DNA from: Alphaproteobacteria bacterium
GTDB lineage: Bacteria; Pseudomonadota; Alphaproteobacteria; MPNO01; UBA830
Direction: 5' to 3'
DNA: 64,000 bases
Assembly: GCA_965243135.1 (NCBI GenBank)
Contig: OZ251539.1
Location: 5,184,001-5,248,000, forward strand
The position numbers and the translations under genes were made by a program. Below the pieces are notes generated by a model. It did not search any database. It was not told the DNA's origin and saw nothing but the letters and a program-made list of their open reading frames with translations. Below, one piece after another: positions 1 through 64,000 of this stretch (positions within the stretch are counted from its first letter, which is position 1; every line of letters starts with the position of its first letter).

Positions 1-54
1 AATGCCGATCGCCAGGAAGACCGCCGCGTAGTAGAAGGAGTAGCGCGCCGCCAT
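1..54 (-). CDS. N-terminal fragment of a probable MFS transporter (HcaT-like), runs off window
   Basis: Minus strand reads MAARYSFYYAAVFLAIGI, like the first TM helix of HcaT/MFS_1-like transporters; divergent from the TPP-enzyme operon. Confidence 0.45.
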   Translation of the reverse strand, partial: MAARYSFYYAAVFLAIGI

Positions 55-162
55 CCCGACGAGCTTTAGTCCATCTTCGGCGGCCGCACACGCGATTTGT
101 CGCGAGGTGGATTGCCGCTCTGGGCCATGCTAACGAATCGCGGGCGGCGGAAGGGGACGATC

Positions 163-1914
163 ATGCCGGAAACCACGATCGAAGTCGAAAGCGCCGCCGA
201 GGCGTATCTGGCGCTCCTGAAGGATCGCGGAGTGGACTACCTGCTCGGCAATGCGGGCACGGATTTTCCGTCCATAATCGAAGGGTTGTCGAAGTCGCTC
301 GCCGGCGAAGGAAGCGCCCCGGCGCCCGTCACCGTGCCGCACGAAAATCTCGGCGTCGCGATGGCGCACGGCTACTACGTCGCCACCGGACGGCTGTGCG
401 CGGTGATGGTCCACGTCAACGTCGGCACCGCCAACGCCCTGTGCGGCGTCATGAACGCCGCGCGCGAGAACGTCCCGATACTGATGACGTCGGGGCGCAC
501 GCCGCTGACCGAGGAGGGACTCGACGGCGCGCGTTCGATCTACATCCACTGGGGCCAGGAGATGTTCGATCAGGCGGGCGTGATGCGGGAGATGGTCAAG
601 TGGGACTACGAACTCCGCAACGCGCGCCAGCTCGAGACGATCGTCGACCGCGCCGTCACCGTCGCCATGACCGAACCGCGGGGACCGGTCTACCTGACGC
701 TGCCGCGCGAGGTGCTCGCCGAGCGTCCCGGCAGCTTCGGTTTCCGTTCGCCGGCCCGCCGCGTCGCCGCGACCGCGCCCGCCGCCGACCCGGCCGCGCT
801 CGACCGGGCCGCGGAGATCCTCGCCCGCGCGGAGAACCCGCTCGTCGTCACGGCGAGCGCCGGGCGCGACCGCGCCGCGGTGCCCGCGCTCGAGTCCCTT
901 GCGGCCCGGTTCGCGCTGCCGGTGATTTCGTACCGCCCCCGCTACGTCAACATATCGTCGGATCACGACATGCATCTGGGCTACGAGCCAGGTCCCCACC
1001 TCCCGGCCGCCGATGCGGTGCTGGTGGTCGATTGCGACGTTCCCTGGATTCCGTCGCTGCATCGGGTCGATCCCGACGCCGCGGTGATCCATCTGGGAGC
1101 GGATCCGCTGTTCGAGCGTTATCCGGTTCGCGGATTTCCGTGCGATCTCGCGATCACCGGCGCCGCTCCCGACGCGCTTCGCAAGTTGGAGGAGGCGCTC
1201 GAGGATCGCGAGGGCGCCATGGCGCAGCGGATCGCTTCCCGGCGGTCCCGGGTCGCCGGGACCCGGGAAGAACAGCGCGCCGCCCGGCAAGCTTCCATCG
1301 ACCGGATCTCCGGCGGCGGCGGCGCGATGAACAACGCCTGGGTCGCGCATTGCCTCTCCCGCGTAAGGGAGGACGACGACGTGCTCGTGTCCGAGTCCCA
1401 GCTCTCCCTCGCGGACATGAACCTCCGCAAGCCCGGCACCTTTTTCGGAACCAGCCCGGCCGGCGGGCTGGGCTGGGGCCTCGGCGCGGCGCACGGCGTT
1501 AAGCTGGGCGAATCCGATCGGCGCGTGTTCTGCGTCGTCGGCGACGGCTCCTACATGTTCGGCAATCCGACGCCTGCGCATTTCGTGTCGGCGGCCAACG
1601 ATCTGCCGGTGCTGACCGTCATCCTCAACAACCGGATGTGGGGTTCGGTGCGCAAGGCGACCCTCGGCCTCTACCCCGACGGCGCGGCGTCGCGGGCGAA
1701 CCGCGCGCCGCTGACCTATCTCGACCCCGCGCCGGACTATCACAGGATCGTCGAGGCGTCGGACGGATACGGAGAAGAAGTGAAGGATCCCTCCGATCTT
1801 CCCGGGGCGCTCGAACGCGGCCTGAAATCCGTCGCCGTCGACCGGCGGCAGGCCGTGATCAACGTTCACACCGCGTACGACGACGCAGCGGCGATCGCCG
1901 ATGCCAGACGCTGA
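163..1914 (+). CDS. Thiamine pyrophosphate-requiring enzyme (acetolactate synthase/benzoylformate decarboxylase-like)
   Basis: N-terminal VPHE catalytic Glu, C-terminal GDGSY...LNN TPP/Mg motif; ATG at 163 after AAGGGG. Confidence 0.92.
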   Translation: MPETTIEVESAAEAYLALLKDRGVDYLLGNAGTDFPSIIEGLSKSLAGEGSAPAPVTVPHENLGVAMAHGYYVATGRLCAVMVHVNVGTANALCGVMNAARENVPILMTSGRTPLTEEGLDGARSIYIHWGQEMFDQAGVMREMVKWDYELRNARQLETIVDRAVTVAMTEPRGPVYLTLPREVLAERPGSFGFRSPARRVAATAPAADPAALDRAAEILARAENPLVVTASAGRDRAAVPALESLAARFALPVISYRPRYVNISSDHDMHLGYEPGPHLPAADAVLVVDCDVPWIPSLHRVDPDAAVIHLGADPLFERYPVRGFPCDLAITGAAPDALRKLEEALEDREGAMAQRIASRRSRVAGTREEQRAARQASIDRISGGGGAMNNAWVAHCLSRVREDDDVLVSESQLSLADMNLRKPGTFFGTSPAGGLGWGLGAAHGVKLGESDRRVFCVVGDGSYMFGNPTPAHFVSAANDLPVLTVILNNRMWGSVRKATLGLYPDGAASRANRAPLTYLDPAPDYHRIVEASDGYGEEVKDPSDLPGALERGLKSVAVDRRQAVINVHTAYDDAAAIADARR

Positions 1915-3088
1915 CGCGGGGTTTCCGGGCGACGCGCTGAACGCACTTCTGGAGCGGCTAGCCGACCATCCGTTCTACGAGGGCCGGCTTCCGGCCCGCG
2001 TCGCGGACGCGGCGGAATTCGCGGCCGCCGCGCCGCTGATGAGCCGATCCGACCTCGCGGCGGAAATGGAGAAGCCGGGCTACGGCGCGTTCGGCGGCTC
2101 GCGCCCGGTGCGCATGAACCTGAGCCCGATGGGCGGCTCGCTGGTGCCGGCGATGCAGACGCCGGGCGATATCGCGGCCATGATCGCCGCGGTCCGCACC
2201 CATCTCGACGCCTGCGGCATCGGGCCGGGCGACGTTTGCGCGGTCACTTTCGGTTATCACCTGTTCGTCGCCGGACTGTTCTACCAGACGCAGATGGAGG
2301 CCCACGGCGTGGGTTGCATTCCGCTCGGCCCGGGAGAAGCCGCCCGCGCCGCGGAAATCTGCAGGCGCCACGGCGTGACCGTGCTCGCCGGGAATCCGTC
2401 CTTCGCGCTCAGGCTGGTCGAGGAAGGCCTGCCGACGCCGCGGGTCTTCTTCGCCGGCGGCGAGCCGTTCACCGGCAACCCTGCGCTCTACGACGCGGTT
2501 CGCGCCGCCATGCCCGGCGCGATGCTGGTCGACTCCTTCTCGCTGTCGGAGTTCCTTCCCGTGGCGCGCACCTTTCCGGGCGGCGAGGGCGTGCACGCGT
2601 TCGACGAGCTGGCTTACGCGGAGGTTATCGATCCCGTCACCGGCGCGCTCCTGCCGGACGGCGAGCGGGGCGAACTGGTGCTGACGCACCTCAGGAAGGA
2701 AGCGCAGCCGCTGCTGCGATACCGCACCGGCGATCTGACGGTGAAGAGGATGACGGAGCCCGTATGCGGCCGCCGGACGAACCTGCCGAAAGTCGTGTTC
2801 GGCCGCACCGACGACATGATCAAGGCGAAAGGAGTGAAGATCTATCCTTCGGAGATCCGCACCGTCCTGCTCGGGCTGGACGGGCTGACCGGCCGATACC
2901 GGATGAAGGTCGCTCCGGGCGACCGCATCGCGCTCGCGCTGGAGGGCAGCGGAGGCGACGAGGCGGCCGAGGAAGTGGCGCGGCGCTTCAAGAGCCAGGT
3001 CCTGGTTTCGGCCGACGAAATCGCTTTCGTCGAGGATCTCGGCGACGGTCCGGTCGCGGTCGACGAACGGAGGGCCGGGGGAGGATGA
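1901..3088 (+). CDS. Phenylacetate-CoA ligase family (AMP-binding) protein
   Basis: GGEPF, GELVLTHL...PLLRYRTGD and GRTDDMIKAKGVKIYP motifs; overlaps upstream stop. Confidence 0.85.
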   Translation: MPDADAGFPGDALNALLERLADHPFYEGRLPARVADAAEFAAAAPLMSRSDLAAEMEKPGYGAFGGSRPVRMNLSPMGGSLVPAMQTPGDIAAMIAAVRTHLDACGIGPGDVCAVTFGYHLFVAGLFYQTQMEAHGVGCIPLGPGEAARAAEICRRHGVTVLAGNPSFALRLVEEGLPTPRVFFAGGEPFTGNPALYDAVRAAMPGAMLVDSFSLSEFLPVARTFPGGEGVHAFDELAYAEVIDPVTGALLPDGERGELVLTHLRKEAQPLLRYRTGDLTVKRMTEPVCGRRTNLPKVVFGRTDDMIKAKGVKIYPSEIRTVLLGLDGLTGRYRMKVAPGDRIALALEGSGGDEAAEEVARRFKSQVLVSADEIAFVEDLGDGPVAVDERRAGGG

Positions 3089-4191
3089 CCGAAGGCGTCT
3101 GGCGGTTCATCGTCGACCGCAACTCCTATGCGGATTTTTCGGTTTCGGTATCGCCGGCCGTCGAACGGGCCGTGACGGCCGGCGAGGCGCCGCCGACGGT
3201 CTTTCTCAACCTGTTCGATCGGGATTCGATCACGGTCGGCGTCAACGAAGATCCAGAACAGGTGCTCGACGTCGAGTATTGCCGCGCTCGCGGGATAGAT
3301 TTCCGGCGGCGCGTCAACGGCGGCGGCGCGATCTACGCGGGCGCGGGGTCCGCGTTCCTGGTCTATTTCGTGCCCGTCTCGCATCTCCGCGCGCCGCCGA
3401 CCACCGCGGCGGCGTTTCCGGCCATCCTCACGGCCTTCGCGGAGACGCTCAGCGATCTCTACGGCATCCCGGCCCGCTACCGGCCGCTCAACGACGTCGA
3501 GGTGGAGGGACGCAAGCTGGTTCCGACGTCGCTCAAGATCGAGAACGGGGTGATGACCTTCCGCATCGTCGTCAACGTCCGCGAGATCGCCACCGGAGTC
3601 GCGGCGCGGGCGATGCCGATGCCTCCCGAAAAGGTGGGCGACAAGGCGCTCAAGGATCTGCGGTCGCGGTTCACCTGTCTGGAGCGCGAAGCGGGGCGCG
3701 CGTTTTCGGAAAGCGATCTCGTGGAGATGGCCCGCGAGGCCGTCGCGAACGCGTTCGATGCGCCCGCTCTCGACGCCGGCGCGCTCGCCGACGCCGAACG
3801 GCGCTACGCGGAGGAGTTCCGCGCCCGCTTCGACACGGATGCCTGGCTGTTCGGAAAGAGCGAACGCAACCGGTTGACCGGTTTGTTGCGGGCCGGCGAC
3901 GCGGTCGGCCGGGGGCGTCACAAGGCGGTCGGCGGAATGATATGGGCGACTCTCGCGGTGCGGGACGGCGCGATCCTGCATGCGATCGTCAACGGCGACT
4001 GGCATCCCCGCCCGATCGACAGCGTCGGCAGGCTCGAGGAAGCGTTGGCCGGGTCGGCGGCCGAGTCCGCGGCGCTGCAGGGGGCGGTCGCCGATTTCCT
4101 CGCGGGCGACGTCGAGTTCGCGGGCGTCGAGGCGGACGACCTGATGTCGGCTTTGGACAAGGCGCTCGGCGCTTGCGAACCGGTTCGCTGA
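3085..4191 (+). CDS. Lipoate-protein ligase A family protein
   Basis: RRVNGGGAIY and NDVEVEGRKL motifs plus LplA C-terminal domain; ATGA overlap with the previous gene. Confidence 0.88.
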   Translation: MTEGVWRFIVDRNSYADFSVSVSPAVERAVTAGEAPPTVFLNLFDRDSITVGVNEDPEQVLDVEYCRARGIDFRRRVNGGGAIYAGAGSAFLVYFVPVSHLRAPPTTAAAFPAILTAFAETLSDLYGIPARYRPLNDVEVEGRKLVPTSLKIENGVMTFRIVVNVREIATGVAARAMPMPPEKVGDKALKDLRSRFTCLEREAGRAFSESDLVEMAREAVANAFDAPALDAGALADAERRYAEEFRARFDTDAWLFGKSERNRLTGLLRAGDAVGRGRHKAVGGMIWATLAVRDGAILHAIVNGDWHPRPIDSVGRLEEALAGSAAESAALQGAVADFLAGDVEFAGVEADDLMSALDKALGACEPVR

Positions 4192-4605
4192 ACGTTTCGG
4201 ACGATCTGGCGGAGACGGAATGGCCGTCGTCGGGCGGCGCCTATCTGCTTTACTTCGCGGTCGAGTTTCCGCTCGCCCTGGCGATCCCCCGGCTTGGCGA
4301 TCCGGTTCTGAACCCGGGCAGCTACGTATACGCCGGGAGCGCATGGGGTCCGGGCGGACTCCGGGCTCGGGTCGCGCGCCATCTGAGGCCGGGCAAACCG
4401 CGCCGCTGGCATGTCGACCATCTCGCGTCGGCCGTCGGATGCCGCGCGGCGCGGGTTTTCCCGGGCGGTCGGGAATGCGCGCTCGTTGCCGATCTGTCGG
4501 CGGCCGGCGCGACGTTTCCGGCGCGCGGTTTCGGCAGTTCGGATTGCCGAGTATGCGAGGCCCATCTCCTTCGCCTTCCGGATCACTGACGAAAGCTCCT
4601 CGCCG
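4143..4605 (+). repeat. Copy 1 of ~460-bp direct repeat (lplA 3' end plus DUF123 gene)
   Basis: Aligns with 6425-6885; central part nearly identical. Confidence 0.95.
4188..4589 (+). CDS. DUF123 / GIY-YIG (Uri superfamily) nuclease
   Basis: GAYLL, YVYAGSAWGPGGLRARVARH, WHVDHL, GFGSSDC-x-C-x-AHL; start uncertain (CTG at 4188). Confidence 0.8.
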   Translation: MNVSDDLAETEWPSSGGAYLLYFAVEFPLALAIPRLGDPVLNPGSYVYAGSAWGPGGLRARVARHLRPGKPRRWHVDHLASAVGCRAARVFPGGRECALVADLSAAGATFPARGFGSSDCRVCEAHLLRLPDH

Positions 4606-4780
4606 TCCAGAAACCGTCGCGCGACGGGCATTGCACCCGCGGTCTCGCCGTTTCATGAGGTTCTGAAGCGTCTTTCGGCTTGCCGATCGCTTCCGCCGCT
4701 GTCAGCAAGGCGATTCGCGCCGCCGTGAATGCGAGCGGCCGGACGGTTATCCTCGGGGTCGGATTCACATTAAAGGAAAC

Positions 4781-5302
4781 CTATCGTGTATCCGGAAGGT
4801 TTTTCATGGACAATTGAGAATCACGAAGGCGTTCTCCGCTCAAATTCTCGATCGCTTCCGCAATTGGTCCCAGTTTGGCAGGGCCCGAAAACGCCTTGGC
4901 GTTCAATATTCGTGCAACCTCTTTTGGATCCATACTCGACATGAATTTGAATATTTTTGGAATCCCCACAGCACGCGAAGAAGGCACTTGAGTTTCAATT
5001 CTATAAACCGACCAAAAGTTACGAATATCGCCAATCGTAGGCAGAAAAAAGCGGCGCTCAAATTGCTCCGCAGCTCGAACCAATATCGATTCTCTGTCGG
5101 ACGGTAAATCCATTTTGAGAACATACTCGACAGCGCTTAAGCTCCGTTTTTTCCTTTTCGAAGATATGTTCTCAGGACGTGGATTTTTTCTTCGATTTCC
5201 AGCGCGACTTGACTTCATCTCCCGAAGAGCCTGATTAACGGAAGCATATCCGTATCGTTCGACAATCGGACCCAGCGCGTCCCGCAGACCGTCGTCAGCC
5301 AT
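4781..5302 (-). CDS. Hypothetical protein, low-GC, coupled to ParA-like gene
   Basis: ORF MADDGLRDALG...; start overlaps the ParA stop region; AT-rich relative to flanks. Confidence 0.65.
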   Translation of the reverse strand: MADDGLRDALGPIVERYGYASVNQALREMKSSRAGNRRKNPRPENISSKRKKRSLSAVEYVLKMDLPSDRESILVRAAEQFERRFFLPTIGDIRNFWSVYRIETQVPSSRAVGIPKIFKFMSSMDPKEVARILNAKAFSGPAKLGPIAEAIENLSGERLRDSQLSMKNLPDTR

Positions 5303-6150
5303 ATTTAAGTCCCTTCGTTGACAAACCGGTTTTGCAGAAAAATTCTTTTGCAAAATTCTCAAATTTCGTCGCATTTCCAAGATGGGTGAAATTGCCGCGC
5401 ATCATTTTCGGAAACCCTCGGGAATGTAGTATTTGATTTTCGAAAATATGCCATCTATTCTTTTGCGATTGTTGTTTTATTTCTTCTAGAGCTTCTCTCT
5501 TCTCCGGACCTCCGTCGTTTCCTCCATGATAAAAACCGTTATTGATCACCACGCCGATGATTGAAATCTTATGGCCCCTGTTCTCCCGTTTGAATTTAGT
5601 CAATGATTGTTTCAGCAAGGGAAATCCGATCGTCGGAAAATATTCAGGCCTGACCGGAACCAGCCGAGAGGCGTGATAGGCAACCCGAGTAAACACCGAT
5701 TCCGTAGGTGCGCAATCGATCAAGTCTTTTTCCTGGAAGTTATCCGAAATGTACCGAGCGATTATTTTGGGATCGGGTTTTAAGGATTCAATTAGATGAT
5801 CCGAGAAGTCAAAACGAGAAGGAATGAGCTGAAGCCCCGAGGTGTCGATAGTCACGTCGTCAACTTCAAGTGGTGTGGGCGCCTCCCGTCCCAGGGAAGG
5901 AGGCCTGTATCCCGAAAAAATCTCAACGACGGATGGCGATTTCGAGGTCAGAAAATCTTTATAATTGTGTGGCATTAGAGCTTGAGACAGGTTGGCTTCG
6001 TGGATCCAGGTCAATAGCCAAAACGTCCAACCGAAGACGTCTGGCAGCATGCTGCCCAAGCAGTGCGGCGATCAGCGTCTTGCCGACGCCGCCCTTCATG
6101 TTGATGACGGAGACGCATACGGGTTTGCGTCTTCTCTGTTTCTGTCCCAA
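5295..6150 (-). pseudogene. ParA/Soj-family ATPase, frameshifted
   Basis: VSVINMKGGVGKT...AIDLDP in one frame; ANLSQAL...IDCAP...VPVRP in another; shift near 6000; 5' end approximate. Confidence 0.85.
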
Positions 6151-6249
6151 TGCCCTTAATCCTCCGACAGCGAGAACCATACATACAACAAGTCTCCATT
6201 GTCGGCAACACGATCTTCTTAGGAACGCGTGCGAGGGTGACACTCATCA

Positions 6250-6424
6250 CCCACAGATCGGCGAGCGCGTTTCCGAAATGATCTCGGCGCAACGGCGGGT
6301 GCCGGTGCGCGGCCCCTTCGCGGTTCTTCTCCATGCGCCCGAGATCGCTGAGCCGTTCGCCAATTTCGTGAACCTTTCCCGGTCCGAGGAAGTCTCCCGC
6401 ATTCCCCTGCACCTGAAGGAATCC
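6250..6424 (+). pseudogene. Fragment of a carboxymuconolactone decarboxylase/AhpD-like gene
   Basis: RGPFAVLLHAPEIAEPF...SRIPLHLKE resembles the CMD N-terminus and breaks off at the repeat-copy junction. Confidence 0.5.
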
Positions 6425-6885
6425 GATGTCGGCCTTGGGCAAGGCGCTCGACGCTTGCGAACCGGTTTCTGAACGCTTCGGGCGACCGGGCGGAGACGGA
6501 GTCGCCATCGTCGGGCGGTGCCTATCTGCCCTATTTCGAGGTTGAGTTTCCGCTTGCCTCGCGACCCCCCGGCTTGGCGATCCGGTTCTGAACCCGGGCA
6601 ACTGCGTATACGCCGGAAGCGCGTGGGGTTCGGGCGGGCTCCGGGCTCGGGTCGCCCGCCATCTGAGGCCGGGCAAACCGCGCCGCCGACATGTCGACCA
6701 TCTCGCGTCGGCCGTCGGATGCCGCACGGCGCGGGTTTTCCCGGGCGGTCGGGAATGCGCGCTCGTTGCCGATCTGTCGGCGGCCGGCGCGACGTTTCCG
6801 GCGCGCGGTTTCGGCAGTTCGGATTGCCGGGCATGCGAGGCCCATCTCCTTCGCCTTCCGGATCGCTGACGAAAGCTCCTCGCCG
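6425..6885 (+). pseudogene. Copy 2 of direct repeat: degenerate duplicate of lplA 3' end plus DUF123
   Basis: Homologous to 4143-4605, with substitutions and 1-bp deletions in the 5' half. Confidence 0.92.
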
Positions 6886-6975
6886 CGCCGCCCCGAAGCG
6901 GGCGTGAATACGGGCGCGGCGCAAACGCCTCGCCTCCTCTTTGACGGTTCCGGCGCGGCGGCCTACTCTTCCCAA

Positions 6976-8523
6976 ATGGCTAAACGCATGCTTCCGATCG
7001 GCTTTTCCTCTCTCCGGGAGATCCGGGGGATGGATTGCTACTACGTCGACAAGACTGACCATGTGCGCCGTCTCGTCGAGAGGGGCAAATACTATTTCCT
7101 GTCGCGTCCGCGCCGGTTCGGCAAGACCCTCCTGGTGGACACGCTGCAAGAGCTGTTCGAGGGAAGCGAGGAGTTGTTCCGGGACCTCGCCGTGCACGAC
7201 GGGTGGGACTGGTCGGCGCGCCACCCGGTCGTGCGGCTCAGCTTCGGCGGGCGCAATTTCGTCGTCCCGGACCGCGTTCGGGAAACCGTGGAAGCGCAGC
7301 TGGAAGAGACGGAGATGCAGGCCGGCCTCGAGCCGGGCCCCGCCGGGGCGGCGATCCGTTTCCGGCGCCTGATAAGGACGCTGCACGAACGCACCGGGCA
7401 GCGGGCGGTCGTGCTGGTGGACGAATACGACAAGCCGATCCTGGACGCGCTCGGCGACCGGGAACTGGCGCTGGCCAACCGCGACTTCCTGCGCGACCTG
7501 TACGGGGTTATCAAGGACTGCGACGAGCATCTCCGCTTCGTTTTCCTGACGGGGGTGAGCAAGTTCTCGAAGGCAGGCCTGTTCTCGGGCCTGAACAACC
7601 TGCGCGACATCACGCTGGCGCCGGAGTTCTCGGACATTTGCGGCTGCACGGACGCGGAACTGGACGCGGTCTTCGCCCCGGAACTGGAGGGCCTGGACCG
7701 GGACGAAATCCGGCGCTGGTACAACGGCTACAACTGGTGCGGGCCGGAGAAGCTCTACAACCCGTTCGGCGTCTTGCTGCTGCTCGCCGAGCGCAGGTTC
7801 GGCAACTACTGGTTCCAGAGCGGCACGCCGACCTTCCTCGTAGACCTTCTGTCGCGGCGTCAGGTCGAGACGCCCGCCTTGGGGTGCATGGTCGCGGATG
7901 ACGACTTGCTGTCGACCTTCGACGTCGACGACATCTCGACCGAAGCGCTTTTGTTCCAGACCGGCTATCTGACCATCGCTGGCGAGGATGCCGCCGACGG
8001 CGGGAGCCTGTACCGGCTGGATTACCCGAACCACGAGGTGAAGCTCAGCCTGAACAGGCGGCTGCTGCGCGCAATGGCGCCGGCAACGGGACGGGATGCG
8101 ATGAGGCAAGCGGAGCTGGCCAGGATGACGGCGGAGGACGATCCGGAGAAGGTGAGAGCGCTGTTCGAGGCGTTCTTCGCGAGCATTCCTCACGACTGGC
8201 ACCGGAAGAACGACCTCGCGAATTACGAGGGCTATTGGGCGGCCCTCGTCTACTCGCATTTCGCGGCGGCGGGTCTGGACGTTCGGGTCGAGGAAGCGAC
8301 CGCCCGCGGACGTCTGGACATGGCGGTGCTGAGTCCGGGGTGCGTGCATCTGTACGAGTTCAAGGTCGTGGATGGGAAGCCGGAAGGCATGGCGCTGGCG
8401 CAGATGCGGGAGCGCGGCTACGCGGACAAGTACCGGCATCTCGGCGTGCCGATCCGGCTGATCGGCATGGAGTTCGGCCGAGAAGAGCGCAACATCGTCG
8501 GCTTCGAGTTCGAGACCGCCTGA
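6976..8523 (+). CDS. AAA-ATPase-like protein with C-terminal PD-(D/E)XK nuclease (PDDEXK_9 type)
   Basis: LPIG...YYVDKT, SRPRRFGKT, VLVDEYDKP, FLTGVSKFS, GRLDMAV...YEFKV. Confidence 0.93.
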   Translation: MAKRMLPIGFSSLREIRGMDCYYVDKTDHVRRLVERGKYYFLSRPRRFGKTLLVDTLQELFEGSEELFRDLAVHDGWDWSARHPVVRLSFGGRNFVVPDRVRETVEAQLEETEMQAGLEPGPAGAAIRFRRLIRTLHERTGQRAVVLVDEYDKPILDALGDRELALANRDFLRDLYGVIKDCDEHLRFVFLTGVSKFSKAGLFSGLNNLRDITLAPEFSDICGCTDAELDAVFAPELEGLDRDEIRRWYNGYNWCGPEKLYNPFGVLLLLAERRFGNYWFQSGTPTFLVDLLSRRQVETPALGCMVADDDLLSTFDVDDISTEALLFQTGYLTIAGEDAADGGSLYRLDYPNHEVKLSLNRRLLRAMAPATGRDAMRQAELARMTAEDDPEKVRALFEAFFASIPHDWHRKNDLANYEGYWAALVYSHFAAAGLDVRVEEATARGRLDMAVLSPGCVHLYEFKVVDGKPEGMALAQMRERGYADKYRHLGVPIRLIGMEFGREERNIVGFEFETA

Positions 8524-9048
8524 AGCCGGGCGGATTCGACGTCCTGTCCGGACATTTCGGCAGACGGGCACGCCTCGGCGAACGGCCGCCATTTTCCCCG
8601 GACATTTTCGCTGTCTTCCGTTTTCGCGTCGGCGTCTTCCTGCGGACGCTCCTGCGCCGTTCCCGGCGTCCCGAAACGCCGACGGCGTTCAAGAGCGGAG
8701 AGTCGCGCCGCTTCGGGCGACCGCGGATTTTCCGGCCGGCACAGCGTTTTCCCCAAAGGCCCCAAGCCAGCCCTCCGCCCGGACGCCGGCCTTGCGATGA
8801 ACGGCTGCGCCGGGCAAAACCCCGGTCGCCGCCATGACCGCCGGAAAACATCGGTTTCGAAACGACGGCATGGTCCGTTCCGGCAGGCGGCCGGCGGTCA
8901 AGTCGACGCCGAACGATGCCGATTTCGTTGGCATCTTCGTCCAGCCTTCGGCGTCGCGAGGCGGGGCGGCGCGGACTCGAGCCGTCGCAGCCGACCGGCC
9001 GGGCCGCAGCCCGCCACAATCGTCGCAGCGCAAGCGCCTCCCTCCAGC

Positions 9049-9077
9049 TTGACATGGAGGCGGTCCATCTTTATACG
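9049..9077 (+). promoter_or_regulatory. Putative sigma70-type promoter for the SPFH operon
   Basis: TTGACA-N17-TATACG about 60 bp upstream of the ATG; -35 flanked by a CCTCCA/TGGAGG inverted repeat. Confidence 0.45.
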
Positions 9078-9135
9078 TCCGCGGACGCGAAGATTGTCCT
9101 TTTGTCCTCGGATTATTTCGCTTGAAGATAAAGGA

Positions 9136-10089
9136 ATGGTAGAAATGACTGTCGACCCGTCGTTGTATCCCGGTCTTGGGGAAATCATCGCTGCGTTGCT
9201 TGTTGTTTTTGCGCTGTTGATCATTTGGCGGGGAGTGAAGGTCGTTCCGCAATCCGACGTCTACATCGTCGAAAGGTTCGGAAAGTACATTCGCACGCTG
9301 CCTGCAGGCCTGAACTTTATCGTCCCTTTTCTTGACAGGGTTTCTCATCGGATTTCCATCCTTGAACGCCAGCTTCCTGAATTTCAAATCAGCGTTATCA
9401 CGCGAGATAACGTCGAGGTGAATCTCGAGGCGACGGTGTTCTACAGAATCGTCGATGCGGCGCGTTCCGTTTATCGAATTCGCAATGTGGATTCGGCCCT
9501 TCATACCGAAGCGACGTCGATCGTGCGTTCGGCGGCAGGACGACTGGAACTGGACGAACTGCAGTCCTCGCGCGAGTCGATGAATCAGGAAATCGGGGAG
9601 AGCCTGCAGGCCAAGTCCGATGAGTGGGGGCTCGACATCACTTCCACGGCGATTACCGATGTCGTGGTGGACGAGCAGACCAAGACTGCGCAGCGTCAGC
9701 AGTTGAACGCCGAACGCGAGCGGCGCGCCGCGATCGCTCGCGCGGAGGGCGACAAAAGGGCGGTCGAGCTCGCGGCCGAAGCCAAGTTGTTCGAGGCGCA
9801 AAAGGAAGCCGAAGCGTTGCGCGTGACCGCGGACGCGGAAGCCTACGCCGTGCGCGTAAAGGCCACTGCCGATGCCGAACAGGTTCGGTTGGTCGCCGCT
9901 TCGATCGCCGACGAAGGGCAGCCGGCCGTTGACTTTGAAGTCCTGAAGCGTCAGGTTGACGCGCTCGGTCGGCTGGCGGCCTCGGACAACGCCAAGACGG
10001 TCATCGTCCCGACGGATGTCACCGGCGTTATCGGCTCGCTGCAGTTGATCTTCGAGAACTTGCGAAGGCCTTCCGATGGGGTTTCTTGA
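9136..10089 (+). CDS. SPFH/Band 7 (QmcA/stomatin-like) protein
   Basis: N-terminal TM helix, VERFGKY...PGLNFIVPFLD, ITRDNV, AERERRA coiled coil. Confidence 0.93.
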   Translation: MVEMTVDPSLYPGLGEIIAALLVVFALLIIWRGVKVVPQSDVYIVERFGKYIRTLPAGLNFIVPFLDRVSHRISILERQLPEFQISVITRDNVEVNLEATVFYRIVDAARSVYRIRNVDSALHTEATSIVRSAAGRLELDELQSSRESMNQEIGESLQAKSDEWGLDITSTAITDVVVDEQTKTAQRQQLNAERERRAAIARAEGDKRAVELAAEAKLFEAQKEAEALRVTADAEAYAVRVKATADAEQVRLVAASIADEGQPAVDFEVLKRQVDALGRLAASDNAKTVIVPTDVTGVIGSLQLIFENLRRPSDGVS

Positions 10090-10387
10090 TTTTCTCGCTC
10101 AATGGGTTCTTCTGCCGGAGGTCTGGGTAATTGTCGCGATCCTCTTGATCGGGGCGGATATCGTTCTCGGCTTTGAATTTTTCGTTCTTTCGATCGGAAT
10201 TGCAGCGTTGATCCTTGCAGGGCTATTGTTTGCCCAGCAGGAGGCATGGCCTGTCCATGTTCTGCTGTTCGAGACTTGGGAGGATGTCGGCATCTGGTTC
10301 GCCGGGCTGTCGATCGGTTCGATCGGTCTGATTCGATTGTGGTTGCGCCGCCGCCATTCCGCTCAGCCGGACATCAACCAGTACTGA
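10076..10387 (+). CDS. Short NfeD/YbbJ-like membrane protein
   Basis: Three hydrophobic helices; overlaps the SPFH gene, the usual SPFH-NfeD pairing; no OB-fold tail. Confidence 0.65.
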   Translation: MGFLDFLAQWVLLPEVWVIVAILLIGADIVLGFEFFVLSIGIAALILAGLLFAQQEAWPVHVLLFETWEDVGIWFAGLSIGSIGLIRLWLRRRHSAQPDINQY

Positions 10388-10919
10388 CGCCGTTTTCTTC
10401 CGTTGCTTGGATAAGGAAGCTGCGTAAGCGACGGCAACTGGCTGCTGCGCAATTGGGAGCGTTCCCGCTCCTCCGTGAACCGCCGCGGTCGGAATCGCAA
10501 TGCGCCGATCGACGCGTTCGAGGCGCCGTCGGACTGCGCGAGTTCGCGGTTCGGAAGAAAACTGCCGTGGCCGATTGACTGGGCCTTGGTGCGGACGACG
10601 GCGCCACCGTTTAGGGGGTGACGGCAAACGCCTTGTTCGCCGGGGCTTGCTGCGGCGCCTTTCGGGAAGACGGCTCGAGCTGGTTGCATGCGCAGAGGCA
10701 GAGTCCTTTTCCTCCGAAACGCGGCGCCCGGCTGCCGACCGGCGACATAGAGAGTCGGCCGGCGAACGTCGCCTGCCGGACGAGACGCACGGCGCTCGGA
10801 AACCCGCACGGCGTCGTCGCGCGAGCGACGCTTGCCCGGTACGGACGAAATCGCGATAGTGCGCGGTGCCCCTGTTCCATGGGCGAAGGGCGCGACGGGC
10901 TGGGCCGAAAGGATCTGAA

Positions 10920-11696
10920 ATGGCGGCAGTCAATGTGGAGCGGCGCGCGGACGGAATCGCGCGGGTCGCGATAAATCGGCCGGACAAGCGGAACGCGCTC
11001 AACCAGGAGGTGCGCAGCGCGCTGATAGCGGAACTGCCGGTCTTGCTCGCCGACGATGCCGTGCATGCGGTGTTGTTGACGGGAGAAGGCGGACATTTTT
11101 GCGCCGGCGGCGACATCGCCACGATGGAGGGCCTCGATGCGAGTGGCGCCCGCGCCCGCATGAAGGCCAATCACCGAATCGTCCGGATGATCGTTGAAGC
11201 GGAAAAACCGGTGGTCACGGCGATCGAGGGTTATGCGGTCGGCGCTGGAGCGGGGCTTGCGATGTTGGGAGATACGGCGGTGATCGCGGAAGGCGGCACC
11301 ATCGGCTTTCCTTTTTTCAAGGTGGGGCTGGTTCCCGATTACGCCATACTTTTCACGTTGCCGCGGCGCGCCGGAGGCGCGCGGGCGCGCCAGATTCTGC
11401 TCCACGCCAGGATGGTGAAGGCGGCGGAGGCGGTCGAGAAGGGACTCGCCGACGAAATCGCGCCGCAAGGCCGCGCGGAGGAAACGGCGGTCGAGCGCGC
11501 GCTCGCGCTTGCGTCGATGCCGCCCTTCGCCTTCGCCCTTGCCAAGCGCCAGCTCGGTTTGTGGCCCGGCAGCCTCGACGCGGCGCTCGAGATGGAAGCG
11601 CTGGCGCAGTCCGGATGCTTCGGCGCAGGCGAATTCCGGGAAGGTTTCTCGGCCTTCATGGAGAAGCGCGAACCGGATTTCCGGGGCGCGGCGTGA
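10920..11696 (+). CDS. Enoyl-CoA hydratase/isomerase
   Basis: NRPDKRNAL, FCAGGDI, KPVVTAIEGYAVGAG, FFKVGLVPD. Confidence 0.95.
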   Translation: MAAVNVERRADGIARVAINRPDKRNALNQEVRSALIAELPVLLADDAVHAVLLTGEGGHFCAGGDIATMEGLDASGARARMKANHRIVRMIVEAEKPVVTAIEGYAVGAGAGLAMLGDTAVIAEGGTIGFPFFKVGLVPDYAILFTLPRRAGGARARQILLHARMVKAAEAVEKGLADEIAPQGRAEETAVERALALASMPPFAFALAKRQLGLWPGSLDAALEMEALAQSGCFGAGEFREGFSAFMEKREPDFRGAA

Positions 11697-11750
11697 GCCG
11701 CGCGGGTTGCGCTTCTCGCAGGGCCGGTTCGAGCGCGGGGGAAAGGCGTT

Positions 11751-13259
11751 ATGAGGATTGATTCTCCTGAGTTCGCGATCGGAGTCGTGGGCACGGGCAC
11801 CATGGGGCGCGGCATCGCCCAGATCGCGGTAACCGGCGGCTTTCGCGTCAAGATGTTCGACGCGCAGGCGGGCGCGGCCGACGCGGCGCGGGAATTCGTG
11901 AACCGCATGATCGACCGCGCGGCGGAGAAAGGCAGGATGTCGTCCGGGGACGCCTCGGCGGCGACCGGACGGCTGCAAATTGCGGGCACCCTTGCGGATC
12001 TCGCCGGTTGCGGTCTCGTGGTGGAGGCCATCGTCGAGGACCTCGAAGCCAAGCGCACGTTGTTTCGGGAGCTCGAAGGGATCGTTTCCGACGATGCGAT
12101 CCTCGCGACCAACACCTCTTCGTTGTCGGTCACCCGCATCGCGGCCGCGTGCGGGCGGCCCGAGCGGATCGCGGGCTATCATTTCTTCAATCCGGTGCCC
12201 CTGCTCAAGGTGGTGGAGGTCGTAGCCGGAGAGCTGACCGCTCCCGAAGTCGTCGACGCGCTCGACGCCGTCGCCCGCGAATGCGGTCACGAACCGGTGC
12301 GCACCCGGGATACGCCGGGATTTCTGGTCAATCACGCGGGGCGCGGACTCTATACCGAAGGCATCCGCATCGTGGCCGAGGGGATCGCCGAGCCGCGTCA
12401 GGTCGACGACGTGATGCGGGAGGCCGCCGGCTTCCGCATGGGGCCGTTCGAGCTGATGGACACGACCGGACTCGACGTGTCCGGAGTGGTCATGGAATCC
12501 ATCTACGAGCAGTTTTACCAGGAACCCCGCTTCAGACCGCAGGCTTTCGTTCGCGGACGGATGGCTGCCGGTCTCCACGGCCGCAAGACTGGACGCGGCT
12601 TCTACGTCTACGAGGATGGCGCGAGGATCGCGCCGCCCGAGCCCGGCCCGGCGTCCGAGTTGCCGGAAGCGGTCTGGTTGGGGGGCGAAGGCGCTACCGT
12701 CCTCGGGGAGTTGCTGAACGGCAAGGTCGACGTCGAAACCGGTCCGCGACCGTCGGCGCGGGCGATTTGCATGGTAGCGCCCCTTGGCCGCGACGCGACG
12801 ATGACGGCGCTCGATCTCGGCGTCGAGCCTGAACGCACCGTCGCTGTCGATACCCTTTTCGGGACGGGCGGTCGGCGAACGTTGATGACCACCAGCGTCA
12901 CCGATCCGGGCGTGCGCGACGCGGCGCACGCGGCGCTGGCGGCCGACGGAGGCTCGGTGACGGTCATTCACGACAGTCCCGGTTTCGTCGTCCAGCGGGT
13001 GATCGCGACGATCGTGAATATTTCCGCCGAGATCGCCCAGATGCGCATTGCGACGCCCGCGGACATCGACAAGGCGGTATGCCTCGGGCTCGCCTATCCG
13101 CAGGGACCGCTTGCCTTCGGCGACGGTCTGGGACCGGCGAAAATCCTCGCGATTCTGAAGGCCATGCAGGAATTCTACGGAGATCCGCGCTATCGTCCGA
13201 GTCCGTGGCTCGTTCGTCGCGCGCGGCTCGGTGTTTCGTTGACGACGCCCGAAGCGTAG
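11751..13259 (+). CDS. 3-hydroxyacyl-CoA dehydrogenase (PaaH-like)
   Basis: GTGTMGRGIA, ATNTSSLS, HFFNPVP, PGFLVN, duplicated C-terminal domain. Confidence 0.95.
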   Translation: MRIDSPEFAIGVVGTGTMGRGIAQIAVTGGFRVKMFDAQAGAADAAREFVNRMIDRAAEKGRMSSGDASAATGRLQIAGTLADLAGCGLVVEAIVEDLEAKRTLFRELEGIVSDDAILATNTSSLSVTRIAAACGRPERIAGYHFFNPVPLLKVVEVVAGELTAPEVVDALDAVARECGHEPVRTRDTPGFLVNHAGRGLYTEGIRIVAEGIAEPRQVDDVMREAAGFRMGPFELMDTTGLDVSGVVMESIYEQFYQEPRFRPQAFVRGRMAAGLHGRKTGRGFYVYEDGARIAPPEPGPASELPEAVWLGGEGATVLGELLNGKVDVETGPRPSARAICMVAPLGRDATMTALDLGVEPERTVAVDTLFGTGGRRTLMTTSVTDPGVRDAAHAALAADGGSVTVIHDSPGFVVQRVIATIVNISAEIAQMRIATPADIDKAVCLGLAYPQGPLAFGDGLGPAKILAILKAMQEFYGDPRYRPSPWLVRRARLGVSLTTPEA

Positions 13260-13270
13260 AGCCGTGCGGC

Positions 13271-14918
13271 CAGAAATTCCCGCTAAGGTGGCCGCCCTTT
13301 GCGAAAGGCGCGTCGAGATAGCGTCGTTACCGAGGGATCAGCCGCCGCGACGCACCTTCCCCGCTTCGGCTTGGTGCCGACTTAGCCTTGACCATCCTGT
13401 TTCCCCTGAAAAACTTGCTTTAGCACATTCGGTCACGGTGCCAGGTCAGGAGGTGTCGTAGGGAATTCCCTCTGCTTTCCGGTATCCAAACGCGATCATT
13501 CGGTAGAGTGTTTCCCAGTCCTTCAAGAAGTATTCGAGAAACAATCCCCGCGCCTTTTCCCAGAAGTAAATGGGCCGCTTGGCCTTCGTTTGTGCCTGTT
13601 GGAACAGTTTGCAACATCGCTGTTGAATCTGGTCAATCAGGAACGCCAGCATCATCAGGAACGCAAAGACCGTCGACAGATTCTTGTTACCGTGACCGAA
13701 GTTGTGCTCAAAGCAGTAGCCTTGGTTCTTCAGGGTGTTGAAAGTTTCGTTCTCGATCTTCCAGCGCGCCCGCCCGGTGCGCATCAACTCCATCAGGTTC
13801 CCTTCGTCAATTGGCAGATCCGTGACCCAGGAGAAACGTTGTTTCTTACCGTTTGGGAGCTTCTCCCAGTATTCGAGAAAGTTCACTTTGAGGTCGAAGT
13901 GCGTATCGTTCAGAGGCACTCCGTTGAGATACCGGAATTCGTGCCGTATGTTGTCACCGTCCGTGAACTCCCGGCGCTCCACGGACGGCGCGTTGTTGAC
14001 CCACTCGAACAGGAATTTGTGGTCGCCGGGCTTCGCCCCCAGTATGAAACGCATGTCTAACTCCTTGAGAAGATTGACATGTGGTCCGTTCGAGGCCAGC
14101 CCATCTTCCAACACAACTAGCTTCAGGTGCGGGTGTTCACGACGCACATCTTCCAGAAGCCGTTTCGCTGCGTTGCGTTCGCAATCGTTCTTTTTTGCGC
14201 CGTCTTCCTTCAGGATCGGTTCCGGTGCAAACGGAAAAACCTCCTTTTGTTCCGGATGCACCAGAACGGCCCCCAACATCTGGTGGTAGTAGGTAATCGT
14301 ACCGTCGCGGTGGTGTTTCTCGCAGCAATTTTTACAGTGCACCTTGTTCGACGAGAAGTATCCCGTTCCATCGATCGAAAGAGCGTAATGCCCGTTCAGA
14401 CAAGTGTATTGTTCCAACCCCTTGCCTCGTTGCAAAACCTGGAACATCTTCGTGAAACAACGCCGCAATTGCCGCGGACAGACTTCGTCAAGCCGTTCGC
14501 GCATCGCAGTGTCCGACGGCACGCGCTTGACGCCGTATAAGGTCGCGAGGTTGTGCCGAACCGCTTCGTCGGCGTGCGCGGCTTCGTCGAATTGCAGAAG
14601 CGACGCATACTTCATACCGAACACCGCTAGACCCGACATCAGACAGTCCGTCTGGTTCAGCCCCCGGCTCGCGATCGGATCTTCAATACGGTCGAAACAA
14701 GCTCGCACTTCCTTCAGCAATCCCGGAGCGCTGAGCGTCTTGCGCATGCCTGGCATTCTGGCCATTTTGGTACAATCCCGCCTCGCCTTCGGACCACTTT
14801 CCAGAGAAAAATGCTCCGCTCGAAGGCAAATAGCCCCGAATCACCTCGAAAAGTCCACGAAAGACTTTTTTCCGGCCCCATATTTTTCAAGGGTTTCGAG
14901 CCTTAGCGGGAATTGCTG
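13271..14918 (-). mobile_element. Complete IS, copy 1 (DDE; probably ISNCY/ISDol1-like), 1648 bp
   Basis: 18-bp terminal IRs CAG(C/A)AATTCCCGCTAAGG; 9-bp target duplication CCGTGCGGC (13262-13270 and 14919-14927). Confidence 0.95.
13446..14765 (-). CDS. DDE transposase
   Basis: LSIDGTG, LEDGLAS, GRARWKIENETFNTLKNQGY. Confidence 0.95.
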   Translation of the reverse strand: MARMPGMRKTLSAPGLLKEVRACFDRIEDPIASRGLNQTDCLMSGLAVFGMKYASLLQFDEAAHADEAVRHNLATLYGVKRVPSDTAMRERLDEVCPRQLRRCFTKMFQVLQRGKGLEQYTCLNGHYALSIDGTGYFSSNKVHCKNCCEKHHRDGTITYYHQMLGAVLVHPEQKEVFPFAPEPILKEDGAKKNDCERNAAKRLLEDVRREHPHLKLVVLEDGLASNGPHVNLLKELDMRFILGAKPGDHKFLFEWVNNAPSVERREFTDGDNIRHEFRYLNGVPLNDTHFDLKVNFLEYWEKLPNGKKQRFSWVTDLPIDEGNLMELMRTGRARWKIENETFNTLKNQGYCFEHNFGHGNKNLSTVFAFLMMLAFLIDQIQQRCCKLFQQAQTKAKRPIYFWEKARGLFLEYFLKDWETLYRMIAFGYRKAEGIPYDTS

Positions 14919-15102
14919 CCGTGCGGCGGATCCAAAAGACGGGGCAGTGTCCGGAGATGCTGAAACGTCCCGGATGGCGACGGTTCCATGGAAGATATAT
15001 GCGCGACCTGCCAGAAAAAGGTTGGTTCGACGCTTTGAATCAGGAACAATCGCGAGGCGGGGCGACGGACGGTAGCCGACGCGGAACTTCGGGAGAAGGG
15101 CG

Positions 15103-16038
15103 ATGAAGAAACTTGTGCTCGAGACGACGGCGCCGTTCCAGGGACTCGCCGAGCTGGTGGCCCATCGGGAAGGCCTGTTCGAAAAGGAAGGGTTGCTTGT
15201 CGAATGGGTCGACCGCGACAAGGGCGGGCCGCTCGAGTTGCGAACGGACATCGACGTTCCGGACGGTCTCGATCCCCATTCCAGCCACGGCAAGCTGTTC
15301 GAGCAGGGCAAGGCCGACATGTACAACGCCTGCGAATGGGGCAACTACTGCCGCGTGCAGGATAGCTCCGTCGCATCGGGCCGTCAGATCGGCAGGCGCG
15401 CGATCGTGACGTTCGCCGGGATCGTCGTTCGTCCCGACTCCGATGTCTACACGCCGCAGCAACTGGCCGGGCGGCTTGTCGGCGTGCCGTTCTATTTCGG
15501 CACCCATTATCTTGCGCTGCACATGTTGGAAGGTTTTCTGACGCGGGACCGGATCAGGGTCTGCAGCGCGTCGAACGGTTCGCGCAATCGTTACGACGCG
15601 ATGATGTCGGGCGCCGTAGAGGCGACGACCCTTACCGAACCGTATCTCAGCCTGGCGGAGAAGAATGGCTGCCGCATCGTTTGTTCGGCCTTCTATCACG
15701 GAACCGAAGTGGCCTCAGATGCCGTCGACGCGGAGACCTACGCCGCTTTCAACCGCGGGGTGCGCGAGGCCGTGCGGCGCATCAACGCCGACAAGCGCAA
15801 GTATCTCCAGTACTTCATCGACTATCATCGGGAGAAGGATCCCGACATCGGGATCTTGACGGTCGACGATCTCAGGGAAAGCCGAATCGTGGTTGTCGAT
15901 CCGGCTCCGATCCCTGACGAGGAACTCGAGCGGACGGCGGAATGGATCAAGGGCTGGGGCATGCTGCGGGAGACGGAAGCGGCTGCCAATCTGGTCAACA
16001 TGGACGTGCAGGCAGGCGCGCACGTCGCCGCGGAATAG
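15103..16038 (+). CDS. NitT/TauT/THI5-like substrate-binding-fold protein without signal peptide
   Basis: GLFEKEGL N-terminal motif, TPQQLAGRLVGV, TLTEPY; no hydrophobic leader. Confidence 0.7.
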   Translation: MKKLVLETTAPFQGLAELVAHREGLFEKEGLLVEWVDRDKGGPLELRTDIDVPDGLDPHSSHGKLFEQGKADMYNACEWGNYCRVQDSSVASGRQIGRRAIVTFAGIVVRPDSDVYTPQQLAGRLVGVPFYFGTHYLALHMLEGFLTRDRIRVCSASNGSRNRYDAMMSGAVEATTLTEPYLSLAEKNGCRIVCSAFYHGTEVASDAVDAETYAAFNRGVREAVRRINADKRKYLQYFIDYHREKDPDIGILTVDDLRESRIVVVDPAPIPDEELERTAEWIKGWGMLRETEAAANLVNMDVQAGAHVAAE

Positions 16039-16555
16039 CTTGACGGCCTGCGCGGGAGGAGGCGGGCTTCCGCTTCCGACCGGGTCTGGCTTGCGTTCGA
16101 CGCTTCGCTTTCCTGAAATATCGACAAGTCGGGGCCGCACCTTGGTCCCTCGGCCCGCGGGCGGCGTCTCATGCCGCCTCGGCCGCTCCCCGCAGGACCG
16201 TGTCGGGCGACATGGCGCCGCAACGCCGAAAGACGTTGCCGTAGCCGCTCGATCAGGCGGCTTCGTCAGTTCTCCCGAAGGGGCTGCCCGAGCGGCCTCG
16301 TCGAGCCGAAAACGCATCCGCAGGGCCTTGATCCGTCGAGGACGGGCGGAACGGCGCCGGATCTCTGCGCCGAGTTGCGATCCGCTTCGGGTAACGGCAT
16401 GAAAAACAATGTGGAATCGGCATCAGAAAAGGCTTTTTGAAAGCTTTTCGAGGATCTGGCGCAAATTTAAAAAAGGACGAAAGCCCTGGAACAAAGCAGG
16501 GTCAATTTTTTTCTTGTGATTTCCGGGATTTTTTTCGAAATTGTCGAATTAGGGG

Positions 16556-16584
16556 TTGACATACGACTCAAAATCTGATAAAAT
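16556..16584 (+). promoter_or_regulatory. Near-consensus sigma70 promoter
   Basis: TTGACA-17 bp-TAAAAT preceded by AT-rich A/T tracts (16425-16550). Confidence 0.8.
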
Positions 16585-16590
16585 TAACCT

Positions 16591-16760
16591 GTGAGGGTCT
16601 GTTTCCGACAGAAACGGCGTCGCCAGGGAATCCTTGAAGATCCCCAACATCGTTGCGACCCCGGCGCTCAAGTGGCTCCCGTTGCCGGGAGCCACTTGAG
16701 TCCGTGGACCTTCGCTCGCCGAACGCGGCGATCGGGGGCCGTCGGAAATCGGACGCAATT
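16591..16760 (+). ncRNA. Candidate structured leader RNA
   Basis: Perfect 14-bp stem CTCAAGTGGCTCCC/GGGAGCCACTTGAG; further stems GTCGC/GCGAC and TCGCCG/CGGCGA; long-range TTTCCGAC/GTCGGAAA. Confidence 0.4.
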
Positions 16761-16798
16761 CCGTACTCCGACCAACATTGAAATACAGGAGAACGGAT

Positions 16799-17737
16799 AT
16801 GGATTCGAAAACACTCGAAGTCTTTGAAAGACGCGCTCGACGATACCTCGCGGCAAGCGAGAACGCCGAGCAGGCGAAGCTCGAAGTCGAACGCGGTCGG
16901 GAGCTTCTTGCGGAGACTCTTGAATACCGGTCGAAGCACTGGGACGAAGAGGTGAGGCACGAGGCGAAACGGGTTCTGCGAGGTCTGAAATCCGGCCGGC
17001 AGAACTTCGAGGCGACAATGAAGGGTCTTCGACGGGTGCGCGACATCGCGAGCAAGGCGAATCGCCGGAAAGCAAATGAAATGCTGCTTTCCGGCGAACG
17101 GACCCATGATCTTCCGGGCGGGTTCGATATCCGGGAACTGCTCACGGTCAAGAGCGTTCAGGAAGTCGGCCGAGCGTTGGGGAACTGCGTCGCGAGCAAG
17201 GGTAATGCGCGCAAGTATCTGGCGAACCGGATGTGGGCGTTGCGGGATCGGGAGAAGCAGCCGCTTTTGCTGATCTCGGTCGATTCGGACGGAGACGTCG
17301 GCGATTGCGAAGGGCGTTTTCCGGAGCCTCTGCCCGCGTCTCTTTCGAGAGACGAACGGACGGAAAGGCCTCCCGAGCCTCTGCCTCCGTCCATCGCGCG
17401 CGAGATCATGGCTGCGATAGGCGCCAAGAGCGACGGGTATGGTTCGGACGCGTTTGCGATAGGCGGCCTCGAAGTCTTCCGCGACGGCGTGCCTGACGCG
17501 CAACCTGTCGAAGTCGACGGCGTCTCGTACCGCGTCTGGATCGACCGCGCCTCCGACGAGGAGGAGCGGCAGTGCGTGATCGCCGCGGACGATGGTTCGG
17601 GATCCTGGGAGAGTTGGTCCTTGTTCAAGATCGACGACGACCGACTCGAAAAGGGCTGCGAAGGCCAGCGCCTGTCGGTAGTTGACCTGCTGCGCCTGAT
17701 GGCGAAGAGCTCGGAGATCCGCGAGCGTTTGGGCTGA
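16799..17737 (+). CDS. Hypothetical protein with PcfJ-like domain
   Basis: RBS CAGGAGA; IRELLTVKSVQEVGRALGNCVA...Y...WALRD resembles the PcfJ L..EG..M.HCV..Y...SLR motif; helical N-terminus. Confidence 0.6.
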   Translation: MDSKTLEVFERRARRYLAASENAEQAKLEVERGRELLAETLEYRSKHWDEEVRHEAKRVLRGLKSGRQNFEATMKGLRRVRDIASKANRRKANEMLLSGERTHDLPGGFDIRELLTVKSVQEVGRALGNCVASKGNARKYLANRMWALRDREKQPLLLISVDSDGDVGDCEGRFPEPLPASLSRDERTERPPEPLPPSIAREIMAAIGAKSDGYGSDAFAIGGLEVFRDGVPDAQPVEVDGVSYRVWIDRASDEEERQCVIAADDGSGSWESWSLFKIDDDRLEKGCEGQRLSVVDLLRLMAKSSEIRERLG

Positions 17738-17742
17738 GTCCC

Positions 17743-17774
17743 TTCCCTGGCCCGGCATAAGCCGGGCCAGGGAA
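17743..17774 (+). terminator. Terminator-like hairpin
   Basis: TTCCCTGGCCCGGC-ATAA-GCCGGGCCAGGGAA perfect 14-bp stem just after the stop; no clear U-tract. Confidence 0.6.
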
Positions 17775-18475
17775 ATCGCCGAAATCGTCCGGACTGTGTG
17801 GGGCTTCCTTATCTTGGGGCTCCGCGCCTGAGCATGACGCCTCGCGCCGATTTGCTGACGCCGGCGGCATCGTCTGATTTCATGGCGAGTCTGGCGCAGC
17901 ATGCGGGCGCGCTCGCGGCGAACCGGCGCCGCAACGTCCGCATGTGCCTGGTCGTCTATGGCGTCCCTCCGGAAAATTCGACGAAGGCCGGAGAACGCGG
18001 CGTCGAGGCGAGGGCCTCCGAAAGGCGGCGCGGTCGGGGCGCTACGGAAGCGCGGGTTGGCCTGCAGGGTCGGCACCGGATTCCGGGTGGTTCGCGCCAC
18101 CGTGAAACTCGTCGAATTCCAGCGCGACTCGATCGACATGGAGGATTTTCGCAGGAATCCGCGGAGCGAGCCGGACAACCTGATCGTTACGTTCCGCAGG
18201 GATGGCGAAGCTCGGTAAAATCCGGGCGTTTCCCGCAGTTGACGGCGGGTCGGCTTTCGCCACTGTTGACGCGCCCATCAGCTTCATCCAAGGTTGCGCT
18301 TGCACACATCGACGGTCCCGCCGAGTCGGGTCGCCCGCTGAATAGAGCAGCCCGACGTTTGGCGCAAGGTAGCTCCCCGAGCCTGGGCGAACAAGTGGGG
18401 ACTGTCTCACTACAGGTGATGTCTGCAACGGCCCGGCCCCCGTCGGCGCCGAAGCAACAGACACGGAGAACGATC

Positions 18476-19372
18476 ATGAAGACCATGAAGATCGCGCATT
18501 GGTTCGCCCCTGCCGTCGGGACGCTTGCCCTCCTTTCTCTCGCCGCGTGCGGTGGAGGCGGCGGCGGGAGCGCGACCATAGACGCGGCCGGAGCGCGCGA
18601 CCTGACCGGTTCGCAAGCCCCCGTCGAGACCCCGGCGGACCAAGCCGCGCGGGCACCGGGGATATTCGGTCGCGCTGACTCACTTCTCGTCTCGACGATC
18701 ACCGGTGAGACGTCGCACCCGAGCCTCCGGACGTTCCGAATTCGGACGAACTGCACTGGAACGCGGTGTTCGTGGAGGGAGGCGACAACGGGGGTTTCCG
18801 GCTCTATCGGACTGAATGACCTTGAGTTCACGTCGGGCAAATCGCAAGCCATTCTCACCAAAAACGGGATTACGCTGGTGGAAGGGCAGGCTGAAGGTAT
18901 CGAGTCTTACGGTGCTTGGATGGACCACGCCGGATTTGCCGTGCAAAGCGAAGAGCAGATGATCGAAGGCGTTTCCGTCACTGGTCGGTACGGGATTGCC
19001 GGCGGCGATCTGACCGGCATCCGGCCCGACATACTGGCTACATGGCGCGGACTTATGGTCGGAACCCCGCGTGATGGCGGGTTGCGCGGAAACGTCCTGC
19101 AGGGCGACGCCGCTCTAACCTACACGCTTAACGGAACCGGCGGCTCGCTCGACGCGGCTTTCACGGATCTCAGGAATCTCGACAGCGGCGCGGCGTACTC
19201 GGTTTCGAGTTTGCGCTTCGACGACGTGCCTGTCTCCGCCAATGGCACCTACAATGCAGGCGCGACCGGCAACCGCATTCAAGGCGGATTCTACGGGCCG
19301 GACCATGCGGAGGCAGCGGGTATTGTCGAGCAGAGCGGTATCGTCGGCGCGTTCGGCGCAAAGCGGCAATGA
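18476..19372 (+). CDS. Surface lipoprotein with TbpB/fHbp-like C-terminal beta-barrel
   Basis: Lipobox LAAC followed by GGGGGG linker; C-terminal IQGGFYGPDHAEAAG...GAFGAKR. Confidence 0.82.
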   Translation: MKTMKIAHWFAPAVGTLALLSLAACGGGGGGSATIDAAGARDLTGSQAPVETPADQAARAPGIFGRADSLLVSTITGETSHPSLRTFRIRTNCTGTRCSWREATTGVSGSIGLNDLEFTSGKSQAILTKNGITLVEGQAEGIESYGAWMDHAGFAVQSEEQMIEGVSVTGRYGIAGGDLTGIRPDILATWRGLMVGTPRDGGLRGNVLQGDAALTYTLNGTGGSLDAAFTDLRNLDSGAAYSVSSLRFDDVPVSANGTYNAGATGNRIQGGFYGPDHAEAAGIVEQSGIVGAFGAKRQ

Positions 19373-20179
19373 CGTTTGCGGAGCCGCGCAAGTACTACCG
19401 GCTCTTGAGCCCGCTGCTAACGCAGCGGATCTCCGCGAACCGAAGCGAACGACCGCCATGCCTGTAGAGGGAGTTCCGGGGCGTCGAAATCCTCCTGTTT
19501 CTCGTAGAAGCGCCGTTCGAAGGACGCCACCTCGCCAAGGGCAGTGTGTTGTTTATAGCGGGCCAGAGTGCCATCCGGCGGTTACATTGTCGACAAGATT
19601 TGCGCTTTCGCTCTCGCAGTCCGCCCTGACGGGGAGGCGCTTCCACCTGCCCGTGCCAGGAGCGGTGCTGGACGAAAGCAATCCGCAACCTCCTTGCCGC
19701 GCGAGCCCTGAAGCAGGTCTTGGCCTGCCGTGGAGGAGCCCCCGACCCGCAAAACCCACGCGACGAGCAACCAGCGCCGAAAGCGTCGGTTCGCGGCTTC
19801 GCCCGGCTTCCGTGAGGCGGCACTCTGGATTTCGGAAACGCTCGAATCTTCCTCCACGGCGGAAACAGGTCGCTCCGGGCGCGTACGCTCATGGTTCGCG
19901 AGACCTCTGCACAGCGAACTTGCCGCTTCGTTCCGATGCCGTGGCTGCGTTTGCGGCGCACAAGGACGCGCTTTCCCGAATGTTTCCGTTTTCATGGCCG
20001 TCGCCGCCGTGACCGGGCCGCAGTGAGGCGGGCGAGATTCGTGAGGAACCGGCCGCTGCGAGGCCGCTCCTCGGCCTCTGAAAACTCTGGAAGGCCGAGA
20101 TTCCGCCGAGGAGACGAACATGCCGGGTCGGCGAAAACCCGTCGTCAGGACGCGTCGCTGCTGATCCGCTCCCCGGCGG

Positions 20180-22192
20180 CTACCGCCCCGACAACGGCCA
20201 GGGAAGTTCGACCAGCGCCTGCAGCAGCCCCGGCGGGAAATCACCCCCGATAAGATGGCCAAGCAGCAGCAGCCCGCCGATTCCGGCGGCGGTCAGGATC
20301 GCCGAAAGCGCGAGGCTCGCGCCGGCGCGGCGGCGCAGGAAGGCGAGGAAGAAGATCCCGAGCGCGAGCACGAACCCGAGCAGCGCGGTGAGCAGCAACA
20401 GCGAGACGAACCAGCCCAGGGTCGGCCACAGGCCGTAAGGCGCGTCCGCGTCCTCGGCCGCCTCCCTGTCGGCGAACAGCGCGTCGCCCGCCGGCCGCCG
20501 CGCCATGCGAACGAGCAGGACCAGCGCGGCGACGGTCATGACGCCGCAGACCAGCGCCGGGAATACCTTGTCGATCAGCACGTCCAGCAGCAGGGAGTCG
20601 GCGAAGGCGATTGCGAGGAAGCCCGCGACCGCGGCGGCGAAGACGAAGCCCGGAAGCCGCCGCCCCGCGGCGGCCTCGTCTCGATAGAGGGACTTCGACT
20701 GACGCGTGCCGAGCCAGATCGAGAGCGCGGTGACGGCCAGGATGGCGATGGCGACCGGCGACAGCACGTATCCGAGCCCCTCCCAAACGTCGCGGCCGAA
20801 GCGGACGAGGGCGATCTGCGTCGCCTGATAAACGTAAACTTCCGCCTGATCGGCCAGCACGAAGCCGATCAGAAAGGCCGGGCGGGGCCAGTGGAACCGG
20901 CGCATGAAGATGCCGAGGAGGCCCACGGCGACGAGCGCCGCGAGATCCCACAGGGTCTGCTTCGACTGGAAAGCGGCGAAGGCGATCATCATGAACAGGA
21001 AGGGCGCGAGCAGCGGGAAACGGATCGTGGTCAGCCGGGCGATGCCGCCCGACAGGAAGAGGCAGAGGCCGGCGCCGATCACGTTGGCGAGCGCCAGCGA
21101 CCAGACGATCGTATAGGTGATGGGGAGGTCGTTCTGGATCATTTGCGGCCCGGCGTCGTACCCCAGCAAGACCAAGCCGCCGATGAACACCGCCATCGAG
21201 CCGGATCCCGGAATTCCGAACAGCAGGGTCGGCACCAGCCCTCCGCCTTCCTTGGCGTTGTTGGAGCTCTCGGGGCCGATGACTCCGCGGATGTCGCCTT
21301 CGCCGAACCGCGACGGCCGCCGCGCCGTCTGCACCGTGTGGCCGTAGGCGATCCAGTCGACGACGGATCCCCCGAGGCCCGGGATCACGCCCACCATGAC
21401 CCCGATCGCGGCGCAGCGGATCGACAGCCATTTGTGGCGCCACCAGTCGATCACGCCCGCCATCCACCCCGCGCCCAGCTTCGAGGTCTCGGAGATCGCG
21501 CCCTCCCGGCGCAGCAGCGAGACGATCTCGGGCACGGCGAAGACGCCGAGGCCGACGATGACGAGCTGGAGCCCGTCCTGCAGGTACCAGCTGCCGAAAT
21601 CCATGCGCGGCGACCCCTGCGCAGGCGCCTCTCCGATCGCGCCGACCGCGAGGCCGAGGCCGGCGGCGAGCAGGCCCTTCAGGAGGCTCCGCCCGGCGAG
21701 CACGCCCACCATCGAGAGTCCGAGCACGGTCAGCATGAGCAGTTCCGGGAATCCGAAAGCGAGCACGACAGGCCGCGCCGCGACGATGAAAAAGGTCAGG
21801 ATCGCCGCGCCGAACAACCCGCCGAACAGGGACGAAGCGAACGCGGCCGCGAGGGCGCGGGCCGCCTGTCCGGCCCGCGCCAGCGGAAACCCGTCGAGCA
21901 CCGTGGCCTGGGAGGCCGACGAGCCAGGTATTCCCATGAGAACCGACGCGAAGGTGTCGGAGGTCGGAATCACCGCGACCAACCCCACCATCATGGCGAG
22001 GCCCGACACCGGATCCATTCCGTAAATGAACGGCAGGACGAGGCTCAGTCCCGCGATCCCGCCAAGGCCCGGGAAGATCCCGACCGAGAGGCCGAGCAGC
22101 ACGCCGACGGCGAGCCACCCGATCTGGGCGGGGCTGAAGATCAGCGCGAACGCTTCGCCGAGCGCCGGCAGCACCGCCGCGGTGAGTTCCAC
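20180..22192 (-). CDS. tctA: Tripartite tricarboxylate transporter TctA with TctB-like C-terminal extension
   Basis: GIFPGLGG, GIPGSSASQATVLDGFP, GPESSNNAKEGGGLVPTLLFGIPGS. Confidence 0.92.
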   Translation of the reverse strand: MELTAAVLPALGEAFALIFSPAQIGWLAVGVLLGLSVGIFPGLGGIAGLSLVLPFIYGMDPVSGLAMMVGLVAVIPTSDTFASVLMGIPGSSASQATVLDGFPLARAGQAARALAAAFASSLFGGLFGAAILTFFIVAARPVVLAFGFPELLMLTVLGLSMVGVLAGRSLLKGLLAAGLGLAVGAIGEAPAQGSPRMDFGSWYLQDGLQLVIVGLGVFAVPEIVSLLRREGAISETSKLGAGWMAGVIDWWRHKWLSIRCAAIGVMVGVIPGLGGSVVDWIAYGHTVQTARRPSRFGEGDIRGVIGPESSNNAKEGGGLVPTLLFGIPGSGSMAVFIGGLVLLGYDAGPQMIQNDLPITYTIVWSLALANVIGAGLCLFLSGGIARLTTIRFPLLAPFLFMMIAFAAFQSKQTLWDLAALVAVGLLGIFMRRFHWPRPAFLIGFVLADQAEVYVYQATQIALVRFGRDVWEGLGYVLSPVAIAILAVTALSIWLGTRQSKSLYRDEAAAGRRLPGFVFAAAVAGFLAIAFADSLLLDVLIDKVFPALVCGVMTVAALVLLVRMARRPAGDALFADREAAEDADAPYGLWPTLGWFVSLLLLTALLGFVLALGIFFLAFLRRRAGASLALSAILTAAGIGGLLLLGHLIGGDFPPGLLQALVELPWPLSGR

Positions 22193-22246
22193 CGGCCCCT
22201 CCCCGGAGGCGCGGCGGGCGGTCTCGCCGCCCGCCGCGCGCTTGCT

Positions 22247-23347
22247 CTACTTCTTCAGCGTGACGCCGAAGCGATCTTTCAGCCAGGTCTTGACCCAGGC
22301 GACGGCCTTGGGATCGACCTTGGTCCCGAGATTTTTGTAGGCGGCCGCCTGGCTGCCGGTTGCCTGCGGATAGACGCCGAGCCGCTTCTTCGACTTCTCG
22401 GGGAAGTCGGGACGTTCGGTGACCGCCTTGAAAGCCGCCGAATAGGCGTCGACGAACGCCTTCGGCGTGCCCTTGGGCAGGAAGACCATCTTCTGGGCCG
22501 CGAACCCCGCGATGAAAAAGGCTTTCCAGGCGCTCCACGCGTCTCCCGACGGCGCCTCGCCCTTCACCTGCGCATAGACCTCCTTGAAGGTCGGCATGTC
22601 GGGGAAGGTCGGATCGCGCACGATGTCGCCCTTCGCGTCGAGCGCGCCCCAGCTCATGATCGGCACGGCCTTGCCGTCCTTAACGAGCGGCACGACCTTC
22701 GAAAGATACGCGGCCGACGTCTGGTAATCGATGTTCGCCTCGCCGCGTTCGAACATCAGCCGTCCGGCGCCGCGGCCCTTGACCCCGAAAACCGGATCGA
22801 CCTTCATGCCGAGCATCTCCCAGGCCAGCAGCGGAACGAGGTCGAGCCGCGTCGCGCCCTGCGAGCCGTAGACGAACTTCGTGCCGAGAATCGACTTCGG
22901 ATCCTTCGCCCACTTGGCACCGAGATCGGGCGGAAGATAGGCCACCCCGCCGGTGGCGGTGGCGAGCACGACGTTCCAGTCGGCGTAGTCGTACTTGACC
23001 CGGGGATCTCCAAGCAGGAACGGAAACTGCGTCGATCCCGAGGTGCCGAGGATCGTGAGCCCGTCCGGCTTGGCGCGCGCCGCGAACCAATTCGCGCCCT
23101 TGGTGGAGCCGGCGCCCGGCATGTGCTTGATCGAGATCGCGGGCTTGCCGGGCAGGGCCTCGGACAGCAGCGGCGCGTAAAAGCGCGACCACTTGGCCGA
23201 GCCGCCGCCGGGACCGAACGGAATGATCCATTCGATCGTCTTGCCCGCGAAACTCACGTTCATGGCCGACGCTCCGGCAGGGGCGAGCGCCGCGGTTCCG
23301 AGCGCGAGGGCTCCGACCGCCCGTCGCAGGGTGGCTGACGTCATCAT
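22247..23347 (-). CDS. tctC: Tripartite tricarboxylate transporter substrate-binding protein (TctC/Bug)
   Basis: Signal peptide, IIPFGPGGGS, MPGAGS...AKPDGLTI. Confidence 0.88.
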   Translation of the reverse strand: MMTSATLRRAVGALALGTAALAPAGASAMNVSFAGKTIEWIIPFGPGGGSAKWSRFYAPLLSEALPGKPAISIKHMPGAGSTKGANWFAARAKPDGLTILGTSGSTQFPFLLGDPRVKYDYADWNVVLATATGGVAYLPPDLGAKWAKDPKSILGTKFVYGSQGATRLDLVPLLAWEMLGMKVDPVFGVKGRGAGRLMFERGEANIDYQTSAAYLSKVVPLVKDGKAVPIMSWGALDAKGDIVRDPTFPDMPTFKEVYAQVKGEAPSGDAWSAWKAFFIAGFAAQKMVFLPKGTPKAFVDAYSAAFKAVTERPDFPEKSKKRLGVYPQATGSQAAAYKNLGTKVDPKAVAWVKTWLKDRFGVTLKK

Positions 23348-23648
23348 TTATTGCCTCCGTGGATTGAACCCGCCCATACTGCCGAACCGATCGGCAGCGA
23401 TCAAGGCGCGCCGCCGCGGTGCCGCGGTTTTCCCGGACGGACGACGGGCCGGTCGCCCGGTCTCTTCGTTCACGGCGCGGTTCGCCGCCATGCCGTAGCG
23501 AATTCCGGAGTCGCGCGGCAGAAAATCCTTGCAATGCGGCGCTGCATCTTTACAAGTCCCGGATGTCCGAGCGGCGTGACCTTCCTGCCGGTTTCTCTCC
23601 GCGCCGCTTTCCGGCGACCGAATTCCGGCCGACGCCGCCTTAATTCGA

Positions 23649-25634
23649 GTGAAGCGTTTGTCCGAATCCTTCCCAGACCCGCGCCGCCTCGCCGACTCCG
23701 TCAGGGCGCTCGCGATGGACGCGGTGCAGGCGGCGAACAGCGGCCATCCGGGCATGCCCATGGGCGCCGCGGACATGGCGGAGGTGCTGTTCACCCGCTA
23801 CCTCAAGTACGATCCCGCCGACCCCGGCTGGCCCGACCGCGACCGGTTCGTGCTGTCCGCCGGGCATGGTTCGATGCTGCTCTACGCGATCCTGCATCTG
23901 ACCGGCTACGCGGACATGACCATCGATCAGATCAGGAATTTCCGGCAGTTGGGCAGCCGCGCCGCTGGCCATCCCGAGCACGGCGCGGCCGGCGGCATCG
24001 AAACGACCACGGGACCGCTCGGCCAGGGTCTGGCCGCCGCGGTCGGCATGGCGATCGCCGAACGCTCGATGAACGCGCGCTACGGCGACGCGCTCGTCGA
24101 CCACCGCACGTGGGCGCTCGTTTCGGACGGCGACCTGATGGAGGGCGTCAGCCACGAGGCGGCTTCCCTCGCCGGGCATCTGCGCCTCGACCGGCTGATC
24201 GTGCTGTACGACGACAACCGGATTTCGATCGACGGCGACACGGATCTGTGCCTCTCCGACGACGCGGCGGGCAGGTTCGAGTCCTGCGGCTGGGACGCTC
24301 GGCGTTGCGACGGTCACGACCGGGAAGCGATCGTCGACGCCGTCGAGGCGGCGCTGGCGACGGCCGCGCCGTCGCTGATCGCCTGCCGCACGACCATCGG
24401 CTACGGCGCGCCGGCCAAGGGCGGCACCGCGGCCTCGCACGGCGCCCCGCTCGGAGAGGACGAAGTGGCCGCGGCGCGGCGCGCGTTGGGCTGGGAGCAT
24501 GCGCCGTTCGTCGTTCCCGGCGAAATCCTTTCCGCCTGGCGCGAGGCCGGCCGCCGCGGCGCGGCGCGGCGGCGGGAATGGGCCGGCCGTCTCGCCGCAT
24601 CGGACCTCCGCGGGGAATTCGAGCGCGCGGCGGCGGGCGAACTGCCCGAGGGTTGGCAACGGCCGCTGGCCGAGCTCGGGAAACGTTTCGCCGAGGAGGC
24701 CCCGAAACTGGCCACGCGCGCGTCGTCCGGCAAGGCGCTGGAGGCGGCGGCGTCCGCGATACCCGAATTGATCGGCGGCTCGGCCGACCTGACGGGATCC
24801 AACAACACCCGGCCGTCCGCGTTCCGCACGTTCGCGCCGCCCGACTACGCCGGCCGCTACGTCCATTACGGGGTGCGCGAGCACGGCATGGCCGCGGCTA
24901 TGAACGGAATGGCCCTTCACGGCGGCGTGTTGCCCTATGCAGGCACGTTCCTGATTTTTTCGGACTATCTCCGCCCCGCGATGCGCCTCGCGGCGCTGAT
25001 GCGCCAGCCCGTAGTCTACGTGCTGAGCCACGATTCGATCGGACTTGGAGAAGACGGGCCGACGCACCAGCCGGTCGAACAGCTCGCGGGCCTGCGCGCC
25101 TTGCCGGGGTTGCACGTCTACCGCCCGGCCGACGCGGTGGAAGTCGCGGAATGCTGGCGGCTCGCGCTCGAACGGCGCGACGGGCCGTCGGCGCTCGTTC
25201 TGACGCGGCAAGGCGTGCCCACCGTGCGGACGCGGCATGCGGAGGACAACCCTTGCCGCCGCGGCGCCTACGTTCTCGCGGAAGCGGACGGCGACCGCCG
25301 GGCGACGCTGTTGGCCACCGGCTCCGAAGTGGAGATCGCCTTGTCCGCGCGCGACGCGCTCCAGGCCGGCGGCGTTCCCGCGGCCGTCGTCTCGATGCCG
25401 TGCTGGGAGCTGTTCGAGCGCCAGGATCCCGCTTACCGGAAGGCGGTGCTCGGCGCCGCGCCGCGGGTCGCCGTGGAAGCCGCTTCGGCGTTCGGCTGGG
25501 ACAAGTGGACCGGACCCGGCGGCGGGTTCGTGGGAATGGACGGTTTCGGAGCGTCGGCGCCGGGCGCCGCGCTGTACGAGCATTTCGGAATCACCGCGGA
25601 AGCGGTGGCGGACGCCGTTCGCGAACGGCTTTGA
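23649..25634 (+). CDS. tkt: Transketolase
   Basis: [43 protein letters not shown]. Confidence 0.98.
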
Positions 25635-25674
25635 AACCTGGCGCCGGCCGGCGCGCTTGCGAGGAGGACGAAGG

Positions 25675-26685
25675 ATGGCGGTACGGGTAGCGATCAACGG
25701 GTTCGGGCGGATCGGGCGCCTGACGCTGCGGGCGGCGCTCGAGTCCGGCCGCGACGACATCGAGTTCGTCGCGATCAACGATCTCGGCTCCGTCGAAATG
25801 AACGCGCATCTGTTGCAGTACGACAGCGCGCACGGGCGGTTTCCGAATAAGGTGAAGGCCGCGAAGACCGGGATCGACGCCGGGAACGGCGTCATCAAGG
25901 TGCTCGCCGAACGCAATCCGGAAGACCTGCCCTGGGGCCGGCTGGGCGTCGACGTCGTGCTCGAGTGCACGGGCCTCTTCACCAAGCGCGAACAGGCGGA
26001 AAAGCATCTCGCGGCCGGCGCGGCGCGAGTCCTGATCTCGGCGCCGGCCAGCGGCGAGGACCTGACCGTCGTCTACGGCGTCAACCACGACAAGCTGCGC
26101 AAGCGCCACACGGTGGTCTCCAACGCGTCTTGCACCACCAACTGCCTGGCGCCGGTGGCGGCCGTCATGCACAAGGCGTTCGGAATCGCGCAAGGCTACA
26201 TGACGACCGTGCACGCTTATACGGGCGACCAGCGAATCCTCGATACGCTTCACGGCGATCCGCGACGCGCCCGCGCCGCGGCGCAGTCCATGATCCCGAC
26301 CTCGACCGGCGCGGCCAAGGCGGTCGGGCTGGCGCTGCCGGAACTGGCCGGAAAGCTCGACGGCACGGCCGTCCGCGTGCCGACGGCGAACGTCTCGATG
26401 ATCGACTTCAAGTTCGCCCCCAAACGGAAAACCACGGTCGAAGAGGTGAACGCGGCGGCGGCCAAGGCGGCCTCGACGAGGCGGCTCAAGGGCATTCTCG
26501 ACGTCAACGACCTGCCGCTGGTGTCGATCGATTTCAACCACAATCCGGCGTCGTCGATCTTCGACGCCACCCAGACCCAGGTGATCGAAGGCAAGCTTGT
26601 CCGCGTCCTGAGCTGGTACGACAACGAATGGGGTTTTTCCAACCGCATGCTCGACACCGCGGCAGCCATGGGGCGGCTGGGATAG
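25675..26685 (+). CDS. gap: Type I glyceraldehyde-3-phosphate dehydrogenase
   Basis: [30 protein letters not shown]. Confidence 0.98.
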
Positions 26686-26691
26686 GACGCG

Positions 26692-27879
26692 GTGCCCCGG
26701 ACCCTCGACGACGCGGACGCCGCCGGCAAGCGGGTTCTTCTGCGCGCCGACCTGAACGTGCCGACGAAGGACGGCGCCGTGACGGACGCCACGCGGATCG
26801 AGCGTCTTGCGCCGACCATCCGGGAGCTGGCGGCGGCCGGCGCGGTCGTGGTCGTCGCGTCCCATTTCGGAAGGCCGGGCGGCAGGATCGATCCCGCGTC
26901 GTCGCTGGAGCCGCTGGCCGGGCCCCTGTCGTCGGCGCTGGACGGCATGCCCGTCTCGTTCGCGGGCGACTGCGTCGGCCGGGAAGCGGCGCGGACGATC
27001 GCGGCGGCGTCGCCCGGCGACGTGGTGCTGCTCGAGAATCTGCGCTTCCATTCCGGCGAGGAGCGCAACGACCCGGAATTCGCCGGACGGCTCGCGGCGC
27101 TCGCGGATCTATACGTCAACGACGCTTTTTCGGCGGCCCACCGCGCGCACGCCTCCACCGAAGGGGTCGCGCGCCTGCTGCCGGCGTTCGCCGGGCGGTT
27201 GATGCAGGCCGAACTGGAGGCGCTCGCGGCGGTCCTCGACGCTCCGGAACGGCCGGTCGGCGCCGTCGTCGGCGGGGCCAAGGTGTCCACCAAGCTCGAT
27301 CTGCTGGGCAACCTCGTCGGCAAGGCGGATCTGCTGGCGATCGGCGGCGCCATGGCCAACACGTTTCTGCACGCGCTCGGCGCCGACGTGGGGAATTCGT
27401 TCTGCGAGCCGGACATGGCGGCCACGGCGCGGGACGTCCTCGCCCGCGCCGACGAGTCGGGATGCGAGGTGGCGTTGCCGTCGGACGTCGTGGTCGCGGA
27501 CGAACTCGCCGAAGGCGCGCGGAGCGAAACGGTTCCGGCGGCCGGCGTTCCCGCCGGAGCGATGATCCTCGACATCGGGCCGGGCAGCGCCGCCGCGCTG
27601 GCCGCGAAGCTGGGCGACCTGAAGACCCTGGTCTGGAACGGGCCGCTCGGCGCCTTCGAGACGTCCCCTTTCGACGCCGGCACGGCGACGGTGGCGCGCG
27701 CCGCGGCCGAGCTGACGAGGCGCGGCGCGCTGAAAACGGTCGCGGGGGGAGGCGATACGGTCGCCGCTCTCGAGGCGGCCGGCGTTACCGGCGCCTTTTC
27801 CTACGTTTCGTCCGCGGGCGGCGCGTTTCTCGAATGGCTCGAGGGAAGGCGGCTGCCGGGAGTCGCCGCGCTGGGCTGA
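26692..27879 (+). CDS. pgk: Phosphoglycerate kinase
   Basis: [35 protein letters not shown]. Confidence 0.98.
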
Positions 27880-28543
27880 GCGCTGGCGGCGGCGCGCCGC
27901 GTCCTCCGCGCGGCGCGAGCCTCAGCCGCCGGCCGGTCCGCCGTTGGCCGCGACGAACGCCTCGATTTCGTCCGGGGCCATGGCTTCCCGGAACATCTCG
28001 GCGCGCATGCGGACCCGTTGCAAGCTTATGGCGCGGATCGCCGACCTCATGCGATTCAGGTCTTCGCCGGGTCCGATCAGCTTCACGCATACCCGCGCCT
28101 GCTCCGCGTAGTGATCCTTCTCGTCGTCGTAAATGACCTGCATGGCCTTCGCGGTCATTCGGTTGACGACGGAGCCTTCCAGCTTCGCGCCTTCGCGGAA
28201 CAGCCTCGCGCCGCCGCCTTCGGTGAATCCCACCGCCGCCCGCATCAACGCGTCGCCGCTTTCGACGTAGCCGCGGCGCAGGTCGCCGAGCTTCTTCTCC
28301 TCGGGGAGCTGGACCGTGTCTTCCGGCTGAATGCCGCGTCCCGTCAGATGTTCGAAGATATCCGCGAGCAGCACGTAGTGATTGAATTCCTGCGCGAGTT
28401 GCATCAACTGGAAATGGTAGTCGTGGCGGTCGATTTCCCTGTCGATCTCGGGGAACCGGTTCGCGAGGTCCATGAGTTCCCGATGAAGCCCGTTGAAGAA
28501 TCCGTCGACGGGGTTGAGTTCCTTCCAGAGCTGGGCGCGCAGG

Positions 28544-30192
28544 CAGCAATTCCCGCTAAGGCTCGAAACCCTTGAAAAATATGGGGCCGGAAAAAAGTCT
28601 TTCGTGGACTTTTCGAGGTGATTCGGGGCTATTTGCCTTCGAGCGGAGCATTTTTCTCTGGAAAGTGGTCCGAAGGCGAGGCGGGATTGTAACCAAAATG
28701 GCCAGAATGCCAGGCATGCGCAAGACGCTCAGCGCTCCGGGATTGCTGAAGGAAGTGCGAGCTTGTTTCGACCGTATCGAAGATCCGATCGCGAGCAGGG
28801 GGCTGAACCAGACGGACTGTCTGATGTCGGGTCTAGCGGTGTTCGGTATGAAGTATGCGTCGCTTCTGCAATTCGACGAGGCCGCGCACGCCGACGAAGT
28901 GGTTCGGCACAACCTCGCGACCTTATACGGCGTCAAGCGCGTGCCGTCGGACACTGCGATGCGCGAACGGCTTGACGAAGTCTGTCCGCGGCAATTGCGG
29001 CGTTGTTTCACGAAGATGTTCCAGGTTTTGCAACGAGGCAAGGGATTGGAAGAATACACTTGTCTGAACGGGCATTACGCTCTTTCGATCGATGGAACGG
29101 GATACTTCTCGTCGGACAAGGTGCACTGTAAAAATTGCTGCGAGAAACACCACCGCGACGGTACGATTACCTACTACCACCAGATGTTGGGAGCCGTTCT
29201 GGTGCATCCGGAACAAAAGGAGGTTTTTCCGTTTGCACCGGAACCGATCCTGAAGGAAGACGGCGCAAAAAAGAACGATTGCGAACGCAACGCAGCGAAA
29301 CGGCTTCTGAAAGATGTGCGTCGCGAACACCCGCACCTGAAGCTGGTTGTGTTGGAAGATGGGCTGGCCTCGAACGGACCGCATGCCAATCTTCTCAAGG
29401 AGTTAGACATGCGTTTCATACTGGGGGCGAAGCCCGGCGACCACAAGTTCCTGTTCGAGTGGGTCAACAACGCGCCGTCCGTGGAGCGCCGGGAGTTCAC
29501 GGACGGTGACAACATACGGCACGAATTCCGGTATCTTAACGGAGTGCCTCTGAACGATACGCACTTCGACCTCAAAGTGAACTTTCTCGAATACTGGGAG
29601 AAGCTCCCAAACGGCAAGAAACAACGTTTCTCCTGGGTCACGGATCTGCCAATTGACGAAGGGAACCTGATGGAGTTGATGCGCACCGGGCGGGCGCGCT
29701 GGAAGATCGAGAACGAAACTTTCAACACCCTGAAGAACCAAGGCTACTGCTTTGAGCACAACTTCGGTCACGGTAACAAGAATCTGTCGACGGTCTTTGC
29801 GTTCCTGATGATGCTGGCGTTCCTGATTGACCAGATTCAACAGCGATGTTGCAAACTGTTCCAACAGGCGCAAACGAAGGCCAAGCGGCCCATTTACTTC
29901 TGGGAAAAGGCGCGGGGATTGTTTCTCGAATACTTCTTGAAGGACTGGGAAACACTCTACCGAATGATCGCGTTTGGATACCGGAAAGCAGAGGGAATTC
30001 CCTACGACACCTCCTGACCTGGCACCGTGACCGAATGTGCTAAAGCAAGTTTTTCAGGGGAAACAGGATGGTCAAGGCTAAGTCGGCACCAAGCCGAAGC
30101 GGGGAAGGTGCGTCGCGGCGGCTGGTCCCTCGGTAACGACGCTATCTCGACGCGCCTTTCGCAAAGGGCGGCCACCTTAGCGGGAATTTCTG
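28544..30192 (+). mobile_element. Complete IS, copy 2 (diverged variant), 1649 bp
   Basis: Same IRs; 9-bp TSD GCGCGCAGG (28535-28543 and 30193-30201). Confidence 0.95.
28698..30017 (+). CDS. DDE transposase
   Basis: Five amino-acid differences from copies 1 and 3. Confidence 0.95.
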   Translation: MARMPGMRKTLSAPGLLKEVRACFDRIEDPIASRGLNQTDCLMSGLAVFGMKYASLLQFDEAAHADEVVRHNLATLYGVKRVPSDTAMRERLDEVCPRQLRRCFTKMFQVLQRGKGLEEYTCLNGHYALSIDGTGYFSSDKVHCKNCCEKHHRDGTITYYHQMLGAVLVHPEQKEVFPFAPEPILKEDGAKKNDCERNAAKRLLKDVRREHPHLKLVVLEDGLASNGPHANLLKELDMRFILGAKPGDHKFLFEWVNNAPSVERREFTDGDNIRHEFRYLNGVPLNDTHFDLKVNFLEYWEKLPNGKKQRFSWVTDLPIDEGNLMELMRTGRARWKIENETFNTLKNQGYCFEHNFGHGNKNLSTVFAFLMMLAFLIDQIQQRCCKLFQQAQTKAKRPIYFWEKARGLFLEYFLKDWETLYRMIAFGYRKAEGIPYDTS

Positions 30193-30481
30193 GCGCGCAG
30201 GTAGAAGACATGATCCGCTTCGTCCGCCTTTGCGAAGAAGCGCTTCGCGATTTCGCCTTCGCATTCCCAGTACGGCCATGCCGCGTCGATCAGGGCCTGT
30301 TCGATATTGTCGGACATCGCGCCGCCTCCCGCCTGCGCGGCATTTTATCCGCGAAGTCCCCCGCTGCGCCAGACCGCGGCAAGCTCGGGGCGACGCCGCG
30401 AAACGGAGTTCCGACGGCAGAAGTCGGCGGCGGAACCATTACCGCAACTGCCGGGGCGCGACGCCCGGCGCAGGTTTTCCT

Positions 30482-30979
30482 TCAGGCGCGCTCGGGCATA
30501 ACTCCGTCGCCCGGCAAAAATCCGTCGCCCGCCGTGGACAGGCAATCCCCGATCACGCTTACGGAACCGCGCGCAAGCAGGCTGATCGCCAGGATGACGG
30601 CGGCAAGAAGGCAGGCCAGAGGACTGGTCGCGATCAGAGCGAAAAAAAGCATCAATTTTAGTCCGGCGACTTTTTTGGCAACCTCTTCGTCGTCGGAGAT
30701 TCCGAGATCGCCGAGTTTCCTGCGAGGAAAAAACGCTGCGACGACAAATCCCGTCAAGAGAGTCCATGGGGTGAGCGGCCGATACGCCATATCGGCAAGG
30801 CGGCTCAGAGAAGCGCGTATCCGCGGCTCGACTTTGGGATTTTCCGCCCAGCGATCAGCCTCGCAGCCAGCCTGAACTCGAAATTCGTGAGTCGCTCGCA
30901 TCAGGCGCCAACGGATCAACCCGTATACGATCACGGCCGCGAATGCGTAAGCGATCTTGATCAGCGCAGGATCAGTCAT
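30482..30979 (-). CDS. Hypothetical membrane protein (lower GC)
   Basis: ATG at 30979 after GGAGGTG; several hydrophobic segments. Confidence 0.55.
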   Translation of the reverse strand: MTDPALIKIAYAFAAVIVYGLIRWRLMRATHEFRVQAGCEADRWAENPKVEPRIRASLSRLADMAYRPLTPWTLLTGFVVAAFFPRRKLGDLGISDDEEVAKKVAGLKLMLFFALIATSPLACLLAAVILAISLLARGSVSVIGDCLSTAGDGFLPGDGVMPERA

Positions 30980-31392
30980 CTTTCTCACCTCCACGAGAAG
31001 AGCGTTTCGGCATCTGTCCGCCTTGAGAACGTTGAATAAATTTCGCGAAGCCCTCTCGTAATTTGTGGAAAAATCAAAAAGATCGCAAATACCATGACGC
31101 AGAAAACCAACAAGATGTGTCCTCCCTTGCAAACGCGAGGACCGCTATCCCAACATCAGGCCATGTCGTTCCAGAGAGATTGGTTCGTTCATGTCGGCGA
31201 ACAAGCCCCCAAATCAACTTCCAAATACGACACAGGCTGTCGGCAGCGCAAGCGCATTATCGGGGCGGATCGGCCGGCGAGTCAAGGCGCTGGGAGAGGC
31301 GGACGCCCTCGCCGGCGCGAGAAATCCCTTTCTTCCTCGGGATATCCGTTCGATCCCCCGCCCCGGACTGCGGCAGGTCGCCGAATCCGAGG

Positions 31393-31460
31393 CAATGGAA
31401 GCATGGAAGAGACGGCAAGACTCGAAGCCGATGTCCTTGTCATCGGCGCGGGCGGCGCGG
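31393..31460 (+). repeat. Degenerate copy of the 5' end of the FAD oxidoreductase gene (37651-37719)
   Basis: CAATGGAAGCATGGAAGA...GGCGCGGGCGGCGCGG (MEETARLExDVLVIGAGGA). Confidence 0.9.
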
Positions 31461-31760
31461 AACATTGTCCGCGAGGACGAGGCGGACGATGCGATCTTCA
31501 GCGAGGCGGCGACGCCCGAGGGCCTCGATAACGTCATGCTGGAGGAATTGGCGAACTTCGAGGTGCCCTCGCCGGCCGGCCGAGGTCTGGCTGCAGGCGG
31601 AGGAGCGGCGCGGACGGATTTTCTACCAGCCGGTCTTCATAACGGCGTTCCACCGCACCGACGCCGTCGCGCCCGAAGCGCGGACGGCTGTCATGGACGT
31701 CCTGCGCGCGAAATCAGCGCGCGCTGCCGCGGCTACCCGCTCTATCGGAGAGAAAGACAA
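31461..31760 (+). pseudogene. Possible C-terminal remnant of a Mu gpF-like head protein (PBECR-like extension)
   Basis: Frameshifted PAEVWLQAEERRGRIFYQPVFI, immediately upstream of a gpG-like remnant. Confidence 0.3.
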
Positions 31761-31974
31761 GCGCCGTCGGCAGAGGACCAGGAACCGTCTCGGTCAGGTA
31801 CGCGAACCACGGAACGGCCGCGCGAGATCGCCAAATCGGACGCGACCGAAGCCGCACTTGATCCGCACCCCCGACGACGCTTCGCAAGAAGATAGCTTGT
31901 CGAGGTCAAAGACGTCAACAACGTCCTGCGGAAGTGATTCGACCACTTGTTCCGCTCGGGGCACGACCTCGAAC

Positions 31975-33622
31975 CAGCAATTCCCGCTAAGGCTCGAAAC
32001 CCTTGAAAAATATGGGGCCGGAAAAAAGTCTTTCGTGGACTTTTCGAGGTGATTCGGGGCTATTTGCCTTCGAGCGGAGCATTTTTCTCTGGAAAGTGGT
32101 CCGAAGGCGAGGCGGGATTGTACCAAAATGGCCAGAATGCCAGGCATGCGCAAGACGCTCAGCGCTCCGGGATTGCTGAAGGAAGTGCGAGCTTGTTTCG
32201 ACCGTATTGAAGATCCGATCGCGAGCCGGGGGCTGAACCAGACGGACTGTCTGATGTCGGGTCTAGCGGTGTTCGGTATGAAGTATGCGTCGCTTCTGCA
32301 ATTCGACGAAGCCGCGCACGCCGACGAAGCGGTTCGGCACAACCTCGCGACCTTATACGGCGTCAAGCGCGTGCCGTCGGACACTGCGATGCGCGAACGG
32401 CTTGACGAAGTCTGTCCGCGGCAATTGCGGCGTTGTTTCACGAAGATGTTCCAGGTTTTGCAACGAGGCAAGGGGTTGGAACAATACACTTGTCTGAACG
32501 GGCATTACGCTCTTTCGATCGATGGAACGGGATACTTCTCGTCGAACAAGGTGCACTGTAAAAATTGCTGCGAGAAACACCACCGCGACGGTACGATTAC
32601 CTACTACCACCAGATGTTGGGGGCCGTTCTGGTGCATCCGGAACAAAAGGAGGTTTTTCCGTTTGCACCGGAACCGATCCTGAAGGAAGACGGCGCAAAA
32701 AAGAACGATTGCGAACGCAACGCAGCGAAACGGCTTCTGGAAGATGTGCGTCGTGAACACCCGCACCTGAAGCTAGTTGTGTTGGAAGATGGGCTGGCCT
32801 CGAACGGACCACATGTCAATCTTCTCAAGGAGTTAGACATGCGTTTCATACTGGGGGCGAAGCCCGGCGACCACAAATTCCTGTTCGAGTGGGTCAACAA
32901 CGCGCCGTCCGTGGAGCGCCGGGAGTTCACGGACGGTGACAACATACGGCACGAATTCCGGTATCTCAACGGAGTGCCTCTGAACGATACGCACTTCGAC
33001 CTCAAAGTGAACTTTCTCGAATACTGGGAGAAGCTCCCAAACGGTAAGAAACAACGTTTCTCCTGGGTCACGGATCTGCCAATTGACGAAGGGAACCTGA
33101 TGGAGTTGATGCGCACCGGGCGGGCGCGCTGGAAGATCGAGAACGAAACTTTCAACACCCTGAAGAACCAAGGCTACTGCTTTGAGCACAACTTCGGTCA
33201 CGGTAACAAGAATCTGTCGACGGTCTTTGCGTTCCTGATGATGCTGGCGTTCCTGATTGACCAGATTCAACAGCGATGTTGCAAACTGTTCCAACAGGCA
33301 CAAACGAAGGCCAAGCGGCCCATTTACTTCTGGGAAAAGGCGCGGGGATTGTTTCTCGAATACTTCTTGAAGGACTGGGAAACACTCTACCGAATGATCG
33401 CGTTTGGATACCGGAAAGCAGAGGGAATTCCCTACGACACCTCCTGACCTGGCACCGTGACCGAATGTGCTAAAGCAAGTTTTTCAGGGGAAACAGGATG
33501 GTCAAGGCTAAGTCGGCACCAAGCCGAAGCGGGGAAGGTGCGTCGCGGCGGCTGATCCCTCGGTAACGACGCTATCTCGACGCGCCTTTCGCAAAGGGCG
33601 GCCACCTTAGCGGGAATTTCTG
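31975..33622 (+). mobile_element. Complete IS, copy 3, 1648 bp
   Basis: Same IRs; 9-bp TSD ACCTCGAAC (31966-31974 and 33623-33631). Confidence 0.95.
32128..33447 (+). CDS. DDE transposase
   Basis: Protein identical to copy 1. Confidence 0.95.
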   Translation: MARMPGMRKTLSAPGLLKEVRACFDRIEDPIASRGLNQTDCLMSGLAVFGMKYASLLQFDEAAHADEAVRHNLATLYGVKRVPSDTAMRERLDEVCPRQLRRCFTKMFQVLQRGKGLEQYTCLNGHYALSIDGTGYFSSNKVHCKNCCEKHHRDGTITYYHQMLGAVLVHPEQKEVFPFAPEPILKEDGAKKNDCERNAAKRLLEDVRREHPHLKLVVLEDGLASNGPHVNLLKELDMRFILGAKPGDHKFLFEWVNNAPSVERREFTDGDNIRHEFRYLNGVPLNDTHFDLKVNFLEYWEKLPNGKKQRFSWVTDLPIDEGNLMELMRTGRARWKIENETFNTLKNQGYCFEHNFGHGNKNLSTVFAFLMMLAFLIDQIQQRCCKLFQQAQTKAKRPIYFWEKARGLFLEYFLKDWETLYRMIAFGYRKAEGIPYDTS

Positions 33623-34316
33623 ACCTCGAACCAGCCGCCGGCCACCTCGCCGACAGCGTCGCCGGATCCTTCGATCGGCAAGTATCGCCGGACAGCGCGT
33701 CCTCGGAGCCGCCCAAGGACAAGACTGCCAAGGAGCGGCGCAGGAATGGGTACGGTGGGCCTGCGGCGGTCCGGAGACCTTGCGCTGCGCATCCTGTCCA
33801 AGTGGGACAGGGACATCATCGGGGCGGGCAGCAACCTCGTCTACGGCCGCCCACTAGTTCGGAGACGAGGATCGCGGTGCCCGCCCGTTGCTTGGTCCGC
33901 CCGGAGGGCGAGGACCGCCGCGACATCGTCGCGTACCTCTCGGGAGAACGGCCACGACCGCACTTGCAGCGAATACCATTTCGGACGCATTCGGGATTCG
34001 CAAGTAGGACCCTCCAGCCGCCGGGCGCCCATCGGGCTCAAGTCCGGCTACGCCCGGACAGTTCAGGAAGGTCGCCTGCGGTGTCGAGTGGCCGCTGATG
34101 GATGCATGACGGCCCCGCCGCAATGGTTTCGGCGGGGCGCTGCCGCTCCCGCCCGGCGTCACGACGTGCTCATGGCGGGCGGTGCCGTTCCTGGAGTGCA
34201 GGGATTTGTCGACAGCCGACGCGGGTTCGTCTTGCGGGAGGCCGCCAAGGAGACCGCGCTGGAGGAAGGGCAGGCGGCCCGGTTGCCGGACCGAGCTCCT
34301 CGGCGAGGACCACTGC

Positions 34317-34580
34317 GCACGCAACCTGCGTTCCGCCCCGCTCACCGCGGAGGCGGCGGCGTTCGCGGTGCGCAACCGGGCGGAAAGCCGTGGCGCTCGC
34401 CTGCGGGAGGATTTTCCCGAGGGAACTGAACCAGCGCCTTCGGACGCGACGGGAAGCTGGTGTCGGACTACCTGCCGGTCGTTCGCGGCGTGACGGCCGC
34501 GGTTCCCCTCACCCTCCAGCGCGACGGGCCCGGCCAGACCCCGCGGTTCGAGATCCGCGACGTGCCCTGCCGCGAGGGGG
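34317..34580 (+). pseudogene. Degenerate copy of FAD oxidoreductase 3' end plus 2Fe-2S gene 5' end (39136-39437)
   Basis: Colinear homology (AESRGA..REDFPE, SDYLPVVRG, VPLTLQR) with three short deletions. Confidence 0.92.
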
Positions 34581-34619
34581 GAACGGGGTCCAGTTCGAAC
34601 TCGCCGTGCGCGTTCTGCG

Positions 34620-36803
34620 CTAATCGCATCCCTCCGTGCACCTCGCGCCGAAACTGCCTATGAGCGAACTGCGGAGCGCGCGACCCCGGTGATCGGATTG
34701 CATGTGCCACCAGCCCGCGGCTTCCAAGCCGTTCCTGGGACCGTAGAGATTGCCGCCGTATTTGGAAGTCGAATCCGACCCGGCGTCGAAGTCCCATGAA
34801 TTCAGGTCGCCTCCAGCGGTTCGCGGATAACCGAGATAGCCCCCGAAGCTGCCGTCGGCGGCGATGTCGCCCTCCTCCATCGGGATGTCTCTGGGGGCGG
34901 GGCGGTACGGAATCCAAACCCCGTCGTGGCGGAGTTCCTCAAGGCCGGAGATCATGCCGCTGATCTTGTTCGAGTCGGCGGGAATGCCGTCGCCGGTGCA
35001 GCCGCTGCCGCCGATGCATGCGTTGAGCGTGATGCCGCCCCTGAGCGGCGTCGCTCCGCTCAGCGTGATGAAGTTCTCATCCCCGTGGTTGATCAGCGCG
35101 CGCGCCATGGTGCGGCCCTTGAACGTGGCGGCGATCGACGTCGCGACGTCCGTCGTCCTCATGCCGTCCGCATCCCTGAAGGCGTCGTAGCCGAAGGCGA
35201 ATGCCTGCGGGCGGGTGAAGGACGGCGTGGCCTTCACGTTGTCGAAGACCATGAACAGGCCGTAGGCCGCGTATTCGAGGTAGCGGTGCGCGTCGCCGCC
35301 GGCGAGGCCGCCGTAGTTCGACAGCCACAGTTCGTAGGTTCCGAGCTCCTCCGGCCGGCCGTCGGCGTCGTCACCTTGAATCGTGTCCGGAAGCTGTTCG
35401 CGTTGGGCTTCGGTCAGCGGAACCTTCACCTTCCAGTAATAGGCTGCTTCGCCATGGGGCGACTGCGACGGCTGGCCAAAGGCGACGGCGAGGTCGTCGT
35501 GGGCCCAGTCGCCGCAATCGGAGAGAGGGTCTCTCCAGCAGGCGCCGGCGTTGTCCGCGTAGTAGCCCTGGAGCGCGGTCGCCTGATCCGCCGTCAGCGT
35601 CCCGGTCGCCGCCTCCAGGCCCAGGTCTCTGGCGTGGGAGGCGGTTATCGCGTCGCCCTGCGCCGCGCTCGCGTCGCCCAGCTTCCCGTCCGGGCCGTAC
35701 CTCCACCAATCGTTGTGGTTGGGCGCATCGGCGTCGGCGTCCCTGAAGTAGTCGAAGGTTCTCTGCATGTCGTAATAAACCAAGCCTTCGCCGCCGAATT
35801 TCAGCGTCGCGCCGTCGGCGGACAGCTGGAGCGAACTCGTCACCACGCCATCGGTGTTGGAATAGGACGTCGGCGTGCCGTCGTCGCCCTGGATCTTGAT
35901 GGGATGCCTCCCCGCCGCGCGCAGCGTCACCGCCCGCAGCGGCAGTTCGTCCGTCGCGGCAAGGCCGCCGCTCGCGGCCCCGACCCGTTTGCCCGCAGCC
36001 CAGGCGACGCCGTCCGTCGCGATGGCGAGTTTCGTCCAGCCTGTCTCTCCGGTGTCGGTGCGCGGCGTGCGCGCGATGTCCGCCTCGCCTCTGGGCACGA
36101 ACCGCGGCTCTCGCGGTTCGAGCGCAACGGCCAGGGATACGCGCGGGTCGTACGCGTCGGCCCTGGCCCGTTGCTCCGCGGCGTCGCGCTCGTGCTTCGC
36201 GGCGGCGCTCTCGGCCTGCGCCAGTTCCTGACGGAGCGGCGGCACCAGGGAAATCTGGGCCGTGGACAGCGTGACCTGGGCCTGCAGCAGCAGGGTCCGG
36301 ATCTCCGGAGTGGGGTTCGCATCCAACGCCGCCGTCAGCTTCGTCTGCGCGTCGTCCAGCGCGGCCTGCGCCCGGTCCAGCGTCGTGTGCATGCTCGCCA
36401 GCGCCACAGGCCCCCCGGAGGGAAGCGCCGCGTCGGCCGCCGTCAGCACGTCGGCGACCGTCTCCAGCGCGGTATCGACTGCCGTCAGCGCCGTCGATGC
36501 CGCCGTCTTCGCGCCGCTGTCGGGCTGCGCCGCCAGACGTTCGCGAAAAACCTCCAGATTTTGCCGGGCTTCTTCCACCACGGCGCCGGCCGCCTCGCGC
36601 TGCTCGGGCGCCCCCAACGCCGCCTGAGCCTCGGCCAGCGAGGCGCGGAGAGCGCTCAACGCGGCCTCGGCCGCGGCCGTCTTCTGCCGCTCGGCCGCGA
36701 GAGCCTCCGGGTCGGGGACGCGCACCGTCTTGGTTTCGGTGCAGGCGCCCAGCGCCAGCGCAGCGCCGCAGACCAGCGCCAGACATAGCTTGTACATCGT
36801 CAT
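34620..36803 (-). CDS. Large surface lipoprotein with coiled-coil stalk and TbpB-like C-terminal barrel
   Basis: RBS AAGAGGA; lipobox LGAC; Ala/Glu-rich helical region; YLEYAAYG, ATFKGRTMA, YGGNLYGP...EAAGWW...GSFGA. Confidence 0.82.
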   Translation of the reverse strand: MTMYKLCLALVCGAALALGACTETKTVRVPDPEALAAERQKTAAAEAALSALRASLAEAQAALGAPEQREAAGAVVEEARQNLEVFRERLAAQPDSGAKTAASTALTAVDTALETVADVLTAADAALPSGGPVALASMHTTLDRAQAALDDAQTKLTAALDANPTPEIRTLLLQAQVTLSTAQISLVPPLRQELAQAESAAAKHERDAAEQRARADAYDPRVSLAVALEPREPRFVPRGEADIARTPRTDTGETGWTKLAIATDGVAWAAGKRVGAASGGLAATDELPLRAVTLRAAGRHPIKIQGDDGTPTSYSNTDGVVTSSLQLSADGATLKFGGEGLVYYDMQRTFDYFRDADADAPNHNDWWRYGPDGKLGDASAAQGDAITASHARDLGLEAATGTLTADQATALQGYYADNAGACWRDPLSDCGDWAHDDLAVAFGQPSQSPHGEAAYYWKVKVPLTEAQREQLPDTIQGDDADGRPEELGTYELWLSNYGGLAGGDAHRYLEYAAYGLFMVFDNVKATPSFTRPQAFAFGYDAFRDADGMRTTDVATSIAATFKGRTMARALINHGDENFITLSGATPLRGGITLNACIGGSGCTGDGIPADSNKISGMISGLEELRHDGVWIPYRPAPRDIPMEEGDIAADGSFGGYLGYPRTAGGDLNSWDFDAGSDSTSKYGGNLYGPRNGLEAAGWWHMQSDHRGRALRSSLIGSFGARCTEGCD

Positions 36804-37330
36804 CGAACGGGTCCTCTTGATCCGTGAAGAGGCCCCGTGAAGAGGCCCCGTGAAGAGGCCCCGTGAAGAGGCCCCGTGAAGAGGCCCCGTGAAGAGGCCC
36901 CGTGAAGAGGCCCCGTGAAGAGGCCCCGTGAAGAGGCCCCGTGAAGAGGCCCCGTGAAGAGGCCCCGTGAAGAGGCCCCGTGAAGAGGCCCCGTGAAGAG
37001 GCCCCGTGAAGAGGCCCCGTGAAGAGGCCCCGTGAAGAGGCCCCGTGAAGAGGCCCCGTGAAGAGGCCCCGTGAAGAGGCCCCGTGAAGAGGCCCCGTGA
37101 AGAGGCCCCGTGAAGAGGCCCCGTGAAGAGGCCCCGTGAAGAGGCCCCGTGAAGAGGCCCCGTGAAGAGGCCCCGTGAAGAGGCCCCGTGAAGAGGCCCC
37201 GTGAAGAGGCCCCGTGAAGAGGCCCCGTGAAGAGGCCCCGTGAAGAGGCCCCGTGAAGAGGCCCCGTGAAGAGGCCCCGTGAAGAATTCCACGTCAGTGT
37301 ACCGCGCCGGCCGGTGACGTCAAGAATCAT
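36800..37330 (-). other. Candidate leader ORF translated through the tandem array
   Basis: GGAG-N7-ATG at 37330; MILDVTG...(SSRGLFTGPLHGA)n...GPVR; TGA overlaps the lipoprotein ATG (ATGA). Confidence 0.4.
36822..37285. repeat. Perfect 13-bp tandem repeat (CCGTGAAGAGGCC) x ~35.7
   Basis: 464 bp with no variant unit seen and no spacers. Confidence 0.98.
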
Positions 37331-37458
37331 GGCGTCGCTCCGCGAGGCGCTCCTCCAAGGAGTCCTGCGCCATGGCAGGCGAATGGAGGGCTGCCGCAGC
37401 GCCGGCCGCCCAGGTTCCCGGCTTCGTCGGTGGTCCTTCCGTGAGATTGGCAATTATT

Positions 37459-37481
37459 GCAATGATATAACGTATCGTTAC
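37459..37481. promoter_or_regulatory. Zur-box-like imperfect palindrome
   Basis: GCAATGATATAACGTATCGTTAC versus proteobacterial Zur consensus GAAATGTTATA-N-TATAACATTTC; lone AT-rich patch between divergent genes. Confidence 0.5.
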
Positions 37482-37660
37482 GGTCATGTCGACCCCTTTC
37501 CCAGCGGAGCCGTTTGCGCTGCGCCATTTTTGTCGGCCCGCCGCCCGTCCGCCGCGGCGGCTCTCGCCGGAAGACTCTCGCGCGCTCGCGCAAGCGCCGG
37601 AATTCAGGAACGAGGCGCCGCAGCGTTGCGACGGGTTTACGGATCGGGGACAATGGAAGC

Positions 37661-39349
37661 ATGGAAGAAACGGCAAGACTCGAAACCGACGTCCTTGTGA
37701 TAGGCGCGGGCGGCGCGGGCATGTACGCCGCGATCTCGGCGGCGCGGAACGGTGCCCGCGTGCTCCTCGCCGACAAGAGCATGATCGGGCGGGGCGGAGC
37801 GACCATCATGGCGCAGATGACGACCGCCGCCGCCCTCGGAGAGCTTGAGCCGGACCATTGGACGCGGCATCTCGACGACACGCTGGAGGCCGGGCGCGGG
37901 CTGTGCAACGGGGAGCTCGCCGCCATCCTCTGCGAGGAGGCGATCGCGCGCATCCGCGAGATGGACGAATGGAAGGTCGGGTGGGCGCGCAGGGACGGCC
38001 GCATCGTCGGCGTGACGGCGCCGGGCCACGGCGCTCCCCGCTGCGTGTACGTGGACTTTCTCAACACCGGCCCGGCGGTCGCCAAATGCCTCCGCGGACG
38101 CGTCGCGCGCGACGACCGCGTCGTGCGGGTCAGCGGCCTCGCGATCGCCGACGTGGCGGTCGAGGACGGGCGCGCCGCGGGCGCCGTCGGCTTCAACATG
38201 GCCGACGGAGCCCCCGTGGCGATCGCCGCCGGGGCGGTGGTGATCGCGGCCGGCGGACTGACCCGGATCTACAGGCGCAACAGCGCGTCCTCGAACATGA
38301 ACGGAGACGGCTACGCCCTCGCCCTGCGGGCCGGGGCCGACCTGATCGACATGGAGTTTCCCCAGTTCTTTCCGATCGGGCATCTGGCGCCGCGGCTGGT
38401 CGGCATGGATCCGATCATGTGGGATCCGTTTCGCTACAAGCTCGGCGGACGGCTTCTCAACGCCGAGGGCGAGGAATTCGTCCACAACTACGGCGGCGAG
38501 GATGGAGGCAAGTATGTCTCCACGCGCGACATCGTGGCCTACGGAATCACCAAAGAGGCCGAGGCCGGGCGCGCGACGCCGGGAGGCGGGGTTTATCTCA
38601 GCTTCGCGCATATTCCCGAAGAACGGTTGCGGGAGGCGTTCGGACCGGTCATCGACCGCCTGGCCGCGAACGGCATCGACCTGACCGAGACCGCTGTCGA
38701 GGTCTCGCCGATCGCGCACTACCACATGGGTGGGATACGGGTTGACGGCCGGATGGAGACCTGCGTCCCGGGGCTCTTCGCGGCGGGCGAGGCGGTCGGC
38801 GGCGCCAACGGCGCCAACCGGCTTTCCGGAAACGCGCTGCCGGAGGCCTTCGTCTTCGGCGAGCGCGCGGGCCGTTTCGCGGCCGCCGACGCGCGGAAGC
38901 GGCCGGCGCCTCCGAGAGCGCGGCTGCCGGCGCCGAAGCGCCGGAGCGCGGCTCGGGACGCTGCGCTCGGCGGACTTTGGAGCCGGCTGCAGGATCTGAT
39001 GTGGAACAGGGTCGGCGTGCTGCGAACCGCCGCCGGCCTCGACGAAGCGCTGGCCGGCGTCCGCGGCATGAGGGCCGAACTCGAGACGGTCGCGCTGCCC
39101 CGCGTCGGCGGGTTCGATCAAGCGCTGCTCGACTGGCACGACCTGCGCTCCGCCCTGCTCGCCGCGGAGGCGGTGGCGTTCGCGGCGCGCAACCGGGCGG
39201 AAAGCCGCGGCGCTCACCAGCGGGAGGATTTTCCCGAAACCGATCCGGCGCTGGAACTGAACCAGCGCCTTCGGCTCGGACGCGACGGGAAGCTAGTGTC
39301 GGACTACCTGCCGGTCGTTCGCGGCGCGCCGGCCGGGGCGGCGGCGTGA
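37661..39349 (+). CDS. FAD-dependent oxidoreductase, SdhA/FrdA/NadB family
   Basis: VIGAGGAG, STRDIVA, AHYHMGG, GANRLSGNAL, ESRGAHQREDFP. Confidence 0.92.
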   Translation: MEETARLETDVLVIGAGGAGMYAAISAARNGARVLLADKSMIGRGGATIMAQMTTAAALGELEPDHWTRHLDDTLEAGRGLCNGELAAILCEEAIARIREMDEWKVGWARRDGRIVGVTAPGHGAPRCVYVDFLNTGPAVAKCLRGRVARDDRVVRVSGLAIADVAVEDGRAAGAVGFNMADGAPVAIAAGAVVIAAGGLTRIYRRNSASSNMNGDGYALALRAGADLIDMEFPQFFPIGHLAPRLVGMDPIMWDPFRYKLGGRLLNAEGEEFVHNYGGEDGGKYVSTRDIVAYGITKEAEAGRATPGGGVYLSFAHIPEERLREAFGPVIDRLAANGIDLTETAVEVSPIAHYHMGGIRVDGRMETCVPGLFAAGEAVGGANGANRLSGNALPEAFVFGERAGRFAAADARKRPAPPRARLPAPKRRSAARDAALGGLWSRLQDLMWNRVGVLRTAAGLDEALAGVRGMRAELETVALPRVGGFDQALLDWHDLRSALLAAEAVAFAARNRAESRGAHQREDFPETDPALELNQRLRLGRDGKLVSDYLPVVRGAPAGAAA

Positions 39350-39684
39350 CGGCCACGGTCCCCCTCACGCTCCAGCGCGGCGGGCCCGGCGAGACCCCGC
39401 GGTTCGAGACCCACGACGTGCCCTACAGCGAGGGGATGTCGGTTCTCGACGCAGTCGTATGGCTGCGCGCCCACGTCGATTCCTCCATCGCCTTCCGTTA
39501 CAGCTGCATCAACGCCAACGCCTGCAAGGAGTGCATGGTGTCCGTGGACGGAAAAACCCGTTACGCCTGCACCGCCCGCCTGCCCCCCGCGGGCGCGACC
39601 GTGGGGCCGCTGGCCAACAAGGCGCTCGTCCGCGACCTCGTCACCGACATCGTTCCGCCGAAGGAAAACCTTCGCGCGGAATGA
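39346..39684 (+). CDS. 2Fe-2S protein (SdhB N-terminal domain only)
   Basis: SVLDA...FRYSCINANACKECMV...AC; GTGA overlap; 112 aa. Confidence 0.88.
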   Translation: MTATVPLTLQRGGPGETPRFETHDVPYSEGMSVLDAVVWLRAHVDSSIAFRYSCINANACKECMVSVDGKTRYACTARLPPAGATVGPLANKALVRDLVTDIVPPKENLRAE

Positions 39685-39692
39685 CCGCGCCG

Positions 39693-42008
39693 CTACGCGG
39701 CGTTGCGGATCATCTCGACGAGTCGGGCCGGTTCGATCGGCAGTTCCCGAATGACGACCCCGAACGGTTCGAGCGCGTCTTCGACGGCGGATGCGACGGC
39801 CGCCGCGACGGGGATGATGCCGCCTTCGCCGGCGCCCTTGACGCCGAGCGGGTTGAGCGGAGTCGGACTTTCCATGTGGGCGATGTCGAAGCGCGGCACG
39901 TCGGGCGCCGCAGGCAGCAGGTACTCCGCGAAATTGGTCGTCTGCGGCTGGCCCTGGTCGTCGTAGATCATGCGCTCGAACAGGGCGCAACCGAGGCCGT
40001 GCGCCGCGCCGCCCGCGATCTGTCCCTCGACGATGGCGGGATTTATCAGCTTGCCGCTGTCGTGAACGACGAAGTAGCCGGTCACGCTCACCAGGCCGGT
40101 CTCCGGATCGACTTCGACCTCGGCGACGTGGACGCCGTTGCAATAGGTCAGCGTATCCGGCGAGAAATGGGCGGTCGCCTCCATTCCCGGATCGACGCCG
40201 CCCGGCAGCGAGAAGCCGGGCATGCCCTGGACGGCGCGGGCGACGTCGTCGAGCCCGACCGACATGTCCGGCACTCCCCGCACCGAGATGCGGCCGCCGC
40301 TCAGTTCGAGATCGCCCTCGGCCGCCTCCAGCAGATGCGCCGCCACCTTGAGGGCCTTGCGGCGGAGTTCCGTGGCGGCGACATGCACCGACGATCCCGC
40401 CGTGACGGCCTGGCGGCTGGCGAACGCCCCGAGGCCGAGGGACACGGGAGCGGTGTCGCCGGCGACGACGTCGACGCTCTCGGCCGGCAACCCCAGCCGG
40501 TCGGCGCAGACCTGAGCGAGGGACGTCCGGAGGCCTTGGCCCTGGTCGGTCGCGCCGGTGCAGACCGTCACCCTGCCCGAGGGCAGGATCCGCACGACGG
40601 CGGATTCGAACGGCCCGCGACCTGTGCCTTCCACGTAGTTGGCGACGCCGATTCCGAGATACCGTCCCTCCGCGCGGGCGGCGCGGCGCCGGGCGCCGAA
40701 CTCCGCGTATCGGGAGCGCAGCAGCGCGGTCTCGAGGGCGGCCGGGTAGTCGCCGGAATCGTAGGTCATGGTCGAGCCGTCGCGCGTCTTCACGGGCGTT
40801 TCGTAGGGCATGCGCCGGGCGGGGACGAGATTGCGGCGGCGGACTTCCGCGCGGTCGATGCCGAGCTCGCGGGCGATGCGGTCCATCAGCCGTTCCATCG
40901 CGAACGTGCCCTGCGGGCGCCCTGCGCCCCGCACCGGCGTGACGGGCGTCATGTTGGTCAGCGTCAGGCGCACGTCGAGGGACAGGGCCGGAAGTTCGTA
41001 GGGGCCGAGAAAGTTCGTCGCCGAATTGTAGGGCAGGTTTATCCCGTAGGGCGTGCAGGCGCCGTGGTCGTGGATCATGCTTCCGCGCGCGCCGCGGAGC
41101 CTGCCGTCTCCGTCGACCGCGACCTCGAGGTCCCACGCCTGGTCCCGCTCCATGGTCGCCGCGGTGAAATGCTCCCGCCTGTCCTCGATCCACTTGACGG
41201 GACGGTCGAGCAGCCTGGCCGCCAGAGGCACGACGACCTCTTCTTGGTAGAAGACGAATTTGGGGCCGAACCCGCCGCCGACGACGGGCGCGATCACCCG
41301 CACCCGGTCTTCCGGCAGGCCGAGCATCTGCGCCAGGATGTTCCGCGCGCGATGCGCCATCTGGGTTCCCGACCAGACGGTCAGCGCGCCGTCCGCGGAA
41401 TCCGGGCGGGCGACGACGCCCCGGCACTCGATCGCGTGGCCGAGGCCTTTGCGCTGGCGAAGGCTTTCGCGGAACGCGTGGGCGGCTCCGGCGAACGCGT
41501 CGTCCACCGCGCCGTAGGAAAGGGTGAATTCGGCGACGACGTTATGATCGAAGGCGCCGTGCGCGAGAGGGGCTCCGCTTTCGGCCGCGGCGCGGCAATC
41601 CGACGAGACCGGCAACGGATCGTAAGCCATGTCGACGGCGCCCGCCGCGTCTTCGGCGGCATGCGGCGAGTCGGCGACGACGCAGGCCACCGGCTCTCCG
41701 ACGTACCGGACCTCGCCGTCGGCGAGCACGCTCGGGCTGGCGGACAATTTGAGCGCGGCCGACGGTTGCTCCACCGGCATGACGGTATCGGTCAGGCGGC
41801 GGCGGAGATCGTCGATCGCGTAGGCCGCCGCGACCCCCGGCAGGGCGGCGGCCTTCGCCAGATCGACGCGGAGGATGCGGGCATGGGCGACGGGGCTGCG
41901 AAAGAAGGCGGCGTGCAGCATGCCCGGCAGATGGATGTCGTCGACGTAGCGCCCGCGTCCGCGCAGCAGCGCAGGGTCCTCCAGCCTTTTGATTCTCTGG
42001 CCGAACAC
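39693..42008 (-). CDS. Xanthine dehydrogenase family molybdopterin-binding subunit (CoxL-like)
   Basis: GRGRYVDD, VGGGFGPK, VRGAGRP, QGQG, LGVKGAGEGG. Confidence 0.95.
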   Translation of the reverse strand: MFGQRIKRLEDPALLRGRGRYVDDIHLPGMLHAAFFRSPVAHARILRVDLAKAAALPGVAAAYAIDDLRRRLTDTVMPVEQPSAALKLSASPSVLADGEVRYVGEPVACVVADSPHAAEDAAGAVDMAYDPLPVSSDCRAAAESGAPLAHGAFDHNVVAEFTLSYGAVDDAFAGAAHAFRESLRQRKGLGHAIECRGVVARPDSADGALTVWSGTQMAHRARNILAQMLGLPEDRVRVIAPVVGGGFGPKFVFYQEEVVVPLAARLLDRPVKWIEDRREHFTAATMERDQAWDLEVAVDGDGRLRGARGSMIHDHGACTPYGINLPYNSATNFLGPYELPALSLDVRLTLTNMTPVTPVRGAGRPQGTFAMERLMDRIARELGIDRAEVRRRNLVPARRMPYETPVKTRDGSTMTYDSGDYPAALETALLRSRYAEFGARRRAARAEGRYLGIGVANYVEGTGRGPFESAVVRILPSGRVTVCTGATDQGQGLRTSLAQVCADRLGLPAESVDVVAGDTAPVSLGLGAFASRQAVTAGSSVHVAATELRRKALKVAAHLLEAAEGDLELSGGRISVRGVPDMSVGLDDVARAVQGMPGFSLPGGVDPGMEATAHFSPDTLTYCNGVHVAEVEVDPETGLVSVTGYFVVHDSGKLINPAIVEGQIAGGAAHGLGCALFERMIYDDQGQPQTTNFAEYLLPAAPDVPRFDIAHMESPTPLNPLGVKGAGEGGIIPVAAAVASAVEDALEPFGVVIRELPIEPARLVEMIRNAA

Positions 42009-42442
42009 GCTCTTCTCCCGGCGGAACTCGACTAACTCGGGTCGCGGGGAGCATACAGCGTTCCGTTCCGCGCGGACCAGCTTTCGCCTGTACGGGAGTT
42101 GCGGCCCGGCGGAGCGTCCGGGGACCGTCGTCAGTGACGGCCGCGCCCGCCAGCCAGGTCACCGGTTCGCCTCCAGCGTCGAACCAGGCCCGACGCGTTC
42201 CTCCGGGCGGCAACCGATGCAACCGTCGGTCTGGAAACGGCAGGGTGCGGCACATGACAGGGACCGAACGCTACACGACGTAGGCGGCTACGGGACCGCT
42301 GGCATCGACGGTCGCGCCCGCTCGCCTACGCAATCGGCTTTCCCTGTCGCGGGGTCGCGTGGCGAATAATCATTGCTTGAGGCGCGTCTGCGCCGACAGT
42401 CCGGCAAAGGCTACGGATTCCGCAACTTCGGTATCGGCGTCA

Positions 42443-43063
42443 TCAATGCGGGGCGACGGGCGGCGAAAGAGGCCTTCGGGAAAGATCCAGTTCCGTTTGG
42501 TAGCGAGGAAGCGCGAGCGCCATGCCAGGTCGCGAGGGTTCGAGGAACGTGATCGCCTCGTAAAAATCGTCGAGCGCCACGAATAGGCCGTTTTCCTCCG
42601 CCCATGCCCGCATCCGCGGGTTGGCGGAATGGGTCCATGACAGAATCTCGACCCGCCAGCCTCGAGCGTGCATTCGTTCGAGGGTTCGGTGGACGTCCTC
42701 CAGATATCCGTCGCCGTCGCCGGTCAGCAACACCGCGATTCCGGGATCGCGGTTGTAGTCCAGAGCGTCCTCCAGCATCCGCACCTGCAACGTCCTGTCG
42801 GGCACTTCCCGTTCGCCGGGAGCGCCGCGCAGGCAGGCTTCCACTCCTCCGTTCTCCAGGCGGTTCCACAGCTGGCGCAATTCCGGGGAGCCAACGGCCG
42901 TCGCTTTTTCCACGGGACGGTCAGCATGCGCGAGGCGCAGCAGGTTGTCGAAGCATATCCGTACCCGATAACGCGCATCGGGCCCTTCTTCCCGCTCTTC
43001 GGCAAGACGTTGCGCTTCGCGGAAAACGTTCGAATTGTCCCAATAGATGAAAACGCGATCCAT
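42443..43063 (-). CDS. NYN (LabA/DUF88) domain protein, possibly degenerate
   Basis: IYWDNSN, VPD, LLTGDG, GWRVEILSW; appears shortened at several motifs. Confidence 0.8.
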   Translation of the reverse strand: MDRVFIYWDNSNVFREAQRLAEEREEGPDARYRVRICFDNLLRLAHADRPVEKATAVGSPELRQLWNRLENGGVEACLRGAPGEREVPDRTLQVRMLEDALDYNRDPGIAVLLTGDGDGYLEDVHRTLERMHARGWRVEILSWTHSANPRMRAWAEENGLFVALDDFYEAITFLEPSRPGMALALPRYQTELDLSRRPLSPPVAPH

Positions 43064-43493
43064 ATTGTCCTCGAACTCTCACGATCGGCGCTTGCTCACC
43101 CGTGTAACCTTGGGTCCGGTTCTCCCGGTCTCGTGCCGCGCGCCGACATAACCGTTCCGCGTTCTGTCGTCGCGGCGCGAAGACAGGGCGGCGCAGCCCT
43201 CGGCGTCACGCTTCCGAACTCTCGAACGGCGAGCGCCGCCGCGAAAAAATTTCGACTCGCGGAGCGGTCATCTGCAGCCCGCAACTCAAGGATAGTTGCA
43301 CAGCAAGGAACTGCGAATCCGCCGCAACCATGCCGCGTCCCCCCATCGGTCCCGAAGGGCGCCTCAGGCGGGGTGGCGATCTCCATTGTGAGGTTAGCGT
43401 GAATCGGTCGATGAATCCAGACGCTGTCCGGCGGGCTCGTTATGGTTTTGGCTTGAGATTACGTTCTTATGGATAAACGGATGGCTGGCGGAC

Positions 43494-44688
43494 ATGAAGA
43501 AAGTTTCGAGACTCGGTCCTTCGCCCTTCAAGCCGGGTTACGGTGCCATACCCCCGGTTCTGGCAGGGCGCGACTACGAACGCGCGCGTCTCGGCGATTT
43601 CCTGGATTGTCTCGTTCGGAAGGAAGCGCCGGCGTCCGCCGTGGCCATATGGGGACCAAGAGGCAACGGAAAAACCGTGCTGCTCGCGGACATTCGCAAG
43701 AAAGCGATCTCCGCGGATCTGGACGTTGTCGATGTCCAGCCGGACCAACATCCTGAACCTGATCGTCTGAACGAGCTTTTCGTCCGCGTCGAATGGAAAG
43801 AGGCGGAAAAGCGACGGGGCAGGCGCACCGACATCCGAAGCGGTTTCGAAGCAAGTGCAGAAAGCAAGAGCACCAGCGCGGAGCCTGCGTTCGGTCTTGC
43901 GGAGTCGTTCGCGCGGCGCGCGCAGGAGAGGCCTTTGGTCATCCTGGTCGACGAAGCGCACACGCTTGAGCCGGCGGTCGGTCGCGCTTTGTTCAATGCC
44001 GAACGGAACGCCCGCAGCCGGAAGGCGCCGGTACTGCTGGTTCTCGCGGGGACGCCGGATATGGAAGACCGCTGCGACGAAATGAATGCCGGCTTCTGGT
44101 CCCGGCTCGGCGAAGGTGATATGCCCCTGAATCTGCTGGATCCCGCAGCTGCGGACGAGGCCGTTTTCAGGCCGCTGCGGGACGCCGGAGTGGACGTGGA
44201 AGGCGGTTCCGCAGTCGCTCGCGTGAGCTGCGACGGCTATCCTTATTTTACCCAGGCTTGGGGCGCCGCGCTCTGGCGCGTTGTCGGGGAATCGGGGGAA
44301 GCGCGGGTCGACGATGCCGTCGTAAGGACGGCCCAGCCGGCTTTCGAAAGAATCAGGAGTGATTATTACCGGCGCCGCTATGCGGAACTACGCAGGTGCG
44401 GCTTGCAACATTGCGCTTATTCCGTGGCGCTGCGGTGCAACGGCCTCGACAAGCCGACAGGGGATTTTTAACTCGGTGAGAGAAGGGTTGGAGGTCGCGA
44501 CCGGTTCGGCGAAATCCGCCGAGGTTCTTGAAGTCGAACGTCGGCTTCGGCACCTTGGAGTCGTCTGGAGGGCGGGGCCTGCGCAATGGACTCCCGGGAT
44601 ACCCAGTTTGTTGGGCCACGTGATCGCAGAATTCGAGGCCGAGCATCCGGGAGCCGCGCGAAGCCTCCGGGCTCGCGTTTCCGGGTAA
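43494..44688 (+). pseudogene. AAA_16-like ATP-binding protein with C-terminal frameshift
   Basis: PFKPGYG..PPVLAGR, GPRGNGKT, LVDEAH, GYPYFTQAWG; tail (LRHLGVVW...PGIPSLLGHV) in another frame. Confidence 0.8.
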
Positions 44689-45082
44689 GCCGCGCCGCGG
44701 CCTTCGCGACGGCGCCCGCCTTGACTGAAACGGCGCCCTTCGAGAAATACGGACGAGACTTCCGCGAGAGGCGGACGGGATTGCCCGTACCCGGAAAAGC
44801 GGGGCCGAGTTTGCGCCGCGTCTTCCTGGCGCAAGTTCCGGCCCGGGAGCGAACTCATCGCGCCGGGGCATGGGCCGGCGGCGGGACCTCTCCGGCGGAA
44901 ACGGTTTGCGATTTCTTCCCGTTCGGCGGGCCGCCGCGGCGGACGGCCGGCGCTCCCGCCCGCGGCGGTTTGCGTCGCCGGGAAGATTCTGCAAGGTTGC
45001 GCTGCGGGGTTCTCAGCGCGTCGGGCGGCCCCCGGCGCGTCCGGGCGGGGAAGTCTTCTTGCTGCGGCTGAAAGGCGGATCG

Positions 45083-46585
45083 ATGCGAAGCTTGGGACGG
45101 CGGAAAGTTCTGAAAGGCGCGCTGGCTCTCGGCGCGGTCTGGCCGCACTTGTTCGGTCGCGCTGCGGCGTCCGACGCCCGGCAGGCGTTTCGCGCGGCGC
45201 TGGCGGAAAAACCATGGCTGCTGGGCTGGCTCGGCACTTCCGAAGAGCTTCTGGCGGCGGACGACCTCCCCGTCGAGGGCAGGCTTCCCGGCGATCTGCA
45301 GGGCGTGTTCTACCGAAACGGTCCGGCGCAGCACGAGGTCGGCGCGCTCAGGTACCGGCACTGGTTCGACGGAGACGGAATGGTGCAGGCGTTCCGCATC
45401 GGCGACGGGAAGGTCTCCCATCGCGGACGCATGATCTCCACCGCCAAATACGCTTCGGAGCGCGCCGCCGGCGAGGCGCTCCAGCAGGCGTTCGGCACGA
45501 AACTGCCGCACAGGCCGCCTCCCGCCGCCGCCGACGACATAAACGTCGCCAACATCAATATCGTGAAGCACGCTGGCGAGCTCCTCGCGTTGTGGGAAGG
45601 AGGATCCGCCTACCGCGTCGAGGAGGGATCGCTGTCGACGCTGGGCGTCAAGACCTGGTCTCCCGAGACCAAGGGGGTGCCGTTCGGCGCGCATCCGCGC
45701 CTCGACCGCGACGGGACGCTTTGGAACATCGGCTACGCTCCGGTTTCGGACGCTTTGCTCGTCTTCGACATCGCGCCGTCAGGCCGGCTTCGCCGGGTCA
45801 AGGCGTTTCCGATGAAGCGCATGCCCATGATTCACGACTTCGCCGTGACGGACAGAAGCCTCCTCGTGCCGTTGCCGCCGCTGCGCTTCGACCGGACCCG
45901 CGGCGGCAGCTTTCTCGACCGCTTCGTGTGGGAAGGCGAGGAGCCGCTGCGCCTGCTGGTTCTCGACAAGAACACGCTGGAGCCGGTCCGGACCGTCGAA
46001 CTGCCGACTTGCTGGCTGTTTCATATTTCCAACGCATGGGAATCCGCGGATCGCCAGATCCATTTCGATTTTCCGCGTTACCGCGATTCCTCCATCGTCG
46101 CTGAAACCATGCGCGACATCATGACGGGCGAGTTCACCCACTTCGGGCTTCTGGACTACGCCCGCTGCGTCGTCGACGTTCCGGCCGGCGCGGCCCGCAT
46201 GGAGCGCCTCGACGGCGTGGAATCGGCCGAGTTTCCCCGCATCGATCCGCGAGACGGCACGGCGCGGCACCGGCATGCGCTTCTCGCGGCGTCCAGGGGC
46301 GGCGAATTCGGCACGTTGTTCGGCAGGATTCTGCGCGTCGACTTCGAGACCGGGAAGATGGACGCGTTCGCCTACGACGAGGCCGAGACAGCGGAGGAGC
46401 ATGTGGTCGTTCCCGGTTCGCGCGACGGCGAGGCGTGGATTCTCGGCACGACGCTCGATTTCGTGCGGCGCAGGACGGTGCTCAACGTCTTCGACTTTCA
46501 CGCGCTTTCGAACGGGCCGGTCGCGCGCGTTCCGCTCCCCTATCCGCTTCCGTTCGGGCTGCACGGGAATTTCATTCCGGCGTAG
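45083..46585 (+). CDS. Carotenoid oxygenase / lignostilbene dioxygenase family, Tat signal
   Basis: YRNGP, HWFDGDG, four Fe-His (AHP, IHD, FHI, LHG); GRRKVLK leader. Confidence 0.92.
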   Translation: MRSLGRRKVLKGALALGAVWPHLFGRAAASDARQAFRAALAEKPWLLGWLGTSEELLAADDLPVEGRLPGDLQGVFYRNGPAQHEVGALRYRHWFDGDGMVQAFRIGDGKVSHRGRMISTAKYASERAAGEALQQAFGTKLPHRPPPAAADDINVANINIVKHAGELLALWEGGSAYRVEEGSLSTLGVKTWSPETKGVPFGAHPRLDRDGTLWNIGYAPVSDALLVFDIAPSGRLRRVKAFPMKRMPMIHDFAVTDRSLLVPLPPLRFDRTRGGSFLDRFVWEGEEPLRLLVLDKNTLEPVRTVELPTCWLFHISNAWESADRQIHFDFPRYRDSSIVAETMRDIMTGEFTHFGLLDYARCVVDVPAGAARMERLDGVESAEFPRIDPRDGTARHRHALLAASRGGEFGTLFGRILRVDFETGKMDAFAYDEAETAEEHVVVPGSRDGEAWILGTTLDFVRRRTVLNVFDFHALSNGPVARVPLPYPLPFGLHGNFIPA

Positions 46586-46636
46586 GCGGCGAGGCCGCCC
46601 TTCCGGACGCGCGCGCCGACGACGGGAGCTCTCGCC

Positions 46637-47167
46637 ATGGGCGACGCATCGGGGCCGTCGGTTCGGACCGTCCCTGACGGAGACAACCGGGAGCGCCTCG
46701 TCTGTCCGGATTGCGGTTTCGTCAGCTACGAGAATCCGAAGATCGTCGTGGGATCGGTTTGCAGCCTCGACGGGAGAATCCTGCTTTGCCGCCGGGCGAT
46801 CGATCCGCGCCGCGGCTTCTGGACCCTTCCGGCAGGTTATCTCGAACTTCGCGAGACGGCCGAGGAAGGCGCCGCGCGGGAAGCCGAGGAAGAGGCCTGC
46901 GCGAGCATCGATATCGAAGGACTGCTTGCGGTCTACGCCATTCCGAGAATCAGTCAGATTCAGCTGATATACCGGGCAGGGCTGCTGTCGGAGAGCGTCG
47001 CATGCGGCTCCGAAACGCTGGAGGTCGGCCTGTTCCGCTGGGACGACATTCCATGGGACGATCTTGCGTTCCCGTCCGTGCGCTGGGCGCTCGGGCACTG
47101 GCGCCAAGTCGCGGATGCGGAGACCTGGGCGCCGTTCTCCAATCCGGACGGCGAACGCGGGGATTGA
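46637..47167 (+). CDS. NUDIX hydrolase with N-terminal Zn ribbon
   Basis: CPDCG..YENPK, LPAGYLELRETAEEGAAREAEEE. Confidence 0.93.
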   Translation: MGDASGPSVRTVPDGDNRERLVCPDCGFVSYENPKIVVGSVCSLDGRILLCRRAIDPRRGFWTLPAGYLELRETAEEGAAREAEEEACASIDIEGLLAVYAIPRISQIQLIYRAGLLSESVACGSETLEVGLFRWDDIPWDDLAFPSVRWALGHWRQVADAETWAPFSNPDGERGD

Positions 47168-47246
47168 CGGAAACGAGGGCCGCGGCTTTTCTCGCTTGCG
47201 GGCTCCGGAATTTTAGCCGCCCGCCGCGGCGCGGCAAAATAGGCCG

Positions 47247-48161
47247 TTACGCCCGGAGTTCCGCGGGAGGGAAAACCCCGGCCTTGCCGACCATCGCCGG
47301 AACCGGATGGCCCAGCCGTTCGCCGATCCATTCGCCGGCCGCGATGAGCCGGTCAAGATCGATGCCGGTTTCGTATCCCATCCGGTGCAGCATGTAGACG
47401 AGATCCTCGGAGGGCACGTTGCCGGTCGCCCGCGGAGCGAACGGGCACCCGCCGATGCCGCCCGCCGAAGCGTCGAGCGACCGCACGCCGGCCTCGATCG
47501 CCGCGCAGCAGTTGGCCAGTCCGGTGTTGCGGGTGTTGTGGAAATGCGCGCGAAAGCGCGCCGTCGGCACCTTTTCCATGATCGCGCCGAACAGATCCGC
47601 GACCTGGCTGGGCACCGCGCAACCGATGGTGTCCGCCAGCCCGATCTCGAAAGGGTCCTCCTCCGCGCAGCGTTCCGCGAGGCCGACCACGCGTTCGGGC
47701 GGCACCTCGCCCTGGAACGGGCAGCCGAAAGCGGTGGAGATCGTGAGCGAACAGCGCACGTTCGCCGACCTGGCGGTCCTCGAAATGTCCTTCCAGACCT
47801 CGACGCCCTGTTCGATGGTCGTGCCCTGGTTTCTCTGGCTGAACGCATCGGAGGCGACGAGAGCGTAGGTCACTTCCCGGCAGCCCGCCGCGATAGCCCG
47901 GTCCAACCCGCGCCGGTTGAGCGCCAGGCCGATGTAGGTCGCTTCGCCGCCGAGGCCCGCCAGCACGTCTTCCGCGTTCGCCATCTGCGGAACGCGCTTC
48001 GGGTTGACGAAGCTTGCCGCTTCGAGGCGGCGGATTCCGGCGTCGACCAGCTTGCGGATGAACGCGATCCTGACGTCGACGCCGAGCGTGACGGACTCGT
48101 TCTGCAGGCCGTCGCGGGGGCCGACGTCGACGATTTCGACGGCCCCGCGGAGAGCGTTCAC
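47247..48161 (-). CDS. Hydroxymethylglutaryl-CoA lyase
   Basis: VGPRDGLQNE, HFHNTR, GGIGGCPFAPRATGN; GTG start inferred. Confidence 0.93.
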   Translation of the reverse strand: MNALRGAVEIVDVGPRDGLQNESVTLGVDVRIAFIRKLVDAGIRRLEAASFVNPKRVPQMANAEDVLAGLGGEATYIGLALNRRGLDRAIAAGCREVTYALVASDAFSQRNQGTTIEQGVEVWKDISRTARSANVRCSLTISTAFGCPFQGEVPPERVVGLAERCAEEDPFEIGLADTIGCAVPSQVADLFGAIMEKVPTARFRAHFHNTRNTGLANCCAAIEAGVRSLDASAGGIGGCPFAPRATGNVPSEDLVYMLHRMGYETGIDLDRLIAAGEWIGERLGHPVPAMVGKAGVFPPAELRA

Positions 48162-48291
48162 GATCCTGCCTCCCGGCGTTGTTTCGCCCGCGATCATAGG
48201 GCGGTTCACGCGGCAAGGGAAACGAAGGCGGCGGACTTGACCCGTTCCCCGCGCTCCCGAAAATGGGTTCCGAGAAAGGGAGGAGGGGCGG

Positions 48292-49500
48292 ATGGGCACG
48301 GCGACCCGCGCGGGACCGCTTTCCGACATTCGGGCGATCGAAATGGGAACCATGATCGCGGGGCCGTTCTGCGGGCAGTTGCTCGCGGATCACGGCGCGG
48401 AGGTCATCAAGCTCGAACAGCCCGGGGTCGGCGATCCCATGCGCGAATGGGGCAGGGAGAAGCCGCACGGCAAGGCGCTTTTCTGGCCGGTGCTCGCGCG
48501 AAACAAGCTGTCGGCGACTCTCAACGCGCGCGAGGCGGACGGCCAGGCTCTGGTTCGAAAGCTGGTCGAGAACGCCGACATTCTCCTCGAAAACTTTCGT
48601 CCCGGAACCATGGAGCGATGGGGCCTCGGCTACGAGGAGCTTTCCGCGATCAATCCGCGGCTGATCATGATCCGGGTCTCCGGCTTCGGACAGACGGGTC
48701 CCTATGCCGGCCGCGCCGGCTACGGCGCCATCGGCGAGGCGATGGGCGGGTTGCGGTACACCACCGGCGATCCGTCGCTGCCGCCGAGCAGGGCCGGCAT
48801 ATCCATCGGCGACTCGCTCGCGGCGGTCCATGCCTGCCTCGGCGCAGCGATGGCGCTTCATCAGGTCCGGCTCACCGGCCGCGGACAGGTGATCGACGCG
48901 TCCATCTACGAGTCCGTCCTCAACATGATGGAGAGCCTGGTCATCGATTACGACGCCGGCGGATACGTCCGCGAACGCACCGGTTCGTTCCTGCCCAGGA
49001 TCGCGCCCTCCAACGTGTATCCCACGTCCGACGGCATCTGGCTGGTGATCGGCGCGAACCAGGACTCCGTCTGGGCGCGCATGGCCGAGGCGATGGGGCG
49101 TCCCGAACTGGCGACGGACGAACGTTACGCCACGCATACGGCGCGCGGCCTCAACCAGGCGGAGCTGGACGAACTGATTTCCGAGTGGACGGCAGGCTTC
49201 GCGGCGCGCGATCTCGAAGCGCGCCTGGACGAGTACGGGATTCCCAACGGCAAGATCTACCGCGCCCCAGAGATGCTGGAGGATCCGCAGTTCAAGGCGC
49301 GCGACAGCATCGTCCGGGTCCGGCATCCGGAATACGGCGAGGTGGCGATGCAGAACGTCGCGCCGCGGCTGTCGCGGACGCCGGGCGCGGTCCGGCACGC
49401 CGGCCCGTCGCTCGGCGAGCACAACGATTACGTCTGGGGCGAGCTGGCGGGGCTGCCTGCGGACCGGAGGGCGGAATTGAAGGAGCGGGGCGTCATCTGA
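48292..49500 (+). CDS. CoA transferase family III (CaiB/BaiF)
   Basis: IAGPFCG..LAD.GAEVIKLE, RNK, ENFRPG, SGFGQTGPY. Confidence 0.95.
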   Translation: MGTATRAGPLSDIRAIEMGTMIAGPFCGQLLADHGAEVIKLEQPGVGDPMREWGREKPHGKALFWPVLARNKLSATLNAREADGQALVRKLVENADILLENFRPGTMERWGLGYEELSAINPRLIMIRVSGFGQTGPYAGRAGYGAIGEAMGGLRYTTGDPSLPPSRAGISIGDSLAAVHACLGAAMALHQVRLTGRGQVIDASIYESVLNMMESLVIDYDAGGYVRERTGSFLPRIAPSNVYPTSDGIWLVIGANQDSVWARMAEAMGRPELATDERYATHTARGLNQAELDELISEWTAGFAARDLEARLDEYGIPNGKIYRAPEMLEDPQFKARDSIVRVRHPEYGEVAMQNVAPRLSRTPGAVRHAGPSLGEHNDYVWGELAGLPADRRAELKERGVI

Positions 49501-49722
49501 TGCGGAACGCCGGGCGGCAGGTCGAAGCCCGGGGCCTGCGTCCTGCGCGGGCCGCCTGTCGCGCGGCCGCCGGGCGCGCTTTCGTTCGGTCGGCGGAACG
49601 GGTTTTCGAAAGCGTCCGCCGCGAAGCCTGCCGCTTCCGGCTTTCCGGGCAGGCGACGGCCGCGGCGCCGCGCGTTCGGAAGCGGAAAGTCCCGGGATCC
49701 GCGACGTTCGCCGGAAGAGGCC

Positions 49723-50679
49723 ATGGCGGATTCTGAAGTTCGCGCGGCCCTGATTCCCGACGACGAGAAACGCCTTCGCCGCGCCGCGCGGCGACTCGTG
49801 CGGCGCACCCCCGGGCTGCGGGCCATCGTGCTGTACGGATCGCGCGCCAGAGGGGACTGCCGCCAGGACAGCGATTGGGATCTCGCGTTCGTCGTCGACG
49901 GCGCAGGGGACATGGCGGCGGCGAAACGGGCGTTGCGCGCGGCTCTGCCGGAAATGAAGCTTCAGGTGCTGCAGCTGTCGCTCGGCGAACTGAACCGGAA
50001 AGCGAACGCGCTGGGAAACGTCGCCTGTCCGATCGCGCGCGAGGGCTGCCTTGTCGCCGGGGAATGGGAGCGTCCGAACCTGCTCGAGGAGCCGACCATG
50101 AAAGCGGAGGAGTACAGCTCGCACGTGGAATTGGCCAGCGGCGCGCTGAACGAAGCTGTTCGCGCCCTGGCGGGGCTGTCGGACGCCGACAGGGCGATGC
50201 GGAATCTCGGGCGGCTGGTTGGGTGCTCGACGGACGCGGCCGAATACCTGGTCAAAGCCATGCTGGGGCGGATCGAGGGCAAGTTCAGAAGAAGCTGCGA
50301 TCTGACGGAACTGGCAGGGGAGTTCTCCAGTGCAGAGTTGCGCGCGCAGGTCCACGCGCTGAACGACGGAACGGATCGTAAGGCCGGATATTTCGTCGCG
50401 CCCGGGAAAGGCGCCGCCGGTTACGCGAGTCGGCGGGTGGCCCTGACGCTCGCCCTGTTGGTTCAGGAACTGGACCGGGCCGGCGCGGCAATGGCCGAGG
50501 TCATGCCCGGCCTGCTCCGAACAGCGGCGAAGGACCTGACCGAGGCTGCCGAAATCCTGAGGTCCGCGGACGTTCCGTCCGATTGCGCCGCCGACGAGGG
50601 CCTGCGCTCCGAGGTCCTCGCCGCTCTGGACGAGGCCCTCTCGCGGCTGCGGTCGGTCGGCTCGGGGCCGGTACGGTAG
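49723..50679 (+). CDS. Minimal nucleotidyltransferase fused to HEPN-like domain
   Basis: LYGSRARGD...DSDWDL; AAEYLVKAML...RSCDLTEL. Confidence 0.72.
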   Translation: MADSEVRAALIPDDEKRLRRAARRLVRRTPGLRAIVLYGSRARGDCRQDSDWDLAFVVDGAGDMAAAKRALRAALPEMKLQVLQLSLGELNRKANALGNVACPIAREGCLVAGEWERPNLLEEPTMKAEEYSSHVELASGALNEAVRALAGLSDADRAMRNLGRLVGCSTDAAEYLVKAMLGRIEGKFRRSCDLTELAGEFSSAELRAQVHALNDGTDRKAGYFVAPGKGAAGYASRRVALTLALLVQELDRAGAAMAEVMPGLLRTAAKDLTEAAEILRSADVPSDCAADEGLRSEVLAALDEALSRLRSVGSGPVR

Positions 50680-51092
50680 GCGGCCTCGCCGGGCCGCCGC
50701 GGCGCTTTCGCAGGACTTGGGAGAGCGCGTTCGCGGACGGGCCGTTCCTGCCCGTGAGCGCTTTCGCCGGAAGCCGGCTTGCGCTCGGCGCGAATCGGAC
50801 ATCCGGCGCGGCCGAGGAGCCCGTCGACCGTCCACGCTCGGGCACCGTGGAGGGTCGCGGCGGTCGCGAACCGCCTCAAGCGCCGCGCGGCGCTCCAGGC
50901 GTTCGCCGAAATAGCCTGCAGCGGCGGCGCCTGAAAATCTTCCGCGCCCGGCGGCGTCACATCCCGAACGACGCGGTCCGCCGGGCACGCCGGCGTTGTC
51001 GGGGAGGCCGTCGCGCCCGGCTCGGCCGTTCGGGCTTCCGGGCGAGCGCCCGCAAGTTGTAGGATGGCGGCGACGTTGGCTGGAGGGCGCGC

Positions 51093-52157
51093 GTGGACGC
51101 TGGTTTCGCTTCGACGCGGGAAGAGGATCCCGCGCCCATCCAATTCGCCGGTCGGGCGAGCGAGTATTTCGGAATCTGGATCGCCAACGTCGCGTTGAGC
51201 ATCGTCACCATCGGCGTCTATTCGGCCTGGGCCAAGGTCCGCAGCCGCCGCTACTTCCTGGGGAACACGGTCGTTCTCGGCGACCGGATGGATTACCACG
51301 CGACGGGGACGGCGATCCTCAAGGGACGCATCCTGGCGGCGGTCGCGGTCGCCGCCTATTTCGCGCTCTACCATGCGGACCCCTGGGCGCCGGTCGCCGT
51401 TGCCGTCGGATTGCTGCCGGTTTATCCGTGGATCATCAATCGGTCCATGAAGTTCAACGCCCGCATGACCTCGTGGCGCAACGTCCGTTTCGACTGGCAC
51501 GGCGGGTATTGGGGCGTCGCGAAAATTTACTTCTTCTGGCCGTTGGTCTCCGCGCTTACGCTCGGCATCCTCGCGCCCGTGGCCGCCCGCCGCGTTCGCG
51601 AATACCTCGCCAATCACTACGCTTTCGGGCGCGAACGCTTCGCCGCCGCGACTCCGTTGCGTCCGTATTACAGCGCGTTCGCCAAGGCGGCGGCGCTCGG
51701 CATCGGAACGGCCGTGGTTGCCCTTGCCGCGGGGTTGGTCGCGGCGATGCAGATGGCCGCCCTTCGGAAGGCGGGGCTGGGGCCGTTCCCGACGGAAGGC
51801 GCCATCGTCGGACTCCTTCTGGGCGGACTGGTCACGTTCGTCCCGGCGACGTATTTCGGGATCGCCGCCCGAAACATTCTGGTCAACGCGCTGACCCTCG
51901 GCGAGGCCGCGCGGTTTCGTTCGGCGATCGTCCCGCTCCGGTACGTCTGGATTCTCTTCACCAATTTCCTCGCGGTCGTTTTCACCGCGACGCTGTTGTA
52001 TCCGTGGGCGCGGGTCCGGCGATACCGCTATCAGGCCGAATGCACCGCGGTCGCGCTCCTCGCCCCGGACGCCGCGTTTCTGGACGTCCGGACGCGCGCA
52101 GGGGGCGCCGCGGGCGAGGAGCTGGGCGCGATCGCGGGCGTCGAGATCGGATTGTGA
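51093..52157 (+). CDS. YjgN/DUF898 membrane protein
   Basis: FAGRASEYFGIWIANVALSIVTIGVYSAWAKVRSRRYF. Confidence 0.93.
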   Translation: MDAGFASTREEDPAPIQFAGRASEYFGIWIANVALSIVTIGVYSAWAKVRSRRYFLGNTVVLGDRMDYHATGTAILKGRILAAVAVAAYFALYHADPWAPVAVAVGLLPVYPWIINRSMKFNARMTSWRNVRFDWHGGYWGVAKIYFFWPLVSALTLGILAPVAARRVREYLANHYAFGRERFAAATPLRPYYSAFAKAAALGIGTAVVALAAGLVAAMQMAALRKAGLGPFPTEGAIVGLLLGGLVTFVPATYFGIAARNILVNALTLGEAARFRSAIVPLRYVWILFTNFLAVVFTATLLYPWARVRRYRYQAECTAVALLAPDAAFLDVRTRAGGAAGEELGAIAGVEIGL

Positions 52158-53158
52158 GAGTCCGGGGCCGCCTGTACGGTTCCGGGTCTTCGGAACGAAT
52201 CGAGGCGGTTTTGTCTCGCGAGGGAGACCGGTTTTTCCTGGTCGATTCGCAGGGAGAAACCGAAGTCGCGGTCGCCGGGGCCGGCGACCGCCTGCCCGGC
52301 GTTCCGCAATCGATAGAGCTGCGGGACGGGAGGCGCTTCGTTCCCTTCGCGCAACTGCCTTCGGGCTTCGCCGACGGCGTCGAATCCCGCGCGGCGAAGC
52401 GGATCGCCCGGCTGGAGCGGTTTTCGCCGGTCAAGGCGGTCGCCCTCGTCATCCTGCTCGTCCTTGGCGTTCTCGGATTGCGCGCCGCCGTTCCGTTCGC
52501 GGCCGATTTCGCCGTCGTCCTGATTCCCGAACATCTGGAAGCGGAAGTGGGAAGACAGGCGTTCGACAGAGCGGACGATCTGCTGTTTCGTCCGAGCGCC
52601 GTTCCGCCGGACCGGCGGAGGCGCATCGTCGACGCCGCGCGCACTCTCGCCCGGCGCAACGGCATCGACCCGATTCCGGAGATCCGTTTTCGCGGCGCGC
52701 CGGCGCTCGGCGCCAATGCGTTCGCGTTTCCGGGCGGTCCGGTGGCGGTTACCGACGAACTGGCCGATCTTCTCGGCGACGACGAATTGCTGGCCGTGAT
52801 CGCGCACGAGTTCGCCCACGTCGAAGAACGCCACGGACTGCGGCAGACCCTGCGGGTCGGCGGCCTGATTCTCGCCGTCTCGATGATCGCCGCCGGAGAC
52901 GCTTCGCTGATCGAGGAGGCGGCGGCGCTCGCCGTCTCCGCGGCGCGGTTCGGGTATTCCCGCCGGTTCGAACGCGACGCGGACGCGTCGGCCGCGCGAT
53001 TTCTGGAAACCGCGGGCCGTCGTCCCGACGATCTGGCGCGGGCTCTGGAGGCGCTGCAAAGGGCGTGCGGACGCGATTGCGAAGGGGACGGGGGCTGGTT
53101 CTCGACTCATCCCGCGATCGCGAGCCGCATCGACGCGCTGCGGGCGAAGGGGCGGTAG
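52154..53158 (+). CDS. M48 family metallopeptidase
   Basis: NAFAFPGG, HEFAH, YSRRFERDAD, FSTHP; usual partner of YjgN. Confidence 0.92.
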   Translation: MRVRGRLYGSGSSERIEAVLSREGDRFFLVDSQGETEVAVAGAGDRLPGVPQSIELRDGRRFVPFAQLPSGFADGVESRAAKRIARLERFSPVKAVALVILLVLGVLGLRAAVPFAADFAVVLIPEHLEAEVGRQAFDRADDLLFRPSAVPPDRRRRIVDAARTLARRNGIDPIPEIRFRGAPALGANAFAFPGGPVAVTDELADLLGDDELLAVIAHEFAHVEERHGLRQTLRVGGLILAVSMIAAGDASLIEEAAALAVSAARFGYSRRFERDADASAARFLETAGRRPDDLARALEALQRACGRDCEGDGGWFSTHPAIASRIDALRAKGR

Positions 53159-53163
53159 GCCGC

Positions 53164-53988
53164 CTACGCGCCGCGGCGCGCTTCCGCTCGGGCGAGCGTC
53201 CAGGCGCTGGCGAAGATGACCGACGCTCCCGCGACGGTCCAGGTGTCCGTGCTCTCCCCGAACAGAAACCATGCGGCCGCGGCCACGAGCGGCAGCCGCA
53301 GGTAGTCGAACGGAACGACGGCGCCCATGTCGGCCGCGGCGTAGGCGCGGGCGACGAACCACACCCCCGCGGTGCCGGCGACGCCGACGCCGACCAGGAG
53401 CGCGAGGTCGGCCGGGCCCGGCGCCACCCAGAAGAACGCGGCCGGGACCGCCGCCAGCGGACACATGATCAGGTTCACCCAGGCGGTCGCCGCCATCGGC
53501 GTATCCGTCGCCATGAGCTTTTTGATGCAGGCGTTCGATCCGGCGTAGGCGACGGAGCCCGCCAAGACGGCGGCCGCGCCGAAGCCAACCGCCTCGAAGC
53601 CCGGCCGCGCGATGATCAGCACCCCGACGAACCCGCCGAGCGTCGCCGCGAGGCGCAGGCCGCCGAATCGCTCGCCCAGCAGCGCGGCGGCGAGAACGAC
53701 GATGAAGATCGGTTGGGTGAAGCTCAACGCCACCACGTCGGCCAGAGGGATTTCGCCGATGCCGACGAACAGTCCCAGCATCCCGAAGAAAGCGAGGATC
53801 GCGCGCGCGAGGTGCAGGCCGGGCCGCCGGGTTCGGAGTCCCGAGATTCCGGTTCGCCGGAGCAGGGGCGCCAGCAGCGCCAGCCCGACGAGGGTGCGAA
53901 CGAACAGGATCTGGAAGGCGGCGTAGTCGGCGGAAAGCGTGCGCACGAAGACCATCATCGCGCTCCAGGACGCCACCGCGGCCAGCAT
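53164..53988 (-). CDS. DMT/EamA family transporter
   Basis: Multiple TM helices, FTQPIF...LGE, IIARPG, PFDYLRL; start uncertain. Confidence 0.88.
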   Translation of the reverse strand: MLAAVASWSAMMVFVRTLSADYAAFQILFVRTLVGLALLAPLLRRTGISGLRTRRPGLHLARAILAFFGMLGLFVGIGEIPLADVVALSFTQPIFIVVLAAALLGERFGGLRLAATLGGFVGVLIIARPGFEAVGFGAAAVLAGSVAYAGSNACIKKLMATDTPMAATAWVNLIMCPLAAVPAAFFWVAPGPADLALLVGVGVAGTAGVWFVARAYAAADMGAVVPFDYLRLPLVAAAAWFLFGESTDTWTVAGASVIFASAWTLARAEARRGA

Positions 53989-54078
53989 GAAGCCGATGCC
54001 GCGGAGGACGTGCCGCGGGGTGGCGCGCCCGTTCCGCCCGCCGGGGTCTCCGCCTTTTCCGGGTTGCGTCGCTTCGCC

Positions 54079-54705
54079 TCAGTGCAGTCCGATATCGATG
54101 ACGCTCTTCCGGAACGCGGGGCGCTCGCAGAGGGCGTCGTACCAGCGCTTGAGGTTCGGATAGTCCTCGCGCTCGATGTCGAGGTTGAACCAGCGATGCG
54201 TGAAGGGCGCGGCGGGGATGTCTCCGGCCCCGAAAGCGTCGCCCGACAGGAAGGCGTGGTCCGCGAGCCAGGATTCGAGCACGGCGTTCGCCTTGGCCCA
54301 CTGGATGCGGGACTCCGCGATGCGGGCATGGTCGCGTTTCGCCTCGGGCGTGCGGATCAGGCCCTGGTAGACCGGAACGTGCCGGCCCGCGAGCGTGGAT
54401 ATGGCCCAGTCCATCCATCTTCCGGCGCTGGCGCGGAGCCGGAGGTCCTCGGGCCAGTAGGGCGTGCCGGCCGCATGCTTTTCGGCCAGATAGCGGACGA
54501 TCGAGTTCGATTCCCAGAGGACGAAGCCGTCGTCGTCGATGGTCGGCACGACGCCGTTGGGATTGAGCGCAAGGTATTCAGGCTTGTCGTTGCCGCCGAA
54601 CGGTCCGCCGACGTCCGCGCGCTCGAACGGCACCGCCAGTTCGTTGCACAGCCAGACGACCTTCTGCACGTTGGAGGACGTGGCGCGTCCCAGAATTTTC
54701 AGCAT
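54079..54705 (-). CDS. Glutathione S-transferase (GstB/YliJ-like)
   Basis: SSNVQKV, LNPNGVVP, LWESNSIVRYL. Confidence 0.95.
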   Translation of the reverse strand: MLKILGRATSSNVQKVVWLCNELAVPFERADVGGPFGGNDKPEYLALNPNGVVPTIDDDGFVLWESNSIVRYLAEKHAAGTPYWPEDLRLRASAGRWMDWAISTLAGRHVPVYQGLIRTPEAKRDHARIAESRIQWAKANAVLESWLADHAFLSGDAFGAGDIPAAPFTHRWFNLDIEREDYPNLKRWYDALCERPAFRKSVIDIGLH

Positions 54706-54757
54706 CGCGGTGTCTCCCGTCAGTTTCGCGCGTCGATAGCGCGGATTCGCGCGCCGC

Positions 54758-55954
54758 TCAATCGAGCTGGAGGAACAGGCACTTCAGATAAGCGCTTTCC
54801 GGCAGGTGCGGATGGACCGGGTGATCGGGCCCCGCGCCGCCGGCGTGCAGGATTCGGCCCGCGCGTCCGGCGTCGCGAAGGCCCCGCCGGACCTGTTCGC
54901 CGAAGAGGGCGGCGTCCACGTGATGCGAGCAGGACGCGATGCAGAGGACGCCGTCCGGCGCGACCACCGAAGCGGCGAGCCGGGCCAGCTTCCGGTAGCC
55001 GCGCGCGCCGGGCTTCAGATCCTTCCTGGCCTTGACGAAGGCCGGAGGGTCGGCGGCGACGACGTCGAATCGCTCTCCGGCGAGGCTCGCCAGAGCGGAG
55101 AACGCCTCCGCCTTCTCGAAGCGGCATCGATCCGCCAGCCCGGCGGTCTCGGCGGCGCGGGCGGCGAGGTCGAGCGCCGGCGCGGAACGGTCGATGCAGA
55201 GGACGTCGGACGCGCCCGCGGCGGCGGCCTGAATGCCGAAGCCGCCGAGGTAGCAATAGAGATCGAGCATCCGGAGATTGCCGGCCAGGCGGGCGGCGCG
55301 GGCGCGGTTCTCCCGGTGGTCGAAGAACCAGCCGGTTTTCTGGCCGCCGGCCGGGTCCGCCAGGAAAGCGACGCCGTTTTCGACGATTTCCGCGGCCGCC
55401 GGCGCGTCGCCGAGGATTTCCGCGGCCGCCTCGTCGAGTCCTTCGAGGGCGCGGCCGCCGCCGTCGCGCCGCAGCACGATGCCCGCCGGCGCGAGAACCG
55501 ATCGAAGCGCGCCGACGATCTCGCCGGCCAGGCGATCCATGCCTGCCGCGTTGAGCTGCGCGACGCAGAGGTCGCCGTAGCGGTCGACGATCAGGCCCGG
55601 GAGGCCGTCCGCTTCCGCATGGATCAGGCGATAGAACGGGCGGTCGTACAGGCGGTCGCGCAACGCGCGCGCGCGTTCCATTCGCGCCGCGATCCACGCG
55701 ACGTCGATCGCTTCGCCGACCGTTCGCGTCAGCACGCGCGCGCTGACGAGCGGCCTGGGGTTGAACAGGGCGGTGCCGACGGCTCCTCCGCCCGCGTCCT
55801 CGAGCGTGATCACCGAACCGGGCGGAAGCGCTTTCGCCGCGGAGGTCATCTGGATTTCGTTGGAATACGCCCACGGATGCCCGCCGCGAACGCGCCTTCC
55901 GCGTCCGGGCAGGATTCTGACGACGGGCCGCGCGCCCTCGGAGATCGCGTTCAT
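54758..55954 (-). CDS. RlmI-family class I SAM-dependent rRNA methyltransferase
   Basis: GHPWAYSNE PUA domain, EADGLPGL.VDRY, GQKTGWFFDHR, DPPAF. Confidence 0.92.
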   Translation of the reverse strand: MNAISEGARPVVRILPGRGRRVRGGHPWAYSNEIQMTSAAKALPPGSVITLEDAGGGAVGTALFNPRPLVSARVLTRTVGEAIDVAWIAARMERARALRDRLYDRPFYRLIHAEADGLPGLIVDRYGDLCVAQLNAAGMDRLAGEIVGALRSVLAPAGIVLRRDGGGRALEGLDEAAAEILGDAPAAAEIVENGVAFLADPAGGQKTGWFFDHRENRARAARLAGNLRMLDLYCYLGGFGIQAAAAGASDVLCIDRSAPALDLAARAAETAGLADRCRFEKAEAFSALASLAGERFDVVAADPPAFVKARKDLKPGARGYRKLARLAASVVAPDGVLCIASCSHHVDAALFGEQVRRGLRDAGRAGRILHAGGAGPDHPVHPHLPESAYLKCLFLQLD

Positions 55955-56019
55955 GGCGCGGAGTCTAACGCTTCGGCGGCGGGATTTCCCGTCCCGGCGG
56001 CGCGCGTCCGGAAATTCCG

Positions 56020-56871
56020 TCAGGGCGGCCCGCGGTTTTCGCGGACGGTGCTGTAGTAGCCGGCCGCGAAAATGATCAGGGCGCCGAGGCCGGTCCAGAG
56101 GTCGAGGGTTTCCGAGAAGAGAAGCCATCCCAGGGCGACCGAGAACGGCAACCGCATGAAGTCGAACGCGATGACGAAGGTCGCGTCGGCTTCGGCCAGC
56201 GAGCGGGTGATGCAGTAATGAGTCGCGTAACCGGTGACGCCGAGGCCGACGATCGCCGGCAGGTCGGCGGCCTCCGGCGTTCGCCAGGCGGCGAACGCCG
56301 GCAGCGCCGAGTAAAGAAGTATGGTGACGCTCATGTAGAACACCACCGTGCTTCCCGATTCCGTGTCCGAGAGGCGTTTCGTCGCGACATGCGCGCAGGA
56401 GTACAGAAACGCGGCGAGCAGAACGAGCAGCGTGCCGGCGTTCAGGGGAATGAGGCCCGGCCGGATGATGGCGACGGCGCCCGCGAAGCCGGCGGCGACG
56501 GCGACGGCGCGATGGCCCCCGAACCGTTCGCCCAGGAAGGCGGCGGCGATCATGGCGGTGAAGAGCGGCGACGTGAACTGAAGGGCGGCCACGTCGGCCA
56601 GCGACACCATGGTCACGCCGTAGAACCAGGCGACGTTGCCGCCGTAGAGGAACGCGTTCCGGAGCGCGTGCGCGCCGAGCCGTTTCGTGCGGAACACGGC
56701 CGCGCCCTGGCGCATCAGCGAAGGCGCCATCAGGATCAGGTTGATCGCGTTGCGCAGGAATATCAGCAGCAGCACCGAGTAAAGGGGCAGGTACCGGATG
56801 CAGACCGCCATCGCCGTCAGCGCGGCGGCGGCGGCGATCATCCAGAACGCGCCTTTCGCGGCCGCGGTCAT
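56020..56871 (-). CDS. DMT/EamA family transporter
   Basis: FTSPLF...FLGE, IIRPG, FDFMRLP. Confidence 0.9.
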
Positions 56872-56985
56872 CGCGGAAATACGCGCCGGGCCGCCCGACG
56901 CCGGGGGCGGCGCAGGAAATCCTTTCGCACCCGCAAAAAAAAGAGTAGAACGGACGTCGCAGGCACGGCTCGCGGAGGGCGTTTC

Positions 56986-57834
56986 ATGGGCTCCCCAAGC
57001 AGGATCAAGCGCATTACAGCGCCGGAACTGGCGGCGCGCAAGGGCGGCGATCCCGTCGTCGTTCTGACCGCCTACACCGCTCCGGCGGCACGGATACTCG
57101 ACGAGCACGTCGACTGCCTGCTCGTCGGCGATTCGCTCGGCATGGTGCTGTACGGGCTGGAAAACACGCTGGCGGTCACGCTGGAAATGATGATCGCGCA
57201 CGGCGCCGCGGTGGCGCGCGGCGGGCGGCGCGCTTGCGTCGTCGTCGACATGCCGTTCGGGTCGTACCAGGAATCGCCCGAACTGGCGTATCGCAACGCC
57301 GCCCGGATCATGCGGGAAACCGGTTGCGACGGCGTCAAGCTGGAAGCGGGCGCGACGCTGGCGTCGACGGTCTCGTTTCTTGTGCAGCGCGGCATACCGG
57401 TCATGGGACATGTCGGGCTGATGCCGCAGTCGGTCAACTCGTACGGCGGTTTCCGCGTTCAGGGAAAGAGCGGCGAGGCCGCCCGCCAGGTCATCGACGA
57501 CGCCCGCGCCGTGGCCGACGCGGGCGCGTTCGCGATCGTCGTCGAGGGCGTCATGGAGCCCGTCGCGCGCGAGATCACGGCCTGCGTTCCGGCGCCCACG
57601 ATCGGGATCGGCGCTTCGGCGGCCTGCGACGGGCAGGTGCTGGTGACCGAGGACCTCGCGGGGCTTTTCGGCGAGTTCACGCCCCGGTTCGTCAAGCGAT
57701 ACGCCGAACTCGGAGCCGAACTCGGCCGGGCCGCCGCCGCCTACGCCGACGACGTCCGGGCGCGGCGCTTTCCCGGTCCAGAGCATTGTTTCGGCGCGAC
57801 CGCCGGTGCGGAGGTGCGCCGGCTCACGTCCTGA
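56986..57834 (+). CDS. panB: 3-methyl-2-oxobutanoate hydroxymethyltransferase
   Basis: [36 protein letters not shown]. Confidence 0.97.
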
Positions 57835-57841
57835 CGGCCCG

Positions 57842-58702
57842 GTGCCGCCGGTCGTCCGCACCGCGGCGAGTCTCGCGGACGCTCTCGGAGGAGCCGACGG
57901 CGGCGTCGGACTGGTTCCCACCATGGGCGCGCTGCACGACGGTCATCTGGCGCTGGTGCGCAGGGCGCGCCGGGAATGCGGCGTCGTGGTCGCGAGCCTG
58001 TTCGTCAACCCCACCCAGTTCGGCGCGGGCGAGGATTTCGAGCGGTATCCGCGGGACGAGGAACGCGACCTGCGGCTGTTCGGGGAGAACGGCGTCGACG
58101 TCGTCTATGCACCGACGGCGGAGGAAATGTATCCCGAGGGGCCGGCGGTTTCGGTCAAGGCCTCCGAACTCGCGCAGGGGTTGTGCGGCGCGGTTCGACC
58201 CGGGCATTTCGACGGGGTCGCGACCGTGGTCGCGCGCCTGTTCGCGCATTGCGCGCCGGACCGGGCTTATTTCGGGGAGAAGGACTACCAGCAACTGAAG
58301 GTGATCGAGCGGCTGGCGTCCGACCTCGATCTCGGCGTCGGCATCGTCGGCGTGCCCACGGTGCGCGAGGCGGACGGCCTCGCGCTGTCGTCGCGCAACG
58401 CCTACCTCGATCCCGACCGCCGCCGCGTCGCGCCGGCGTTGCACGCCGCCCTGCGCGCGGCCGCGGCACGCCTCGGCCCGGACTCCGAGCCGGCCGCGCT
58501 TTGCCGTCAGGGAGAGCGGGCGTTGCTCGACGCGGGCTTCGACCGGGTGGACTATTTCGAGATCCGGGATTCCCAGACCCTTGCGCCGGCGGGCCGCTGG
58601 CGACGCGGGTTGCGCGTCTTCGCGGCGGCCCGGCTGGGAGCGACGCGCCTGATAGACAACGTGCCGGCGGACCGCCCGGCCGAAAGCGCCGCCTCAGGAT
58701 AA
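57842..58702 (+). CDS. panC: Pantoate--beta-alanine ligase
   Basis: VPTMGALHDGH, FVNPTQF, FGEKDYQQ, DGLALSSRN, RLIDN. Confidence 0.97.
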   Translation: MPPVVRTAASLADALGGADGGVGLVPTMGALHDGHLALVRRARRECGVVVASLFVNPTQFGAGEDFERYPRDEERDLRLFGENGVDVVYAPTAEEMYPEGPAVSVKASELAQGLCGAVRPGHFDGVATVVARLFAHCAPDRAYFGEKDYQQLKVIERLASDLDLGVGIVGVPTVREADGLALSSRNAYLDPDRRRVAPALHAALRAAAARLGPDSEPAALCRQGERALLDAGFDRVDYFEIRDSQTLAPAGRWRRGLRVFAAARLGATRLIDNVPADRPAESAASG

Positions 58703-58873
58703 ACCGGCCGGAGCGGAGGGACTTCGGCGGCCGGCCGCCCGCAGGAAGCGGCGCGCCACCCGTCTTCCGCCGGAAAGGCGAGGCGTCCCGGACGCCCGCC
58801 GTTTGCCGCCGCGCGGCCAAGATTCGTTCCCAGGTCTGGTGTAGGATGCGGCTCGGTCGAACGGGAGGCGCGC

Positions 58874-59551
58874 ATGTTCTACGAAACCGCCAAAAACGAT
58901 CACGGACTGCCCTACAATCCTTACAAGTCGATCGTCGTGCCTCGCCCGATCGGCTGGATCACTACGCTGGACGAAAACGGCGTCGTGAATCTCGCTCCTT
59001 ACAGCCAGTTCAACAATCTTGGCTACGATCCGCCCTACGTGATGTTCTCGTCGGGACCGCGCTTCGAGGACGGCGGTCCCAAGGACAGCGCGAGAAACGC
59101 GCTCTTGACGGGCGAGTTCGTCTGCAACATGGCAACCTGGGAACTGCGCCACGCGGTGGCCCGGACGGCGCGGATGGTCGCGCCGGACGTGGACGAAGCG
59201 GAAATGGCCGGGCTCGAGATGGCGCCGTCCCGGCTCGTCGCGCCGCCGCGGGTCGCGGCGTCGCCCGTGCATCTGGAGTGCCGCTATCATGCGACGCTCA
59301 CCCTGCCGGGCAATTCGAAGGCCAACCTGGTCTACGTCGTGGTCGGCGAGGTGCTGGGCGTGCACATCGCCGACGAGGTCGTCACCGACGAGGGAAAGAT
59401 CGACATACTGAAATGCAGGCCGATCGCCCGGATGGGATATTTCGACTACACGTCGGTCGAGTCGGCGTTCGAGATCGCGCCGGACGGTCCGCACGTGGAG
59501 CAGTTCAGGCGCGGGCTGGAAGGGCGGGCGCGCGGCAAGGCCGGGGCGTGA
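58874..59551 (+). CDS. Flavin reductase family protein
   Basis: VVPRPIGWI, NLAPYS, KDSARN...TGEFV, SPVHLEC. Confidence 0.93.
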   Translation: MFYETAKNDHGLPYNPYKSIVVPRPIGWITTLDENGVVNLAPYSQFNNLGYDPPYVMFSSGPRFEDGGPKDSARNALLTGEFVCNMATWELRHAVARTARMVAPDVDEAEMAGLEMAPSRLVAPPRVAASPVHLECRYHATLTLPGNSKANLVYVVVGEVLGVHIADEVVTDEGKIDILKCRPIARMGYFDYTSVESAFEIAPDGPHVEQFRRGLEGRARGKAGA

Positions 59552-59595
59552 CCCGCGGAAACCGTCCTCAGACTGGTTCCCAAGGCACGGAAGTC

Positions 59596-59830
59596 GTGAG
59601 CGTTCGGTCGTGGAGCGACGGTCTATTCGTTGGGAATCCGCTTCCGGTCCCGTCGCGGGGGCTTCAGCATCCTTGACCGGGAGAGCGCGTTCGTTCCGCA
59701 GGTCGAACTTGCCGCGGCCCCGTGTCACGCTCACCTTGCTGACGGCCCGGTAGCAGCTTCCCTCGAGCCGAGGAGACTCGTAGAAGGTCTTGAGCAAGAC
59801 GGGCCGCAACCCGGTTTCCGGTTGCGGCGG
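59596..59830 (-). mobile_element. Degenerate IS66-type end plus DUF4338 C-terminal fragment
   Basis: GTGAGCGTTCGGTCGT...; homologous to 61269-61480 (PVLLKTFYESPRLEGSCYRA...TRGRGK...LPVKD). Confidence 0.8.
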
Positions 59831-59989
59831 CGAACTTCCGGTACGGCGTCCCGGTTGCGCGGACGGCGTTCGCGAAGTCGCCGGGAAACGCACTCCGTGC
59901 GCTCTCGCGCGAAATGGATGCGAACGACGGCACCGGGATCCGCACAACGGACTTCAACGCCGCGGCTTCCGTTCGGACGCCGCATGGTT

Positions 59990-60340
59990 GCAGACGCTTC
60001 CAAACGTGAAAGACGAGCATGCGCGCATCGGCGCCGAAGACGGCGAGGCCGTCGAAGAAGCGGAGGAGGGTGCCAAGCTGCGGCTCAAGGCCTGGGACCG
60101 GGGGCGCAGCGGCAATCTGGGCCGGGAAGGGCCGGACGGATACCCGGCGTCCCTGATCGACCGAACGCACAAGCTGATGCAGCTCCGGCGCGCGGGCGAG
60201 CAGGCGAAAGTCGACGACTACATAGAGGCCCGCGGACTCAAGCGCGATGCCCTGTTCCACCGGATCCTGCAGGTTCTGCTGGCCGACGCCCGTTTCGACG
60301 AACGCGCCGAATCCCCGAGCAACCACCTCGCCGCGCCCCG
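59990..60340 (+). pseudogene. C-terminal fragment of a DUF1156-type DNA methyltransferase
   Basis: GAKLRLKAW...LIDRTHKLMQL..AGE..KVDDYIEARGL....LFHRILQ...SNH, recognised from memory of the family. Confidence 0.55.
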
Positions 60341-60420
60341 CGGCCATCGCCGTGTCTTGCCAAACGGACCCGCCCGCCTATGATGATGGCAATGAAGACG
60401 TTTCATTGGAGGCGCGCGCC

Positions 60421-60651
60421 ATGGCGCAGTTGACGGTGCGAAAGGTGAGCGATGAGGTGGTCGGCGCGCTCAAGCGCAGGGCCGCCGCGCACGGACGGTC
60501 CGCCGAGGCCGAACACAGGAACATTCTGCGCGCGTCGCTTTTCGGGGCGGAGGAGGATTTCGCCGCGCGCGCCGAAGCGCTGCGGCGGCGGCTGCGCTCT
60601 TCCATCGACAGCGCGGAAACGATCCGGGCCGACCGGGACGGCTTGGCGTGA
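60421..60651 (+). CDS. FitA-like ribbon-helix-helix antitoxin
   Basis: MAQLTVRKVSDEVVGALKRRAAAHGRSAEAEHRNIL. Confidence 0.92.
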   Translation: MAQLTVRKVSDEVVGALKRRAAAHGRSAEAEHRNILRASLFGAEEDFAARAEALRRRLRSSIDSAETIRADRDGLA

Positions 60652-61088
60652 CGGGCCATGTGGTCGATGCCAGCGTCGTTGTGAAATGGCTGGTGACGGA
60701 GAAATTCTCCGACGAGGCGGCCCGTCTTCTGACGGGCGGGTCGACGCCCGCGGCGCCCGAACTCGTCTTCGCCGAGGCTGCCAACGCGCTGTGGGCGCTG
60801 CGGCGTCGGGGCGATATCTCCGGTGACGACATGGCGGCGGCGGTGGATGCGCTGAAGGCGGCACCGCTCGCGGTCCCCTTCTCCATGCCCCAGCTCACGG
60901 CCGCCGCCGCAGGGCTCGCCGCGGACATCGACCACCCGGTGTACGACTGCCTCGCCTTGGCGATTCAGACGGGGTATCCGGTGGTGACCGCCGACGCGCG
61001 GTTCCACGACAAGGTGCGCGCCCATCCCTATCTATCGGATCGTATCCTGCACGTGGCGCACGCCGCGCCGGATGGCCCGGTAGGTTGA
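60648..61088 (+). CDS. VapC/PIN toxin
   Basis: VVDASVVVKW, APEL..AEAAN, VYD, VTAD; GTGA overlap. Confidence 0.9.
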   Translation: MTGHVVDASVVVKWLVTEKFSDEAARLLTGGSTPAAPELVFAEAANALWALRRRGDISGDDMAAAVDALKAAPLAVPFSMPQLTAAAAGLAADIDHPVYDCLALAIQTGYPVVTADARFHDKVRAHPYLSDRILHVAHAAPDGPVG

Positions 61089-61098
61089 GGGGAGACCG

Positions 61099-61242
61099 TT
61101 GATTACCTCGATTCCCCTCGTGAACTTCAAGAACTTTGCCGACGAGACGCTGCGCCTCGGGCCGTTCACCGTGACCGTCGGCGCGGACGCTAGCGGCAAA
61201 AGCAACATCAAGGCGAATTCATTCTTCACCATAACCCGATGA
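61099..61242 (+). pseudogene. N-terminal stub of an AAA_21/SMC-like ATPase
   Basis: LITSI.LVNFKNF...LGPFTV.VGADASGKSNI, then an immediate end. Confidence 0.75.
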
Positions 61243-61295
61243 TAATGAAAGGGAAAGGCCGTTCAAGAGTAAGCGTTCGCTCGTAAAGTGACGGT

Positions 61296-62058
61296 CTATT
61301 TTTTTTGAGGATCCGCCTCCAGTCTCGCCGCAGAGGCTTCAGCATCCTTGACCGGGAGAGCGCGTTTGCGCCGGGTGCTGCCGCGGCCTTGGGTCGCGCC
61401 GACCTTGCTTGCGTCCCGGTAGCAGGTTCCTGCAAAGCGCGGCGTTTCGCAGAAGGTCTCAAGCAGGACCGGAGCGTAGCGGGACTCCCAGTTGTTGGGC
61501 AGCCGCCATTCGACCAGGGTGAGGAGATGGGAGGTTCCTGGCCAAGGCAGGGATCTGGCGTTGTTGACCATCAGCGGCAGGTTGCGGCGGCGGGTTTCGG
61601 GTTCCACGCACTTGTCCCGCGGCGCGATCTTCCAGGCTGCGGCACCGAGGACGGCGAAGGCTTCGCCTTCGGCGGCCCGGACGAAGTAGCGCCCGCGGGC
61701 AGCGTCGAGTGGCCGAGGTAGCGAGCGACGAACTCGTTCCAGAGGCGGCCTTCGTTCGCGTTCCGGCAGGGAACGACGGGTTGGATGTCGGCGAGACGTT
61801 CGGAGGTCGGGGGTTGGTCGGTTGCAGGGCCGGGCACGACGGCGGACGGTCGGCGTTTGCCTTGGCGGCGGCAGGACGGCCGTGCATGCGCAGCATGGCG
61901 ACGCGCGCGCTCATGTCCTTGAGTCCGCCGTTGCGCCAGTCGAGAAGTCGGCAGACCTCCCGCGACAGCGCCCGGCGGGTGAGGCCGCCCCTCAAGGCGC
62001 GGGCAAGCTCGTCCTCGGAGAAGTCGCGCCCGCAATAGCGGTCGGGGCCACCGTTCAC
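61296..62058 (-). pseudogene. DUF4338 (Druantia DruA-like) gene, fragmented
   Basis: RYCGRDFS, LSREVC..LDW..GGLKDMSARVAMLRMH, VNNAR, PVLLETFCETPRFAGTCYR. Confidence 0.8.
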
Positions 62059-62059
62059 G

Positions 62060-62800
62060 GTCCTTGGGTGAGAGCGGCCTTTCAGGAACGAAGGCGCTCT
62101 TCGTCGGCGCCCCACGGCAGCCAAGCGGCCGGACCGCGCGGGCCGCCATGCCGGGCACAGGCGGCAGGCGGACAGCCAAGGGTAAGGCGAGATGCCGCTC
62201 AGCGTACCGAAGATGGACATGCTGGCCAGCCGCGCTCCGTCCACGCTGTGCGGCCCGAACGAGAGCTTGCGGCCGACGCCGCGCAGACCGCTTTCGGCGA
62301 CGTTGTTGTCCATGGGAACGGCCGCGTTGCCCACGAACACGATCAGACCGTCGCAGTGACGCGCCAGGGAATCCAGGGGGCCGCGTTGCGCCGCGCTCTC
62401 CGGGAGCGCGTCCCGCGCCTTGTTCGCCGCCGCGAAGAACGCTTCGACGAACCTTGCGAGCTGTCGTTGTCGCGCGCCAGTTTCCGATAGGCGGAGTAAC
62501 GGTCGCAGACCAAGTAAGCCGCCTGTTCGGGCGAGCCGAGGCCCCCGAACAGTTCGCGGGCGGCTTCCGCGCTGCGCGACTGCGACGGTGCGCGTCGCGT
62601 CGTGGGACCGGGCGACCCAACGACGGGCGCTGCCGCTGTCTTTCTCGCCCTGTTCCCGTCCACCCCGTTTCGTCGCCGTCGACGACCGGAGCTTCCCGCA
62701 GACGCCGGGAGATCTCTTCGTCGAGCCGCCAGCGGCGGCAGGCCTCGCCGCGCATCCGCCAGCGTGCCGGGCGCGAGCCCATGCTGGCGCAACGCGCGGC
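62060..62800 (-). pseudogene. IS66 TnpC transposase remnant
   Basis: DDE motifs spread over three frames; N-terminal half deleted. Confidence 0.8.
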
Positions 62801-62898
62801 AGCGCAACGGACGATGCTGCCCGAACCTTTCCGCCGTACCCGGTCAAGGAAGTCAGGCTGAACCCGGGACCGAAGGCGGCTCCTCAAAAAATAGATCG

Positions 62899-63759
62899 TC
62901 ACTTGACGAGCGAACGCTTACCGCAAATCAGGAATTCCGCAAGCTCTCGACTCGCTTGAGATATCTCGAACTGCTCGTTGGGCAAGCCATTCCGGCCGAT
63001 GATCTCCGACAACGGACGTCCCGGATTGTCGAATTGTCCGACGGACGTGATGATCGCCTTCATCCGTTTCGCCTCGTTGCCACGGACTGCGTCTCCGTCG
63101 CATGCGTTGTCCTCTATGTATTTCTTCGCCGCAGAAAATTTATTCGGCCAGACCGCCTCCACCATAGGCGCCACGTGCGTTTCCAAAGTTCCGGTTTTCC
63201 TCGGCTCGTTTCCGTCATGAAAGACGAAGCAACCGACCGGGACGCCATTTCCGGCTATCCATTTTCCGTGTTCCAGATCGGTCATGTCTCCAAAATGAGC
63301 GCTGTAATGTTGACGAAAAAAATGTAGCGTTTTCTCCAAACCATCGTCATCGGCATCAAACAAAAAAGCCGTGGCGTATTGGGTAATCTTAAAATCAGCT
63401 GTCTGCGGTCCCTCAAAAATTTCCTTGAGATTATCAAGAATTCCCATAACTCCATCGACTTTATCTCTTCCGTTAGTTCGAACCAATATGACGATAATAT
63501 TTAGATTTTCATTAGTTACGATTGATTGTACGACCGGGGAGGGAGGATTGACCGCGTCCCGGAGTTTAAGTTCCTCGATCGAGCTACGCTCGCACCAATA
63601 CTCGATAAGTCCTTTAGAAATAGTGTTGATGCGGCCGAATGGAGATGGAAGTTTCCCAACTGGGCAATCAAGGAAATTAAAATTCCGAATGGACCCCAAA
63701 CACCGTTGAGCAAATATTACGTCGTGACGACCTTCGCAAAAAACGAGAATGGATTTCAT
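62899..63759 (-). CDS. DUF3226-like (TOPRIM-type) protein; last codons replaced by the IS end
   Basis: LVFCEGRHD, FLFDADD, GTLE; low GC; coupled to an AAA ATPase. Confidence 0.78.
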   Translation of the reverse strand: MKSILVFCEGRHDVIFAQRCLGSIRNFNFLDCPVGKLPSPFGRINTISKGLIEYWCERSSIEELKLRDAVNPPSPVVQSIVTNENLNIIVILVRTNGRDKVDGVMGILDNLKEIFEGPQTADFKITQYATAFLFDADDDGLEKTLHFFRQHYSAHFGDMTDLEHGKWIAGNGVPVGCFVFHDGNEPRKTGTLETHVAPMVEAVWPNKFSAAKKYIEDNACDGDAVRGNEAKRMKAIITSVGQFDNPGRPLSEIIGRNGLPNEQFEISQASRELAEFLICGKRSLVK

Positions 63760-64000
63760 CGAATGCCTCGCAGATCGAAGTCAACTATCTTGCGAAGTTC
63801 TGAAAATTTCTTTCCATCAAACCTCTCTATATCGACTCGATTCTCGCTGCGCCGAAGCACATAGCTGACGATGTCGTCGAGCCGATACTCGTTAATCACG
63901 GAAGAATCCACCATTTCCTTGCTGTGAGTGGAAAGAAATACCTGAACGTTGCACTGTATTGCAAGTTCGTGAACCATCCGGGTGAACTCGTTCAGCAACC
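63756..64000 (-). CDS. C-terminus of an AAA_15/AAA_21 ABC-type ATPase (partial)
   Basis: NVQVFLSTHSKE H-loop, ends DLRGIR; ATGA overlap with the DUF3226 gene. Confidence 0.85.
   Translation of the reverse strand, partial: LLNEFTRMVHELAIQCNVQVFLSTHSKEMVDSSVINEYRLDDIVSYVLRRSENRVDIERFDGKKFSELRKIVDFDLRGIR

Follow-up and report, generated by a model that had tools for sequence, protein, structure and literature searches.

A perfect 13-nucleotide tandem array as the predicted mRNA leader of a TbpB-like lipoprotein gene: a candidate hypermutable control element

The lipoprotein gene and the array upstream of it

The stretch of DNA analysed in this work (hereafter, the window) comprises 64,000 nucleotides of an alphaproteobacterial genome and carries on its minus strand a gene, P0001 (34620..36803), for a lipoprotein of 727 amino acids with the signal peptide MTMYKLCLALVCGAALALGAC and the lipobox LALGAC. 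The AlphaFold2 model of this protein (pLDDT 83.9) is helical at the N-terminus and rich in beta structure at the C-terminus, where its fold resembles that of TbpB, fHbp and HpuA, and its best Foldseek matches are TbpB, HpuA, fHbp, hemophilin and LbpB, with E values from 1e-5 to 1e-3 and target-normalised TM scores of 0.2-0.66. As modelled, the protein thus has the handle and beta-barrel of these lipoproteins, and its resemblance to TbpB-type structures would be moderate. Searches of the sequence against Pfam and NCBIfam returned no family at E ≤ 0.01, and a sequence-based profile search against the PDB returned helical noise only (E ≥ 0.05); the TbpB-like character proposed in the initial annotation of this DNA is therefore backed by the model fold and the Foldseek matches, not by a sequence family. 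With the same-genome paralogs P0003 and P0056 as queries, tblastn found the one lipoprotein gene in the window, and Pfam found no Slam-type or type 11 secretion gene among the ORFs of at least 220 amino acids in the window, which is part of a 6.1 Mb genome.

Ahead of this gene, Tandem Repeats Finder (TRF) reports a minus-strand array at 36822..37285 in which a 13-nt unit, GGGGCCTCTTCAC, recurs 35.7 times with a period of 13 and 100% matches (score 928); this value, roughly 36 copies, is that of a single assembly. A pattern search places 35 exact minus-strand copies within 36824..37278 and adds one unrelated match with one mismatch, a total of 36 where 2.21 are expected; no shuffle out of 100 reached 36. 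Along the minus strand, 18 nt (atcaagaggacccgttcg, which include AAGAGGA) separate the array from the downstream ATG at 36803. Both searches confirm that the array is real and lies, as first annotated, 18 nt from the start codon. The same array occupies the same position in four independent genome assemblies and is therefore not an assembly artefact in kind. Its unit is stop-free in all minus-strand frames, which agrees with the earlier description, and each of the three frames has an ORF that crosses the array or touches its edge (34620..37292, 36800..37453 and 35371..36786). Two details had escaped that description: the lipoprotein frame itself is open across the array from a GTG at 37292, forming an ORF of 890 amino acids, and the third frame is shut by a TGA at 37296..37294, immediately ahead of the array.

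On the other side, the intergenic region that holds the array is delimited by a divergent plus-strand gene (37514..39349) for a flavoprotein of the succinate dehydrogenase, fumarate reductase or L-aspartate oxidase type (FAD_binding_2, E = 3e-58; Succ_DH_flav_C, E = 3e-20; Pfam/NCBIfam), whose true start is probably further in because the domain match does not start until residue 59. Antisense to it runs a minus-strand ORF of 290 amino acids (37327..38199) with no family match. An Rfam scan of 36600..37700 (E ≤ 1) gave chance matches below threshold (mir-7180, 18.9 bits, where the gathering score is 78), and a Pfam match of DUF4900 to a 217-amino-acid ORF through the array was discarded as a repeat artefact, as none of its stretches passes on its own. 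Literature searches with the unit string, its rotations and its complements returned unrelated papers only, and for 13-bp repeats combined with phase variation none of the papers listed contained the repeat terms.

Repeats across the lipoprotein family

Similar arrays, for which the initial annotation proposed a search, do precede related lipoprotein genes: four other genomes have 14 of them at 13 related loci, with the identical unit upstream in 2 to 29 copies and in the same layout of promoter, array, Shine-Dalgarno (SD) sequence and ATG. Over all 15 arrays the copies number about 2, about 3, 6.3, 7.2, 7.3, 9.6, 10.3, 14.3, 15.6, 21.7, 22.8, 25.7, 29.2, 29.3 and 35.7, and 12 of the 13 arrays reported by TRF are 100% perfect. 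The leaders of P0003, P0056 and a 96% ortholog, P0002, stand outside this comparison. The closest relative, L001, has two arrays with identical flanks and 15.6 versus 9.6 copies, both built of a 12-nt unit. Across the five genomes the 15 arrays thus span 2 to 36 copies, even where flanks are identical, these being differences between paralogs and species and not switching within one clone. Whereas the unit is identical across the five genomes, its flanks are less conserved, with 52% identity in the 14 nt before the array and 42% in the 18 nt before the ATG (82 between-genome pairs).

Arrays of this kind are one of two repeat types found at the 5′ end of the family. Of 71 family genes examined, 67 contain a lipobox, and 52 of these 67 loci have a hypermutable 5′ repeat, either an array of the 13-nt type (14 loci) or a C/G homopolymer of at least nine nucleotides within 400 nt upstream of the lipobox (38 loci). 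Such homopolymers occur at 1.53 per kb in this 5′ region versus 0.030 per kb elsewhere in the loci, a 51-fold enrichment, and in at least seven of the 38 homopolymer loci a strict regular expression places the poly-C downstream of a TTGNNN hexamer and ahead of one that resembles a −10. Further poly-C promoter spacers are visible by eye beyond these seven. When the array class is mapped on a tree built from the C-terminal 430 residues, its distribution over 14 rows requires eight changes or more, from which it follows that the 5′ module has been shuffled relative to the gene body. With 52 of 67 loci carrying a hypermutable repeat, the idea of a contingency locus, put forward in the initial annotation for this gene, holds at the level of the family; the mechanism proposed with it, in which copy number modulo 3 decides the state of the gene, is not supported.

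Predicted promoter and leader RNA

The only sigma-70-like site within 36700..37800 is TTGACG-16-TACACT (37323..37296), on the strand of the lipoprotein gene, with a −35 hexamer at 37318..37323, a −10 hexamer at 37296..37301, nine of 12 consensus matches and a spacer of 16 nt, where shuffled sequences are expected to give 0.0 such sites. This predicted −10 ends 14 nt ahead of the first CACGGGG of the array and would place the transcription start, taken as 7 nt downstream of the −10, at about 37289, a few bases ahead of the array; a further start site may lie upstream of 37330. Relatives have TTGACC at the equivalent −35 position ahead of 11 of the 14 related arrays, each of the 15 arrays has a T-[A/G]-N-N-N-T hexamer whose end lies 13-14 nt ahead of its first CACGGGG, and separate promoter scans of L001 and L030 each return that one site alone. 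The promoter of the window differs from the relatives' consensus, TTGACC-18-TA[T/G]G[G/A]T, and MAFFT left its −35 hexamer unaligned with theirs; we treat it as a predicted promoter, that is, a consensus match backed by conservation. On this prediction the array (36822..37285) would make up nearly the entire transcribed, untranslated 5′ leader.

Downstream of the array, a putative SD sequence, AAGAGGA (36812..36818, minus strand), is read 8 nt ahead of the start codon, and a purine-rich SD stands at the same place in every related leader. Every unit combines a self-complementary 8-mer, GGGGCCUC, with the anti-SD hexamer CCUCUU, and the 12-nt variant unit (GGGGCCCU...) retains the 8-nt self-complementarity. 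The folded leader RNA has a minimum free energy (MFE) of −275.8 kcal/mol (z = −12.4 versus shuffles), and folding of the whole leader predicts, in the MFE and centroid structures alike, a hairpin (36807..36838, minus strand) that joins the last unit, ACGGGGCCUCUU (36838..36827), to the SD segment AAGAGGACCCGU (36818..36807) across an 8-nt loop. A consensus hairpin of nine pairs is kept in all 13 distinct related leaders even though the sequence of the SD arm varies; double changes occur in two of the nine pairs, and as the 5′ arm is the invariant unit, covariation backing for the predicted hairpin is thin. With the hairpin, opening the ribosome footprint is computed to cost 9-14 instead of 7.3 kcal/mol. 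Past about ten units, SD accessibility in equilibrium folding is nearly flat with copy number (11-13 kcal/mol for 5 to 15 units), substrings of the window array give a decaying parity oscillation with no monotonic trend, and the natural leaders show no trend of computed SD accessibility with copy number. A rheostat based on RNA structure is therefore not demonstrated by calculation.

A copy-number-dependent leader and its rivals

We consider the array most likely to be a transcribed, untranslated 5′ leader, because the predicted promoter adjoins it, none of the 15 leaders has an ATG in the interval from −10 hexamer to array, and 12-nt units exist. The fuller proposal, to which we give a probability of roughly 0.55, is that the array is a hypermutable repeat forming almost the whole untranslated leader, whose copy number would set expression in the manner of a rheostat. 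Transcription from the conserved sigma-70-type promoter immediately upstream would begin a few bases before the first unit, and the transcript would traverse all units before reaching the SD ahead of the ATG. Slippage within a population would add or remove 13-nt units and with them change the length and folding of the leader; as the units carry the self-complementary GGGGCCUC and the anti-SD CCUCUU, they would pair with each other and the last of them would occlude the ribosome-binding site. Copy number would then set the amount of lipoprotein through translation initiation, RNA processing or premature termination in the leader, and the gene, together with many paralogs, would be a rheostat-like contingency locus comparable to the hmw adhesin genes in Haemophilus influenzae.

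The model first proposed for this locus has the array translated from an ATG at 37330, with the number of copies modulo 3 selecting coupling to the lipoprotein start (ON), fusion in frame so that the signal peptide is buried, or reading on in the third frame (OFF); we regard it as highly improbable. Its geometry is arithmetically correct: GGAG and 7 nt precede the ATG, which opens a 176-amino-acid ORF of GLFTGPLHGASSR repeats (36800..37330, minus strand), and the terminal TGA (36802..36800) overlaps the lipoprotein ATG at 36803 as ATGA. The absence of stops from the unit in any frame suits it as well, and the lengths from first unit to ATG cover all residue classes among the 15 arrays (0 in four, 1 in six and 2 in five), which makes them compatible with a random three-state switch. 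However, the ATG at 37330 sits 7 nt upstream of the −35 of the sole predicted promoter, hence outside the transcript by that prediction, whereas the model has transcription start upstream of it. Moreover, six of the 15 arrays lack any ATG, GTG or TTG from which a frame stays open into the array, and an ATG-started ORF across the array exists in three only (the window, L020 and L033), each time with its ATG inside the −10 hexamer or upstream of it. In most relatives, stop codons intervene between array and SD, and the 176-amino-acid ORF, which we judge not to be a gene, has no counterpart ahead of the 14 related arrays; a peptide search with its product (P0092) returned seven ORFs, none orthologous and none named by its source. 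The ATGA overlap recurs in 13 of 15 leaders regardless of array phase, because the second codon is conserved (Thr, ACG or ACC), and the 12-nt arrays of L001 are incapable of changing frame and nevertheless differ in copy number. Nothing indicates that ribosomes enter the array, and given the position of the promoter, the leaders of the relatives and the 12-nt units, the three-state switch is not supported. A switch that needs no translation of the repeats would be a parity counter, in which units pair two by two as they leave the polymerase, so that an odd number leaves a spare last unit to sequester the SD (OFF or low) and an even number leaves the ribosome-binding site open (ON); the state of the gene would then follow n mod 2, and a single 13-nt unit gained or lost would suffice to flip it. 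Opening the footprint does show alternating computed costs (13.8, 9.0, 13.7 and 10.8 kcal/mol for one, two, three and four units), but at equilibrium the difference has fallen to about 1 kcal/mol by 14-15 units, such that an effect at 35 units would have to be kinetic, and the natural arrays (ten odd, five even) do not depart significantly from equal numbers. We hold this counter to be improbable.

Two further explanations dispense with control by the leader RNA. The array could be a passenger, a slippage-prone quasi-palindrome that expands and contracts neutrally and rides with a conserved 5′ module of promoter, leader and signal peptide as this recombines among family members. The wide copy range (2 to 36) with no apparent optimum, the computed SD accessibility that is almost independent of copy number and the shuffling of 5′ module and gene body fit such neutrality, which we nonetheless find doubtful: the unit stayed identical in five genomes next to flanks of 42-52% identity, the 12-nt variant preserved its self-complementarity, all 13 distinct leaders keep an SD arm that can pair with the unit, and 38 other members carry a second, unrelated hypermutable repeat (poly-C/G) in the same region, whose 51-fold enrichment points to selection for mutability there. 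Less probable still, and in our assessment unlikely, is an action on the DNA itself, whereby the GGGG that recurs every 13 nt on the non-template strand would form G-quadruplexes or slipped structures when the promoter fires, and these would block RNA polymerase in a length-dependent manner or promote recombination that shuffles family members, like the pilE G-quadruplex of Neisseria gonorrhoeae, a role cited in the discussion of PMC12721329. Four units as single-stranded DNA are predicted to favour a four-layer quadruplex (−15.4 kcal/mol) over hairpins (−8.4 kcal/mol), the array begins at most about 10 nt from the predicted start with its G runs on the non-template strand, and the shuffled 5′ module would suit recombination. 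Against this, 9-nt loops are long for a stable quadruplex, the energy model is uncalibrated for quadruplexes in DNA, recombination within an array upstream of the coding region alone would leave the protein unchanged, and nothing in our analysis indicates breakpoints at the arrays. As RNA, hairpins beat quadruplexes with or without the quadruplex option, and an RNA G-quadruplex in the leader was accordingly dismissed.

Most of what is known of repeat-based phase variation comes from a small number of cultured pathogens and concerns, for the most part, promoter or coding-region repeats with units of 1 to 7 nt. Among its classical devices are homopolymer tracts in the promoter spacers of phase-variable surface genes, such as opc and porA of Neisseria and fim of Bordetella. 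Other members of the lipoprotein family have poly-C at the equivalent place, between TTGNNN and −10-like hexamers, and the family as a whole therefore uses this classical device, whereas the array of the window lies downstream of the −10 and outside the spacer. For the array, the closest precedent, by analogy, is the (ATCTTTC)n rheostat in the 5′-UTR of the Haemophilus hmw genes. As described for hmw1A in PMC12721329, the upstream repeats are transcribed in the 5′-UTR and pair with a purine-rich arm, and higher n gives lower expression. In that account, hmw1A and hmw2A of nontypeable H. influenzae share with the present locus a repeat unit exceeding 6 nt ahead of a gene for a surface protein (a predicted one here), copy numbers that differ between loci (in hmw also between strains) and the existence of paralogs; likewise, the array here would, by prediction, lie between transcription start and start codon, and its pyrimidine-rich repeats would, by predicted pairing, bind a purine-rich arm beside the start. 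The hmw unit has 7 nt, whereas the unit here has 13, is GC-rich and self-complementary; the purine-rich arm in the window is the SD itself, which the array abuts directly; and the minimum is 11 units there but as few as two among the lipoprotein-family arrays, whose hosts are uncultured Alphaproteobacteria-like genomes. The inverse relation of copy number to expression and an RNase III step are features of hmw as reported there, and the role of the array here is predicted.

Other systems share single traits with the locus. In classical simple-sequence-repeat phase variation, as summarised in PMC12721329, repeats within coding regions switch genes by frameshift; the unit of 13 is not a multiple of three either and all frames across the array are open, but the array lies outside the coding region, has no conserved translation start into it and has a 12-nt variant. 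Homopolymeric repeats in 5′-UTRs that set control by small RNAs, mentioned in the same source, resemble it in being variable leader repeats with a post-transcriptional action (predicted for the array) and differ in being homopolymers, against the 13-nt unit found here. The TAACTGA direct repeats of marine Beggiatoaceae, intergenic at many genes and proposed to act post-transcriptionally in the account of PMC4679880, are likewise short and recur between genes, but have a 7-nt unit of other sequence and a genome-wide distribution untied to a single gene family. As for the protein, surface lipoproteins such as TbpB, fHbp, HpuA and hemophilin, described as exported by Slam or type 11 secretion (PMC5449769, PMC7857515), have in common with it a signal peptide with lipobox and, by the match of its model to their structures, a beta-rich C-terminal part; as described there, they are without the long N-terminal helical region of the 727-residue lipoprotein, which in turn has no sequence-family match and no Slam-type gene beside it among the larger ORFs of the window.

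In the present case a 13-nt unit in up to 36 copies makes up the whole predicted mRNA leader in a large, unnamed family of TbpB-fold lipoproteins, from genomes known through assemblies of uncultured bacteria only. By joining self-complementarity with an anti-SD sequence, the unit would offer a simple test system for expression set by repeats at the RNA level, a question opened only recently by the hmw work. The family carries two interchangeable hypermutable devices, a leader array or a poly-C tract (in a promoter spacer in at least seven loci), which suggests, by analogy, that these uncultured hosts may vary their surface-protein repertoire much like Neisseria and Haemophilus.

A perfect 13-nt array ahead of a TbpB-like lipoprotein gene

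Tandem Repeats Finder and a pattern search bear out the array described in the initial annotation. It comprises 35.7 copies of a 13-nt period with 100% matches (36822..37285), includes 35 exact minus-strand copies of GGGGCCTCTTCAC (36 matches in total compared to 2.2 expected by chance) and ends 18 nt before the minus-strand ATG of the lipoprotein gene at 36803, with AAGAGGA lying in those 18 nt. The gene (34620..36803, minus strand) encodes 727 residues beginning MTMYKLCLALVCGAALALGAC, a lipoprotein signal peptide. The described reading-frame geometry is also as claimed: an ATG at 37330, which follows a GGAG by 7 nt, is the start of a 176-aa minus-strand ORF of GLFTGPLHGASSR repeats whose TGA overlaps the lipoprotein ATG. 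The lipoprotein frame is likewise open across the array, from a GTG at 37292, and the third frame is shut by a TGA immediately 5′ of it. A 217-aa ORF crossing the array (36800..37453, minus strand) passes the Pfam cut-off for DUF4900 (41.1 bits, E value 2.3e-10), with no stretch doing so alone; the repeat, and not homology, most likely accounts for this score.

The lipoprotein (P0001) belongs to no Pfam or NCBIfam family, and a PDB profile search returned no significant sequence match. The protein collection contains 90 relatives besides P0001 itself (91 matches in total), none of them named, and paralogs P0003 (89% identity) and P0056 (42% identity) lie on the same 6.1-Mb contig. Its AlphaFold2 model (64 sequences, pLDDT 83.9, pTM 0.71) consists of the signal peptide, five long helices and a beta-rich C-terminal half, and Foldseek places TbpB, HpuA, fHbp, hemophilin, LbpB and NHBA at the top of its PDB matches (E values 1e-5 to 2e-3, probability mostly 0.8 to 1.0). 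Model and matches thus support a TbpB-like fold, at the level of predicted structure. No Slam-type gene turned up among the ORFs scanned in the window (220 aa and longer); "TbpB-like" refers here to the predicted fold of the protein and not to membership in the Slam-dependent family.

Because a divergent flavoprotein gene (37514..39349, plus strand; FAD_binding_2 and Succ_DH_flav_C) borders the lipoprotein gene upstream and a 290-aa minus-strand ORF ending at 37327, which matches no family, is antisense to it, the intergenic region extends from 36804 to ~37650, with over half of it occupied by the array. A consensus scan finds a single promoter-like site on either strand of 36700..37800 (0.0 expected): TTGACG-16 nt-TACACT on the lipoprotein's strand (37323..37296, minus), stopping 14 nt short of the array's first CACGGGG. 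The ATG at 37330 precedes the predicted −35 hexamer by 7 nt and is therefore outside a transcript predicted to start ~7 nt past the −10. Between the two divergent genes there is also an AT-rich stretch containing ACGTTATATCATTGCAATAATTGCCAAT (minus strand, ~37440..37480) in an intergenic region that is otherwise 70% G+C, possibly an operator or the flavoprotein gene's promoter. Elsewhere in the window, two 100% identical 439-aa ORFs in inverted orientation (13446..14765, minus; 32128..33447, plus), with a weak match to IS4-family transposases (NCBIfam, E value 1.7e-4), flank ~17 kb that include transketolase, GAPDH and phosphoglycerate kinase genes, and one of them follows the lipoprotein gene at a distance of ~1.2 kb, where G+C is lower (0.51–0.56).

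Repeats upstream of the gene family

Scanning species-representative genomes once, with the family alignment as query, returned 70 loci; all come from assemblies of uncultured bacteria, for the most part labelled Alphaproteobacteria. Tandem Repeats Finder and a core-motif search place the repeat directly upstream of the gene at 13 loci (14 arrays, four genomes): L001 (two arrays of a 12-nt variant, 15.6 and 9.6 copies), L028 (21.7 copies) and L030 (25.7) on OZ251449.1; L020 (22.8) and L033 (29.2) on OZ251446.1; L024 (2 units) and L027 (7.2 copies) on OZ241357.1; and L047 (10.3), L048 (14.3), L050 (6.3), L053 (29.3), L055 (7.3) and L057 (3 units, two of them variant) on OY282368.1. All 14 arrays follow a constant order of promoter-like block, array, Shine–Dalgarno (SD)-bearing tail and ATG. 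The block carries TTGACC, followed by 17–18 nt, in 11 of the 14, and in every case a T[A/G]NNNT hexamer finishes 13–14 nt before the first unit; promoter scans of L001 and L030 each yield the site at that conserved position alone. The 13-nt unit is identical across five genomes, the window included, and mean between-genome identity (82 pairs, ungapped) is 52% for the 14 nt 5′ of the array and 42% for the 18 nt before the ATG. At L001, the closest relative (75% identical over the best tblastn segment and 88% over the C-terminal part), the two arrays have identical flanks and copy numbers six units apart.

Family genes have other repeats nearby: L053 carries three copies of CATATGTCCCGAAC immediately 5′ of its −35 (~3540–3585), L047 a 46-bp unit repeated 15.5 times (2732–3436), and L015 (4–1197) an array of 61-bp period, with a constant part of ~29 nt, resembling a CRISPR array. 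With the peptide encoded by the window's array as query, a search retrieved 7 further ORFs on other contigs, with units that are the same or slightly different and with no ortholog of the window locus among them. P0094–P0097, ORFs matched by this query, encode the 13-aa repeat or variants of it (GLFMGPLHGASSW, GLSTGPLHGASPR). In P0094 (252 aa) the array continues in frame into an S8-peptidase lipoprotein (subtilase domain PF00082), so similar arrays precede other lipoprotein genes and the repeat is not confined to the P0001 family.

For 67 of 71 genes (the 70 loci and the window; L036, L038, L059 and L065 were dropped) the lipobox cysteine could be placed, and the 400 nt upstream of it contain a 13- or 12-nt array in 14, a C or G homopolymer (a run of 9 or more, the longest being 35) in 38 and neither in 15. 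Homopolymers reach 1.53 per kb there versus 0.030 per kb elsewhere in the loci (641 kb), a 51-fold difference; examples among loci L002–L068 are L007 (3843–3870), L014 (3076–3110) and L045 (3722–3746). In at least seven loci the C tract forms the 14–18-nt spacer between TTGNNN and a −10-like hexamer, like the classical promoter-spacer device of phase variation. The leaders of L002 (~3942–3966), L017 (3934–3966) and L046 (3874–3906) carry an inverted pair of C9–14, 5 nt and G9–14 with complementary flanking bases, an arrangement that would fold into a very stable hairpin immediately 5′ of the SD.

On a quick maximum likelihood tree (67 rows covering the C-terminal 430 residues; LG+G4, SH-aLRT support only), the array class requires 9 changes, at least 8 of these being forced by well-supported branches. 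Near-identical C-terminal parts come with unlike devices, as in L020 and L028 (arrays) versus L026 (poly-C), and a further mixed group comprises L023, L024, L025, L027 and L039; the 5′ module has therefore been exchanged relative to the gene body. This suggests that 5′ modules or gene bodies move among paralogs and between species.

Pairing and reading frames across the predicted leader

The 516-nt leader (predicted start to +30) folds at −275.8 kcal/mol, compared to −206 ± 5.6 for shuffles (z = −12.4), because the unit is self-complementary: GGGGCCUC pairs with itself through two G-U pairs among others, so that any two units form an 8-bp helix and adjacent units a hairpin with the loop UUCAC. 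The 12-nt variant GGGGCCCU retains this property. Many pairing registers are equivalent, and the centroid retains no internal hairpins and keeps the last one (36838..36807), in which ACGGGGCCUCUU of the final unit is base-paired to the SD segment AAGAGGACCCGU; the CCUCUU of each unit is thus a predicted anti-SD. The consensus hairpin of nine pairs is kept in all 13 distinct tails of the alignment while the SD arm varies (AAGAGGACCC, GGAGGUCCC, GGGGUCCU and others). Two pairs are changed on both sides, including an A-U pair that matches a variant unit of L057. Since the 5′ arm consists of the invariant unit, covariation offers limited support.

The initial annotation proposed that the array is possibly translated as a leader from the ATG at 37330, the number of units modulo 3 setting an ON, a mis-targeted or an OFF state. 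Such a switch is arithmetically possible in the window, but we walked all frames up- and downstream of 15 arrays (the window and 14 related) and not one contains an ATG in the stretch from the −10 hexamer to the first unit. In six (L001a and L001b, the two arrays of L001, and those of L028, L030, L048 and L057) no frame leads into the array from an ATG, GTG or TTG; stop codons in the promoter block shut all three 10–45 nt upstream. ORFs started by ATG cross the array in three cases, the window (−49), L020 (−19, inside the −10 hexamer) and L033 (−91 and further upstream), and none of these start codons falls downstream of the −10. Four leaders of one genome have a TTG, with no SD, 10 nt upstream of the array, and its frame with respect to the gene is 1, 2, 0 and 1. 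Counted modulo 3, the distance from first unit to ATG is 0 in 4 arrays, 1 in 6 and 2 in 5. The 12-nt units of L001 cannot shift the frame, yet its arrays differ by six of them. The ATGA of the proposed translational coupling is present in the window, and 13 of the 15 leaders share it because a Thr codon is conserved at position 2. The three-state switch is thus left unsupported, and we regard it as highly improbable.

The array as a candidate untranslated leader

The reading we favour, with a probability of roughly 0.55, is that the array is a hypermutable repeat constituting an untranslated mRNA leader, tied to a conserved promoter and an occludable SD. The promoter would fire just before the array, making its units the leader, and a unit could then occlude the SD of the lipoprotein mRNA; copy number would vary within the population and would probably affect expression. 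Anatomy, conservation and predicted pairing are the observations from which we infer this.

On substrings of the window's own array, opening the ribosome footprint costs 7.3 kcal/mol with 0 units, 13.8 with 1, 9.0 with 2, 13.7 with 3, 10.8 with 4 and 12–13 with 14–15, an odd/even oscillation that fades with unit number and has no monotonic trend; SD accessibility in natural leaders also follows no trend with copy number. The fading equilibrium oscillation, together with a non-significant excess of odd over even natural arrays (10:5), is the basis for the boldest reading, a parity switch in RNA in which odd or even unit number decides whether the last unit can close the SD, which we consider very unlikely. 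That the array acts at the DNA level, as G4 or slipped DNA, appears improbable: for non-template single-stranded DNA, a four-layer G4 per four units exceeds hairpins in predicted stability (−15.4 versus −8.4 kcal/mol), but by an energy model not calibrated for DNA, and in RNA hairpins are still favoured when a G-quadruplex is allowed. A neutral passenger, carried along at these loci with no role, is unlikely too, if less so, and other explanations take up the remainder.

The closest described system to our untranslated-leader reading is the hmw (ATCTTTC)n repeat of H. influenzae, which is transcribed in the 5′-UTR, pairs with a G-rich arm and is cut by RNase III, longer repeats giving lower expression (PMC12721329). 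Our literature search found no match to the unit string in a bacterial context and no pairing of 13-bp repeats with phase variation; on repeats in leaders it returned the hmw work and general reviews. The kind of device, a 5′-UTR repeat acting as a dial, is already known. New are a 13-nt self-complementary unit with predicted anti-SD pairing, arrays predicted to make up the entire leader, a single family alternating such arrays with poly-C tracts, and the hosts of such a leader repeat.
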